Shown here: one piece after another, positions 1-64,000 of the stretch
How the letters are laid out: the number at the start of each line of letters is the position of its first letter
How positions within the stretch are numbered: the stretch's first letter is position 1
Source: Ignavibacteriota bacterium
GTDB lineage: Bacteria; Bacteroidota; Ignavibacteria; Palsa-1295
Direction of reading: 5' to 3'
DNA: 64,000 nt
NCBI GenBank assembly: GCA_963787835.1
Contig: CAWBEI010000005.1
Span: 80,998 to 144,997, forward strand
The notes under the pieces: model-generated
The model's input: only the letters and a program-made list of their open reading frames with translations
Database searches by the model: none
Told to the model about the DNA's origin: nothing
Made by a program: the position numbers and the translations under genes

Positions 1-116
1 GAAGCGGCCTCGAATTCTTCAATAAAACGATTCGCTATTAATTTGCTTTCATTAGCATAAAATTCGACGGCCTCGAAGAATTCCGATTGAGCTTCGGGGT
101 GAAGTGTAACCTTCAC
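1..116 (-). CDS. RelE/ParE-family toxin, N-terminal fragment (continues beyond window start)
   Basis: Minus-strand translation from a GTG overlapping the antitoxin stop (GTGA) gives VKVTLHPEAQSEFFEAVEFYANESKLIANRFIEEFEAA, a typical ParE/RelE N-terminus. It lies directly downstream of the antitoxin gene. Confidence 0.55.
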   Translation of the reverse strand, partial: MKVTLHPEAQSEFFEAVEFYANESKLIANRFIEEFEAA

Positions 117-337
117 TTTGAAATTCGAGCGCGAGCTTCTTTCAGCACTTCTTCAACGTCAATACCTTCGACAAGTCCAGCATCCCATTCGGCTTGCCTG
201 CGTTCTGCCTCATCCAGCCAGGCATTCATGATCTCATCTTCCGGAAGACTCTCATAAATACGGTCAATAAGTCTTAGCCGGTCTTCCGGTGGAAGTTCCA
301 GCACTTCTTGGATCACACGATTGACGTCTCTACCCAT
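113..337 (-). CDS. Addiction-module antitoxin component (putative addiction module component family)
   Basis: 74-aa acidic protein with VIQEVLELPPEDRLRLIDRIYESL and AWLDEAERRQAEWDAG motifs. Its stop overlaps the downstream toxin start. Confidence 0.6.
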   Translation of the reverse strand: MGRDVNRVIQEVLELPPEDRLRLIDRIYESLPEDEIMNAWLDEAERRQAEWDAGLVEGIDVEEVLKEARARISK

Positions 338-433
338 AATGATTTGAACTTTAGGATGCCGGTATAAGTGCCCCCCCCACCGCTCAAACTAAAGTTCGTT
401 CATTGACGGTTCTGCGGCAAACAATCGGTCAAT

Positions 434-1351
434 ATGCTCATCCGACTCCTTGTTGGTATCTCGTTGCTCTCGGTCTTGAATGGTTGTGCAGGGATGTTCA
501 ACCAAAATCAAGACCGCGCGGAAGTTTTCGGGCCGAAGGGAATCACGGCGACTGATCCGGATGGAAACCAACTTACGATTCATCACGAGTACGACCAGCA
601 ATTCTTAATGCTGCCTCGTTACGATACCTTTGTGACATTCCATTATGGGACGGCGAGCGAACGGGTATTATTGCAACGCTCGTATTGCTCCAGTACTTTG
701 CTAGACTACCTTACCTTTTGGGGACTGTATATTGACGATGCACTCGGCACGTGGCGTCAATATGACCCGCTCATCGTTATTCTCGATTCCAATGGCGGTG
801 TAGATACTACGCTTCCACTTCCGAGTTTTTGGGAGCACGAAAATCGGCTGAGGCTTCTGCTTTCTTTAGGTTCTGGCATACCAACTGAGGTATATCAACC
901 TCTTAATACCATCCTTCTCCATGGTGAGTATTCGATTGGATTCGGTATCCAGCATAAGATCGAACTTTATTATAATGCATCTGGCGAGGGTGTGTTTGGA
1001 GAAGGCATCGATTCCGATCGTTCCCTTCCTTCGATTGCTATCCAATCCCCTGTGCTTCGTTATTATCCGTTCGATAACTATTGTTTCTTCGAAGCAGGAC
1101 CTTCACTTATCACTGTTACTATGGATAGTGCTTGGTGGAATCCTGGAACCCCTCTTCCAGGCAACCCAGAGTATGTTTCCCAACACTTGACCGGCCTAAC
1201 TGCTGGCGTGGGCTGGTGCGGCGATCTCTCGTACTTCGATTTTCGCTATGAGTTCGGTTTTAAGCCCTATCAATTCTTCCAATTGGCACCACAACAGCTC
1301 CGGGAACTTGTATTAACGTTTGGGATGACTTTCAATCTATCAATAAACTGA
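434..1351 (+). CDS. Hypothetical lipoprotein (paralog 1 of tandem pair)
   Basis: Signal peptide with lipobox LLSVLNGC; 305 aa; ~50% identical to the next ORF (shared NRAEV.GP.G.TATDP.GN.L, YDTFVTFHYG, GWCGD.SY, FGFKPYQFF, RELVL.FG blocks). Confidence 0.6.
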   Translation: MLIRLLVGISLLSVLNGCAGMFNQNQDRAEVFGPKGITATDPDGNQLTIHHEYDQQFLMLPRYDTFVTFHYGTASERVLLQRSYCSSTLLDYLTFWGLYIDDALGTWRQYDPLIVILDSNGGVDTTLPLPSFWEHENRLRLLLSLGSGIPTEVYQPLNTILLHGEYSIGFGIQHKIELYYNASGEGVFGEGIDSDRSLPSIAIQSPVLRYYPFDNYCFFEAGPSLITVTMDSAWWNPGTPLPGNPEYVSQHLTGLTAGVGWCGDLSYFDFRYEFGFKPYQFFQLAPQQLRELVLTFGMTFNLSIN

Positions 1352-1352
1352 G

Positions 1353-2261
1353 ATGTGTATGATTCTAAGACTGTGCATCCTTTGTGTCATGGTCACTCTT
1401 TTATCCGGTTGCGCCTCACTTTTCAATGAGAACCGAAACCGTGCCGAGGTCATCGGGCCAAATGGAATGACCGCCACCGATCCGAATGGGAACAAGCTTT
1501 GGATACAGCATGAGTCAGATCGGCAATTCTTGATCCTCCCGCAGTATGATACGTTTGTGACATTCCATTATGGGTACGCGAGTAAGCGGGTGTTATTAAA
1601 GCGTTCGTACTGTCCATATACGGCGCTTGACTATTTCCTTTTCGCTCCGGATTTGTTTATAGATGACGCAAGCGGCGCCTGGCGTCAGTATGACAGTATT
1701 CATGTTAGCATCGATTCGAACGGGGGCGTGGACACACTCCTCCCGACTCCGAGTTTTTGGGAAAGCGATGACCGTCCAAGAATTCTTCTATCCTTTGGGG
1801 TAGGATATTCGAATGAATCAACACCTTCCTTGTTCCCAGCCTATAACGCGCTTGCGATTGGTCTTAGCTATCGCCACAAATTGGAACTCTATTACAATTC
1901 CTCCGCGGAAGTGTCCAATATCTACGGATTATCCAGTGCCGATACTTCTCCATCCGTGCAAATACAATCGCCGATCTTTCGATTTTACCCTTTGGGTAAC
2001 TATTTCGTCGAGGCTGGGCCATCCTTTCTTACCATTGAAATGGACACGTTTAAAGCCACGAGTAATGCAGATCTCAGTGTCGGGGTACCGATCGCATCGG
2101 AACATTTGACTGGAATAACGGCAGGGCTCGGCTGGTGCGGAGATTTTTCCTACGTCGACATTCATTATATATTTGGCTTCAAACCTTATCAATTCTTCAA
2201 TTTGCCCGCCCAGCAGTTCCGCGAATTAGTTTTGTCTTTTGGATTGGTTTTTCGGTTATAA
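1353..2261 (+). CDS. Hypothetical lipoprotein (paralog 2 of tandem pair)
   Basis: Lipobox VTLLSGC; 302 aa; colinear paralog of 434..1351 separated by 1 nt. Confidence 0.6.
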   Translation: MCMILRLCILCVMVTLLSGCASLFNENRNRAEVIGPNGMTATDPNGNKLWIQHESDRQFLILPQYDTFVTFHYGYASKRVLLKRSYCPYTALDYFLFAPDLFIDDASGAWRQYDSIHVSIDSNGGVDTLLPTPSFWESDDRPRILLSFGVGYSNESTPSLFPAYNALAIGLSYRHKLELYYNSSAEVSNIYGLSSADTSPSVQIQSPIFRFYPLGNYFVEAGPSFLTIEMDTFKATSNADLSVGVPIASEHLTGITAGLGWCGDFSYVDIHYIFGFKPYQFFNLPAQQFRELVLSFGLVFRL

Positions 2262-2514
2262 TTATTTCTGTAATAAGAGAATATACGAATTAATGCCTCT
2301 TTTGCCCATTTCCTCGAAACTCTTCACCACCACATCCGGTTATAGGCGCGCTTGCAATAAAAAGGCACCGAAATTGGCTCAAAAACGCCAATTTTAACCT
2401 ATGAGCGATCATGCTTGCAAGCGGCTCATTGATAAACATTCGCCTCTGCACTCTTAATTGAAGCGCTAAGAACAAACACTTCGGCACGCCGAAGGATGTG
2501 TTCGCAATGACCCC

Positions 2515-2542
2515 GGACGTGCCCAGCACGTCCCTACGGGAA
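2515..2542. repeat. Family C palindromic repeat copy (GGACGTG..CAGCACGTCCCTAC)
   Basis: Hairpin-forming GGACGTGC-CCA-GCACGTCC followed by CTACGGGAA. The same motif recurs at 2583, 45279, 45343 and 47371. Confidence 0.6.
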
Positions 2543-2582
2543 GTTGCATTCCGAGCGCCCGCATGCGAATGACGATGGAAAA

Positions 2583-2610
2583 GGACGTGTACAGCACGTC
2601 CCTACGGGAA
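2583..2610. repeat. Family C palindromic repeat copy
   Basis: ggacgtgtacagcacgtccctacgggaa, 68 nt downstream of the previous copy. Confidence 0.6.
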
Positions 2611-2703
2611 TATCAATAATAAATTTTTTAAGCTTGCCGCAACCGATATTGGCTGCGTTGGGCTATTTTACGGTTTTTCGAATTAATTCTTTAGCACTTA
2701 ACA

Positions 2704-3912
2704 ATGGCAAAAGCTAAATACGAACGTTCTAAGCCGCACGTAAATGTCGGCACGATCGGCCATGTCGATCATGGCAAGACCACGCTCACTGCGGCGATCA
2801 CGATGGCGCTCGCCAAGAAGATGCCGGGCAACGAGGTCCGCACTTTCGATTCTATCGATAATGCTCCGGAAGAGCGCGCTCGTGGAATCACAATAGCAAC
2901 GGCACACGTCGAGTACGAGACGGGGAACCGTCACTACGCGCACGTTGACTGCCCAGGCCACGCTGATTATGTCAAGAACATGATCACGGGTGCCGCGCAG
3001 ATGGACGGCGCTATCCTCGTCGTTGCTGCAACGGACGGCCCGATGCCACAGACCCGCGAGCACATCTTGCTTGCACGTCAGGTCGGTGTGCCGCGTATCG
3101 TAGTATTTATGAATAAGGTTGATGCCGCCGACCCTGAGCTTTTGGAACTTGTCGAGCTTGAAATTCGCGAGCTTCTCAGCAAGTACGAATTCCCCGGCGA
3201 CGAAATTCCGATCATTCCAGGCTCTGCGCTCAATGCGTTGAACGCCGGCGCCGATCCGGCCGCAGGTGTGGACGATCCACGACTCGCATGCATCTATAAT
3301 CTTATGGATGCCGTCGATAGCTACATCCCGACTCCAGTTCGCGATGTTGATAAGCCATTCCTCATGTCGATCGAGGACGTATTCTCGATCACGGGTCGTG
3401 GCACGGTGGGAACCGGACGTATCGAGCGCGGTAAAGTTCACATTCAGGATGAAGTGGAAATCATCGGACTCGGTCAGCACAAGAAGTCGGTTGTTACCGG
3501 TGTCGAGATGTTCCGCAAGGAAATGGAAGAAGGACAAGCTGGCGATAACGTTGGTATTCTTCTCCGTGGCGTAGAAAAAACGGATCTGGAGCGCGGTCAG
3601 GTTATCGCGAAACCGGGTTCGATCACGCCGCACACGAACTTCGATGCGAAAGTCTATGTGCTTTCGAAGGAAGAAGGCGGACGCCACACTCCATTCTTCA
3701 ATGGCTATCGCCCGCAGTTCTACTTCCGCACCACGGACGTAACCGGCGTTGCAACATTGCCGGATGGCGTAGAGATGGTCATGCCTGGCGATAGCGTCCA
3801 GATGAAGATCGAGCTTATTTCGCCGATCGCTATGGAAGAAGGACTCCGTTTCGCTATTCGCGAAGGCGGTCGCACGGTCGGAGCAGGCGTAGTAGATAAG
3901 ATCACGAAGTAA
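2704..3912 (+). CDS. tuf: Elongation factor Tu
   Basis: 402 aa; [23 protein letters not shown]-motifs; full-length EF-Tu. Confidence 0.97.
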
Positions 3913-3920
3913 TTTATAAG

Positions 3921-3948
3921 AAGCGCGCACTTTCAACGGTGCGCGCTT
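3921..3948 (+). terminator. Stem-loop after tuf (terminator/attenuator-like hairpin)
   Basis: aagcgcgcac-tttcaac-ggtgcgcgctt is a perfect 10-bp GC-rich stem, followed by cattcgtttta. Confidence 0.45.
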
Positions 3949-3959
3949 CATTCGTTTTA

Positions 3960-4262
3960 ATGCAGAAGATCCGAATCAAACTGAAATCCTACGATCATAA
4001 CCTGATCGATAAGAGCGCGGAAAAGATCATTCGTACCGTGAAGCCGACAGGCTGCGTGGTATCGGGACCGATTCCGCTGCCGACGAAGAAATCCATCTTC
4101 ACGGTCAACCGCTCTCCTCACGTAGATAAGAAGAGCCGCGAGCAGTTTGAGATCCGCGCGCACAAGCGCCTGATCGATATTCTGAATTCGAACAGCCGTA
4201 CCGTCGATTCGCTGATGAAGCTTGAATTACCGGCCGGTGTAGAAGTAGAAATTAAAGTTTGA
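3960..4262 (+). CDS. rpsJ: 30S ribosomal protein S10
   Basis: [13 protein letters not shown]...[24 protein letters not shown]; start placed at the internal Met matching the S10 N-terminus. Confidence 0.9.
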
Positions 4263-4290
4263 GCGCAAAGCTCCACAATTTTCTCCAGAT

Positions 4291-4419
4291 GTCATTGCGA
4301 GGAGGAGATTGCGGAGCGAAGCGGAGCAATCTCCGACGAAGCAATCTCTTCGTCGATACGCACGAGATTGCTTCGTCGAACGGATCTCCCTTCGGTCGAT
4401 CCGTTCTCCTCGCAATGAC
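4291..4419. repeat. Family A MITE-like repeat (GTCATTGCGAGGAG...CTCCTCGCAATGAC), copy 1
   Basis: 129-bp element with 14-bp terminal inverted repeats and an internal inverted pair cgacgaagcaatc/gattgcttcgtcga. It sits between rpsJ and rplC and ends 18 nt before the rplC ATG. Confidence 0.7.
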
Positions 4420-4437
4420 AGGACAACAGCGAAGAAT

Positions 4438-5073
4438 ATGAGCGCACTATTAGGTAAAAAAGTTGGTATGACCGGCATCTTTGACGATCAGGGACAATAT
4501 GTTCCCGTGACCGTCATTCAGGCTGGCCCATGCTTCGTAACTCAGGTCAAGACGAAAGATGCCGATGGCTATGATGCCGTTCAGCTTGGTTTCGAGGACA
4601 TGGATGAGCGTAAGCTGAACAAGCCCGAAAATGGTCATTTCGCAAAAAGCGGCACATCGGCGAAGCGGTATCTGAAGGAATTCCGGTCGTTTCCCGATAG
4701 CGAACTTGCGTCCATGACGCCGGGCAAAGCGATCAACGCAGCGGACCTTTTTCATGAAGGCGATACCGTGCATGTATCCTCGACCTCCAAAGGCCGCGGG
4801 TTCCAGGGCGTTGTGAAGCGCCATCATTTTGGTGGTGTCGGTCAAACGACGCACGGTCAATCCGACCGCCAGCGTGCGCCGGGATCGATCGGCTCGTCGA
4901 GCTATCCTTCCCGCGTATTTAAAGGACAGCGTATGGGTGGTCGAATGGGTGGCAATCGCATTACCACGCGAAATCTTCGCGTGATGAAAGTGCTGCCGGA
5001 ACAAAATTTAGTGCTCGTGAGCGGATCGTTCGCCGGGGCGAAGAACCAACTGGTGGAGATCGTAAAAGCTTAA
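4438..5073 (+). CDS. rplC: 50S ribosomal protein L3
   Basis: MSALLGKKVGMTGIFDD...; the longer ORF-track start runs through the family A repeat, so the start was chosen at the conserved L3 N-terminus. Confidence 0.92.
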   Translation: MSALLGKKVGMTGIFDDQGQYVPVTVIQAGPCFVTQVKTKDADGYDAVQLGFEDMDERKLNKPENGHFAKSGTSAKRYLKEFRSFPDSELASMTPGKAINAADLFHEGDTVHVSSTSKGRGFQGVVKRHHFGGVGQTTHGQSDRQRAPGSIGSSSYPSRVFKGQRMGGRMGGNRITTRNLRVMKVLPEQNLVLVSGSFAGAKNQLVEIVKA

Positions 5074-5077
5074 AAAG

Positions 5078-5752
5078 ATGGAAGTACAAGTTTTAAGTAA
5101 AAGCGGCATAGCGACCGGGCGCAGCGTAACGCTTGCGGACGATATCTTTGGTATCGAGCCGCACGAGCATGCGATGTGGCTGATGATCGAAACGCATCTT
5201 GCGAATCAGCGTCAGGGTACGCATAGCACACTGACGCGCGGAACGGTCTCTGGCTCGACGAAAAAGCTGTTTCGCCAAAAGGGAACCGGTCGTGCGCGTC
5301 AAGGATCGATCAAAAGCGGACTTCATCCGGGCGGTGGAACCATGCACGGCCCTCAGCCGCATAAATATGGGAAGTCGCTGCCGAAAAAAGTGAAGCAGCT
5401 TGCTCGCAAGAGCGCGCTTTCGGAGAAAGTAAAGAATAATGCGTTCGTCGTCGTCGAAGACTTAAATTTTGATTCGCCGCGCACGAAGCAAGTGCAGGAA
5501 GTTTTAAATGCACTGAATCTGAACACGAAGCAGGCATTGCTTTTAACCGCCGGCGATAACGCATCGGTCTATCTGAGCGGTAGGAACATTCCCACGCTTA
5601 CGATCTCCGCAGCAGATAAGGCTTCGATGTATGAAATTTGGAAGTCGCGAGCGATCATCGCTGAGGAATCGGCAGTTGCCGCGATCGAGAAGAGCTTTGC
5701 AGGGCTTGCGCAGGAAAAGCCGGAAGTCGAACACATTTCAATCCCGGCATAA
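5078..5752 (+). CDS. rplD: 50S ribosomal protein L4
   Basis: 224 aa, L4/L1e family by position and composition (KGTGRARQGS). Confidence 0.9.
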   Translation: MEVQVLSKSGIATGRSVTLADDIFGIEPHEHAMWLMIETHLANQRQGTHSTLTRGTVSGSTKKLFRQKGTGRARQGSIKSGLHPGGGTMHGPQPHKYGKSLPKKVKQLARKSALSEKVKNNAFVVVEDLNFDSPRTKQVQEVLNALNLNTKQALLLTAGDNASVYLSGRNIPTLTISAADKASMYEIWKSRAIIAEESAVAAIEKSFAGLAQEKPEVEHISIPA

Positions 5753-5764
5753 GTATTAGAAGAA

Positions 5765-6082
5765 ATGGCACGAGAAGTTTTAAAACGCCCGCTCCTTACC
5801 GAGAAGGCAACATTGCAAGCCGAGAAGGGAATTTATCACTTCGAGGTGCTTGCCGATACGAATAAGATCGAGATCGCGGACGCGGTGCGCAAGCAGTTCG
5901 GCGTGATCATCAAGAGCGTTCGTATTTCCTGGCAAAAGCCGAAGCACAAAACGCAGTTCACCCGCAAGGGCGCGCGTCACGGCGTAAAACAGGGATTTAA
6001 GAAAGCGATCGTGCATCTCGCTCCGGGCCAAACGATCGACGTTTTTGCGCCGATGGATGCGAAGGAAAGGGGAGCGCTATAA
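5765..6082 (+). CDS. rplW: 50S ribosomal protein L23
   Basis: 105 aa; LKRPLLTEKA motif; position between L4 and L2. Confidence 0.9.
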   Translation: MAREVLKRPLLTEKATLQAEKGIYHFEVLADTNKIEIADAVRKQFGVIIKSVRISWQKPKHKTQFTRKGARHGVKQGFKKAIVHLAPGQTIDVFAPMDAKERGAL

Positions 6083-6085
6083 ACA

Positions 6086-6922
6086 ATGGCTATTAGGAAT
6101 TTAAAACCGAGAACGCCGGCGACGCGGTATTACTCGATCTCGACATTTGACGAGATCACGAAGACCACGCCGGAAAAATCGCTGCTCGAACCGCTGCGCA
6201 AATCCGGCGGTCGTGGTAATACGGGACGCATCACCTCGCGCCATCGCGGCGGCGGACACAAGCGCATGTATCGCGTGATCGATTTCAAGCGCGACAAGAT
6301 AGGCATTCCAGGCACAGTATCCTCGATCGAATACGATCCGAACCGTAGCTGCCGCATCGCGCTCATTACGTATGCCGATGGCGAAAAGCGATACATTCTT
6401 GCTCCAGAAGGTCTTGCCGTTGGTGGCACTATCACTTCAGGGCCTGATTCTGAGATCAACGTTGGCAATACGCTTCCGTTGAAGAATATGCCGCTCGGTA
6501 CCACGGTGCATAATGTGGAACTTACGGCAGGTCGTGGTGGGCAGATCGCTCGCTCGGCTGGCAATGCATGTCAGGTGATGGCAAAAGAAGGAGAATTTGC
6601 GACGCTGAAAATGCCTTCGGGAGAAGCGCGCAAAATTCGTTTGGAATGTTTTGCAACGATCGGCCAGGTCGGTAATGCAGATTATTTTAACATTAGCTGG
6701 GGTAAAGCAGGGCGTTCGCGCTGGCTCGGTATTCGTCCGCAGACGCGCGGCATGGCGATGAATCCAGTCGATCACCCAATGGGCGGCGGCGAAGGTAAAT
6801 CAAAATCTGGCGGTGGACGCCGGCATCCGAAGTCGCCGTGGGGTCAGCTTTCAAAAGGTTACAAGACTCGTAAGGGCAAGAACGCATCGACGAAGTATAT
6901 CGTTAAGCGCCGCTCGAAATAA
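6086..6922 (+). CDS. rplB: 50S ribosomal protein L2
   Basis: 278 aa; [19 protein letters not shown] and [13 protein letters not shown] motifs. Confidence 0.95.
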
Positions 6923-6928
6923 AAAATT

Positions 6929-7210
6929 ATGTCACGTTCGCTAAAAAAAGGACCGTTCATCGATGAAAAGCTGCTCTCCAAAGTGGAGACGCTGAATGCT
7001 GCTCGTCAGAAAAAAGTGATCAAGACGTGGTCGCGTTCGAGCACCATTTCGCCCGACTTTGTTGGACACACGTTTACAGTTCACAACGGTAATAAGTTTA
7101 TTCCGGTCTATGTGACGGAGAATATGGTGGGGCATAAGCTTGGAGAGTTCGCGCCGACGCGTCAGTTTCGAGGCCACTCCGGAACGAAAACGGAAGCAGC
7201 GACGAAATAA
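6929..7210 (+). CDS. rpsS: 30S ribosomal protein S19
   Basis: [12 protein letters not shown]...[27 protein letters not shown]. Confidence 0.95.
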
Positions 7211-7225
7211 AGAATTTTATATAGT

Positions 7226-7726
7226 ATGGCAAAGAGCGCACGCGCAATGAAGCGCAGTATTCAGAGTTCACCGGTCAAAATGAGGATCGTCCTCAATTTG
7301 ATCCGCGGCAAGCGTGTGCCGGAGGCACTATCGATCCTCCATTTCACGCCGAACCATGCATCGATCGTGGCGGAAAAAACACTTCGCAGTGCCGTTGCGA
7401 ATTTTCAGATGAATCCGGAGAACGCCCGCGTCGATGTGGACGATCTCTATGTGCGTGAGTGCTCCTCCGATGGCGGCGCAGTGCTCAAGCGTATTCTTCC
7501 CGCTCCGATGGGACGTGCGTTTCGGGTGCGCAAGCGTTCGAATCACTTGACGATCATCGTCGGTGATGAGCCGCTTGGAGGAATTAAGAAGACGCGCAAG
7601 CGTTCGGGCGCCAAGCCTGCCGTCGCAAGAACGAAGACGCCGAGTACAAAAGCAAAACAAGTTTCAAGTGTCGAAGAGGTTCCGGTGACGGACGCTGCGG
7701 CGGTAGAATCATCAACAAGCGAATAA
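7226..7726 (+). CDS. rplV: 50S ribosomal protein L22 (with ~50-aa basic C-terminal extension)
   Basis: SPVKMRIVLNLIRGKRV core; 166 aa versus ~110 typical; K/R/T-rich tail. Confidence 0.88.
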   Translation: MAKSARAMKRSIQSSPVKMRIVLNLIRGKRVPEALSILHFTPNHASIVAEKTLRSAVANFQMNPENARVDVDDLYVRECSSDGGAVLKRILPAPMGRAFRVRKRSNHLTIIVGDEPLGGIKKTRKRSGAKPAVARTKTPSTKAKQVSSVEEVPVTDAAAVESSTSE

Positions 7727-7741
7727 CGACTACATAATCTT

Positions 7742-8656
7742 TTGGGACAGAAAACAAACCCGGTCGGCTTCAGAGTCGCGGTAACGCGCCCATGGGATGC
7801 GCGTTGGTACGACGATAAAAACTTTGCGCAGAAGCTCGAAGAGGATAACCTCATTCGTTCCTATGTGAAGAACCGCTTGAAGCGTGCGGGCTTGTCGAAG
7901 CTGACGATCGACCGCACGACCAAGCGCATCGTGGTAACCATTCACACATCACGCCCTGGCGTTGTGATTGGTAAGAGCGGGAAAGAAATTGCTCAAATCG
8001 AAGAGGAATTAAAGAATGTGACGGGCGGTAAGGAAGTAAAGATCCTTATCAACGAAGTGAAACGCCCGGAAACGGACGCACAGCTTATCGGCGATCAGAT
8101 CGCGCAGCAGCTCGAAGGACGTATCGGTTTTCGCCGAGCGATGAAGGGCGCCATCTCCGCAGCCATGCGTTCTGGCGCGGAAGGCGTGCGTATCATGTGC
8201 GGTGGGCGGCTTGGCGGAGCAGAAATTGCGCGTTCGGAGCAGTATAAAGAGGGAAGAATTCCCTTACATACCCTTCGTGCCGATATTGATTTTGCTCGAA
8301 GCACCGCGCATACCATCTATGGCGCTATCGGTGTGAAGGTTTGGGTTTGCCACGGTGATATCATCGGGCAAACACCGCTTCAGCTTGCAGCGGAAGTTGC
8401 AGTCAACGGAGTAGAGCAGCAGGATAAACGGCCGATCGTTTCCGCGGCAGGCGGCGAACGCCGACGACGCGGCGGCGGACGTGGCCGGGGCGATCGCGAT
8501 GAGCGCGGAGGCGGAGAGCGCGGCGGTGATCGTGGAGATCGTCGCTCGGGTGGCGAACAAAGCGGGGAACCTGCGGTACTGAAACCGCGCAGACCACGCG
8601 CGGCACGCAGCGAAACAAGCACGACATCCGGGCCAATTATTCGAAAACAAGTTTAA
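7742..8656 (+). CDS. rpsC: 30S ribosomal protein S3 (with ~60-aa RGG/RGD-rich C-terminal tail)
   Basis: MGQKTNPVGFR... KH and S3-C domains, followed by GGERRRRGGGRGRGDRDERGGGERGGDRGDRRSGG low-complexity tail. 304 aa. Confidence 0.92.
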   Translation: MGQKTNPVGFRVAVTRPWDARWYDDKNFAQKLEEDNLIRSYVKNRLKRAGLSKLTIDRTTKRIVVTIHTSRPGVVIGKSGKEIAQIEEELKNVTGGKEVKILINEVKRPETDAQLIGDQIAQQLEGRIGFRRAMKGAISAAMRSGAEGVRIMCGGRLGGAEIARSEQYKEGRIPLHTLRADIDFARSTAHTIYGAIGVKVWVCHGDIIGQTPLQLAAEVAVNGVEQQDKRPIVSAAGGERRRRGGGRGRGDRDERGGGERGGDRGDRRSGGEQSGEPAVLKPRRPRAARSETSTTSGPIIRKQV

Positions 8657-8668
8657 AGAAAGAAGAAA

Positions 8669-9088
8669 ATGCTTCTTCCAAAGAGAGTAAAATATCGCAA
8701 GGCGATGCGCGGTAAGGTCAAGGGCAATGAGACCCGGGGCACGGACGTTGCATTTGGTTCTTTTGGCCTGAAGGCGCTTGAATCCGGTTGGATCACCAGC
8801 CGCCAGATCGAAGCCGTTCGTGTTACGCTTTCGCGTACCATGAAACGTGATGGTAAGATCTGGATCCGGATTTTTCCGGACAAACCAGTGACGAAAAAGC
8901 CTGCAGAAACTCGTATGGGTTCCGGAAAAGGTTCTCCCGAGTTCTGGGTTTCGGTCGTAAAGCCGGGGCGCATCATGTTCGAGGTTGGCGGTATTACGCA
9001 GGAACTTGCAACGGAAGCATTGCGGCTTGCTGGGCATAAGCTGCCCGTCAAGACCAAAATGGTCACACGGCCAGATTACGTAGAATAA
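8669..9088 (+). CDS. rplP: 50S ribosomal protein L16
   Basis: [16 protein letters not shown]...; 139 aa. Confidence 0.95.
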
Positions 9089-9104
9089 AGTTTAGAGAAC
9101 GAAA

Positions 9105-9311
9105 ATGAAGGGACTGAAATACGCATCGCTTACGGAGCTAACGGAAGCGCAGCTCAAAAAGCAGATCGGCGAGAACCATGCGCGGCTTACCGCGCTCCGG
9201 TTCCAGAAGACCGTCGGCCAGCTCGATAATCATGCGCAGATCTCAACACTGCGCCAGGATATTGCGCGTATGCAGACGGCGCTCACTTCGCGGAAACCCG
9301 AATCCAAATAA
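9105..9311 (+). CDS. rpmC: 50S ribosomal protein L29
   Basis: 68 aa, helical; position between L16 and S17. Confidence 0.85.
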   Translation: MKGLKYASLTELTEAQLKKQIGENHARLTALRFQKTVGQLDNHAQISTLRQDIARMQTALTSRKPESK

Positions 9312-9314
9312 ACG

Positions 9315-9626
9315 ATGTCAGAAAACGAAAACATAGTGGCAGAAAGCGCAGCGACGGAAGTTGCTACTTCGGAAACTCGGGGACGGCGTAAAGAACGCGT
9401 CGGGAAAGTCGTGAGCGATAAGATGGATAAGACGATCATCGTGACGCTGACGCGCCAGGTGCCGCATCCGCTTTACAAAAAGTATTTTAAGAAGACGACG
9501 AAATTCGTTGCGCACGATGAAAAGAATGATGCAAAGATCGGCGATATGGTTCGCATCATGGAAACCCGGCCGCTTTCGAAAACAAAGCGCTGGCGCGTCG
9601 TAGAAGTTTTAGAACGAGCGAAATAA
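9315..9626 (+). CDS. rpsQ: 30S ribosomal protein S17 (N-terminally extended)
   Basis: [62 protein letters not shown]; about 20 extra N-terminal residues. Confidence 0.9.
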
Positions 9627-9635
9627 ATTTTTTGC

Positions 9636-9701
9636 GTAGCCGTGAGCTTTAGCTCACGGTGAAACTGGAAAATCACACCGTGGGCTAAAGCCCACGGCTA
9701 C
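9636..9701 (+). repeat. Family E double-hairpin repeat, copy 1 (rpsQ|rplN junction)
   Basis: gtagccgtgagctttagctcacgg...ccgtgggctaaagcccacggctac: two 8-bp-stem hairpins enclosed by an outer GTAGCCGTG/CACGGCTAC stem. Confidence 0.7.
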
Positions 9702-9715
9702 GAAGTAGAAGTATT

Positions 9716-10084
9716 ATGGTACAGGAAGAAACGAACTTAGTAGTAGCCGATAATTCGGGCGCAAAGCGCGTCCGGTGCATTCGTGTGCTTGGCGGACACG
9801 AGCGCCGCTATGCCGGCTTGGGAGATATCGTTGTCGTAAGCGTGAAAGCGGCGATCCCGAACGGTCAGGTGAAAAAAGGTGAAGTTTCCAAGGCTGTGAT
9901 CGTGCGCACGAAAAAAGAATATCGCCGTAAGGATGGTAGCTACATTCGCTTCGATGAGAATGCAGTCGTCCTTTTGAACGCTCAGGGCGAGCCACGGGGC
10001 ACGCGTATTTTCGGACCGGTTGCACGCGAACTTCGCGAGCGGCAGTATATGAAGATCGTTTCGTTGGCGCCGGAAGTAATTTAA
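9716..10084 (+). CDS. rplN: 50S ribosomal protein L14
   Basis: [17 protein letters not shown]...; 122 aa. Confidence 0.95.
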
Positions 10085-10096
10085 GGAATTTTTATC

Positions 10097-10420
10097 ATGC
10101 GGGTAAAGAAGAACGACATCGTTGAAGTGATCACGGGCAAGAGCCGCGGCAAGCAGGGGAAGATCCTGCGCGTCTATCCGGAGACGAACAAGGTGCTCGT
10201 CGAAGGCGTGAACACGCAGTTCAAGCACGAGCGCCCGAGCGCGAAGAACCAAAAGGGTGGCATCACAACGCGGGAAGCGCCGATCAATGCATCGAATGTG
10301 ATGCTCGTCGATCCGAAGACGAATCTTCGTACGCGCATCGGCAAACGCGAACTTATCGGAACCGAAGGCAAAGTACGTTTCGAGCGTTTCTCGAAACGGT
10401 CTGGCGATGTTTTAGCATAA
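10097..10420 (+). CDS. rplX: 50S ribosomal protein L24
   Basis: MRVKKNDIVEVITGKSRGKQGKIL (KOW motif); 107 aa. Confidence 0.93.
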   Translation: MRVKKNDIVEVITGKSRGKQGKILRVYPETNKVLVEGVNTQFKHERPSAKNQKGGITTREAPINASNVMLVDPKTNLRTRIGKRELIGTEGKVRFERFSKRSGDVLA

Positions 10421-10423
10421 AGT

Positions 10424-10491
10424 GTAGCCGTGACCTTTAGGTCACGGTTGCGGAGTAAGATTTTACACCGTGAGCTAAAGCTCACGGCTAT
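10424..10491 (+). repeat. Family E double-hairpin repeat, copy 2 (rplX|rplE junction)
   Basis: gtagccgtgacctttaggtcacgg...caccgtgagctaaagctcacggctat; same architecture as copy 1. Confidence 0.7.
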
Positions 10492-10535
10492 GAATGTAGT
10501 GACGGCCAATATCGTCACTTAAAATGAAATAGAAG

Positions 10536-11240
10536 ATGGCAGAAGAAAAAGAAAAGAAACCGAAAGCGGAAGGTAAGCCTCAGGGAGGCAAACCCAAGGC
10601 CGAAGGCAAGCCGAAGGGCGAGAAGCGAGCAAAAGGCGGGGATGACGGTGCTGAAAAAGCTCCTATTTCTAATCGCCCGGTGCCGCCTGCGCGTTTGCTC
10701 GGAATTTATCGCGAGCGCGTCGTACCCTCGATGATGAAGCGTTTCAATTACAGCAATGTGAACGAAGTGCCGCGCATTGATAAGATCGCAGTGAATATTG
10801 GCGTCGGCGTTGCCGCAAGCGACCCGAAGCTGCTCGAAGCTGCCGTTCGGGATCTCGAAGCGATCTCCGGTCAGAAGCCGGCGATCACAAAGGCGAAGAA
10901 ATCCATCTCGAATTTCAAGCTTCGCGAGAATCAGCCAATCGGCTGCCGCGTAACGTTGCGCCGCGCACGCATGTACGAATTTTTGGATCGCCTGATGACA
11001 ACGGCTATCCCACGCATCCGCGATTTTCGCGGCATTCCGGATAAGTCATTCGATGGACGCGGGAATTATACGCTCGGCATTCGCGAGCAGATCATTTTCC
11101 CGGAGATCGATGTCGATAAGGTTTCGCGTATTACGGGCATGGACATCACCTTCGCCACCAGCGCGAAATCGGACGAAGAAGCATTGGAACTTCTCAAAGC
11201 ATTTGGCCTGCCGTTCCGCAAACGGGAAACAGCAGCGTAA
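10536..11240 (+). CDS. rplE: 50S ribosomal protein L5 (with ~50-aa Lys-rich N-terminal extension)
   Basis: L5 core [35 protein letters not shown]..., preceded by a KPKAEGKP-type repeat region; 234 aa. Confidence 0.9.
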
Positions 11241-11333
11241 TTAGTTAAGAATTAAGAATGAAGAGTTAAGAGTAGATCGAAGGACGAGATTTAGTACTTA
11301 GCACTTTAGCACTCAGCACTTTAGCACTTACAA

Positions 11334-11519
11334 ATGGCACGATTAGCCTTACGAGTAAAAGCCAAGCGAACACCGAAGTTCGCGACACGCAAGCACAACC
11401 GGTGCAACCGCTGCGGGCGGTCGCGCTCGTTCTATCGCAAGTTCGGCATTTGCCGAATCTGCTTCCGTGAGCTTGCGCTCGAAGGAAAGATACCGGGCGT
11501 TCGTAAGTCAAGCTGGTAA
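11334..11519 (+). CDS. rpsN: 30S ribosomal protein S14 type Z (zinc-binding)
   Basis: 61 aa with CNRCGR...CRICFRE (two CxxC pairs). Confidence 0.92.
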
Positions 11520-11543
11520 TTTTGGCGTAGATGTAATTTTTTA

Positions 11544-11933
11544 TTGATGGATACAATCGGAGATTTTTTAACACGAGTTCGCAACGCCCTGGGGGCGAGG
11601 CACAAGTACGTCGATGTACCCGCATCCAAGATGAAACTTGCGATGGGAGAGATCCTGCGCGAGCAAGGATACGTCGAAGCGGTCGAGAAGATCGAGGATA
11701 CCAAGCAGGGAATGATCCGCGTCACACTGAAATATACGAACGGCGCACCGGCGATCATGGGCCTGAAGCGCATTTCCACTCCGGGATTACGCAAGTACAC
11801 CTCCGCATCGCAGACGCCGCGCGTACTCTCCGGACTCGGTATTGCGATCCTTTCTACGCCGAAAGGACTCATGACCGATAAGCAAGCGCGCCAGGCAAAT
11901 GTGGGCGGCGAAGTGCTTTGCTACATTTGGTAA
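11544..11933 (+). CDS. rpsH: 30S ribosomal protein S8
   Basis: DTIGDFLTRVRNA...; 129 aa. Confidence 0.93.
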   Translation: MMDTIGDFLTRVRNALGARHKYVDVPASKMKLAMGEILREQGYVEAVEKIEDTKQGMIRVTLKYTNGAPAIMGLKRISTPGLRKYTSASQTPRVLSGLGIAILSTPKGLMTDKQARQANVGGEVLCYIW

Positions 11934-12061
11934 CTCATATTTAGACTGAGATTCATAAGATTTTGAAATGATTTTTGGGATAGGGGATTTAGGGATTAGT
12001 TTTGGGATAGCACATCCCACGAATCCCTTAAAAATCTTATAAATCCCAGTCAAGGAACGAT

Positions 12062-12601
12062 ATGTCGAGAATAGGAAGAAAAGTTATTGCGATTCCGAAG
12101 GGCGTGACGATCACAGCCAAGGATGGTGCGCTCACGGTCAAAGGACCGAAAGGCCAGCTTGCACAGCAGATACCGCCTGAGATCGGTATTAAGATCGAAG
12201 GGGAAGAGCTTTCGTTCACACGTTCGAGCGATGTAGCAAACGTTCGCGCACTTCACGGGCTTTCACGTGCGCTTGCCAATAATATGGTCGTTGGCGTGAC
12301 CACCGGTTATCAGAAAAAGCTGGATCTGGTAGGCGTTGGATTCAAGGCTGAGAAAAAAGGCAAGTGGGTGCAGTTCGCTTTGGGATACTCTCATCCTGTG
12401 GCGTTCGTGCCACCGCCGGAGATCACCATCGATGTTCCAGCGCCGACTCAAGTAACCATTAGCGGTATTGATAAACAGCTTGTCGGAGCAGTAGCCGCGA
12501 AGATTCGCTCCATTCGTCCGCCGGAACCTTACAAGGGCAAGGGCGTGAAATATTCGGACGAGACCATTCGCCGTAAAGCCGGTAAGACAGCAGGAAAATA
12601 A
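12062..12601 (+). CDS. rplF: 50S ribosomal protein L6
   Basis: MSRIGRKVIAIPKGVTIT...; 179 aa, two L6 repeats. Confidence 0.93.
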   Translation: MSRIGRKVIAIPKGVTITAKDGALTVKGPKGQLAQQIPPEIGIKIEGEELSFTRSSDVANVRALHGLSRALANNMVVGVTTGYQKKLDLVGVGFKAEKKGKWVQFALGYSHPVAFVPPPEITIDVPAPTQVTISGIDKQLVGAVAAKIRSIRPPEPYKGKGVKYSDETIRRKAGKTAGK

Positions 12602-12696
12602 ACCACGATTTACAAGATTTTAAGGATTAAGAAGGATGGATTTTAAGATTTTTACGATTCTATGTTTCCTAAATCTCAAAAATCCGAGTTAAGATT

Positions 12697-13053
12697 ATGG
12701 CATCGAAACTGAAATTAAAGGATAGAGAACTTCGGCGCGAACGGCGCAGGCATAAGATTCGCAAGACCGTCGAAGGGACGAGCGCTCGTCCGCGCCTTGT
12801 GATCTTTCGCAGCAATACCGGCGTCTATGCGCAGCTTGTGGACGATTCGCAGGGATTTACGCTTGCCGCAGCCAGCAGCAAAGGACTGAGCGGTAAAAAG
12901 TCCGAAGTTGCGAAACAGACCGGTGCAGCGCTTGCGGGCATTGCTACCGAAAAGGGAATTAAGTCGGTCGTGTTCGATCGTAATGGATATTTGTATCATG
13001 GCCGTGTGAAGGCGCTTGCAGAAGGCGCGCGCGAAGGCGGCCTGGCATTCTGA
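12697..13053 (+). CDS. rplR: 50S ribosomal protein L18
   Basis: 118 aa; [10 protein letters not shown]...[17 protein letters not shown]. Confidence 0.92.
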
Positions 13054-13070
13054 TTTTATAGAAAACATAC

Positions 13071-13574
13071 GTGGCAAAAATTCGATCAGCCGAACTCAAT
13101 CTTAAGGACAAACTTGTCGCCGTCAATCGCGTTGCGAAAGTGGTGAAGGGCGGACGCCGTTTTAGCTTTAATGCGATCGTTGCTGTGGGCGATGGCGGCG
13201 GACACGTCGGCATTGGTCTTGGCAAATCCAACGAAGTGGCCGATGCGGTAACCAAAGCGACGGAAGATGCGAAGCGTAACGTGCATTCCGTGCCACTTCG
13301 CCGAGGAACAATTCCTCACGCGATCGAAGGTAAGTTTGGTGCAGGCAGAGTATTTTTGAAGCCGGCATCTCCTGGAACGGGACTCATCGCCGGCGGCGGC
13401 GTGCGTGCCGTGCTGGAACTCGCGGGTGTGCAGGATATTCTGACGAAATCGCAAGGTTCATCGAATCCGCACAATCTCGTAAAGGCAACGATGGCCGCCC
13501 TCGAAAGCCTGAACGATGCTTCGATGGTCTCCGAACGCCGAGGTGTTTCGCTCACAAAAGTTTTTAACGGATAA
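13071..13574 (+). CDS. rpsE: 30S ribosomal protein S5
   Basis: [34 protein letters not shown]; 167 aa. Confidence 0.95.
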
Positions 13575-13583
13575 AATATATTT

Positions 13584-13645
13584 GTAGCCGTGACCTTCAG
13601 GTCACGGTGTGCTTTTTGTAACCGTGACCTAAAGGTCACGACTAC
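13584..13645 (+). repeat. Family E double-hairpin repeat, copy 3 (rpsE|rpmD junction)
   Basis: gtagccgtgaccttcaggtcacgg...aaccgtgacctaaaggtcacgactac. Confidence 0.7.
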
Positions 13646-13661
13646 GAAGAGATAAGGGTAG

Positions 13662-13859
13662 ATGGTTATGGCAACAGCAAAGAAGATTCTTGTAAAGCAG
13701 ACGCGTTCGGTCAACGACACGCTCCAGGTACACAAGCGCACGATCAAGGCGCTCGGACTCGGTCGCCCGAACTACGTTGCCATCCACAACGATACTCCCG
13801 CCATTCGCGGCATGATCCGCGCGGTTCAGCATTTGGTGAAGGTCGAAGACGTGAAGTAA
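13662..13859 (+). CDS. rpmD: 50S ribosomal protein L30
   Basis: KKILVKQTRSVNDTLQVHKRTIKALGLGRPNYVAIHNDTPAIRGMI; 65 aa. This is the last gene of the ribosomal cluster here. Confidence 0.9.
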   Translation: MVMATAKKILVKQTRSVNDTLQVHKRTIKALGLGRPNYVAIHNDTPAIRGMIRAVQHLVKVEDVK

Positions 13860-13934
13860 ATGTGTAGCGCAAACGTTAGTTTGCGTGCGTGCTGCAATGC
13901 ACGTCGTATGTCCCAAACGAGCACATTACTTCAC
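13851..13934. terminator. Bidirectional terminator-like inverted repeat between convergent rpmD and T9SS cargo gene
   Basis: Arms gtgaagtaaatgtg / gcacattacttcac flank an inner hairpin cgcaaac-gtta-gtttgcg. Confidence 0.4.
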
Positions 13935-13942
13935 GTCTTCGA

Positions 13943-14815
13943 TCATTTCGCCACCACAACCGGCACGCGCAACACCTGCCCGTTCATTCTCACTACACAC
14001 ACATACGCGCCGGATGCAGCACCGTTCGCATCCCATGTGAAGGAATGATTACCAGCATCTAACGTCCCATCGTATAGCCTCGCAACCTCGCTGCCCAAAA
14101 GATTATAGATGCTCACATTCACTGGTGAAGCGTCATCCGTCGAAAAGCTGATCGTTGCCTCATACGAAATGGGATTGGGATAGATGGTTAAAGGTTGTGG
14201 TGATCCCGGCAATACGGATACACCGTTCGACGGTATGAGCTTGAGGAAAGTGATGTTGTTAACGAGGGACTTCCAAGTAGCAGGGTAAATTGATACACCA
14301 AATGCCCCTGTGAGCATGATTTGAAGCGAATCCGACGAAGTTAGCATTAACGTATCGGTAAGAAAATATTGTATCCAATTCGTATCAAGTGTCCCAGTCG
14401 TGCTGTCGATAATAGTGCCTAATACTTTAGTCATTATTATAGTATCATTCCGAACGAGCAAAGCAGTTCCGGTGCCTCTTTGAATTGACTTTGCCCAACA
14501 GCTGAGTTGATAGATGCCACTCGATAAATGTGTGAACGTTCGACTAACCTCATCTGCAGAAGCTGAAAACCAAATCGATAGTTTAGCATTTGATCCGGGG
14601 GGCGCACCAGGTAGGAAAAAAAATGCTGTGTCGGTTCCCACAATATCTAATGCCCAATCACCAAGCCATGGCGATCCGCTGCTATCGAAAACGAAGTTGT
14701 TGATAATGACTGAATCCGTTAACGGTTGCGCAACCGCCGAAGCGGGTTTAAGTAAAATTAACGACGCAAATACAAAAATGACGATAGTGAGAGTGAATTT
14801 CATACTTGGCTTTTT
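13943..14815 (-). CDS. Secreted protein with T9SS C-terminal sorting domain
   Basis: Signal peptide MKKPSMKFTLTIVIFVFASLILLKPASAVA; C-terminal tail ...YPNPISYEATISF...VSIYNLLGSEVARLYDGTLDAGNHSFTWDA...VVRMNGQVLRVPVVVAK typical of a Por-secretion tail. Start chosen at the Met preceding the signal peptide. Confidence 0.7.
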   Translation of the reverse strand, partial: KKPSMKFTLTIVIFVFASLILLKPASAVAQPLTDSVIINNFVFDSSGSPWLGDWALDIVGTDTAFFFLPGAPPGSNAKLSIWFSASADEVSRTFTHLSSGIYQLSCWAKSIQRGTGTALLVRNDTIIMTKVLGTIIDSTTGTLDTNWIQYFLTDTLMLTSSDSLQIMLTGAFGVSIYPATWKSLVNNITFLKLIPSNGVSVLPGSPQPLTIYPNPISYEATISFSTDDASPVNVSIYNLLGSEVARLYDGTLDAGNHSFTWDANGAASGAYVCVVRMNGQVLRVPVVVAK

Positions 14816-14937
14816 CATCACCAGCCCCATATTAGGAAGACCAACGAAACTACAAAAGGTAACCGAGTTTGCAAGAAAAGCACTATTTATTTTGAAATAT
14901 GCCATATATTGGCCAGAACAATAGAAAAATAATTAAG

Positions 14938-15887
14938 TCATGCCGCCGCTCGCCGCAATCTATCATTGATAGCCCTTCCCAATCCCGTTTCAGGGAATTC
15001 TTCGGCGAGAATGATTCTGAGTTTCAGCGAATCGAGGTATCGCATGGCGGCAAAGAGGTTCTTGCTGGCTTCGTGCAGGTTGCCGGTGGGTGAAAGCATG
15101 ACTTGATGCACCTGCGGAATTCCTGCATAGCTCTTCCGGAAGCTGAGAATGCCTATTGTGCTTTGGTCGTAATGCGTGAGGTCGATCGGCCCAAGTTTTA
15201 GTGGCGTTCGCGTGGCGTAATGGCTTTTCATGCTGCCGGGGCTATGCACGACATCTGGCGATGCGGTGCCAACGATAACCTTCCCAACCACGCTTTCTAT
15301 TTCTTCAACAGAGATCCCACCCAATCGTAGAATGTGCAGCTTGCCATTCTCTTCGGCCACAATAGTCGATTCAAGTCCGACGGAGCATTCGCCGCCATCG
15401 AGAACATAGGGAATCTTTCCGCCAAGCTGATCCATCACGTGCTGCGCGGAGGTTGGGCTGACATATCCGAACGGATTTGCGCTAGGCGCCGCAAGCGGGA
15501 AATCGAGCTGTGCAAGAAGTTCCTGTGTGAGCGGGCTGTTCGGAACTCGCACAGCGACAGTATCGAGTCCGGAAGTAACAATATCGGGAATGATAGCGCG
15601 TTTCGGTAGCACAAGCGTCAGCGGTCCCGGCCAAAATGCACCCGCAAGGGACGCAGCCCAATCTTGGAATGATGTTACATACTCTGAAAGCTGATCTCGA
15701 CTTATGCCATGCACAATGAGCGGGTCGAATTTGGGCCGCTGCTTAACTTCGAAAATATGCAGGACGGCTTCTTCATTCAGCGCATTTGCGGCAAGGCCAT
15801 AGACCGTTTCTGTCGGGATCGCGACGAGTAAGCCACGAGAGAGTAGTTCGCGGCTTTTGCAACGTCTTTACCGATTTCGGTGGTCAT
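14938..15887 (-). CDS. tsaC: L-threonylcarbamoyladenylate synthase (Sua5/TsaC type) with apparent 1-nt frameshift near codon 13
   Basis: PGPLTLVLP, AAPSANPFG, LDGGECSVGLESTIV motifs in the main frame. The N-terminal MTTEIGKDVAKAA is in another frame, and the conserved LLSRGLLVAIPTETVYGLAANA continues only after a -1 shift at about 15843-15854. Confidence 0.6.
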
Positions 15888-15904
15888 GCTTATTTTATTA
15901 TGCA

Positions 15905-16032
15905 GTCATTGCGAGGAGGAATTGCGAAGCGGAGCGTAGCAATTCCGACGAAGCAATCCACAGCGATTAACTTTCTGAGATTGCTTCGTCGAGTTCAGCT
16001 CCCTTCGGTCGCTGAACTCTCCTCGCAATGAC
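15905..16032. repeat. Family A MITE-like repeat, copy 2
   Basis: Same terminal inverted repeats and internal motifs as 4291..4419; ends 17 nt from the tsaC ATG. Confidence 0.7.
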
Positions 16033-16068
16033 GTGGAGATCAAACAGATTGCACTTCGACGCGCGGCG

Positions 16069-17412
16069 TCACGGCCTTTTTATCCAGCAACGCTGGCCAA
16101 TAGGCGACAACTTCGCTTGGCTTCGGTCTTCCGCCGCAAAACCCGTCACGCTTGGAGGGCCTGTCAGAATCAGCGGCGCAAGTTCCTTCCCAAATCGTTC
16201 GATGGACGCTTTATCTTGCCCGCGTACACCCCATTTGATGACGACCTCCTGGACCTCATCCATATCAACAGGTGTAAGTGGACCGTGGCAGGAGTTTACG
16301 CCGAGAAACTCCGTTCTCATTTCATCGAACGTGCAACCGGCATCTTTAAGCCTTGTTCGAAGGATCTTGTCGGATAATCTGGCTTTCTCCATTGCGTCCG
16401 GCCAGGTGTAGGTGAGCGTACCCTGCGCGGAAAAGCCGTCGCGGTAGGACATGGATACTTTGTAGGAATCCGTTGCAGGACGCCCTTGAATGCCAGAGAC
16501 CTTCACGCGGTCACGGCCCAGATCATCGAGATGAATAGATGTGAAATCCGCGACACAATCCGGAGTGATATAATTGGTTGGATCACCAATCTCATACAGG
16601 CATTGCTCGGCGACCGTTTGGCGGGAAACGAGTCCTCCGGTTTTCGGATGTTTGGTGATGATGAAATCTCCATTCAGATACGCTTCCGCAATTGGGAACC
16701 CAATGTGCGCCATATCTTTCACCGATTTCCAATCGGCAGAGAAATTCCCACCGGAGGACTGTGCGCCGCATTCGAGAATGTGCCCTGCGACGGTTCCGGC
16801 TGCCATCAAATCCCAATCCTCAGGTTTCCATCCAAATTCATGGATCATGGGTGCGAGCGTTAATCCCGTATCGGTTGTGCGACCTGTCACGACGATCTGC
16901 GCTCCCTGCCGGAGTGCCTCAACAATAGGCCAAGCACCAAAATAAACATTTGCAGAAAGCAGACGGTCACGAATATCGCTGACTGGCTCACCAGTTTCCA
17001 TGTTTTTGAGTTTGTGGCCGTGCGCAAGGAGTGGATCGAGTCCATCCAGAATATTATCGCCAAGCACAACGCCCACTTTGATCGGAATGCCTCGACGGCG
17101 GGCTACTTCAAAAATGGCATCGCGGCAGCCTTCGGGATTTACGCCGCCTCCATTGGTGATGATCTTAATGTTCTTTTCGACGATATCCGGCAGGATCGCG
17201 TCGATCACGTCGATGAGATCACGAGCGTATCCTGCGCGCGGATCCCTCAGTTTTTGCTTTTGCATGATGGACATCGTAACCTCGGCGAGGTAATCCATCA
17301 TCATGTAATCGAGGGGGGATTCAGCGGATGCCCGTTTAATTTGGTCGATCGGCGCGGATGGCAGGTCGCCCCAGAAACCCTGACCCGATGCAATGCGTAT
17401 GCGTTCTTTCAC
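16069..17412 (-). CDS. AtuA-like (DUF1446) acyclic-terpene-utilisation family protein
   Basis: 447 aa; IASGQGFWGD N-terminus, NGGGVNP, TGRTTDTGL blocks typical of DUF1446. Confidence 0.55.
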   Translation of the reverse strand: MKERIRIASGQGFWGDLPSAPIDQIKRASAESPLDYMMMDYLAEVTMSIMQKQKLRDPRAGYARDLIDVIDAILPDIVEKNIKIITNGGGVNPEGCRDAIFEVARRRGIPIKVGVVLGDNILDGLDPLLAHGHKLKNMETGEPVSDIRDRLLSANVYFGAWPIVEALRQGAQIVVTGRTTDTGLTLAPMIHEFGWKPEDWDLMAAGTVAGHILECGAQSSGGNFSADWKSVKDMAHIGFPIAEAYLNGDFIITKHPKTGGLVSRQTVAEQCLYEIGDPTNYITPDCVADFTSIHLDDLGRDRVKVSGIQGRPATDSYKVSMSYRDGFSAQGTLTYTWPDAMEKARLSDKILRTRLKDAGCTFDEMRTEFLGVNSCHGPLTPVDMDEVQEVVIKWGVRGQDKASIERFGKELAPLILTGPPSVTGFAAEDRSQAKLSPIGQRCWIKRP

Positions 17413-17500
17413 GTGCAGTGTTTAATTAGAATAGCACGTAAACATCGGAAGCCTCTCATTTCTCCTTAATTTTGTAGATAATTTTTTCTTTTTTACGAAC

Positions 17501-18160
17501 ATGAAAATAGCTGTTTTAGGAAGCGGGATGGTTGGGCAGACCATTGGTTCGAAGCTTGTCGAGTTAGGGCATGAAGTCAAGATGGGCTCGCGTATTGCCA
17601 CAAATGAGGAAGCCGCTGGATGGGTGAGCAAAGCCGGCTCCGGTGCATCACAAGGCACATTCTCGGATGCCGCAAAATTTGGCGAGATCGTTTTGAATTG
17701 CACGGGCGGGATGGTCTCGCTCGATGCGCTTCGGATGGCTGGAAGTGCCAACCTTGCAGGAAAGATCTTAATTGATATTTCCAACCCACTCGATTTTTCG
17801 AAGGGATTTCCGCCAACACTTTCAGTATGTAACGATGATTCTGTTGGCGAGCAAATTCAGCGGGAGTTTCCAGATGCGAAAGTGGTGAAAACGTTGAACA
17901 CCGTGAATTGTGTGCTCATGGTTAATCCGTCTCTTCTGCACGGCGACCATGATCTTTTTATGAGCGGTAACGATGCCGATGCGAAAGCAGTGGTTCGGAA
18001 AATCCTCACAGAATGGTTCGGATGGAAGACGGTAATTGATCTGGGCGATATTACAACCGCTCGCGGTACTGAACAACTGCTGCCGATCTGGGTACGGCTG
18101 ATGGGGCTGTTCAAATCTCCGCAGTTTAATTTTCATATCGTTCGCGCAGAGAACCCTTAA
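17501..18160 (+). CDS. NAD(P)-binding oxidoreductase, F420-dependent NADP reductase-like family
   Basis: MKIAVLGSGMVGQTIGSKLVELGHEV Rossmann N-terminus; 219 aa. Confidence 0.5.
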   Translation: MKIAVLGSGMVGQTIGSKLVELGHEVKMGSRIATNEEAAGWVSKAGSGASQGTFSDAAKFGEIVLNCTGGMVSLDALRMAGSANLAGKILIDISNPLDFSKGFPPTLSVCNDDSVGEQIQREFPDAKVVKTLNTVNCVLMVNPSLLHGDHDLFMSGNDADAKAVVRKILTEWFGWKTVIDLGDITTARGTEQLLPIWVRLMGLFKSPQFNFHIVRAENP

Positions 18161-19122
18161 TGAGAATTGGAATTATTGGCCAGCCCTGCATCGATGAGAT
18201 CATCCATGTTGCTCATTCATCCGCAGTTCCCGAGCAGGCGTTAGGTGGGGTGTTCTATTCCTACGCAGCAATGGAGCGATTGATGAGAAAGTGCGGTTCG
18301 GAAGGCGATTTATTCGCACCGTTGACGTGGCTTTCGGAGCCTGATCGTCCCTTTCTGGAAACCCTGCTGAATAAGTTCCAACACATTAATCGCGGAACCG
18401 GATTGTGGCCAACGGATTCGCAAACAAACCGCGTCCAGCTTGTCTATCGAGAAAATGGTGAACGAACGGAGCATTGCCCGCATATCCTTCCATCATTAAA
18501 CTTGAACCAACTTTCGGTGGACGTGGTGGACTCGTTGGACGGATTGTTTGTCAATATGATCTCTGGATACGATGTTTCGATTGACACTTTGGAAGCAGCG
18601 TTGAACGGGGTTGTAAAACGGCCTTATGTTCATGTTGATATTCATGCGCTGGTGCTTGGTTCACTCTCAGAACGCGATGAAAATGCTCCGTTTGGTGGCG
18701 GACGCGAGCCACGCGGTGTGAAAGAATGGAAGCGATGGCTTGCAATTGCCGATTCAGTGCAACTGAACGAACTTGAACTACGCTGGTTTGCCGATCCGGA
18801 GATTAGATCGGAGCAAGAGTTCGTGATGAATATCATGTTGACAGGCCAGTTTCCAAAACTGAAACATCTGATCCTAACACGAGCAGTGCGGGGTGCGACA
18901 CTGTTCGATTTCAAGAACGAGATGGTGTATAATGCTACACCGCCCACGATCAAGGCCATTGAGACGACTGGCTCCGGTGATGTATTTGGCTCGGCGTTCG
19001 TATTTTCAGTTCTTTCCGGGAAGCCTCCTGATGAGGCTCTGCAAAATGCCGTGGAAATGGCTTCGTGGAATACTACGTTAAAGGGTATCGATCAAATACT
19101 TGAAGCACCATTTATTTCATAA
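18160..19122 (+). CDS. PfkB-family carbohydrate/nucleoside kinase
   Basis: C-terminal TTGSGDVFGSAFV (pfkB signature 2); start overlaps the previous stop (ATGA). Confidence 0.6.
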   Translation: MRIGIIGQPCIDEIIHVAHSSAVPEQALGGVFYSYAAMERLMRKCGSEGDLFAPLTWLSEPDRPFLETLLNKFQHINRGTGLWPTDSQTNRVQLVYRENGERTEHCPHILPSLNLNQLSVDVVDSLDGLFVNMISGYDVSIDTLEAALNGVVKRPYVHVDIHALVLGSLSERDENAPFGGGREPRGVKEWKRWLAIADSVQLNELELRWFADPEIRSEQEFVMNIMLTGQFPKLKHLILTRAVRGATLFDFKNEMVYNATPPTIKAIETTGSGDVFGSAFVFSVLSGKPPDEALQNAVEMASWNTTLKGIDQILEAPFIS

Positions 19123-19137
19123 ACGAAGACTTTTTCT

Positions 19138-19246
19138 GTCATTGCGAGGAGTCCCAGAGGGACGACGAAGCAATCTCGATCTGAAGGTTACAGATTGCTT
19201 CGTCGAATTTAGCTCCCCCCGGTCGCAAAATGCTTCTCGCAATGAC
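19138..19246. repeat. Family A MITE-like repeat, copy 3 (shorter)
   Basis: gtcattgcgaggag...cgacgaagcaatc...gattgcttcgtcga...ctcgcaatgac; ends 17 nt before the pip ATG. Confidence 0.65.
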
Positions 19247-19263
19247 GCTTAAAAATAAACAAA

Positions 19264-20205
19264 ATGAGAGAATTTTATTCTTCAATTGAACCCTATAATC
19301 AAGGTCATCTGAACGTATCGAATATCCATTCGATGTATTACGAAGAGAGCGGCAATCCTAATGGATTCCCAGCGGTTTTCGTACATGGCGGCCCTGGTGG
19401 CGGAACGCAGCCGGATCATCGGCGCTATTTCGATCCAAAGTATTATCGCATTATCCTTTTCGATCAGCGGGGATGCGGAAAAAGTACGCCGAATGCTTCG
19501 CTCGAAGATAACACCACATGGGACTTAGTGCACGACATGGAACTTCTGCGCGAGCATCTCGGGATTGAAACATGGCTGGTGTTTGGCGGCTCGTGGGGAT
19601 CGACGCTTTCGCTTGCGTATTCTGAAACGCATCCGGAACGAGTAACGCATCTTGTTTTGCGCGGAATCTTTCTTGTGAGAAAATGGGAAATTGATTGGCT
19701 CTACCAAAACGGTGCTGACGCTATCTTCCCCGACCGATGGGAGGATTATATCAAGCCGATCCCTGATGCAGAGCGTCGTGATTTTGTTTCTGCCTATTAC
19801 AAGCGCCTAACAAGCAGCGACCGCAATGTTCAGATCGAAGCAGCCCGAGCGTGGAGCACCTGGGAAGGTTCAACCTCGAAACTACTGGTCGATCCCGATA
19901 TGATCTCGCATTATAGCGATGACGATTTCTCCATTGCATTTTCAAGGATCGAATGTCATTATTTTATTAATAAGGGATTTATGGAGGATGGGCAATTGTT
20001 AAAAAATATTAACCAAATACGGCAAATCCCGACTGTCATAGTACAGGGCCGATATGATGTAGTATGTCCGATACGAAGCGCGTGGGATCTTCATCGGGCG
20101 TTTCCGGAGGCACAGCTTGTTATCACGCCGACGTCCGGTCACTCAGCGTTTGAGCCTGAAAATCGTTCCGCTCTTATTGATGCTACGGATCTTTTTAGAT
20201 CGTAG
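19264..20205 (+). CDS. pip: Proline iminopeptidase (S33 alpha/beta-hydrolase)
   Basis: VFVHGGPGGG, GGSWGSTLSLAYSETHPERVTHLVLRGIF; 313 aa. Confidence 0.85.
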   Translation: MREFYSSIEPYNQGHLNVSNIHSMYYEESGNPNGFPAVFVHGGPGGGTQPDHRRYFDPKYYRIILFDQRGCGKSTPNASLEDNTTWDLVHDMELLREHLGIETWLVFGGSWGSTLSLAYSETHPERVTHLVLRGIFLVRKWEIDWLYQNGADAIFPDRWEDYIKPIPDAERRDFVSAYYKRLTSSDRNVQIEAARAWSTWEGSTSKLLVDPDMISHYSDDDFSIAFSRIECHYFINKGFMEDGQLLKNINQIRQIPTVIVQGRYDVVCPIRSAWDLHRAFPEAQLVITPTSGHSAFEPENRSALIDATDLFRS

Positions 20206-20262
20206 TAACGATGGTTATGGCATTTTTCTAAATGCAGAGTCTATCCCTGGAGCCAGGGATAC

Positions 20263-21972
20263 ATGAGTTGGATCCTCGGCGCCTTCGGACGAATTTCCCC
20301 GGATCTTGAGAACAAGATTCGGAAGTTCGCGCAAAATTCTTTGCTTGAATTTCAGGATGACCAGCTATTGCTTCTTGCCGGAGGAATTCCGGAGACATGT
20401 AAGCATGATTCCACGGCGTCGGAAGTGTGGGCAATCTGCGGGTTAGGGATTGAACACTCAGGCGCTGGATACGGCTTGATGGAAAAGCCACATTGGGAAG
20501 TTCGGCTAAAATCTAAGGCAAACACCCGTTCACTCGAAGGTCAATTCGCAGGCATAAGTTACCATGATCGTTGCTTAACTCTCTTTACCGATCGAATTGG
20601 CTCTCGCGATCTATGGTATTGCACAATTAGTGGAGTTACGTTATTCTCGACGCGGGCGGATTGGCTTGCTCGCTTATCTGGCAACAACGAACTTGATCTC
20701 AATGGGTTTGGAGCCCGATGGCTGTTCTATTATCAAGTGTCGACGGGAAGTATAATAAAAAATATTGAGAGGCTTGGCCCTGGTGCTGTGGTAACGATCT
20801 CTTCGAGCGGGATTTCGACGGAGCGAGCGAACTGGCTTCCTCAACCATCTCAATTTCAATTTTCAAAAGTACTGGAAGAACTCAGCACTTTTCCATTTCG
20901 GTCGGGGCGTCGATTATCACTCAGTCTTTCTGGAGGGTTAGATTCCCGGTTGCTGTTTTCGATCCTTCTTCATGCAAAGGGCGAGTGGGATGTGCATACC
21001 TTCGGGCCCCCTGATCATCCCGATGTGACGATCGCTGAGCAGATCGCAAAAACCTTTGGTGTATCTCACCAAGCGTTCTATATCGATCCAGTTGAAGACC
21101 CTGATCTCGAAAATAAAGTTAGGGATTATTGCGCCCAGGGGCTCCCTCTTCGACAAGCGTCACAGGTTCTGCAAGCTCAGTATTATCCAATGCTATATCG
21201 AGCTAATACGATCGTTATTGATGGCGGATTTGGCGAGGTAGCGCGCCGTCACATGTTCAATCGTCTGGCTTATCTTGGGAAGGGAGCGTTATCGCGACGT
21301 GATACGCAAGCGGTCTATCCGTATTTTACCCGCTTTCGGGCTGATTTCTTTTCGCCAGAGGTGAACGCGCTGCTTCGCGAAGGAGCAATGGATCAAATAA
21401 ATGCGCTGTGGGATGAAATGCCGGATCCCAATACGATCGGTTTTAGAAACTGGTTGGATATGATCGTGGTAAGATCCGAACTTCCCAATGCCAACGCGGC
21501 AGAGCAGGCTCGTATGGATCATTTTGTGCCGAGCTATATGCCATTCGTGCAGCCTTCACTGTTGAACGCGGTATTTGATATGCCCTTGAGGCGCCGGCAG
21601 GATAGCAGGGAAGTCCATGCGATCATTCACCGAAAGGAACGAAAACTCGAACGCTTCCCACTTATGACGAGCGATTGCACCATTCCATATTCGCTTTCAA
21701 CGATGCAAGCATTTGTTTATCGTAAGGTGAAGCGTTTACTTGGCAAAACATACCATGATCGCACCAGGGATCTCTTTCTACAACGGTTGCGTCCGATGAT
21801 CGAGGATCTTGCCGCATCCAACGAGGTGCTAACTTGCTCCCTCTATGACCAGCAAAAGGTAGGATCCATTGTCGATGGATATTTCGGAGGAAACAAAGCA
21901 TTGGGCGGGCAATTAGACTGGTGGCTGGGATTTGAGCTTTGGCGTAGCTCCCATTCTGACCGGCGGATGTGA
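20263..21972 (+). CDS. Asparagine synthetase B-like amidotransferase lacking the N-terminal Cys nucleophile
   Basis: N-terminus MSWILGAFG where AsnB has MCGI(L/A)G; PP-loop SLSGGLDSRLL; 569 aa. Confidence 0.6.
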   Translation: MSWILGAFGRISPDLENKIRKFAQNSLLEFQDDQLLLLAGGIPETCKHDSTASEVWAICGLGIEHSGAGYGLMEKPHWEVRLKSKANTRSLEGQFAGISYHDRCLTLFTDRIGSRDLWYCTISGVTLFSTRADWLARLSGNNELDLNGFGARWLFYYQVSTGSIIKNIERLGPGAVVTISSSGISTERANWLPQPSQFQFSKVLEELSTFPFRSGRRLSLSLSGGLDSRLLFSILLHAKGEWDVHTFGPPDHPDVTIAEQIAKTFGVSHQAFYIDPVEDPDLENKVRDYCAQGLPLRQASQVLQAQYYPMLYRANTIVIDGGFGEVARRHMFNRLAYLGKGALSRRDTQAVYPYFTRFRADFFSPEVNALLREGAMDQINALWDEMPDPNTIGFRNWLDMIVVRSELPNANAAEQARMDHFVPSYMPFVQPSLLNAVFDMPLRRRQDSREVHAIIHRKERKLERFPLMTSDCTIPYSLSTMQAFVYRKVKRLLGKTYHDRTRDLFLQRLRPMIEDLAASNEVLTCSLYDQQKVGSIVDGYFGGNKALGGQLDWWLGFELWRSSHSDRRM

Positions 21973-22011
21973 ATTGGTTGCAAAAAGTAAGCGTTACACT
22001 TACCTGCAATT

Positions 22012-22275
22012 ATGACATTAAACGAAATCCATAACGTCCGGGAAAAACTGCTGGCTGATCTCGATTCTATTACGGGCGCAGAAGAGCTTGAAGCGTTCAA
22101 GCTGGCGCATCTCACTCGCAAAGGGACGATCGCCGCAATGTTCGACGATCTCCGATCTGTTTCGAAGGAGGAGAAGCCGCTCGCTGGAAAAGAGCTAAAT
22201 CTGCTTCGCCAATCGGTTGAACAGCGATTCGCTGAAGTAGCTCAAGCACTAAATATTAAGAAAGAAGAGGAATGA
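22012..22275 (+). CDS. pheS N-terminal helical domain as a separate 87-aa ORF (out of frame with downstream pheS)
   Basis: GC-rich; KLAHLTRKGTIAAMFDDLRSVSKEEKPLAGKELN resembles the PheS N-terminal domain; stop overlaps the next ATG in a different frame. Confidence 0.45.
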   Translation: MTLNEIHNVREKLLADLDSITGAEELEAFKLAHLTRKGTIAAMFDDLRSVSKEEKPLAGKELNLLRQSVEQRFAEVAQALNIKKEEE

Positions 22276-23633
22276 TTATAATTAAAGAACCTCGAATTGA
22301 GCTAACTCCTAAACAGCTTGAAGAGTACAAAAAAATATACACTTCGGTAGCTGAGCAAGCCGGCTCTGTAAATAACCAAATGCTCACATATGGGCAACAA
22401 GCAAATCCTTATATTGTCAAGGAAATTGAAGAACTTGCCAAAGTTACTAATAATCTGAGCTATTCTAGTTCCGAAGTATACGTCACGTCCCAGACAATAG
22501 GAGAATTGCCTTTTTCTAATGCAATCCAATACTTTAGGAATGACTTAGCAGAATTCCAAGACCACTTTCAGAACTTACTCAATAATGTTCAGTCACCGGC
22601 TGATCTAGAAGTATCTCGTTTAACTCTTGAAGCTGAAAAAGGGCCAATTAAGTTTGTCGAGAAAGTAATTTTGGGAGGTGCCCCTAAAGCCGCCAAGAGA
22701 GAAATTGGAAGAAATCTCAATGAATTGAAGGTTATCTTGGAGCAAGAGTATCAGAATATTAAGTCTAAGTTAAAACCACTAATCAAATTAGATGCAGAAA
22801 TTGATCTGTCGATGCCAGCGCGGACGGTACCAGTCATAACTCCGGGACACGAGCATCCTTTGATGAAGACGCTGAACGAGATGATATCCATTTTCGAGCG
22901 CATGGGATTTGCCGTTGAATATGGGCCGGAGATCGAGGACGATGAGCATAATTTTGGCAAGCTGAATTTCGCGCCCGACCATCCTGCGCGAGATATGCAG
23001 GATACGTTTTTTGTGAAGCCTTCCTTCAATTATGTAGCGCCGGCGTCCTCGCCGGTTCCCCTTGCAGAGGGAAGGGGACAGGCGGGGACGCCTGCGCTAC
23101 AGCCATTACTATTGAGGACGCACACATCGCCAGTTCAGATTCGGCTGATGGAAAAGCAGAAGCCGCCCGTCCGGGCGATCATGCCGGGGCGGGTATATCG
23201 CAACGAAGCAGCAAGTGCTCGGAGTGCAGTTGCATTCTTCCAGTTAGAAGGACTTGTTATCGATAAGGGCGTTACGATGGCAGACCTAAAAGGCATACTG
23301 CTTTCCTTTGCAAGGCAGTTTTTTGGGAGCGATGCAAAGATCAGACTTCGCCCAAGTTTCTTCCCATTTACCGAGCCGAGCGCCGAAGTGGATGTAAGCT
23401 GTTACATCTGCGGCGGCAAAGGCTGCCGCGTATGCCAAAACACAGGATGGCTGGAAATATTGGGTTCCGGAATGGTCCATCCGAATGTGCTAAGAGCATG
23501 TGGAATCGATCCAGAAATATATACCGGCTACGCGTTCGGCCTCGGAATTGACCGCACGGCAATGATGCGTTATGGTGTCAGCGATATTCGGGATTTCTTC
23601 GAGAACGATTACCGATTTCTGGAACAATTTTAG
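22272..23633 (+). CDS. pheS: Phenylalanine--tRNA ligase alpha subunit with AT-rich N-terminal replacement segment and 23-aa repeat-encoded insertion
   Basis: Catalytic core HPARDMQDTFF, LLRTHTSPVQIR, FPFTEPSAEVD, GLGIDRTAMMRYGV. The first ~165 codons (22272-22770) are ~35% GC versus ~55% in the flanks. Codons 255-277 are encoded by a family D palindromic repeat. Confidence 0.85.
   Translation: MIIIKEPRIELTPKQLEEYKKIYTSVAEQAGSVNNQMLTYGQQANPYIVKEIEELAKVTNNLSYSSSEVYVTSQTIGELPFSNAIQYFRNDLAEFQDHFQNLLNNVQSPADLEVSRLTLEAEKGPIKFVEKVILGGAPKAAKREIGRNLNELKVILEQEYQNIKSKLKPLIKLDAEIDLSMPARTVPVITPGHEHPLMKTLNEMISIFERMGFAVEYGPEIEDDEHNFGKLNFAPDHPARDMQDTFFVKPSFNYVAPASSPVPLAEGRGQAGTPALQPLLLRTHTSPVQIRLMEKQKPPVRAIMPGRVYRNEAASARSAVAFFQLEGLVIDKGVTMADLKGILLSFARQFFGSDAKIRLRPSFFPFTEPSAEVDVSCYICGGKGCRVCQNTGWLEILGSGMVHPNVLRACGIDPEIYTGYAFGLGIDRTAMMRYGVSDIRDFFENDYRFLEQF
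23033..23101. repeat. Family D 69-bp palindromic element inserted in-frame within pheS
   Basis: tgtagcgccggcgtcctcgccggttcccc...ggggacgcctgcgctaca. A sibling copy lies intergenically at 46458..46526. 69 nt is 23 codons and is translated as VAPASSPVPLAEGRGQAGTPALQ. Confidence 0.7.
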
Positions 23634-23706
23634 CATAAAATATTCTGCGAGAACCAAACCTTCTGGGACATTGCTAATAGCAGGGAGCTTTCTATTCCGA
23701 ATCGTT

Positions 23707-24447
23707 ATGAAGCGAAATATCTTAATTTTCGGTGTTTTATTTTTTGCGGCATTCGCGATTGTTTTGAGCGGATGTTCTTCTTCAACATCTTCGCCAAGCG
23801 GTAATTCAAATCCCTTGCCGGGAGCGGGGAGCACGTTTACCTATACCTATACTTCTGTAGATACAAACGGCGTCACAAGCGCGCCCAGCGATTCTACTTA
23901 TATCATTCTGAGTGATTCCCTTACTTACCAGGGCAAAACCAATGTGCTTGAAGTGCAGGATGAGCACGGCGGAATTTCCTATTATCATCTGGAAGCAAAT
24001 GGCGACATCTCTATCTATCTCGATCTGAGTTCATTCCCGCTGCCGGTTGCATTAAGCACGAACTGGTTAGTACTTCCTATCGGAAGCAGTCTCGAGCAAA
24101 AGAATGTTCTGTTCGACTCCACCATAATGTTCCCGTATAATGGGACGAACACTGCGGTGGATGTATCCGTCCAGACGGATGCGAAAGATATGGGCCCCGC
24201 GACGATTTCAGCAGCGAACAATTCCTTTGCCTCGGAGAAGGGAGCTGTTATCGTGACTGCGTCCGCCTCTATCTTTGGAGGGTTCGTGCAGCTTGCCTCC
24301 CTTACGGAAACGATTTCTATTTGGTACTCAAAGCAACTCAAGTATTATCCTGAACGTCAGGATAAGCAGGTGCTCGGAGGTCTTCTGCTCGGTAATTCTA
24401 AAACGACATCCGACACCTATCTATTAAATTCCTATACGCTGAAATAA
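23707..24447 (+). CDS. Hypothetical lipoprotein
   Basis: MKRNILIFGVLFFAAFAIVLSGC lipobox; Ser/Thr-rich linker; 246 aa. Start trimmed to the signal-peptide Met. Confidence 0.55.
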   Translation: MKRNILIFGVLFFAAFAIVLSGCSSSTSSPSGNSNPLPGAGSTFTYTYTSVDTNGVTSAPSDSTYIILSDSLTYQGKTNVLEVQDEHGGISYYHLEANGDISIYLDLSSFPLPVALSTNWLVLPIGSSLEQKNVLFDSTIMFPYNGTNTAVDVSVQTDAKDMGPATISAANNSFASEKGAVIVTASASIFGGFVQLASLTETISIWYSKQLKYYPERQDKQVLGGLLLGNSKTTSDTYLLNSYTLK

Positions 24448-24450
24448 TTC

Positions 24451-25842
24451 TTAGCTTGTCGCGAGCGCTCCGTTCACGCTGGGATCCTTGGCGTATATTC
24501 CTTCCCGCACGATCTTTCCAAGAATGTCGATCGCGGTATCGACTTCCTCGATGGTATTATACATATAAAAACTTAGCCTGCAGCTTGCGGGAATATCCAG
24601 AGAGTGGTGTGCAAGCCCGGCACAGTGGCATCCCGCGCGGGACTCGACGCCAAATTCATTCAGGGCATTAGCAAGATCGAACGGAGAACGCCCGGCCACG
24701 TTAAAAGCGACTAAAGATGTACGCTTCTTTGCATCCATCGGTCCATATATTTGTATGCCAGGAATTTCTGAAATACGTTCGAGTGCGCTGCTTGTCAATG
24801 TTCGATTGTAATTGGTAATTCGTTCCATAGCCGCTCTCACATCCTCTCGCTCTATTTGTTTATCCGTCATGAAATAGGTATGCTCTTCGGGTGAGAGCAC
24901 AAGATCGAGCAATATTCGCAATGCCTGCGCGCTAACGATCGTGCCTAGAATGTTCGGTGTGCCGGCGCTAAATTTCCAGGGCAGTTCATTATAGTTGATA
25001 TTCGTGGGTGTCACCGATCCTGGTATGCCTGCCACCATATCTCCGCCATACAAGAATGGCCGCATCGAGGAGAGCAGTGCTTCCTTGCCATAGAGCGCTC
25101 CAATTCCAAAAGGAGCAAGTACTTTATGGAACGAAAAGGAAAGAAAATCCACATCGAGCGCTTCGACATCCACATAGGTACTTGGCACCAACTGCGCACC
25201 ATCGATGAGCAGATAGGAGCGGCGTTCGCCTGTCGGTTGTTCATAGCCGCTGGCATTTGCGATCGCTCGGATCTTCGAAATGGGATTTTTTGTGCCGAAA
25301 AAATTCGAAGCACCACTCGCGCATACGAGCTTTGTTCTGTTATCGACAAGGGAGGCCATGTGTTCCAGATCCAATTCTCCGGTCTGTTGATCCAAATTTA
25401 CAAGACGGTATTCTACATTGATCCCGAACTTCGGCAGGATCTCTCGGCACATTGCGTACCAGGGCACATAATTGGAGTTGTGCTCCATCATTGTGGTAAC
25501 GACGTTATCTCCATCGCGGAATTCCGTCATCAGTGAGTACATGATCGCATTATGTGCCTCGGTAGTGTTGCGATAGAGAGCGATATTTTTTCGGCTTTTG
25601 GCCCCGATAAATGCTGCGATCGTATCGAAGGACGATTCGAACAGCGTCGTCATGGCGCGGGAGGCGTTCGACTGCCCTCGATGAACATTCTCGTAATCCG
25701 GCGAAAGCTCGCGAAAAAGATCGGCTAACATTTTCGGTGCCTGGGTGCTGGCGGCATTATTGGTGACGATCCGGCCTTTAGTAATCGCTGGAAAATGTTT
25801 GCGAATCGCTTGAACGTCAAGGGTACAATCGGTTTCAACCAT
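24451..25842 (-). CDS. SufS-like cysteine desulfurase (class V aminotransferase fold)
   Basis: SFSFHKVLAPFGIGALYGK (PLP-Lys region) and C-terminal RAGCHCAGLAHHSLDIP...SFYMYNTIEEVD (active-site Cys loop). Confidence 0.7.
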   Translation of the reverse strand: MVETDCTLDVQAIRKHFPAITKGRIVTNNAASTQAPKMLADLFRELSPDYENVHRGQSNASRAMTTLFESSFDTIAAFIGAKSRKNIALYRNTTEAHNAIMYSLMTEFRDGDNVVTTMMEHNSNYVPWYAMCREILPKFGINVEYRLVNLDQQTGELDLEHMASLVDNRTKLVCASGASNFFGTKNPISKIRAIANASGYEQPTGERRSYLLIDGAQLVPSTYVDVEALDVDFLSFSFHKVLAPFGIGALYGKEALLSSMRPFLYGGDMVAGIPGSVTPTNINYNELPWKFSAGTPNILGTIVSAQALRILLDLVLSPEEHTYFMTDKQIEREDVRAAMERITNYNRTLTSSALERISEIPGIQIYGPMDAKKRTSLVAFNVAGRSPFDLANALNEFGVESRAGCHCAGLAHHSLDIPASCRLSFYMYNTIEEVDTAIDILGKIVREGIYAKDPSVNGALATS

Positions 25843-25931
25843 CGGGTATTTATAGGATAATTTGGGTATAATATAACGTTAAGTTTTAGAGTTGGGCAAA
25901 CGTTCCGCCCTGAATTACGTTATTTTGAATA

Positions 25932-28358
25932 ATGCGCATCTCATTAAACTGGCTTTCGGAATATATTTCGGTCCCATTCACCCCCGAGGAATTGGACCAT
26001 CGTCTGACCATGCTCGGCATCGAGGTCGAGTCTGTCGAGCGCGTCGGCGAGCGATGGGATAAGGTCATTGTTGGCGAAGTGCTGGAGGTAACACCGCACC
26101 CGAATGCGGATAAACTTCGGCTTACACGAGTCTCGATCGGATCGGGAGAGCCGCTTGGAATAGTCTGCGGTGCTCCTAATGTGAGGGCAGGCCTGAAGGT
26201 CGCGGTTGCAACGATTGGGGCAGATCTTGGTGGTGGCCTTGTGATAAAGAAAGCCAAAATTCGTGGCGAAGCAAGCGAGGGCATGATATGCTCCGAACGA
26301 GAACTCGGCGTATCCCAAAATCATGAAGGAATTTGGGAATTGCCTTCTGAAACGACCGTCGGCATAGCACTCGCGGATGCTCTTGGCTTGAGAGACGTAA
26401 TATTCGAAGTTGGTATTACGCCTAATCGCGCAGATTGTCTCAGCCATATTGGGATTGCTCGTGAGATTCGGGCAATAACAGGGGAGTCAGTTCGGTGGCC
26501 GAAAGTATCAATAGATGGAAAGGGTGGTGCAGTCGCCAACCAGGTTCGAATTAATCTTCCGCAACCGGAGCTTTGCCCGAGATATGTGGCAAAATTAGTC
26601 ACAGGCGTGACGATCGCACCATCTCCGGATTGGCTTAAGCGGAGATTGGAAGCAGTTGGGCTACGGCCAATTAATAACGTGGTCGATGTCACAAATTTTG
26701 TATTGATGGAATGCGGACATCCGCTCCATGCTTTCGATTTTGATGTGGTCGAAAACGGGCAGATAGAAGTTTGCACCGCCGGTAGTTTTGCCGATGAATT
26801 CGTAACGCTCGACGGCAAGAAAAGGAAAATGCCGGCGGATGCGCTGCTCATCACCGATGGCAAAAAGCCTCTCGGAATTGCGGGCATTATGGGAGGCGAG
26901 AATTCGGAGATACGAGAGAGGACTCGGAATGTCCTCATCGAATCCGCTTATTTCAACCCAACCTCTATTCGTAGAACGGCGAAGCAACTTGGCCTTTCGA
27001 GCGATGCTTCCTATCGGTTCGAGCGTGGCGCTGATTTCAATATTTTGGAATATGCCGCTGAAAGAGCTGCGCAAATGATCACTGAATTAGCTGGCGGAGC
27101 GATAGTAGAGGGAATCGTCGATGAAAACCCCAACCCGTTAAAAAATAAAGAGTTACGGTTTCGACCTTCGAGGGCAAACAGCCTGCTTGGCATGACTGTT
27201 TCCTCCGATAAAATGGCTGAGATATTCCAACGGCTTGAGATAGAAGTGCAGAATTCTGAATCAGCCGAATGGCAGCTTACTTCTCCATCCTATCGTGTTG
27301 ATCTTGAGCGAGAAGAAGATGCGATCGAGGAAGTTGCGCGCATCGTTGGTTATGATGAAATTCCAACGAGTACGTTCGAGCGTGCTCCGCTCGGCGGCAC
27401 GCGCGATCCGTTAAAGCCCAGAGACTTCGATACGCTTGTCCGGAGCACACTCCTATCACTTGGGGCGAGCGAATGTATCTCCGTCCCCTTAGTCAGCGAA
27501 AAAAGCTCGCGGCTATTTCACGAACAGCCGGTTGCGCTTATCAACCCTCTGAACCTCGAACGCGACCACATGCGTACCAGCGTGGCGATCAATTTGCTGG
27601 AATCAGCGGGCATAAGTGAGCGATTCGGGGCTGCTGGCCAGCGTATCTTCGAGATCGGAAATGTATTTCATTATTCAGAGAAGCCGGAGCAGCTCGGTCA
27701 TATTTCCGAGAGGCAGGAGTTAGGTGTATTACTATCCGGGGTTCAGGAGCCAAAGACTCCCTATAACACTCAAGCGATCAAAGCCGATATTTTTCTTCTG
27801 AAAGGGATGGCTGAGGCTCTTCTATCCAGGCTTGGGATTCGAGACTGGCAATATGAGGCATCCAGCGATGCAATATTTGATGCCTCACAGTCGCTAATCA
27901 TCAATGTTGGTGGCGGGCGTGTATGTCGTCTCGGAAAACTTTTGCCCGAAATTATTAAGGAGTATGATCTACGAAATGATGTCTGGGTTGCGCTGTTCGA
28001 TCATGGCGAGTTATTCATGTTAACGCGGGGCTTGCTTGAAAAGCCTCGTGCCGTGAAGCTATTGCCGAAATATCCCTCTGTTGAGCGCGATATTGCGATC
28101 GTGATCTCTGAAGGAATTCATGTGAAGAATATCACGGATGCGATATGTGCATCCGCATCGAAAGAGATCCTGAGGCAGGTTTCTTTATTTGATGAATTCC
28201 AATCGAAGGAAATGAAATTGTCCCATGAGCGAAGCCTGGCATTTCATCTTGTTTTTCGGTCCGATGAGCGCACGTTGGAGGAACATGAAGTCGATGTGCT
28301 ATTTAGTTTGATAATTAAGCGATTAGAGGGCGAACTTCACGCACGACTTCGTGTTTAA
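25932..28358 (+). CDS. pheT: Phenylalanine--tRNA ligase beta subunit
   Basis: 808 aa; MRISLNWLSEYI N-terminus, tRNA-binding, B3/4, B5 and FDX-ACB-like regions in order. Confidence 0.92.
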   Translation: MRISLNWLSEYISVPFTPEELDHRLTMLGIEVESVERVGERWDKVIVGEVLEVTPHPNADKLRLTRVSIGSGEPLGIVCGAPNVRAGLKVAVATIGADLGGGLVIKKAKIRGEASEGMICSERELGVSQNHEGIWELPSETTVGIALADALGLRDVIFEVGITPNRADCLSHIGIAREIRAITGESVRWPKVSIDGKGGAVANQVRINLPQPELCPRYVAKLVTGVTIAPSPDWLKRRLEAVGLRPINNVVDVTNFVLMECGHPLHAFDFDVVENGQIEVCTAGSFADEFVTLDGKKRKMPADALLITDGKKPLGIAGIMGGENSEIRERTRNVLIESAYFNPTSIRRTAKQLGLSSDASYRFERGADFNILEYAAERAAQMITELAGGAIVEGIVDENPNPLKNKELRFRPSRANSLLGMTVSSDKMAEIFQRLEIEVQNSESAEWQLTSPSYRVDLEREEDAIEEVARIVGYDEIPTSTFERAPLGGTRDPLKPRDFDTLVRSTLLSLGASECISVPLVSEKSSRLFHEQPVALINPLNLERDHMRTSVAINLLESAGISERFGAAGQRIFEIGNVFHYSEKPEQLGHISERQELGVLLSGVQEPKTPYNTQAIKADIFLLKGMAEALLSRLGIRDWQYEASSDAIFDASQSLIINVGGGRVCRLGKLLPEIIKEYDLRNDVWVALFDHGELFMLTRGLLEKPRAVKLLPKYPSVERDIAIVISEGIHVKNITDAICASASKEILRQVSLFDEFQSKEMKLSHERSLAFHLVFRSDERTLEEHEVDVLFSLIIKRLEGELHARLRV

Positions 28359-28458
28359 ATGAGAACCGAGTACTGCGTACCGAGTACTGAAGGGGATAAC
28401 TGGGATTGTTTCTTCAAGATCCCAATTCTTAATTTTTAATTCTTAATTCCTAATTGTC

Positions 28459-29085
28459 TTGACCCCGACCGAATCGCGAGAAGTAGTATTAGGGCTTAGC
28501 CGCGAACGGCTGGCACGCGCAAGCGCTCGGCTGGAGCGTATCGCGCGCGATGCCGCTGAGCGGATTCATCAACTGAAGCAAGAGAAGCAGACACTTGAGC
28601 GTCGCTTGACGGATCTTGACTCTCTCTACACGCAGGAGCGCCAGAACTTCGAGCAGCGAGCATCCTTGCTTTCCAGCGTTGCTACCGAAAGCGAAGAACG
28701 CTCGAAGGCCTTCAACGAACTTAATGCAAGGCTCAACGATCAGGAGCGGCTTCTTAGCGAACAGATCGATACTATTTCCAGACTTGAATCGGAGCTGGCC
28801 AGCCGTGGGGAACAATTGAATAAGCAAAAAGCACTCGAAGCCGCCTGGAGCGCAGAACTGACAGAATGGAAAGCGAAAACCACCCAACTCGAAGAACGCA
28901 TTGGTAAAATTAGCTCGGAGCGCGATACGTTCAGAACTCAGATCGTCGAAAACGAGCGAATGAATGCCCAATATGTTCTGCGGTTTACAGCCGATGATCG
29001 CGATAATGCTAAAAGAACGATGGACAAGCTTATCGATCAGCTTTCGATCGTCGAGTCAAGAATGCAAATTTCGGAGGAAAAATAA
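28459..29085 (+). CDS. Coiled-coil protein upstream of zapA (possible division-associated)
   Basis: 208 aa, almost entirely heptad-like E/R/Q/L-rich sequence; sits 3 nt from zapA. Confidence 0.4.
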   Translation: MTPTESREVVLGLSRERLARASARLERIARDAAERIHQLKQEKQTLERRLTDLDSLYTQERQNFEQRASLLSSVATESEERSKAFNELNARLNDQERLLSEQIDTISRLESELASRGEQLNKQKALEAAWSAELTEWKAKTTQLEERIGKISSERDTFRTQIVENERMNAQYVLRFTADDRDNAKRTMDKLIDQLSIVESRMQISEEK

Positions 29086-29088
29086 GAA

Positions 29089-29367
29089 ATGGCTCAAACC
29101 GTAAAAGTAACTATTCTGGGCGCCGAATACCCTCTCCGTTCCAATGACGAGGCGCTAACTCAGCAACTTGCGATGGATGTCGATGGGCAACTCCGTGAAC
29201 TGCAAACAAAGCTTCCATCCCAGTCCACGACGACACTTGCCGTTCTTGCTGCGCTGAACTTCGCAGAACAGGAAGCTCATACCAAAGAGAACGAGCGACG
29301 TGAACTTGACCGTATCGCGCTGGATCTGGAGACACTTTCCACGACGCTCGAACAGGCGATGGAATGA
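29089..29367 (+). CDS. zapA: Cell division protein ZapA
   Basis: VKVTILGAEYPLRSNDE...TTTLAVLAALNFAEQE pattern of the ZapA family; 92 aa. Confidence 0.7.
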   Translation: MAQTVKVTILGAEYPLRSNDEALTQQLAMDVDGQLRELQTKLPSQSTTTLAVLAALNFAEQEAHTKENERRELDRIALDLETLSTTLEQAME

Positions 29368-29369
29368 AT

Positions 29370-30206
29370 TTAGGGAATCTTGGAGCTGAGTGGCCCTAAG
29401 ACCCCTTGATACTTAACAAGCTTCGCCTCGATCTCGCCTATGAGAATTTTTGAGGACATTTTCACGGGCATGTGATTGTCATCGTCCGTCAGCCATATTT
29501 TAATCGAGCCTTCGCTCTTGAATAATCCACCCTCCACGACCATCGGCTCGATAACGGAACATTCGAATGTTCCGGCATCGGTCTCAACCTGTTGGTGGCC
29601 GAGCACACGTACATCTAACGGGTGAGTTTTTCCATCGAAGAAATTTTGCAGGTGAATGACATCGCCCTTCCGGGAGTGCGTCATGTCGAGAGTCCGAACA
29701 TAGTAGAACGCACTCACAATATCGTGAACGTATTGTGGAGTCTTAAACTCATGGCCATCGCTCGTTTCGGCGGTTTGCGCTTCCGGATCGAAGTTTGCGT
29801 CGTAATCCTTTGAATAACTTCCCTCACGGACGTGCTGCTCGAATCGCCAGGGAAAAATTCCGTCGGCATCCATAAACGTCTCATATCGATCCCGAACACG
29901 GAAGAACAGATCGAGCGCGGAACCGGAAGTGGCTTCTACACGTGTCTCTAACGTTTTTCTGCCATTGACATAACGAATGTCCGGAATGGACATCACAGCC
30001 TGTCCGCCGGTGACACCCTCCCAGTCAATATCGAAAGTGAGGCGCTCGCCAACTGTGAAGGCAGTATTCGACAAATGCCGAAATGTGAACGGCGCAACCT
30101 TCGCCGTGATCGCGGACTGGGCAATGCCCATACTATCGCCCCAGGGATGCCAAAAAAGGCTTGCGGCAACGACGAAAAGTGCTACGATTAATTTATGCCT
30201 CATCAA
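29370..30206 (-). CDS. Secreted DUF3108-like protein
   Basis: Signal peptide MMRHKLIVALFVVAASLFW; 278 aa; ends with ...EAKLVKYQG, a family common in the FCB group. Confidence 0.35.
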   Translation of the reverse strand: MMRHKLIVALFVVAASLFWHPWGDSMGIAQSAITAKVAPFTFRHLSNTAFTVGERLTFDIDWEGVTGGQAVMSIPDIRYVNGRKTLETRVEATSGSALDLFFRVRDRYETFMDADGIFPWRFEQHVREGSYSKDYDANFDPEAQTAETSDGHEFKTPQYVHDIVSAFYYVRTLDMTHSRKGDVIHLQNFFDGKTHPLDVRVLGHQQVETDAGTFECSVIEPMVVEGGLFKSEGSIKIWLTDDDNHMPVKMSSKILIGEIEAKLVKYQGVLGPLSSKIP

Positions 30207-30272
30207 TATTTATTAAAACGCCGCAAGTAAGACGTTTCAACAATGCAAATGTTGAATAAAAACGAACAAGAA

Positions 30273-31277
30273 TTACAATTCGGACGTGCTCTTATGGGAG
30301 AGCATCATTTCAACGCTATTTATTACGCTTTCTACGTCGATACGTTCCATGCAGGTACAATTCTGGCAACTGGGGCAGCCCGTGATCGGGAGTGGGGATA
30401 GGTTACTGACCTTAGTGCCACGGAAACCCCAGCGCGCCTTACTGAGTGGAAGCGGGAGCGGAAACAGCCCGATCGTTGGTGTACCGAGCGCTGCCGCCAG
30501 ATGGCCCGGACCTGTGCTTCCCGCGACCACGATGGTGGCCCGTTCAAGCAGTGTGGCTAATTCTAAAAGGGAATGTCCTACAAAAGGGATCGCGCGGCCA
30601 ACGCCGACCGAAGCAGTTGCAAGATTGACGATAGGTGCATCCTGAGCAACGCCGGTTAGCACAATGTTCATACCCTGCTTTTCAATTATGCTTTGGCCTA
30701 ATTTGATGAATTGCGAAACCGGCCAGGATCGCGTGGAGCCTCCGCTGGTAATATGGAGCACAGCGAATTTTGCACTGGCGGAGCCAAGGTTCTCGACCAT
30801 CCACTGATCAATAAATTCGATCTCAGCTTGTTGGAGCATAATGGATGGCAGTTCAGATTCATTAGCATTGATCCCAATGGATGCCAACATCCGCAAATTA
30901 TACTCTGCTTCGTTATGCTCGGCGGTCTTGCGATGCTCGTAGATCTTCTTTGTAAATAGAAAGGAATACCATCGGTAGCCAGTACCTATTCGCTTTGGCA
31001 CACGGGCCAAAAACCCCGCGAAAGCGAGCCGAAACCGAGGGCTTGGAAAAAATGCTGCATCAATTTTGCGAAATTGCGCGATCAAGTGCCACAGACTTGC
31101 CTTCTCGTCAACAACTCGAATTTCATCCACGTCCGGGCATCGCTCGATGATCGGACGAGTGTATTCGCGTGCAAGAAATGTGATGTGCGCATTCGGGATC
31201 GCTTTCTTGATGGCCCGCGCCATCGGCAATGTGAGCACAACATCTCCCAGGCGGTCGGTACGCGCGATGAGGATTTT
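30273..31277 (-). CDS. Glycosyltransferase family 9 (LPS heptosyltransferase-like)
   Basis: KILIARTDRLGDVVLTLPMARAIKKAIPNAHITFL N-terminus. No ATG/GTG/TTG precedes the conserved KILI region in frame (stop at 31293-31295), so the start is uncertain. Confidence 0.65.
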   Translation of the reverse strand, partial: KILIARTDRLGDVVLTLPMARAIKKAIPNAHITFLAREYTRPIIERCPDVDEIRVVDEKASLWHLIAQFRKIDAAFFPSPRFRLAFAGFLARVPKRIGTGYRWYSFLFTKKIYEHRKTAEHNEAEYNLRMLASIGINANESELPSIMLQQAEIEFIDQWMVENLGSASAKFAVLHITSGGSTRSWPVSQFIKLGQSIIEKQGMNIVLTGVAQDAPIVNLATASVGVGRAIPFVGHSLLELATLLERATIVVAGSTGPGHLAAALGTPTIGLFPLPLPLSKARWGFRGTKVSNLSPLPITGCPSCQNCTCMERIDVESVINSVEMMLSHKSTSEL

Positions 31278-31375
31278 GTTCTGAACCTGAATTTATGGGA
31301 TTCATGGGATTTTTGAGATATGACGAATCCATCCTGAAAAATCCTTGAAATCCCGTGAATCGTGGTTCTGGTTTG

Positions 31376-31447
<72 letters not shown>

Positions 31448-31520
31448 AGCGTTCGTGCCGATGCACGCGGCATGTAAAAGCCGGATTGGAGGGAAATGTT
31501 TCCGTAATCCTGATATATGC

Positions 31521-32147
31521 TTACCCCAAAAACTTATTCTGCTCTTTCTGAAGCTCTTTGATAAGATATTTCATTCGCGGGTCATGGGAGCCCTGGGCAA
31601 GAGGGAAGTAGTGCGTCTGCGTTTCCATGATGTACTTGATCGGATTCTTCTTCACGTTGAATTCAAGACAACGGTACGTATCGAGACGATCGGCAAGTTT
31701 TAGCATACGGGCGTCTTCGCTGGCGGCAAGCAGTTTCTCGATATACTCTTTTTCCACCCATTCCTTCATTGCGCCTTCTGCTTTGATGTCCTTCGTCAGC
31801 TTTTGGACGAGATAGCTGGTGTACGAGCCAAAATTTAATTCCAGAATTTCTGGCGTAAGCACATGGGAATCTTCGAGCGTATCGTGAAGCAGTGCAGCGC
31901 AGAGGATGTTGGCGTCGGTATGATTTAGCTCTATGAGCATGATCTTCGTCACGCGGCTGGGATGCCAGAAATATGGGGTGCCATCCGGGCGTTTTTGGAA
32001 CTCATGGACGCTTTCGGCCATGTCGTACGCATCGAGAACTTTATTCACCGCAACGGCATCGATCTCCCGCTCGCGCAACAGCGATTCCAGCTCCTTCCGG
32101 GAGAGATAGGTCTCGTTATATTTAGGATTCCCTTCCTCCAGACGCAT
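31521..32147 (-). CDS. HD-domain (p)ppGpp hydrolase-like protein (small alarmone hydrolase)
   Basis: HPSRVTKIML...CAALLHDTLEDS matches the RelA/SpoT HD motif; 208 aa. Confidence 0.6.
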   Translation of the reverse strand: MRLEEGNPKYNETYLSRKELESLLREREIDAVAVNKVLDAYDMAESVHEFQKRPDGTPYFWHPSRVTKIMLIELNHTDANILCAALLHDTLEDSHVLTPEILELNFGSYTSYLVQKLTKDIKAEGAMKEWVEKEYIEKLLAASEDARMLKLADRLDTYRCLEFNVKKNPIKYIMETQTHYFPLAQGSHDPRMKYLIKELQKEQNKFLG

Positions 32148-32180
32148 GGTCTATGCCTACATATTAATGCTTCGTTGAAT

Positions 32181-32262
32181 TGTCATTCCCGCGAAAGCGG
32201 GAATCCAGCTTTGGATTTCGTAGAAACTTGGGGTCTGGATTCCCGCTTTCGCGGGAATGACA
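32181..32262. repeat. Family B MITE-like repeat (TGTCATTCCCGCGAAAGCGGGAATCCAG...CTGGATTCCCGCTTTCGCGGGAATGACA), copy 1
   Basis: 82-bp element with 28-bp terminal inverted repeats, each arm itself a hairpin. Confidence 0.7.
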
Positions 32263-32316
32263 ATTCCTAAAAATCAGCGAAATCAGAAATAAATCAGCGT
32301 AATCCAGGTTCAGACT

Positions 32317-33417
32317 TTATACATTGAACCGGAAGTGCATAATGTCTCCATCGTCAACAATATATTCGCGACCTTCGCTTCGTAAAAGCCCGGCTTCGCG
32401 CATGGCGGCTTCGGATTTCAGCCTCAGAAAATCGCTGAATTTCATTACTTCGGCGCGGATAAATCCTTTTTCAAAATCGGTGTGAATGACGGCTGCGGCT
32501 TCCGGCGCTTTCGCCCCCTTGCGGACCGTCCAGGCGCGGATCTCTTTTGGGCCGACGGTGAAATATGTTTGGAGTCCGAGCAGATCATAAGCTGCGCGGA
32601 CGAGCGCATTCAATCCTGGTTCTTTCAGGCCAAGTTCACGCAGGAATTCCGCGCGTTCAGCTTCCGGCAGTTCCACAAGCTCCATTTCGATCTTCGCGCA
32701 GATCGGCACGACGAGCGCGCCTTCTTTTTCCGCGATCTCACGGATGGTATCGATCCATGCGTTGCCGTGGGTAACGCCATGCTCATCGGTGTTGGCAACA
32801 TAGAGCACAGGTTTGGCTGTCAGCAGGTGCATCTCGCGGAGCCATAGTTTCTCGTCATCGGAACTGAGCGGGAAGTACTTTGCAAGGCGTCCTTGCGCCA
32901 TGTGTTCGCGAAGACGGGTGTAAAAATCGGATTCTGCACGCGCTTTCGCATCGCCGGTCTTGCCTTTGCGCTGGGCGGCGTCCGCTTTTTTATCGAGCGT
33001 TTCGAGATCTTTCAGGATAAGCTCGGTTTCGATGACCTCAATATCGCGCTTTGGGTTGACGGAGCCATCGACATGGATCACATTGTCATCTTCGAACGCG
33101 CGGACGACATGCGCGATCGCATCGACATCCCGGATATGCGCCAGAAATTGATTGCCCAACCCCTCGCCCTGCGATGCGCCCTTGACGAGACCAGCAATAT
33201 CAACGAATTCTATCGTAGCCGGTACTTCGCGCTCGGTGTTTACCAGCGAGGTTAGCTGCTTCATGCGCGGATCCGGCACCGGAACGACGCCGGTATTCGG
33301 CTCGATCGTGCAAAAAGGATAATTCTCCGCCGCCGCCTGCGAGCTGGCTGTAATAGCATTGAACAGCGTCGATTTTCCGACGTTCGGCAAGCCAACAATT
33401 CCGCATTGTATTCCCAT
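32317..33417 (-). CDS. ychF: Ribosome-binding ATPase YchF
   Basis: MGIQCGIVGLPNVGKSTLFNAIT; 366 aa with TGS C-terminal region. Confidence 0.92.
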   Translation of the reverse strand: MGIQCGIVGLPNVGKSTLFNAITASSQAAAENYPFCTIEPNTGVVPVPDPRMKQLTSLVNTEREVPATIEFVDIAGLVKGASQGEGLGNQFLAHIRDVDAIAHVVRAFEDDNVIHVDGSVNPKRDIEVIETELILKDLETLDKKADAAQRKGKTGDAKARAESDFYTRLREHMAQGRLAKYFPLSSDDEKLWLREMHLLTAKPVLYVANTDEHGVTHGNAWIDTIREIAEKEGALVVPICAKIEMELVELPEAERAEFLRELGLKEPGLNALVRAAYDLLGLQTYFTVGPKEIRAWTVRKGAKAPEAAAVIHTDFEKGFIRAEVMKFSDFLRLKSEAAMREAGLLRSEGREYIVDDGDIMHFRFNV

Positions 33418-33502
33418 CGCAGCACACTACGCAAGCGGCTCACTCAAAGTGCCCGGAACCTGGATTTGGGGCGATTATTTAGATTTGGTGATAGAAGCAC
33501 AA

Positions 33503-33595
33503 TGTCATTCCCGCGAAAGCGGGAATCCAGTGTTTGCGTATCTCTTCTGCTTTCGTTTCTTCAAGTAATGGATTCCCGCGTTCGCGGGAATGACA
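33503..33595. repeat. Family B MITE-like repeat, copy 2
   Basis: Same termini as copy 1; central segment differs. Confidence 0.65.
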
Positions 33596-33614
33596 ATCAT
33601 ATCATCTCTTGGAT

Positions 33615-34013
33615 TCAGAGAAAAGGATTTATGATTCGAACGCCTTCGATGAGTTGGTTATGTTGGAAGTCTTCGGAGTATAGGGTGGTGCAAGTCGCTT
33701 CGATTGCCGAAGCAAGAATGAGGCTGTCGTAGTATGTATAATGATAACGTTCCGATAGAATGTGGGCGTGTTCTATGGTGGTGAGCGAGACAGTCAGAAC
33801 ATCGACCACGGTTACAACTTCGCGCACTATATCGTTGATTGTCGACCACGAAAATCGGAATTTCGTGAAAAGTACATTGGAGAGTTCAGAAAGCACTTGT
33901 GTGCTACAAATTCTTCCTATCCCTAAAAAAGCGTTGTTTGCTTTTCGGTATTTTTCTGGCTCGTCCGGTGCATAATTGTAAATAAGTATGTTGGTATCGA
34001 GGAAGTAGCTCAT
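33615..34013 (-). CDS. vapC: PIN-domain toxin VapC
   Basis: MSYFLDTNILIY..., conserved acidic residues; 132 aa. Confidence 0.7.
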   Translation of the reverse strand: MSYFLDTNILIYNYAPDEPEKYRKANNAFLGIGRICSTQVLSELSNVLFTKFRFSWSTINDIVREVVTVVDVLTVSLTTIEHAHILSERYHYTYYDSLILASAIEATCTTLYSEDFQHNQLIEGVRIINPFL

Positions 34014-34231
34014 CTGCGGCGATTTGCTTCCTCACGATCGAATTTCCATCCACGAGTGTCAATCCGAACCGCTTTGAAATGTGCCTGAACCTCCTCTATG
34101 GAAGAAAATCGCTTTTTGCCATTTTCTCCTATTTCATTCATCGTCACTTCAATGGTGTGCCCCCGAAGGTCTTCGGGTACTTCCAGCACGATGGAAGCAT
34201 CTGTAGTGGTAATAATTTGAGTATGTTGCAT
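34010..34231 (-). CDS. vapB: Antitoxin partner of VapC (VapB-like)
   Basis: 73 aa; 4-bp overlap with vapC; basic C-terminus. Confidence 0.5.
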   Translation of the reverse strand: MQHTQIITTTDASIVLEVPEDLRGHTIEVTMNEIGENGKKRFSSIEEVQAHFKAVRIDTRGWKFDREEANRRR

Positions 34232-34282
34232 ACGGGTAGATTCTCCTCTTTATACCAAAACCGCATGGCCGTCATTTCGTTC

Positions 34283-36364
34283 CTATTGCGTAACTACCAT
34301 CGGCACCTGCTGGACGCTGCCGTTCAGCCGCACAACGCATTCGTACATGCCATCTGGCAAGCCGGTAGGCTTGCTCCACTGGAAGCTGTGCTCGCCGGAA
34401 GTGAGTGTGCCCTCGAACACCCGCGCAATTTCTTCACCGAGAAGGTTCACAACCGTAACACGCGCCACGCCGCTCTCCGGTGAAGTAAAGCGAATGGTGG
34501 TGGATTGGGAGAGGGGATTGGGGAAAGTGGTAAGTGTACTTTCTTGTATAGGAGTTGATGAGACAGAATTAATTCCAAAGTCGGACAGGGGTCGTCGCCA
34601 GACCCCTGCCCCGGCAACACCAGCAAAAAGATATTGACCTCCTATTGCGAGTGAAGAAATTGACAGCCCATTATCAATCGGTGTCCAAAAGATCCCATCA
34701 GTGATGTAGGTGATCCCCCCAATCGACACAAAAAGGTTTTGCGCACTCGCCACTAATATTGTCGCCGATGTTTGTGAGTCAGTGCCAACTCTGCTCCATG
34801 ATAATCCATTATTGGTTGAACTAAACATTCCATTGTAATTTGTTCCAGCAAAAATTGTGGAATTTAGGATAGCAAGTGAATTAAAAAACGCTCTGGAAGG
34901 AATGCCGTTTGTGGCTAATGACCAGTGTGTTCCCATCTCAGACCCAACAAAAAGCCCCGATTCGGTCCCTGCAAAAATAGTTGTATCGTTCCAAAGTATT
35001 GCATTAGCATCGTCCCCGAAGCCCGGCATCTTAGTCCAAGCCGCAATTGAATCGGTCCAGTAAAAAAGCCCAAACTCAGTTCCGGCATATAGAATAGAAT
35101 CATGCACAGCAAAAGTATAAGCTCCATTATCATCACCTAAACCATATTCGGCTTCGCTCCATGAGACACCTGTATCAGTTGATCGGAGAGCTGGATACCC
35201 AGCTGCGAAAATGTTATTTTTATATAACCCGAAAGAGCCAATAGGTTCCGCGAAAGATGTGTCTGTGTTCCAAGTATTACCATTATCCATGGACCGAAAA
35301 ATAGAGCAGGCATATTCTTCAGGCTCTGATGCAAGAAGAGTGTTTCCAATCTCGATAAGGCTATTGATTCCCGAGCAAATTAATCCATGGCTTGTCCAAA
35401 CCCAATTAGTGTCGTTATTTCCTATGCGAAAAATACCAGCACCATACGTTCCAGCAAAAAGATACGGTCCGATAGAAGTGAGTGAAGTGACATCATTACC
35501 AATCCGTGGGTCAGATTTTACTGAGTTCCAATTCATACCTTCATCACTAGATTGATAAATCCCTACTCCTCCCAGACTTCCCGATGTGTAGATCATGGAT
35601 CCAAAGGAATATAATCTAGTGGCGCGAGGATCATTTGGCAGGCCATTGTTCGACGGTGTCCAAGTCAACCCACTGTCGGTTGACTTAAAAACACCTCCGC
35701 CATCGGTTCCTGCAAACGCACTTGTTCCGTTCATGACAACGGAAGTAATAATTTGTGCTCCGAGACCAACGGTGTCTGGGAACCAGAAGTGTCCCGAATC
35801 AGTAGATATATAGGCGCCAATTCCGCCATAAGTATTATCTGTTCCGGCAATAAAATTTTTTCCACACGATCCGAGATACACCACTGCTGCATTATTTAAT
35901 CCGCTATCAGAAGCAGCCCAGGAATCCCCGCTATTTGTCGAGTAATAAATTACACTACCGGGATTATCCTGAATAGTGCATGCGATGAAATTTGTCCCAT
36001 TTGCAGCCAGTAATCCGAATCCGACTTGAAAAATCCCTGTCGGTTTCTCTATCCATGATGAACCATTATCGGATGAAAGGTAAATGCTCCCGTATGGGAT
36101 TATAAGGTCCCCGTCGTTTACGACGATGGTGGAAAACCCGTGGGGCACATTAGTATGAAGGGACTTCCAAGACATTCCGCTATCCGTGGATAAATAAATG
36201 TCGTCCAGTCCAGCAAAAAGATTCTTTCCGTTGACTGCGAGCGCATTAACATACCCTCCCAAAGGCCCACTTGTCTGCACCCACTGCCCAAACGCCTGTG
36301 AATGCGCGCCTAAAATCAGAACCAGGACTACGAGAGATTTCTTCATAAGAGTAAAACGCGCCAA
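34283..36364 (-). CDS. BNR/Asp-box repeat protein with T9SS C-terminal sorting domain
   Basis: Signal peptide; at least ten SxDxGxxW repeats (STDSGMSW, SSDNGSSW, STNSGDSW, STDSGLTW...); C-terminal ...FTSPESGVARVTVVNLLGEEIARVFEG...VVRLNGSVQQVPMVVTQ. Confidence 0.75.
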   Translation of the reverse strand: MARFTLMKKSLVVLVLILGAHSQAFGQWVQTSGPLGGYVNALAVNGKNLFAGLDDIYLSTDSGMSWKSLHTNVPHGFSTIVVNDGDLIIPYGSIYLSSDNGSSWIEKPTGIFQVGFGLLAANGTNFIACTIQDNPGSVIYYSTNSGDSWAASDSGLNNAAVVYLGSCGKNFIAGTDNTYGGIGAYISTDSGHFWFPDTVGLGAQIITSVVMNGTSAFAGTDGGGVFKSTDSGLTWTPSNNGLPNDPRATRLYSFGSMIYTSGSLGGVGIYQSSDEGMNWNSVKSDPRIGNDVTSLTSIGPYLFAGTYGAGIFRIGNNDTNWVWTSHGLICSGINSLIEIGNTLLASEPEEYACSIFRSMDNGNTWNTDTSFAEPIGSFGLYKNNIFAAGYPALRSTDTGVSWSEAEYGLGDDNGAYTFAVHDSILYAGTEFGLFYWTDSIAAWTKMPGFGDDANAILWNDTTIFAGTESGLFVGSEMGTHWSLATNGIPSRAFFNSLAILNSTIFAGTNYNGMFSSTNNGLSWSRVGTDSQTSATILVASAQNLFVSIGGITYITDGIFWTPIDNGLSISSLAIGGQYLFAGVAGAGVWRRPLSDFGINSVSSTPIQESTLTTFPNPLSQSTTIRFTSPESGVARVTVVNLLGEEIARVFEGTLTSGEHSFQWSKPTGLPDGMYECVVRLNGSVQQVPMVVTQ

Positions 36365-36429
36365 CTCCTTCCGGTTACAAAAGAATTTTCAACCAAATGC
36401 GTTTCTATGAGGAAGCTGGGCGAAATAGC

Positions 36430-36762
36430 TTACATTGAGCTATTAACCGCTTCCACCGAGAGCTTTAACCCAAGCGAGCGCAGCACGGCTCCGACGCTAT
36501 CAATCTTAGGATTCCCTTTCGGTGAGAGTGTGCGGTAGAGATTTTCGCGGTTCAGGCCACTTTTTCTGGCGAGCAGGGAAAGTCCGCCATTGGCGCGGGC
36601 CACGCGTCCGAGTGCATTGAGGAAAATGCGAGGGTCTTCGTCTTCAAGCGAAACTTTGAGATAGGCCGCCGCTTCGCGAGGGTCTTTCAACGCTTCGATC
36701 AATTCCTCTTCATAGCTCACGCTGGAAGTGCGCGGCTTTGTCTTGTTTGTAGTCTTTGGCAT
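36430..36762 (-). CDS. Addiction-module antidote protein (HigA-like HTH)
   Basis: ...PRIFLNALGRVARANGGLSLLARKSGLNRENLYRTLSPKGNPKIDSVGAVLRSLGLKLSV: the probable-addiction-module-antidote family. Confidence 0.65.
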   Translation of the reverse strand: MPKTTNKTKPRTSSVSYEEELIEALKDPREAAAYLKVSLEDEDPRIFLNALGRVARANGGLSLLARKSGLNRENLYRTLSPKGNPKIDSVGAVLRSLGLKLSVEAVNSSM

Positions 36763-36830
36763 TGTAGCTTTTGAGCTACAACGAATGGCTTATTCAGAGC
36801 GTTCGATTCTCAAAAAAGCGGAAGGCTTAT

Positions 36831-36912
36831 TGTCATTCCCGCGAAAGCGCGAATCCAGCTCATAGAGTGTCGCAAAGTCGGGGTCTGGATTCCCGCTTTC
36901 GCGGGAATGACA
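36831..36912. repeat. Family B MITE-like repeat, copy 3
   Basis: Occupies the position where the cognate killer-protein gene would be expected upstream of the antidote gene. Confidence 0.65.
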
Positions 36913-36919
36913 TGCTAAT

Positions 36920-37378
36920 TTATTTATGTGACCCTCCCGACAGCGCCACGCTATAAAACTTGCCGCCGTCGGCGGTGGTGAGGGCGAGCTGCTCGGCGCC
37001 GGCATTCCAGGTTATGATGCGGTATTTGTTGTGGTAATCCTGATATGGTTTACCGAGGAGCTTGGTGATCTTTTCTATTGCGCGGTGGTAGGCTGCTCCG
37101 TTTTGCTCGACGCTACGCTGCTTGGCAATAAAGTTAACGCGCATAATATCCGGTCCGGTCGTGTTCACGCGGAACTGTCCGGTATCATTAAGATAGATCC
37201 CATTGAATGCGATAACGTTCGCAGCCTCTGTGCCACCCCATTGGAGGGTATCGAGCGGAGCGTGAGCATAGAGAAAGATCTCCGCCGTGCTCATGCCGGG
37301 GCGCAGGCCGTGCATATCGAGTGGTTTGGGGGATTGGGCGGAAGCTGTGAGAGAGATTAGTAGCATCCCTGTCATTGC
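36920..37378 (-). CDS. Secreted hypothetical protein
   Basis: MTGMLLISLTASAQSP...; the start ATG lies inside the terminal inverted repeat of family A copy 4. The longer ORF-track version is read through the repeat. Confidence 0.45.
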   Translation of the reverse strand, partial: AMTGMLLISLTASAQSPKPLDMHGLRPGMSTAEIFLYAHAPLDTLQWGGTEAANVIAFNGIYLNDTGQFRVNTTGPDIMRVNFIAKQRSVEQNGAAYHRAIEKITKLLGKPYQDYHNKYRIITWNAGAEQLALTTADGGKFYSVALSGGSHK

Positions 37379-37496
37379 GAGGAGAACATTCGGAGCAAAG
37401 CGGAGAATGTTTGACGAAGCAATCTCTTGCCTACCCCGAAGAGATTGCTTCGTAGAATAGAACTCCCTTCGGTCGTTCGATTCTACTCGCAATGAC
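37371..37496. repeat. Family A MITE-like repeat, copy 4
   Basis: Same termini as the other family A copies; overlaps the 5' end of the adjacent minus-strand gene. Confidence 0.7.
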
Positions 37497-37573
37497 ATGC
37501 TTAAAAAGTCGTTCGGAATGAAGTTCTTGAATTTAACAGTTCCTAATCCCATAAATCTCATTAATCGCATAAA

Positions 37574-38581
37574 TCACGGTTCAGATTTTGTACTTCTCGC
37601 GATCGCCTGAAAATATTGCACTTGCAGCTGCTGATTCGGCTCATCCATCGGTGCGAGCAGGAGCAGGATGGCTCGCGGTGTGAGATAGGCTGTAACATAA
37701 TCGAACGAGCTATCGACATTTTTAGAAATAAATTCAAATCCAGCTTTGATGATACTTCGTGTTGCTGTGTCTGCGACTTCAAAATCGCCAATTGCGCTTG
37801 TCGCCACGCCATGCTCGCCGAAGGCGATCTCCGCTTTTTGCTTAAAGTTATCCCATGTTGCTGCATCGACAGTTCCCACGCTGGCCGGCCGCATGGTTAA
37901 CGATAACTCCAGCTTGTCCGGGTCCTCCGGATCGCGGAAGACAAGGGCATACGTCATGTTGGAATCGAGTGTTTCCATGGCGCTCCAGCCAGGGTTTGTT
38001 TCAATGGAAAAGGGCAGCGCTTTGGGATGGAAAGGCCTGCGTAATTTAAGATCGCTGAGTTTTGTCGTCGGACGGTAGCTATAGGACAGTTTAGCGTTTT
38101 TGTAATCCTTTACATCCATCTCATATTCAAAAGGACGGGAATCCAATAGTTTTTTCCCATCTTTCGTCCATACATCGACGAACAGAAAATATCTGGTCTT
38201 GGGGAAGGTGAGCATGTAAAGTGGATCCGGAGATTTGTAACCCATTAATGAATCCTTCGTGACGAATGTTGGCAAGCGCACAGTATCCTGTGTGATACCA
38301 AGCAAACCCACTTCAGGAAAGCGAACGGTAATATGAACATTCGAGGTGTCCCACACTTTCAGGAATACCGTCGGATGTGGGAAGTTATTAGTGGAATCAC
38401 CTCCAGCGCTTCCCAGGCCGGCAAGACGGTAATACTTCGGAGAAGCATTTAGCTCAGAAGTATTTGCAATGGATCTTTTCTTTGAAGTTTGCGCATGCAC
38501 AACGGGAAATAAAAACAGGAAGGAAAAAAATGAAGTATGAAGAAAGAGTAGAATTATTCGCGCTCTCATTTCATACTTCAT
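37574..38581 (-). CDS. Secreted hypothetical protein
   Basis: Signal peptide MKYEMRARIILLFLHTSFFSFLFLFPVVHAQ; 335 aa; no recognisable family. Confidence 0.55.
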   Translation of the reverse strand: MKYEMRARIILLFLHTSFFSFLFLFPVVHAQTSKKRSIANTSELNASPKYYRLAGLGSAGGDSTNNFPHPTVFLKVWDTSNVHITVRFPEVGLLGITQDTVRLPTFVTKDSLMGYKSPDPLYMLTFPKTRYFLFVDVWTKDGKKLLDSRPFEYEMDVKDYKNAKLSYSYRPTTKLSDLKLRRPFHPKALPFSIETNPGWSAMETLDSNMTYALVFRDPEDPDKLELSLTMRPASVGTVDAATWDNFKQKAEIAFGEHGVATSAIGDFEVADTATRSIIKAGFEFISKNVDSSFDYVTAYLTPRAILLLLAPMDEPNQQLQVQYFQAIARSTKSEP

Positions 38582-39350
38582 AATTCATACTTCATAATTT
38601 CCCCAACAGGACGGCCCTGCGAGGAAGACACGACCCATAGATCACCCCGGAGACCGGTGGAAAAACAGTCCGCAATCGCTGCGTCCTGCCAGTGAATTCC
38701 ACCGGTGAGGTGCTGTCGCGAATGCCAATGACCAGCATTCGTTCCAGCAACTCAGTACAAGGGAATAAAGAACCGTAATATCCCAAGTATCAGCGGGCAC
38801 CTGCCTCGTGTGAATGACCGATCATCGATCGTTCACGAAAGACCGCTGGCTTCCCCTGTCCCTCAGCCTGCGGATGGTTCAAACCGTCACGTTCCTTCGA
38901 GATCGAAGTGTATGGCGACCCGTTACATCGGCTGCGAGCGACGGTCTCGCTCGCGGCTTATTGGAGTTCTCCGCTACCGTAAAATCGCTGGCTTCGAACG
39001 AGCAGGATGCGCCTAAACTAAGAAACGCGTTTCCAGCTCTGATGCAAATAATCCACGAACTTACGATAGCGGAGCGGGGCCTGTCGTTGGAATCAAGCGT
39101 CAAGCGCCCTGTGGCTCACTGTTGGTTCTTTTTTCGTTGTGCTCCGGGGCTCTGCGAGAAGAAGAGTGGGTTGGCTTATGGGGCGTCCGCTCTTCTCAAG
39201 GATGATCCCTCATCCAAGAATGATCGCTCATCCAAGAATGATCGCTCATTCGATGTGTCTTCCTCGAAGGGCCTTCCGCTATTAACTACAATTCTCCTTG
39301 CATCTGAGTTCTTCTAATACAAAGAGGATCGTAAAAATTTTCAATTTTTT
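38582..39350. other. Long non-coding spacer with tandem 18-bp repeats; possible structured RNA
   Basis: ~770 bp without a convincing CDS (the 167-aa ORF 38814..39317 is low-complexity and runs through catccaagaatgatcgct tandem repeats); contains long stems such as CCGGTGGAA...TTCCACCGG. Confidence 0.3.
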
Positions 39351-40112
39351 TTATCGAGATCTGATCGAGTCGATGATTTGGACGGTATTGTGTTCGAAAT
39401 GGGACTGAACCTCATGCCACTGCGTTCTAAAAATGATGGCAAAGGCAAAGTATCCTGCGAAGGCAAGCATGGCAATACTGGTTCCCAGATTGATCTTTTG
39501 CAAGGTGGCGGGCTGGAACCCACGCCGCCGTTTTGAGATCCATCGGATGAGGACGAGATACCATCCAATAGTTCCGGCGCCCGCGCCGAGTGCGAATAAC
39601 GCGTTCCTATCGACCCCGGTGCCGAGCAAGCCCCAACTGCGCCAAAGGCCGGAGACAATGATCCATTCCGGGACGGCCATGACATTCGTTGCATAGAGCA
39701 GAATTCCAATAGTGAATGGCCCCAAAAGGCTTTTTCTCTCTAAGTGCATGCGGTGGATCGCAGCGGCGGCCACGCGCTCTCCGCGGTCGGGTTCTTGTGG
39801 GAATGTATCCTCGGAGGAAGATTCATGAGTTACCGATTTAGAGGTAAGCTGCCGAATCCCGAGGATGAGCAACGCGGAAAATCCTGCAAACTCAAAACCC
39901 AAATTGATAACGGGAGATTTTACGAGGAATTGATTGATCTGCGCCGCGCCGCCACAATAGATCACGTCCATCATCCCCGCGCCAATAGCGACTGCAATAC
40001 CGAAGCGGGCGCTATACTTTATCGTGCGAGAGATCACGGCCGCATTCAGCGGGCCAATCGGCATCGACATCAGCCAGCCGGTGATAGCGCCGATCAAAAG
40101 TGCGAGGATCAA
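39351..40112 (-). CDS. LysE/RhtB-type amino-acid exporter-like membrane protein
   Basis: SMPIGPLNAAVISR motif near the N-terminus; multiple TM segments; 253 aa. Confidence 0.5.
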   Translation of the reverse strand: MILALLIGAITGWLMSMPIGPLNAAVISRTIKYSARFGIAVAIGAGMMDVIYCGGAAQINQFLVKSPVINLGFEFAGFSALLILGIRQLTSKSVTHESSSEDTFPQEPDRGERVAAAAIHRMHLERKSLLGPFTIGILLYATNVMAVPEWIIVSGLWRSWGLLGTGVDRNALFALGAGAGTIGWYLVLIRWISKRRRGFQPATLQKINLGTSIAMLAFAGYFAFAIIFRTQWHEVQSHFEHNTVQIIDSIRSR

Positions 40113-40612
40113 CGGGTAGCTGGAGTTTTGGCTTGTGTTACTTCGAAGAGGGTTCGTTTCAATTGAGCCGCATGCGTATGGTCATGTTCTGTCATCGTTT
40201 CAAGTATTTTATAGGTGTTCATTTCACCATACTTTGAATGAGTGCCGGTCAATTCGAATTCGCGGGGTTTCATCGTGCGGATCAAGTCGTGTGTCTCTTT
40301 ACGGGCTTTCGTGAGTTCGGGAATACCAGGCTGATACTCGCGTTCGTTGTATCGCTGTTCAATGGCCTCTTTGTCCGGATTCATCTGGTGGAATTGGTTC
40401 ACCGTGCCATCGAGCAACCCACGAATGCGTTTCTGCCACAGGCGCTCCACGTCAAGCATGTGATAGAGGATCTCAGTGGCGCTAAAGGCTTTCTCAGAGG
40501 GCTTCTCACGCACCAACGGGCGAGGGTATTCCTCAGCCGCCTGTAAAAATACGGTGAAGCTCTTATCTAATGCCGCCAGATGCGCTTCTGGATGGTGTTC
40601 GTGGGTGTGCAT
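40109..40612 (-). CDS. DinB/YfiT-like metal-binding four-helix-bundle protein
   Basis: N-terminal HTHEHHPEAH and C-terminal EHDHTHAAQL His clusters; 167 aa. Confidence 0.5.
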   Translation of the reverse strand: MHTHEHHPEAHLAALDKSFTVFLQAAEEYPRPLVREKPSEKAFSATEILYHMLDVERLWQKRIRGLLDGTVNQFHQMNPDKEAIEQRYNEREYQPGIPELTKARKETHDLIRTMKPREFELTGTHSKYGEMNTYKILETMTEHDHTHAAQLKRTLFEVTQAKTPATR

Positions 40613-41426
40613 TGGTAGGGGTGTTGATCAGACCGAAATCGCTTCGGAAAATGGTATTATCATATCGAAGATAGGAGACAATAAGTGCCGAATGTCCGCC
40701 GATCCATTGTGAAATATCGGTAGGGCCAAAATCATGAACGAGCGTCTTGATCGATTCGCCGGTCATTTCTTCGAGAGTGCTGGAGTAATCCTGAAATACT
40801 TTAGAAAGATACAGTGTATTGGCCCTGCGGTCAAGGTAGTTCTTGGTAGAATCGGCTAAGAACTTATGAAATTGGTCATCGAGTTGATCGCTCAAATGTT
40901 CTCCGGAATATGGCTCTATCCGAAGTTGCGGTGACGATCGTGTTCCATCGAAGAGTGCAAAGAATGCCCGCGGTTCACGAAAGTGATGTTCAATGATGGT
41001 ATGTTCGATGTCATACAAGGAGTAGGTTTGACCATCGGACATGAGAATCACCTTGGCATACCGAAATCCAGGGATGTCGTCGATCGACTTGGCCGGATTG
41101 AGGCGGAGCATATCCAACACATAGGCATTGTGCACATTGATCCAGAACGCAAGCAGTTCGGAGCGAGAAGTAAAGGCATCGGTGTGAACCAGGGCGATCT
41201 GCCGTAAGTATTCTGTAAGGTCGCTGTCGGATTGAAGCGCCTTGTAACTTACCGCACCGTTCCAGGCAACCGCCTGGGAAAGCACCCGACCGAAAAGGGA
41301 GTCATCGACGATCGCGAGCGGCGCACCTGTTGGCATGCTCACAATCGAAGTCTTCAGGACTGTTCCACAGGACGCAAAAATGATCGAGATGAGGGTTAGT
41401 ACACCCAAGCGCGTTTTGAAGTGCAT
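40563..41426 (-). CDS. DUF547 domain protein (lipoprotein)
   Basis: LLAFWINVHNAYVL motif; signal/lipobox IIFASCG. The 3' end overlaps the next gene by 50 nt, so the true ends are uncertain. Confidence 0.55.
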   Translation of the reverse strand: MHFKTRLGVLTLISIIFASCGTVLKTSIVSMPTGAPLAIVDDSLFGRVLSQAVAWNGAVSYKALQSDSDLTEYLRQIALVHTDAFTSRSELLAFWINVHNAYVLDMLRLNPAKSIDDIPGFRYAKVILMSDGQTYSLYDIEHTIIEHHFREPRAFFALFDGTRSSPQLRIEPYSGEHLSDQLDDQFHKFLADSTKNYLDRRANTLYLSKVFQDYSSTLEEMTGESIKTLVHDFGPTDISQWIGGHSALIVSYLRYDNTIFRSDFGLINTPTNAHPRTPSRSASGGIR

Positions 41427-41553
41427 GCTTTGCTTACGGCGTAACTATCTCTTGTATAAAACTATCTATAAGGGGTAATGAGATGTCACGGTATCAAATT
41501 TGACTAACGTACATTGATCGCCGAGGAATTCCAACCGTACGACCCAAGAAGCA

Positions 41554-43248
41554 TTACTTCTTGGATGGTGCCGATTGTTTTAGATATTCCAGACCTTGTT
41601 TCGCTCCCTCATTATTAGGATCGAGTTTCAAGACTTTTTCATAATACTTCTTCGCCTTATCGAACTGATGCAGTTGATGGTAGGACTGCGCAAGGACCAG
41701 AGTATAGCTCGTGAGATATGGGGAGTTTGATGCTTCGAGCGTTGTCACGGCCGGTTCAAAGTGTTCGACCGCCGCTTTCCAATCTTTCAGCGCCGCATAA
41801 TGATAAGCGATCAAGCCTTCCGCGATGGCTGCAGTATCGGCTGAGTTGGAAGCCTTAGCGGCTTCGCGAAGTTTATTGAACGAGGCAAGCGCTTCCTCGG
41901 TACTATCGGACGAAACTTCGTTGAGCGCTATTTGCATTAGGACCTTCACAGAATTTGGATTAATTGCGAGAGCCTTGTCATAATATAATTTGGCGGAATC
42001 GGATTTTTTTGCAATTCCATAGATCTCTCCGGCAGAGAGATAGGCATCGACCGATGGGTTGGCATCGGCGATCTTTGCAAACACCTGCGCAGATTCGTCA
42101 TAGCGCTTCTGCTGATAAAGCAAATTACCAATAGCATTTTGTGTCTGGAGTTTTTCCTGCGGTGTGCGGATCGTATCACCAACCAATGATTTTTTCAATT
42201 GATCGATCCCGCCGGCGGTATCGCCGGAGACGATAAGTGCGTCACCATAAAAGCCGAGGTCTTTCGGGTCGAGCGATTTTGCGTTTTTATAAATATCGAG
42301 AGCTTTCGGATAATCCTTCGAATAAAAATAGCTCCGGGCAAGCAATAACAGCGAAAGTGCTTTAAGGGAATCATTCGAAGCGACCGCCTGTAATGCCGGC
42401 AGCGCTTCCTGATATTGCCCAGCTTCGGTCAACGACCTTGCATAGAGCCACTGTCCATTAACATCATTGGGTTTCAGTTTCACATATTTGCCCGCATAAA
42501 ACGCCGCATTCTGAAATTGCTTACCCAAAAAATAAAGATTTCCAACTTGATAATAGGCGTCTGCATAGTTCGAGTCGATGCGAATGACCTGGAGCCATTC
42601 TTTTGCCGACTCATTGTATTTCGGCGGACGCAACCGGAGATACAATCCCGCAAGAGAACTATGCACGCCCTCGTCATTCGGATCGAGCTTCAGAGCTTGT
42701 TCGAATTGGCCGATGGCGAGTTCCGGAATGTGTTGACGCTCGTAGAGCTCGGCTAAACCTACATAAGACCGGACATCCTTGGTATCCAATTGCTGGGCTT
42801 GATAGAGCGTGATCTCCGCAGATTTCAGAGAATCGATGGAAATATAATAGCGGCTCAATGCAACCATGCTGCCGACATCTTTGGGGTCGATCTTGATGGC
42901 CTGATGGAATTCTTCGAGCGCGTCATTGATGCGCGCCTGTTTCCCATAGACTATTCCACGGGCGATGCGCACGAGTTCGTTATGACGGTCGATGTCAAAG
43001 GCTGCCTGTGCTTCTGTTGCGGCGTCCGGTAACTTATTCAAGGCAACAAGTGCGATTGCGAGACCAGCATGCGCTTCGGCATTTTTTGGATCGGTGGCAA
43101 TAAGCTGCCGAAGTTGATCGGCAGCATCGCGAGCGTTCCCAAGATCGACGAGCTTCATGGCCGCCGCGACGTGTATATCATGTGCCTGCGCCCAAACGCT
43201 CGGAGCGAGGGTGAAGAGTACGAGAAGAATAGAAAATAACCGTTTCAT
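41554..43248 (-). CDS. Tetratricopeptide-repeat protein (secreted)
   Basis: Signal peptide; about 14 TPR-like repeats. Last gene of the ExbB/ExbD/TonB cluster, as is common in the FCB group. Confidence 0.75.
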   Translation of the reverse strand: MKRLFSILLVLFTLAPSVWAQAHDIHVAAAMKLVDLGNARDAADQLRQLIATDPKNAEAHAGLAIALVALNKLPDAATEAQAAFDIDRHNELVRIARGIVYGKQARINDALEEFHQAIKIDPKDVGSMVALSRYYISIDSLKSAEITLYQAQQLDTKDVRSYVGLAELYERQHIPELAIGQFEQALKLDPNDEGVHSSLAGLYLRLRPPKYNESAKEWLQVIRIDSNYADAYYQVGNLYFLGKQFQNAAFYAGKYVKLKPNDVNGQWLYARSLTEAGQYQEALPALQAVASNDSLKALSLLLLARSYFYSKDYPKALDIYKNAKSLDPKDLGFYGDALIVSGDTAGGIDQLKKSLVGDTIRTPQEKLQTQNAIGNLLYQQKRYDESAQVFAKIADANPSVDAYLSAGEIYGIAKKSDSAKLYYDKALAINPNSVKVLMQIALNEVSSDSTEEALASFNKLREAAKASNSADTAAIAEGLIAYHYAALKDWKAAVEHFEPAVTTLEASNSPYLTSYTLVLAQSYHQLHQFDKAKKYYEKVLKLDPNNEGAKQGLEYLKQSAPSKK

Positions 43249-43260
43249 AATTTCGTGGTT

Positions 43261-44166
43261 CTATTTGTTCGGTACGATCCGTATGGGTTGTGTCACCGGA
43301 AGCACATCGAAATCCTTAAATACCGTTTGTCCATGCGCCGTAGAAGCATAAGCGAGGAACCCGCGTGGGATCGTATTCGGAACTTCGAACGAATAGCCAA
43401 AGACCTTGCTCACGAATGGATAGAGGCCCTCGGCAATATAGGCCATGTGCAGCAGCACCGGCTCGATGAGGCCACGGGAGCTTGAATCTGCCGGAATGAC
43501 CGGAAGCGCCTTGATGCTGGTATCGCCCTCAGATTCGAACCAGTGGACCCACGCGGAGCCGATAAAGCCTACTGATTTTGGATGTGCTGAAACATAGGAT
43601 ACAATGCTATCGGCAGTGTTGAAATGAAGAATATATTTCGCCTTCTGCTCCGCGCCATTATTGAGAATGGAATCCAACACATATTCTGTGCTGGATGGAT
43701 ATGCAGGCAATACCAGGGTGACATCTCCCCAGGAAGTAGTTTCACCGGCGAACATCTTTTGCAGATCGCTCTTGCGGATCGTGGTTGAGGAATTTTTTTC
43801 CGAGACGATACAGGCGATGCCATCCTGGGCCAGACGGTAATCGGGAAGATCGGCAGAATCCGATCTCACTACTTCACGCTCTTTAGGAGTTAGCGTGCGG
43901 TCGATGATGATGGCGCGGGTATCGTGATTGAGCAGTTCCCGGACGGCTTCTGTGGCGCTGGTGTATTTCACTGTCACATTTGCGTCGGGATTTTCGACCA
44001 TAAAGCCGGTGACGAGGCTGTCGATCACAGGTTTTAATTCTTCATCGGCAACGAGTTGGAAACTGCCATACGTCGCGGTTTCGGACGTCGAGGCCTTTTC
44101 CTGTTTCTCGCACGCAGCACAGAAGAGCATGACGAGCAACGGAAGCAAGATGGAGCGCGGCTTCAT
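43261..44166 (-). CDS. PstS-family periplasmic substrate-binding lipoprotein associated with the TonB cluster
   Basis: Lipobox LFCAAC; type-2 periplasmic-binding fold composition. The position after tonB matches the conserved FCB exbB-exbD-tonB-PstS-like-TPR arrangement. Confidence 0.5.
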   Translation of the reverse strand: MKPRSILLPLLVMLFCAACEKQEKASTSETATYGSFQLVADEELKPVIDSLVTGFMVENPDANVTVKYTSATEAVRELLNHDTRAIIIDRTLTPKEREVVRSDSADLPDYRLAQDGIACIVSEKNSSTTIRKSDLQKMFAGETTSWGDVTLVLPAYPSSTEYVLDSILNNGAEQKAKYILHFNTADSIVSYVSAHPKSVGFIGSAWVHWFESEGDTSIKALPVIPADSSSRGLIEPVLLHMAYIAEGLYPFVSKVFGYSFEVPNTIPRGFLAYASTAHGQTVFKDFDVLPVTQPIRIVPNK

Positions 44167-44456
44167 GACTGTGGCGGCGTTGGCTCGGAATTTTTGCCGT
44201 TCAGAGTAACGGAATTATTCAGCTTATTGGCCCGACGGATCGTGGAGATGCCGGTAAAAATACGAAACACGGCATAGACTACGATGACAATTCCAACACC
44301 GGTTCTTAAATTAGTGATCGGTCCGACAACAGTTCCCTGATAGAACAATACGAATGCCGCCGTGCCGAGTGCAATGATCCCAATAACAATATACACCATC
44401 CCAGCGATCTTGTTCGGAGGCCGCTCGATGGGGCGACGGGGAGTGGTTGTTGCCAT
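44163..44456 (-). CDS. Small two-TM membrane protein
   Basis: 97 aa; two hydrophobic helices; 4-bp overlap with the downstream gene. Confidence 0.4.
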   Translation of the reverse strand: MATTTPRRPIERPPNKIAGMVYIVIGIIALGTAAFVLFYQGTVVGPITNLRTGVGIVIVVYAVFRIFTGISTIRRANKLNNSVTLNGKNSEPTPPQS

Positions 44457-44514
44457 GATAGATATAGTTGACTGATCCTGAACAGTGCATCACGCGCCGT
44501 GACAAGACTGCTTC

Positions 44515-45258
44515 TTATTTCAACTTGAAATTGATCGTGCGCGTGATCCAGATCTTAAGCGGAGTGCCATTTTGCCGAGCGGGAGTGAACTTCGCACGTT
44601 TCATAGCATCGATAGCTGCATCTTTGAAAAGATCGTAGTCAGATTTGAGAACTTCCACTTTCTCGACCGTTCCATCTTTACCAATGAGCGCCTGCACGGT
44701 AACTTTTCCTTCGAGTCCGCTACGGCGAGCGACTTCTGGGTATTGGATGAGTTTTTCAATTGGTTGGATCGGCTCAGGCTCCTCGGACACATCGATGAAT
44801 TCATCCGGGGTTGGGTCGGCCTCCTGGACGGGTTGGTCGATATGCAATTCCACCGGAGCATTCGTAACCGGCCCATTTCCGACCGGCGCAGCTTGCGGTG
44901 CAGGCTGGTTCATGTCAGGGAGTGTCAACTGCGGAGCAACAGCATCGGGCACCGGTACAGGAACTCCCAAATTGGGTTTCACGACATTGCTTGGCGGCGG
45001 GGGTGTAACGGGCTGTACATCCTGGTTATCGATGGAGGGTGGTGGCGCAAGTTCTGCAATACCGTGAATCCGGACGTGCGGAATATGCTTGTCATCCTCG
45101 GAGGTGAACCACGACCAACCAACATAGAGTAGTAAGACGAGCAAATGCAGCGCAATGGAAATACCAAGCGCATTCGAGAAATACCGGTTCTGGTTTTTCT
45201 TGAGGTCAATGCCTCCGTATTGCTCGAGCTGTTCCGATACTAAATTACTAAGTGCCAT
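44515..45258 (-). CDS. tonB: Energy transducer TonB
   Basis: N-terminal TM anchor, Pro-rich spacer (PPPSNVVKPNLGVPVPVP), C-terminal TonB domain ...YPEVARRSGLEGKVTVQALIGKDGTV...KFTPARQNG. Confidence 0.85.
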   Translation of the reverse strand: MALSNLVSEQLEQYGGIDLKKNQNRYFSNALGISIALHLLVLLLYVGWSWFTSEDDKHIPHVRIHGIAELAPPPSIDNQDVQPVTPPPPSNVVKPNLGVPVPVPDAVAPQLTLPDMNQPAPQAAPVGNGPVTNAPVELHIDQPVQEADPTPDEFIDVSEEPEPIQPIEKLIQYPEVARRSGLEGKVTVQALIGKDGTVEKVEVLKSDYDLFKDAAIDAMKRAKFTPARQNGTPLKIWITRTINFKLK

Positions 45259-45278
45259 ATTAATTTTCGAAATTCACT

Positions 45279-45302
45279 TGTAGGGACGTGCTGCGCACGT
45301 CC
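45279..45302. repeat. Family C palindromic repeat copy (tgtagggacgtgctgcgcacgtcc)
   Basis: Forms an exact inverted pair with 45343..45366 around a 40-bp GC-rich spacer. Confidence 0.65.
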
Positions 45303-45342
45303 AACGACCCGGGGTGAGCATTTTCGGACTCTCCGGGGGAGA

Positions 45343-45366
45343 GGACGTGCGCAGCACGTCCCTACA
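45343..45366. repeat. Family C palindromic repeat copy (inverted partner)
   Basis: ggacgtgcgcagcacgtccctaca is the reverse complement of 45279..45302. Confidence 0.65.
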
Positions 45367-45370
45367 GTCA

Positions 45371-45868
45371 TTACAAACCGCCGACCAATTTCAGATCCGT
45401 ATCGTCCATTGCGACGAGGCTGAATCGCTTTTCGGACTGGTGAAGTTCGCCTTGCGTCTCGTTCAGATCATCGACCATCGTTACCAGCGTCTGATACTTT
45501 GCCTTCGGATCGATCTTGATGAGCGTCGAGAGCTTCGGATTGATCTGAAGATGCTCCTTGAGAATCTTCGGAACATCGTTCTCCGAGATCTTTTGCGGCG
45601 CTTCGGTTCCCATGTTCCAGAACACCGCCATATCCTGACGAATGCGGAGCGTCAGTAAGTTCGATTCCGCGATCTCGACCGGTATTTTCGAGTCCGGTGG
45701 CATCGTGATCTCCATGACCTGCGGAGTAAGCAGGGTGGTCGTCAACATAAAGAACGTCAGCAACAGAAACGCGACATCGACCATCGGGGTCATGTCCAAT
45801 CGCACGCCTAAGCGCGCGCGTTTCTTGCCTTTCCCTCTTTTACCACCACTTTGAACAATTTCAGCCAT
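45371..45868 (-). CDS. exbD: Biopolymer transport protein ExbD/TolR
   Basis: RLDMTPMVDVAFLLLTFFM motif; 165 aa. Confidence 0.85.
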   Translation of the reverse strand: MAEIVQSGGKRGKGKKRARLGVRLDMTPMVDVAFLLLTFFMLTTTLLTPQVMEITMPPDSKIPVEIAESNLLTLRIRQDMAVFWNMGTEAPQKISENDVPKILKEHLQINPKLSTLIKIDPKAKYQTLVTMVDDLNETQGELHQSEKRFSLVAMDDTDLKLVGGL

Positions 45869-45892
45869 TGTGTTTGTCCTTAAACGGTTCCG

Positions 45893-46438
45893 TTAAATTT
45901 TTTCCTTGTTCATGGTAACCAAATTCATACGCGTGGCTCCATTCTTTTGTAATGCGCGCATTACATCGTTGATCGTGCCGAACGTGACGGCCGAATCTGC
46001 ATTGATCGCAAAGCGCATCGAGGGATTCTGTAAGCGGGCTTGCAGCACGACGGTTTCGAGCGTTGCCTTCGATACCACGACTCCAGCCTTCATTGCAAGT
46101 TCAGCATCGGTGAACGGCTGACCCGTTTTCGGGTCGAGAAGATTGAGCGGCTTATAGACCGGCGCGCGATCTTTCTCATTCGAAAGCCCGAATTCGATGA
46201 CGGTATCGACACGGCCATCGGGTTGGGGTTTCAACCCAACTTCCACGGTCGCGATATTTGCGTCGGGAAGCTTTGTGGTATCCGCGACAGCCACCGGAAG
46301 CATGATCTGCAACGGTTCATCCGATTGGGGCTTGAATTTTGCCGTGAGCATGAAGAACGTCAGGAGCAAAAAGCCCACATCGACCATCGGCGTCATGTCG
46401 AGGCGGTAACTGTGGCGTTTTATTTTATTCTTTGCCAT
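45893..46438 (-). CDS. exbD: Biopolymer transport protein ExbD/TolR (second copy)
   Basis: RLDMTPMVDVGFLLLTFFML motif; 181 aa. Confidence 0.85.
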   Translation of the reverse strand: MAKNKIKRHSYRLDMTPMVDVGFLLLTFFMLTAKFKPQSDEPLQIMLPVAVADTTKLPDANIATVEVGLKPQPDGRVDTVIEFGLSNEKDRAPVYKPLNLLDPKTGQPFTDAELAMKAGVVVSKATLETVVLQARLQNPSMRFAINADSAVTFGTINDVMRALQKNGATRMNLVTMNKEKI

Positions 46439-46457
46439 TTTATTTTAAATCTTTCCT

Positions 46458-46526
46458 TGTAGCGCCGGCGTCCTCGCCGGTCCCTGCATTTGAGGCAGGG
46501 GAACCGGCGAGGACGCCGGCGCTACA
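46458..46526. repeat. Family D 69-bp palindromic element (intergenic copy, exbB|exbD)
   Basis: tgtagcgccggcgtcctcgccggtccctgcatttgaggcaggggaaccggcgaggacgccggcgctaca: a near-perfect ~30-bp stem. Confidence 0.7.
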
Positions 46527-46529
46527 TTT

Positions 46530-47324
46530 TTACGCAGAAGCTTTCGTGAGAAAGCGTGTCTCGAGCGTTTCGACGAGGTTCAGGCAGGCTTCATCGATCG
46601 TGTAGATAAAGCTATCGACCTTCGTGGTGAAGAAGTTGTAGAACACGATGGCGATGATAGCGCCGAAGATTCCAAAGGCGGTATTGACGAGCGCCTCGGA
46701 AATACCGATGGAAAGCTGCGTCGCGCTCGCGGCACCGGCTTCGCCAAGTGCACGGAAAGAGCGGATCATACCAAGCACCGTTCCCAAGAGACCGACCATC
46801 GTGGAGATGGAGGCGATCGTCGAAAGGCCGATGAGGTTACGCTCCAGGAGCGGGGTTTCGATGCTCGTGGCTTCTTCGATGGTGCGCTTTACTTCTGCGA
46901 GCTTAAGTGCGGCGGCCATGCCACCCTCGTTACGTACTTTCTTGAAGCTTTCGAGACCGGCGCGAAGAATATTCGCTACGGTGCCGCGCTGTTTGGAGCA
47001 AAGGTCGATCGCTGCATCGACGTTACCGGCATCGAGGCTCTTTTCGACGTTCGCGAGGAACTTACCGAGATCGCCCGATCCCTGCGCCTTCGCAAGCGAA
47101 AAGAAACGCTCGATGATAAAGGTGAACACCATGATGGTTAGCATCAGCAGCAGCGGCACAATAATACCGCCGGTATAGATGATACCCATGACATCTTTCG
47201 GATGCTCTTTCGTGGCCGCATCCGCAAAATGCGAATCCGCACCGAAAATGAAGGAATAAATGAGCACAGCGGCGACAAACGCTGCCGCGATGACGATCGA
47301 TACAAAAAGAGAATTTTTCTTCAT
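46530..47324 (-). CDS. exbB: MotA/TolQ/ExbB proton-channel protein
   Basis: Three TM helices; LSTIASISTMVGLLGTVLGMIRSF motif. Start trimmed to MKKNSLF, because the longer ORF reads through a family C repeat. Confidence 0.85.
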   Translation of the reverse strand: MKKNSLFVSIVIAAAFVAAVLIYSFIFGADSHFADAATKEHPKDVMGIIYTGGIIVPLLLMLTIMVFTFIIERFFSLAKAQGSGDLGKFLANVEKSLDAGNVDAAIDLCSKQRGTVANILRAGLESFKKVRNEGGMAAALKLAEVKRTIEEATSIETPLLERNLIGLSTIASISTMVGLLGTVLGMIRSFRALGEAGAASATQLSIGISEALVNTAFGIFGAIIAIVFYNFFTTKVDSFIYTIDEACLNLVETLETRFLTKASA

Positions 47325-47370
47325 GATTTCGTAGGTCGGTGCTTCCAGCCCGACATTTTGTGATTGTTTA

Positions 47371-47394
47371 TGTAGGGACGTGCTGTGCACGTCC
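47371..47394. repeat. Family C palindromic repeat copy
   Basis: tgtagggacgtgctgtgcacgtcc in the exbB 5' leader. Confidence 0.6.
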
Positions 47395-47544
47395 TCCCCC
47401 TCTATATATAAAACCTAATGCCAACACCAAAATCGCCCATTTTAGGACAAAAATGGCTGTACGACTAACAAGGAGCACTGTAAATTGCAGGAAGGCAAGA
47501 CCGGTTCCTGCAAAGTGCAGGATGTGAGGCTAACCTGAGCAGAT

Positions 47545-48336
47545 TTATTTTGCCGTTAACACAACCCGGAGGGTTCGCTGCTTAGAGTCTAAGGCAATGG
47601 ACATCGTCATATTCGGGAAATCCGCATCCGCCGAAACGGAGGTCAGTTTTCCGCCATCGAATTTGTTGACATCCCAGACGGATGCGGTGGTATTGAAGTC
47701 ATCGTCGTTATCGAAATGGTAGAAGACGGTTATTTTCTGCAAGCCGTTATCGCCAATGATGCCATCTAACGATGCGGGATGTAAGCTCTCAGAAAAGCCG
47801 CTGGAAGATACGGCATGCAGATAGATCCCATCCGTTTCTTCCTCCTCATCGACATTTCCTATGCTTTGAAACGTTTTCAGGATCTGGGCTTTGCTCATGC
47901 CAAGCATGGCTTTGAAGTTTCCGAACTTGGAGTCTTCATGCAGTTTGGAGCCACCCCCCAGTTTAAAATTAATAGTGCGCGTGATCCATAGTTCAAGCGG
48001 TGTACCGTAATACTTTCCCGGAGTGAACTTCGCATGCTGCATCGCATCGATAGCGGCATCCTTAAAAATATCATTGGTGCATTTCAGGACTTGCACTTTT
48101 TCCACACTGCCATCCTTGCCGATAAGCGCTTGCACCGTAACTTTGCCTTCGAGTCCGCTGCGCCGTGCGGCTTCCGGATACACAATAAGCTTTTCAAGCG
48201 GCTGTAGTGGTTCGGGTTCATCCGTCACATCGACAAACATGCCCTGAGAGGAATCGGGAGCCGTTTGCGCGAGCGCGTGGCTGCTCAGGCTCAAAAGAAC
48301 TGCAACGGTCAGAATGATAGTGTGGCGCATAATCAC
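47545..48336 (-). CDS. Secreted protein with N-terminal TonB-C-like domain plus unknown C-terminal domain (TonB paralog without anchor or Pro-rich region)
   Basis: Signal peptide MRHTIILTVAVLLSLSSHALA. Residues ~35-125 (EPEPLQPLEKLIVYPEAARRSGLEGKVTVQALIGKDGSVEKVQVLK...WITRTINFKL) are ~80% identical at nucleotide level to the tonB 3' end (44520-44830). Confidence 0.7.
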   Translation of the reverse strand: MIMRHTIILTVAVLLSLSSHALAQTAPDSSQGMFVDVTDEPEPLQPLEKLIVYPEAARRSGLEGKVTVQALIGKDGSVEKVQVLKCTNDIFKDAAIDAMQHAKFTPGKYYGTPLELWITRTINFKLGGGSKLHEDSKFGNFKAMLGMSKAQILKTFQSIGNVDEEEETDGIYLHAVSSSGFSESLHPASLDGIIGDNGLQKITVFYHFDNDDDFNTTASVWDVNKFDGGKLTSVSADADFPNMTMSIALDSKQRTLRVVLTAK

Positions 48337-48465
48337 CCAAGAAAAAGTTACAAAACTTGGAACACCTGAACGGAAGGAAAGTTTCAGAGTTGGGTCATCT
48401 GACCATTCTTTTCGTTAGTCATAGCAATTTTATAATAAATCCAAGAATCATTCAAGTGAGGCTTT

Positions 48466-64000: not shown

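Follow-up and report, generated by a model that had tools for sequence, protein, structure and literature searches.

Exchange and mosaic formation are known for aminoacyl-tRNA synthetase genes, and some synthetases are naturally split, as exemplified by the alpha and beta parts of LeuRS in Aquifex aeolicus. To our knowledge, each piece of a true split synthetase is indispensable. Resident modules that are kept beside an incoming homologous module are known, for example, from the C-terminal orphans of Rhs and CdiA. In the accessible part of PMC5361080, T6SS effector-immunity arrays are described in which the working position is occupied by an incoming homologous module, with the resident one kept next to it as an orphan. 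Integration with one homologous and one illegitimate end is a route described in the available part of PMC3240628 (homology-facilitated illegitimate recombination), and the insertion is accompanied by a small deletion in the recipient. Bacterial PheS proteins, such as chain A of 7K98 (M. tuberculosis) and chain A of 2IY5 (T. thermophilus), are organized as an alpha1 domain, a linker and an alpha2 domain; according to the accessible part of PMC8136816, alpha1 binds the tRNA D-loop and a 14-residue linker joins alpha1 to alpha2. A limited literature search found no paper on a split pheS gene.

We analysed a pheS locus of a soil bacterium of the Ignavibacteriota, located in a 64-kb stretch of DNA (hereafter the window, to which all coordinates refer; all features are on the + strand). 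The source genome was assembled from metagenomic data into 7 contigs and is 97.9% complete. The locus is a variant of gene mosaicism in which an intermediate has been caught intact, with both tRNA-binding domains, old and new, in tandem and connected by a start-stop overlap. Like the split synthetase of Aquifex aeolicus, pheS is found here as two adjacent reading frames (ORF1 and ORF2), but ORF2 holds every domain and the pieces are redundant instead of complementary. Because ORF2 has its own alpha1, ORF1 duplicates a domain and does not complete the enzyme, and the locus is not a split synthetase in the sense given above.

Two overlapping reading frames of pheS

ORF1 (22012..22275) encodes 87 amino acids, of which codons 1-75 represent the native PheS alpha1 (N-terminal helical) domain, while codons 76-87 and the TGA stop codon are encoded by an AT-rich insert. 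The assignment to the PheS N-terminal domain, made originally from the sequence without database searches, is borne out by a match to PF02912 (Phe_tRNA-synt_N) with an E-value of 5.3e-16 and 58.8 bits. ORF1 is 82% identical to the first 87 residues in the closest relative, and all N-domain columns that are invariant across the genus are retained as far as E75. Judged from its sequence, ORF1 is the native domain, displaced but intact. The original prediction regarded it as a stranded relic of the original N-terminus; it is indeed the stranded N-terminus, but a relic implies lost function, yet ORF1 shows no decay (its dN to the relative G014 is 0.072, the lowest among the 6 pairs compared). Synonymous sites are saturated between the species, which makes dN/dS on ORF1 uninformative on timing. 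Upstream of pheS lies an Asn-synthase-like gene (20263..21972; PF00733, E-value 2.9e-7), whose 3' end can be aligned to the upstream flank of pheS in the closest relative (L002). As the closest relative has the same upstream neighbour, the 5' flank is native.

ORF2 (22272..23633) encodes 453 amino acids, arranged as an N-terminal extension (X), a second alpha1 domain (alpha1'), a linker and the native catalytic core. Its frame is -1 relative to that of ORF1 and the two share four bases, ATGA (22272..22275), in which the start codon of ORF2 lies on the stop codon of ORF1, exactly as initially predicted with respect to both the coordinates and the overlap in different frames. The ATGA overlap is a classic arrangement for translational coupling, and read from the sequence the one at this locus probably couples the translation of ORF1 and ORF2. 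Upstream of its ATG, the ORF2 frame extends over only 4 open codons before it meets a TAA at 22257. Inspection by eye of 22257-22275 revealed no canonical slippery heptamer (X XXY YYZ), the hallmark of a programmed -1 frameshift. A scan for sigma-70 promoters and terminators gave matches at the level of shuffled sequences, the sigma-70 model being unsuited to Bacteroidota.

The class II core of ORF2 is recognized by PF01409 (tRNA-synt_2d) with an E-value of 2.3e-95 and 319.2 bits (cut-off 19.8), and TIGR00468 scores 303.4 bits (cut-off 237.45). The canonical PheS core to which ORF2 was predicted to join is thus present, and the native alpha2 starts at 22799. ORF2 is the only PF01409 match in the whole genome. 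Since there is a single PheS core, ORF2 must be the working gene, and aminoacylation activity is predicted for its product from this sole core and the completeness of the genome. The core shares its polypeptide with an alpha1 domain (ORF2 residues ~85-170), and the gene for the beta subunit partner, pheT (25932..28358), is intact with five Pfam domains (B3_4, tRNA_synthFbeta, FDX-ACB, B5 and tRNA_bind).

Composition and coding content of the AT-rich insert

Alignment of the DNA with five same-genus loci gave one clean gap of ~517 bp and delimited an insert of ~562 bp (22237..22798) that replaces the ~45-bp linker of the relatives. The GC content is 0.507 for 22012-22236, 0.366 for 22237-22790 and 0.522 for 22791-23633, with sharp steps at ~22237-22245 and ~22795-22800. 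The windowed GC plot that had been proposed as a check hence confirmed a low-GC block with sharp edges. The contrast with the flanks stands as predicted, but the figures given at that time (~35% against ~55%) have to be corrected to ~37% against 51-52%, and the segment then named (22272-22770) has a GC content of 0.375. Only 0.035% of the 554-bp windows within the 64 kb are equally AT-rich. The GC3 of ORF2 codons 1-173 is 0.335, and among 32,176 sampled 173-codon windows from the long ORFs of the genome a value as low was reached in only 0.67%. The insert is single-copy in the genome. Traced backward from the 3' junction, the ORF2 frame stays open for 179 codons, which none of 20,000 shuffles attained, and the other five frames of the insert contain 6-24 stops; the insert genuinely codes for protein and shares its frame with the core. 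No Rfam match was obtained at E <= 1 in 21800-23000 and Pfam searches of the locus detected no intein or endonuclease family, which speaks against an intron or intein.

Directly after the 3' junction the genus-specific sequence (MPARTVP..GHEHPLMKTLNEM) begins again. This native alpha2 catalytic core (22799..23633) starts at the IDLSMPAR motif and has a dN of 0.030-0.039 to relatives. The 3' junction is in register at IDLSMPAR, where the homology is very short, and the 5' junction lies behind codon 75 without homology; an anchor can only be defined with a donor sequence.

The first part of ORF2, X (22272..22538; residues 1 to ~85-89), is predicted to be helical with low confidence (pLDDT 31-71). 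Searches of a protein collection for homologous proteins with ORF2 residues 1-175 or 90-172 returned the query alone, and ORF2 is a singleton in this collection (1 member, 1 contig). The only phmmer match of the insert among 1.84 billion representatives, P0002, was judged spurious, as it is a repetitive 1181-aa surface protein, matched in 8 repeated stretches. Relatives of the insert were absent from phage records, viral contigs and metagenome contigs, the plasmid search gave one match with an E-value of 0.5, the ESM Atlas gave no usable match, and neither PHROGs nor PADLOC yielded a match at E < 0.09. With tblastx and blastn, X did not match ~100 pheS loci with their flanks or the native upstream DNA. 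An N-domain HMM scored X with 1.3 bits, a value reached by 131 of 1000 shuffles, and the hhalign E-value was 0.45. On this sequence evidence, X is not an alpha1 domain, and none of the collections searched yielded a relative of it. A start-like sequence (ATGAC.TTA) noticed by eye at 22540, one base out of frame, might be a remnant but is too weak for use.

The remainder of the insert encodes alpha1' and the linker (22539..22790; ORF2 residues ~85-175). The AT-rich part had been said to have no resemblance to the upstream fragment, which is wrong: these residues represent the same domain in a divergent copy, and the insert resembles the stranded ORF1, since both encode an alpha1 domain. The score of alpha1' against PF02912 is borderline (21.2 bits, below the GA of 22.3; 22.1 in a rerun and 22.5 with neighbours). 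By hhalign the E-value is 8e-5, and an HMM built from 103 N-domains gives 32.7 bits, equalled by none of 1000 shuffles. An AF2 model made with a 79-row alignment has a pLDDT of 84-93 over ORF2 residues 81-170 (a 12-row alignment gave a pLDDT of 44.5 and was unusable). The model aligns to full-length PheS chains over residues ~85-449 with Z-scores of 27-30, and full-length chains with an ordered alpha1 (e.g., 7k98_A) have their own residue ~1 aligned at model residues 84-90. We conclude that alpha1' is a complete yet very divergent copy of alpha1. Because the insert brings its own alpha1', ORF2 alone represents a full-length PheS alpha extended at the N-terminus, and like bacterial PheS it contains alpha1, linker and alpha2. 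Unlike bacterial PheS, it adds an orphan N-terminal extension of 85-89 aa, its alpha1' is very divergent (21-22 bits in Pfam against 59 for the native domain), and the native alpha1 is also encoded here in a separate upstream frame.

The identity between alpha1' and the native alpha1 is about 25%, and the two copies cannot be aligned at the DNA level. When compared with 11 same-genus N-domains, alpha1' matched 7 with 22-29 bits and 4 gave no match. The best 30 from other Bacteroidota scored 30-40 bits with 25-41% identity, AT-rich lineages being at the top. That alpha1' is no closer to the alpha1 of the genus than to that of other Bacteroidota argues against a recent internal duplication.

Distribution among relatives and soundness of the assembled sequence

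All 11 same-genus pheS loci that were read are continuous, with only a ~45-bp linker at the site of the insert. The first 100 residues of ORF2 are present in 1 of 35 family genomes, only the genome studied here (G000), and no comparable N-terminal segment was found in 400 further genomes of the phylum. Matches reaching ORF2 residues 19-32 in five phylum genomes (G166, G349, G357, G381, and G401) were judged alignment overruns, as each contains stop codons and runs into the upstream rplT. Within these genomes the segment is not conserved, which speaks against the alternative, considered in the original prediction, of an ordinary lineage-specific domain.

The other alternative considered there, a sequencing frameshift, fails as well, since the orthologues are continuous but lack the AT-rich segment and short-read unitigs match the ATGA region. 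Unitigs from three soil runs were available; these runs may include the source sample and are not fully independent. The 5' junction and the ATGA are bridged in runs X1 (22184-22503) and X3 (22184-22334), and the 3' junction in runs X1 (22722-22872) and X4 (22763-22913), in all cases with 0 differences. As unitigs bridge both junctions and the ATGA without a difference, a frameshift error and an assembly chimera can both be set aside. In favour of an artefact one could bring forward the metagenome-derived assembly in 7 contigs and the singleton status of ORF2; against it stand, besides the bridging unitigs with the stated reservation on their origin, the 179 open codons of the insert in frame with the core. 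We regard the chance of an assembly chimera or sequencing artefact as negligible.

Origin of the insert and proposed working of the locus

Taken as a whole, the locus is probably best explained by a species-specific gain of a foreign 5' module of pheS. The foreign origin is suggested by the composition of the insert and its absence from relatives. The original prediction of a foreign replacement of the 5' part of pheS is supported with respect to the foreign insert, but not to the replacement, as only the ~45-bp linker was lost and the native domain was displaced and not deleted. In the scenario we propose, ~560 bp of foreign coding DNA would have entered pheS at the linker between the tRNA-binding alpha1 and the catalytic alpha2. 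The segment would be the 5' module of a pheS gene from another organism, consisting of a short gene tail with a stop codon, a start codon, X and a complete alpha1. Its 3' junction would have formed in register at the first conserved alpha2 motif and its 5' junction by an illegitimate join behind native codon 75, by which the native alpha1 would have been pushed upstream to remain as the 87-aa frame. One transcript is expected from the native pheS promoter. Ribosomes that have translated ORF1 would terminate at its TGA, within the ATGA, and reinitiate from the ATG that overlaps this stop codon. The product of ORF2 would be a self-sufficient PheS alpha that joins PheT, its tRNA D-loop-binding arm being supplied by alpha1', and the ORF1 product is probably redundant. 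The intact state of ORF1 may indicate that the event is recent, or that translating it brings ribosomes to the start of ORF2. The absence of decay is equally compatible with a functional ORF1 and is not predicted by the redundant reading.

Three other histories of the insert were weighed. An ancestral PheS of ~540 aa (alpha1, X, alpha1', alpha2) could have acquired an in-frame insertion domain and later have been broken by a 1-base indel near 22260-22272, or could still be joined by a programmed -1 frameshift. Given the TAA at 22257 and the ORF1 stop at 22275, a single indel within a stretch of ~13 bases would indeed fuse the two frames, but the unitigs of two runs equal the assembly over 22184-22334 and leave no sequencing indel, the overlap is of the classic coupling type with no slippery heptamer seen, and the source of X and alpha1' would still need an explanation, so we consider this history unlikely. 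An excisable, transposon-like element of 494 bp, landed in an AT-rich native linker with a 9-bp target-site duplication, seems quite improbable. This idea draws on an exact 9-bp direct repeat (AATATTAAG) with copies at 22252..22260 and, 503 bp downstream, at 22755..22763, which encode N-I-K in the ORF1 and the ORF2 frame, respectively. Deletion between the repeats would restore one continuous PheS of about normal length, and an in-frame pair in both junction zones would occur by chance in ~0.5-1% (our own post hoc estimate). Three exact 9-mer pairs are found in the surrounding 1.1 kb, however, which is about the chance expectation, and the AT-rich DNA extends 15 and 35 bp past the repeats. There are no terminal inverted repeats, no second genomic copy and no transposase or phage family, so that the insert does not qualify as an insertion sequence or MITE, and the element would have to contain a PheS domain whose end coincides precisely with the homologous position. 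No excised (joined) form was seen in soil contigs, at very low depth.

Tandem duplication of the native 5' region within the gene, with the downstream copy diverging rapidly afterwards, would account for two alpha1 domains in tandem and for three units of similar length (87, ~89, and ~84 aa), and a weak 19-nt match with 84% identity exists between 22082 and 22312. Against this, alpha1' is less similar to the alpha1 of the genus than to that of other lineages, the GC content falls from 0.51 to 0.37 with sharp edges, and X neither scores as an alpha1 nor has similarity to the native upstream DNA; a duplication is very improbable. The proposed gain of a foreign module would resemble homology-facilitated illegitimate recombination in having a join at a homologous position on one side and an illegitimate one on the other, and an insertion with a small deletion in the recipient (here the ~45-bp linker), as far as described in the accessible part of PMC3240628. 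It differs in that the anchor is untraceable, the native sequence resumes right at the junction and a donor was not found. As DNA, alpha1' and the native domain do not align, and the classical form of this recombination, with its long anchor, is therefore at most a candidate route. The locus shares with the T6SS arrays, as presented in the available part of PMC5361080, the incoming homologous module in the working position beside the orphaned resident. Unlike in T6SS, Rhs and CdiA orphans, the displaced module is the 5' (N-terminal) one of an essential housekeeping enzyme and not a polymorphic toxin tip, and the orphan ORF1 lies upstream and would still be translated first.

It is doubtful, but was considered, that the arrangement itself is functional, with a free native alpha1 arm next to a PheS with a xenologous arm bearing a new 85-aa appendage. 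If so, the swap or the appendage could alter the encounter with tRNA-Phe or an inhibitor, e.g., by escape from a factor targeting the native domain. In that case the free arm might serve in trans, either as a decoy or as a tRNA-binding cofactor, and the full conservation of ORF1 despite its redundancy would reflect selection. A complex prediction of ORF2 residues 1-180 with ORF1, run without controls, scored 0.00 and is no evidence either way.

In the foreign-module scenario, the linker between alpha1 and alpha2 of PheS would be a seam that tolerates the exchange of modules. A highly divergent alpha1, with the low identity to the native domain given above, apparently suffices for this species to live, and an orphan extension of 85 aa has been added to an essential enzyme. 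The locus is a natural test of alpha1 working in trans and of the sequence freedom of alpha1; as it comes from a single metagenome-derived genome, its generality is low. As a point against a foreign origin, patches of AT-rich DNA are not uncommon in the genome: 218 islands of <39% GC were counted, just 13 of which, however, lie inside ORFs of otherwise normal GC content. Six other such islands were scanned and encode PKD or T9SS-tail surface proteins, or sequences without a family match.

The pheS locus and its AT-rich segment

The pheS gene in the window is divided over two overlapping reading frames on the forward strand. The upstream frame, ORF1 (22012-22275, 87 aa), encodes the native N-terminal alpha1 domain (Phe_tRNA-synt_N, E 5.3e-16, Pfam). 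The downstream frame, ORF2 (22272-23633, 453 aa), lies in frame -1 with respect to ORF1 and contains the class II catalytic core alpha2 (tRNA-synt_2d) at residues 178-453 (E 2.3e-95, Pfam); it scores 303 bits against the PheS equivalog model TIGR00468, which has a cut-off of 237. The stop codon of ORF1 overlaps the start codon of ORF2 in an ATGA at 22272-22275. As described in the original prediction, the DNA between ORF1 and the core is AT-rich: its GC content is 0.366 (22237-22790), compared with 0.507 on the upstream and 0.522 on the downstream side, with sharp steps at ~22237-22245 and ~22795-22800, and only 0.035% of equal-sized windows of the 64 kb are as low. GC3 of ORF2 codons 1-173 is 0.335, as low as in 0.67% of 32,176 173-codon windows sampled from the long ORFs of the genome. 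The insert (22237-22798, ~562 bp) is a true coding segment that shares the reading frame of the core, since 179 codons counted back from the 3' junction are open in the ORF2 frame, a length that none of 20,000 shuffled versions of the insert reached, and the five other frames contain 6-24 stops.

The whole case consists of one metagenome-derived Bacteroidota genome (3.57 Mb, 7 contigs, 97.9% complete), the sequence of which is present in soil metagenome runs. Contigs of four such runs from one study were aligned to 21700-23300. The 5' junction including the ATGA was crossed with 0 differences by two contigs (run X1 record 1, 22184-22503; run X3 record 6, 22184-22334), as was the 3' junction (X1 record 2, 22722-22872; run X4 record 10, 22763-22913), and no indels or joints are listed for run contigs over this interval; the depth is small, and the source sample of the genome may be among these runs, so that the agreement represents consistency and not independent replication. 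A simple frameshift error at the 22270 junction, which the original prediction had asked to be checked, or an assembly chimera is excluded by these junction-crossing contigs.

Comparison with relatives gave the borders of the insert. All 11 same-genus pheS loci that were read are one continuous frame starting with MTLNE..., like ORF1, and lack the AT-rich block. In a DNA alignment with five of these loci the window has one clean extra block of ~517 bases at the place of a variable ~45-bp linker in the relatives. With ORF2 as query, pheS was detected in 30 of 31 genomes (the sole miss, G013, is 85% complete), and all matches outside the source genome start at query residue 78 or later. ORF1 retains all 39 genus-invariant columns up to E75 and its similarity to the genus ends after this residue, so that the insert begins at 22237 and includes ORF1 codons 76-87 and the stop codon. 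The 5' flank is native, because the Asn-synthase-like gene upstream of pheS is also present at L002, the locus of the closest relative. Two other variations were seen in the core. At L014 (G001:C1:3290500-3295000, from a single-contig same-genus genome) a simple frameshift in the core's variable loop splits pheS into two frames of 201 and 210 aa, with no insert at the alpha1-alpha2 linker; this frameshift is either a genuine lesion or an error of sequencing. In addition, the pheS of the window has a second in-frame insertion at 23033-23101, a loop of 20-30 aa (VAPASSPVP...) that occurs in 5 of the 12 same-genus sequences aligned.

A second alpha1 domain and an orphan extension in ORF2

Pfam detected a second Phe_tRNA-synt_N domain, alpha1', at ORF2 residues 108-168 with 21.2 bits, slightly below the cut-off of 22.3. 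In a whole-genome scan this site scored 22.1 bits, and exactly two such domains were found in the genome, both at this locus. A profile of the N-terminal regions of 11 relatives aligned to ORF2 residues 99-181 (hhalign E 8e-5, probability 61%, 24% identity), and an HMM built from 103 Bacteroidota-type N-domains gave 32.7 bits for residues 88-175 (0/1000 shuffles as high) and 94.7 bits for ORF1. In a 79-sequence alignment the phylum-wide invariant residues G146 and N150 are retained in alpha1'. The AlphaFold2 model based on this alignment (mean pLDDT 79; 84-93 for residues 81-170) contains predicted helices at 81-104, 109-136 and 139-167. Full-length PheS alpha chains with an ordered N-terminal domain (e.g., 7k98_A, 9drv_D, 6p8t_G) begin aligning at model residue 84-90, which pairs with their own residue ~1 (Z 28-30); the ~20 Å rmsd arises from the flexible way in which alpha1 and alpha2 are oriented to each other. 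These results contradict the suggestion in the original prediction that the AT-rich part is unlike the stranded upstream fragment, and show that ORF2 alone is a complete PheS alpha chain (alpha1', linker, alpha2) preceded by ~85 extra residues.

This extension, X, scored 1.3 bits on the N-domain HMM, as high as 131 of 1000 shuffles (hhalign E 0.45), and was modeled with pLDDT 31-71 and two predicted helices. A word search of 5.8 billion proteins returned only the query itself, and a phmmer search of 1.84 billion representatives gave one match, to a repetitive surface protein, which was judged spurious. No significant match was found in phage and plasmid records, viral contigs, metagenome contigs, ESM Atlas, PHROGs or PADLOC. 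Among 35 family genomes X was found only in the source genome. The 173-aa query matched 33 of the 401 genomes sampled from the phylum, the source genome among them and the other 32 all weakly (E 3e-5 to 9e-3). The majority of the weak matches are limited to alpha1' and a few extend upstream. Five of the latter were rejected, as they extend only via stop codons into rplT; the match in G117 (query residues 17-131, E 0.0066) lies within an open frame of 249 aa.

Origin of the insert

The pheS mosaic is real, and the mosaic reading of the original prediction is essentially right. The native alpha1, however, was displaced and made redundant rather than replaced by unrelated sequence, since the foreign piece carries its own alpha1 domain. 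We class the event as one of a known kind, recombinational mosaicism that leaves an orphaned module, here with an incoming piece that carries its own alpha1.

Alpha1' is about equally distant from all compared PheS N-domains (top 30 of 103: 30-40 bits, 25-41% identity). The best-scoring ones are from AT-rich lineages, and the least similar is the domain of the genus itself (22-29 bits for 7 of 11 same-genus sequences, no match for 4 of 11). Taken with the sharp edges in composition, the orphan nature of X and the finding that no similarity of X to the native upstream DNA was detected, these distances argue against internal duplication and favour an unsampled AT-rich source. The insert is single-copy in the genome, and no terminal inverted repeats or Rfam matches were found in it. 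An exact 9-bp direct repeat, AATATTAAG, with copies at 22252 and 22755 that read N-I-K in each frame, could be taken as a target-site duplication or excision site, and deletion between its copies would leave one normal-length PheS. This is unlikely, because the 1.1 kb contains three exact 9-mer pairs, about the chance expectation, and the AT-rich DNA runs past both copies. The 3' junction coincides exactly with the first conserved alpha2 motif, directly followed by the genus-specific MPARTVP..GHEHPLMKTLNEM, so that two pheS genes meet in register here. No counterpart exists for the 5' junction. Such a pairing of one in-register junction with one lacking a counterpart is known from homology-facilitated illegitimate recombination (PMC3240628), which would make the insert a candidate product of that process, with a putative homologous anchor.

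The genome contains 218 AT-rich islands (<39% GC), 13 of which are inside ORFs with a remainder of at least 47% GC. For the 12 besides pheS, seven ORFs from six regions were scanned: four encode surface proteins of the PKD or T9SS-tail type, and the remaining three matched no family. PheS is the only housekeeping gene identified here among the 13. Several islands lie in C-terminal parts of PKD/T9SS-sorting-domain surface proteins with a remainder of normal GC, e.g., L107 (C2:1495134-1497223), L110 and L112, which suggests frequent exchange of the ends of such genes. The other strong island in the window (54115-55358, minimum GC 0.362) comprises a hydrophobic-looking ORF of 228 aa (54172-54858) and intergenic DNA.

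Proposed working of the locus and state of ORF1

The genome has a single PheS core and pheT (25932-28358) is intact, so ORF2 must supply the alpha subunit. An ATGA overlap of this kind is typical of termination-reinitiation coupling, through which translation of ORF1 would bring ribosomes to ORF2. We infer expression, coupling and enzyme activity, as well as any role of X. [quoted passage not shown] The insert is located precisely in the alpha1-alpha2 linker and would supply a replacement arm.

There is no decay in ORF1. At 0.072, its dN to G014 is below that of the other five pairs compared, and with G006 as reference no acceleration was seen relative to G014 (0.100 against 0.107); synonymous sites between the compared species are saturated. 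The lack of decay fits a recent event and continued selection on ORF1 equally. Synonymous differences between the source genome and G014 reach a higher density in the alpha1 region (22012-22236, compared with L002; 46.2 of 53.8 sites) than in the core (106 of 165.8 sites), with low dN, these being small numbers.

Class-level relatives have an infC-rpmI-rplT-pheS-pheT operon, and pheS in the window lies outside such an operon. In the region 20263-28358 the Asn-synthase-like gene precedes pheS, and a 291-aa protein without Pfam family and a class-V aminotransferase, the latter encoded on the opposite strand, lie between pheS and pheT.

Follow-up and report, generated by a model that had tools for sequence, protein, structure and literature searches.

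A GTAG-type REP doublet lying in frame in a length-variable loop of pheS in an Ignavibacteriota bacterium

The pheS gene of an Ignavibacteriota bacterium carries, within its catalytic core, a 69-bp palindromic element that is a GTAG-type REP doublet (REPIN), a member of a family associated with RAYT transposases in sister genomes. Very probably, this REPIN is tolerated where it lies, in a disordered, length-variable loop of the PheS protein. The original prediction, drawn from the window (the whole 64-kb stretch of DNA analysed here), had pointed to the palindrome without naming the family. The sequence of the element is as it was quoted then, and its assignment to a dispersed repeat family is supported; the family was found both in the window and in related metagenome-assembled genomes (MAGs).

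A REPIN consists of two inverted REP hairpins, each headed by GTAG, with a short spacer between them. It is non-autonomous; its copying, presumably in single-stranded form, is attributed to RAYT, a HUH/Y1 transposase with a single-copy gene. One such copy would have landed in the pheS codons of the surface loop between the DTFF and RTHTS β-strands. The insertion may be tolerated because its length is 3 × 23 nt, because it is stop-free in two of the three frames, and because the frame used yields a Pro/Ala/Ser/Gly-rich, probably disordered peptide in a naturally length-variable loop. Selection would act as a filter only, the surviving insertions being those that lie in frame, in loops or linkers. 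Most likely, neither the insert peptide nor the mRNA hairpin has a function of its own, and the pheS REPIN appears to be neutral. Mobilisation by a RAYT is likewise suggested, the one line of support being the presence/absence contrast between the window and its relative L123 (87% nucleotide identity).

Anatomy of the element and of its second copy

Both copies in the window are laid out as 23 + 23 + 23 nt. Each arm is composed of a GTAG head, two bases, a 6-bp GC stem and a TCCT loop. Two inverted pairs of the 23-nt arm TGTAGCGCCGGCGTCCTCGCCGG, four occurrences in all, are present in the window; no match was found in 100 dinucleotide-preserving shuffles of the window (0 expected). A short imperfect palindrome with a GTAG head is a REP unit, and two inverted REPs with a short spacer that form one long hairpin are a REPIN. 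The window arms have the former structure and both window copies have the latter. A search of the window with Rfam placed no family over the element, only two tRNAs reaching the gathering score.

As compared to type A, the right arm of the pheS REPIN has three differences. Two of them are the compensatory change of a C-G to an A-T pair that recurs in the family, and the third is a common loop variant (TCCC). The three mismatches are thus the marks of a subfamily (type B), and not of decay. Among 57 arms collected from the window and related genomes, arm positions 9 and 22 covary, with C-G in 45 arms, A-T in 11 and no one-sided change, implying that the short REP hairpin of each arm, and not only the long hairpin, is a conserved unit. 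The RNA of the pheS copy is predicted to fold with −56 kcal/mol (z = −8.7), and that of the second copy with −66 kcal/mol (24 + 6 bp). None of 200 shuffles matched the predicted folding of either copy.

The second copy separates exbB from exbD in a minus-strand gene cluster, tonB-exbB-exbD-exbD. It had been described as a near-identical sibling of the pheS copy. Its position, its length of 69 bp and the near-identity of the arms were recovered, but the identity over the entire element is only 56/69 (81%): the copies agree over their first 30 nt, their right arms show three differences, and their centres are unrelated. The features of the window are collected in Table 1, together with the genes in related genomes that hold the family in frame.

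Table 1. Features of the REPINs and their surroundings in the window, and genes that carry REPINs in frame
Feature	Position	Strand	Details
REPIN (inverted REP doublet), in frame in pheS	23033..23101	.	69 bp; encodes VAPASSPVPLAEGRGQAGTPALQ
Left REP arm, type A	23033..23055	+	T-GTAG-CG, then hairpin CCGGCG-TCCT-CGCCGG; exact match to family 23-mer
REPIN spacer	23056..23078	.	variable among copies, partly self-pairing
Right REP arm, type B	23079..23101	-	CAGGCG-TCCC-CGCCTG
pheS ORF	22272..23633	+	453 aa, open through REPIN; class II core aa 178-453 by Pfam
Codons of variable PheS loop	23013..23111	+	aa 248-280, DTFF to LRTHTS
Second REPIN copy	46458..46526	.	69 bp, within 91-bp exbB-exbD spacer; both arms type A and perfect
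exbB, upstream neighbour of second copy	46530..47390	-	MotA_ExbB family (Pfam)
exbD, downstream neighbour of second copy	45893..46438	-	Pfam
In-frame REPIN host: pheS			
In-frame REPIN host: metH			linker, B12-binding to activation domain
In-frame REPIN host: gatA			23-aa insertion vs solved structure 3h0l
In-frame REPIN host: coaBC			linker between two domains
In-frame REPIN host: TMEM260-like membrane protein			
In-frame REPIN host: N6/N4 DNA methylase (L079)			two copies
In-frame REPIN host: Type ISP restriction enzyme (L109)			two copies + half copy (LVAPASSPSN)
In-frame REPIN host: BNR protein			

The PheS loop that accommodates the element

The element begins at codon position 3 of pheS and its 69 nt equal 23 codons, and the ORF stays open through it. 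Preservation of the frame, which the original prediction had claimed, is thereby confirmed, as are the placement of the insert between the DTFF and LLRTHTSPVQ blocks and the encoded peptide, VAPASSPVPLAEGRGQAGTPALQ. The tryptic peptide expected from the insert is PSFNYVAPASSPVPLAEGR. The loop was further said to vary in length among PheS enzymes, and in 115 of 120 homologues, those with both flanking motifs, it ranges from 6 to 39 aa. The element adds 23 residues to give a loop of 33 aa in the window, as compared to 15–17 aa, such as VKPSADWKAGETAPLL, in most relatives of the clade among the 120 closest PheS sequences. In 111 of the 115 homologues with a delimitable loop, the element is absent.

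When the 23 residues were mapped onto PheS structures, the solved structures aligned on both sides of the insert, and only the loop lay between. The residues between the flanks number about 2 in Pseudomonas aeruginosa PheS (4p71) and 19 in Thermus thermophilus PheS (1b70, residues 154–172, numbered from the 1b70 alignment), the latter situated just ahead of His178 and Ser180. The Thermus enzyme, which is active, thus bears 19 extra residues at the same fold position, between DTFW and LLRTHTS. In contrast to the window loop, its loop is not derived from a repeat, and it is shorter. In an AlphaFold2 prediction built on 49 homologues, residues 257–274 of the window protein have a pLDDT below 50 and form a coil, flanked by strands at 246–248 and 279–281. 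The PheS core shares 95% protein identity with that of L123 but only 67% identity at four-fold sites, indicating that pheS is under purifying selection. The view that the repeat insertion is tolerated within this gene therefore stands, given that the element is in frame, pheS is open and the loop is variable in length.

Separately from the REPIN, the 5' part of pheS contains an AT-rich insertion of ~530 bp (22252–22780; GC 0.37 vs 0.50), in place of a linker of ~36 nt that joins the core to the N-terminal domain of PheS. The N-domain native to the gene has become a separate 87-aa ORF (22012–22275), which ends in an ATGA overlap with the ORF that starts at 22272. The insertion supplies a new start, 85 aa without homologues and a second, divergent PheS N-domain (~25% identical) that is fused in frame to the core. 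This insertion is not present in L123, L116, L117 or L118. Neither a homology search with its 176-aa product nor blastn and tblastn searches of the DNA of all sampled loci returned a homologue.

The REP family, its transposase and comparable systems

The exact arm was found in at least 115 stretches of public genomes, in a scan with one genome per species. Twenty-one of these stretches are in five Ignavibacteriota/Kapaibacterium MAGs related to the window. The other hosts among the matches listed, tallied by phylum from the record titles, are Acidobacteriota (~76), Pseudomonadota (12), and Verrucomicrobiota, Planctomycetota and Chloroflexota (two each). Three of the five related MAGs, of the same organism group (L116, L117 and L118), are syntenic with the window at ~78% nucleotide identity. 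As in the window, the element of the related Ignavibacteriota genomes is an inverted doublet, of 63–87 bp. The window holds two copies in 64 kb, and the related MAGs hold at least 5–8 each in the sampled loci.

In sister genomes, a cognate RAYT is flanked by the REPs. A 166-aa ORF of L031 (3873–4373) lies between REPINs at 3778–3848 and 4415–4484. It scores 87.9 bits on the NCBIfam equivalog REP_Tyr_transpos (NF047646, cutoff 80) and 24.1 on Pfam Y1_Tnp (PF01797, cutoff 23), and contains the motif HIHLL. Its orthologues are 88% (L113), 91% (P0121, a metagenome sequence) and 69% (palsa_1295, P0122) identical. In L113 the RAYT is located 33 bp from a REPIN, and the same genome has a REPIN in its own pheS. 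Within the 64-kb window, tblastn with E. coli RayT and the Ignavibacteriota RAYT detected no RAYT.

At one locus the RAYT is variably present: between the same two flanking genes, L022 (3912–3987) has a single REPIN without RAYT, as compared to the REPIN-RAYT-REPIN arrangement of L031 (3778–4484). This contrast is consistent with either the loss of RAYT by recombination between the flanking REPINs, or the state before its arrival. A second small palindrome, GCATCG-N4-CGATGC, was observed alone and nested in the right arm of some REPINs, including the 87-bp pheS variant of L117 (L117 10562–10577 and 4777; L030 4540 and 5709; L120 10547). The nested form suggests that one repeat has inserted into another.

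Outside the Ignavibacteriota, the exact 23-nt REP is common to MAGs of six phyla, mostly Acidobacteriota from peat and soil among the matches listed. In Acidobacteriaceae, the REP leads a pair of unlike hairpins in tandem (…GCCGGCGTCCTCGCCGGCTGTCGTGCGGGCGTCCTCGCCCGCAC), instead of an inverted doublet. The RAYT-like genes beside the REP (L093, L075, L115, L053) are only ~30% identical to the Ignavibacteriota RAYT. In L075, L115 and L093 of the Acidobacteriaceae, the RAYT-like ORF extends at its 3' end into the REP, which encodes the C-terminus of the protein (...AGEDAGAT). The sharing of the REP by six phyla may be caused by transfer between phyla or by deep conservation.

In the sampled Ignavibacteriota loci, 10 of ~23 independent doublets (~43%), pheS being among their hosts, are intragenic and in frame, in hosts that were confirmed as genes by Pfam. 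Nine of the ten are read as xVAPASSPVP and one as CSAGVLAG, while the third frame contains TAG. By our own calculation, the 9:1 bias has a two-sided binomial p of ~0.02. Extragenic location, a classical trait of REPINs, is shared neither by the pheS copy of the window nor by these 10 of ~23 copies in relatives, and it is a habit of the REPIN family rather than a mechanistic requirement. One further candidate, a miaB-like gene in L056, was rejected as an in-frame case: the ORF after the REPIN looks like the start of another gene, which by eye we take to be of the xanthine-dehydrogenase type, at the contig end. There, at 2851–2923 (end of PLYO01000047.1), a REPIN joins the miaB-like N-terminal fragment to the next ORF, by either a rearrangement at the REPIN or an assembly join at the repeat.

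The classic analogue of an in-frame palindrome is provided by the Rickettsia palindromic elements (RPEs), which lie in surface loops and are compatible with function, RPE-1 being longer (~100–150 bp); Ogata et al. 2000 reportedly found RPEs in frame in many protein genes, including essential ones. The likeness is one of behaviour only, since the host of the RPEs is an obligate intracellular alphaproteobacterium, whereas the present REP is of the GTAG type and from a different phylum. RPE-4 and RPE-6, which are treated as REPs by Di Nocera et al. 2013 (PMC3733652), belong to the CGTC type, and CGTC repeats have no association with transposase genes.

The definition of REPINs and RAYTs goes back to Bertels & Rainey 2011 (PMC3116915). 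Like the systems described there, including that of E. coli RayT/YafM, the present one has GTAG REP hairpins in inverted doublets that form a long hairpin, appears to be a dispersed multi-copy family, and comprises a small HUH/Y1 transposase gene flanked by the repeats. It differs in that classical REPINs are extragenic, whereas ~43% of the copies sampled here are intragenic and in frame, and in that the host belongs to the Ignavibacteriota and not to the Proteobacteria. According to bioRxiv 10.1101/2022.05.22.493013, the inheritance of REPIN-RAYT systems is mostly vertical, whereas the exact 23-nt REP is present in six phyla. Intragenic GTAG/CGTC REPs, singles and dimers that encode 20–30 aa within ORFs, were documented in PMC3733652. 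More than half of the intragenic GTAG REPs were dimers or grouped repeats, the hosts included tRNA synthetase genes (glyS of X. oryzae), and Opitutus terrae had the most copies. Neither a frame bias nor occupancy of the same site across species was reported in that study. The lists in PMC3733652 do not contain pheS, the window REP or Ignavibacteriota, and its supplements do not contain 'phenylalanyl', 'GTAGCGCC' or 'PALQ'.

History of the pheS site and rival explanations

The comparison of pheS with its relatives gave a divided answer on the presence of the insertion: it occupies the same codon in three other species, and is absent from the closest relative found, L123. In P0002/L118, P0003/L117 and P0004/L116, the REPIN is also in the same phase and orientation, with lengths of 69, 87 and 63 bp, respectively. 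L123, which is 87.4% identical to the window in nucleotides over 20 kb, has an ancestral-type 16-aa loop, VKPKADWKTGDDSPLL, and its divergence from the window at this site is limited to ~100 nt (~23004–23105). The nearest relative of L117, L124, also lacks the pheS REPIN. In a neighbour-joining tree of the PheS core, REPIN-bearing and REPIN-free sequences are interleaved.

The REPIN-bearing alleles share the architecture of 7 aa + REPIN + PLL. Six codons (KxGxxx), which are present in every REPIN-free allele, are missing from all of them, indicating that more than a clean insertion took place. The four codons upstream of the REPIN are different in each REPIN-bearing allele. Between species the REPIN arms are 89–96% identical, as compared to 47–56% at the four-fold sites of pheS, and judging from these alignments, pure neutral vertical decay does not explain the conservation of the arms. 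The predicted folding of the pheS REPIN ranges from −41 to −56 kcal/mol across the four species. Decay is visible in the L116 copy. In a sister clade (P0013/L120 and P0005), a degenerate insert has the same boundaries; aligned to the 87-bp variant, it outscores all of 2000 shuffles. Shorter remnants of the insert were found in P0009 and P0028. The similarity of the spacers of the window and L118 ranks within the highest 4% of background values, which is only borderline. No further REPIN-bearing pheS allele was detected in metagenome contigs by pattern searches with the left and the right junction. The REPIN-free loops (KAGETA) were considered as REPIN remnants and rejected, as the WK...PLL loop also occurs in distant relatives outside the colonised clade.

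These facts fit either a single old event or repeated gain at a hot spot. According to one reading, which is possible but far from assured, a single old REPIN replaced the tip of the loop, and gene conversion with other REPINs kept its arms uniform. It would have persisted as a presence/absence polymorphism, or been spread among related species by short-patch recombination. The common layout, the shared loss of KxGxxx and the decayed L120 allele with the same boundaries argue for such a history, as does the spacer similarity of the window and L118; the L117 copy, 87 bp long and with a nested hairpin that also occurs at L030, represents another REPIN subfamily, which suggests conversion. Against this history, the REPIN-bearing PheS sequences do not form a monophyletic group. 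In the core tree every one of them has a close neighbour without a REPIN, and nucleotide comparison bore this out for the window (L123) and for L117 (L124). Moreover, the divergence from L123 stays within ~100 nt and no longer imported tract is seen, and the differences in the upstream four codons also speak against a single origin.

Alternatively, the REPIN may have been gained repeatedly and independently at one hot spot in several lineages, an account that is just as possible. The patchy distribution with REPIN-free sister lineages, the lineage-specific left junctions, and the young-looking arms, which match the family consensus in the window, L117 and L118, would be expected from it. However, each gain would have had to repeat the boundaries, the phase and the six-codon loss, and no conserved target motif and no target-site duplication are found beside 23 copies.

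A broader reading, rather unlikely in our judgement, joins the pheS site to the rest of the family. It combines a recurrent or maintained landing site in pheS, through regain at the same codon or through an old trans-species polymorphism homogenised by conversion, with a family that supplies a preferred Pro/Ala/Ser-rich linker (VAPASSPVP...) to many genes, the core housekeeping genes pheS, gatA and coaBC included, and with the spread of the REP across at least six soil phyla, which would run counter to an essentially vertical inheritance of REPIN-RAYT systems.

The pheS REPIN could also have been exapted and be kept by selection, which we regard as improbable. The hairpin (−56 kcal/mol in the mRNA) or its DNA form would then regulate pheS, through ribosome pausing, RNase III cleavage, or the binding of RAYT or a host factor, or else the peptide would serve PheRS. 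The arms are indeed far better conserved between species than the synonymous sites of pheS (44/46 positions vs ~0.5), strong folding is kept in all four species, and the same codon position is filled in each of them. On the other hand, a recent insertion, or gene conversion with other copies, could also account for arm conservation. The element is missing from the closest relative and from most of the clade, the L116 copy is decaying, and what is left in the L120 lineage, P0009 and P0028 are a degenerate remnant and shorter ones. Furthermore, the in-frame presence of the same element in many unrelated genes agrees better with filtering than with function.

Finally, an origin as a MITE of a DDE-type insertion sequence, as a chance palindrome or as an assembly artefact is highly improbable: the terminal inverted symmetry taken alone would fit a MITE, but target-site duplications are absent, with no consistent direct repeat beside 23 copies, the GTAG head, internal hairpin and adjacent RAYT point to a REP, and a Y1 RAYT is the only transposase that neighbours any copy, while the arm match in 0 of 100 shuffles argues against chance, and the same insertion in independent assemblies of three other species against an artefact.

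A REPIN tolerated in a variable PheS loop, our preferred explanation, belongs to a kind of event that is already documented, and the conceptual gain is modest. The new elements are the host phylum and the gene, the high intragenic share with its frame bias, and the patchy occupancy of the same site. The case is a checkable example of a REPIN in the catalytic core of an essential aminoacyl-tRNA synthetase from a little-studied phylum, and its presumed transposase has been identified in sister genomes. For annotation, it warns against taking such GC-rich inserts of 20–30 aa in MAG proteins for assembly errors, as they are real. With a large share of REPINs surviving inside genes, in one preferred frame, this lineage offers a useful natural experiment on how protein structure filters selfish hairpin DNA.
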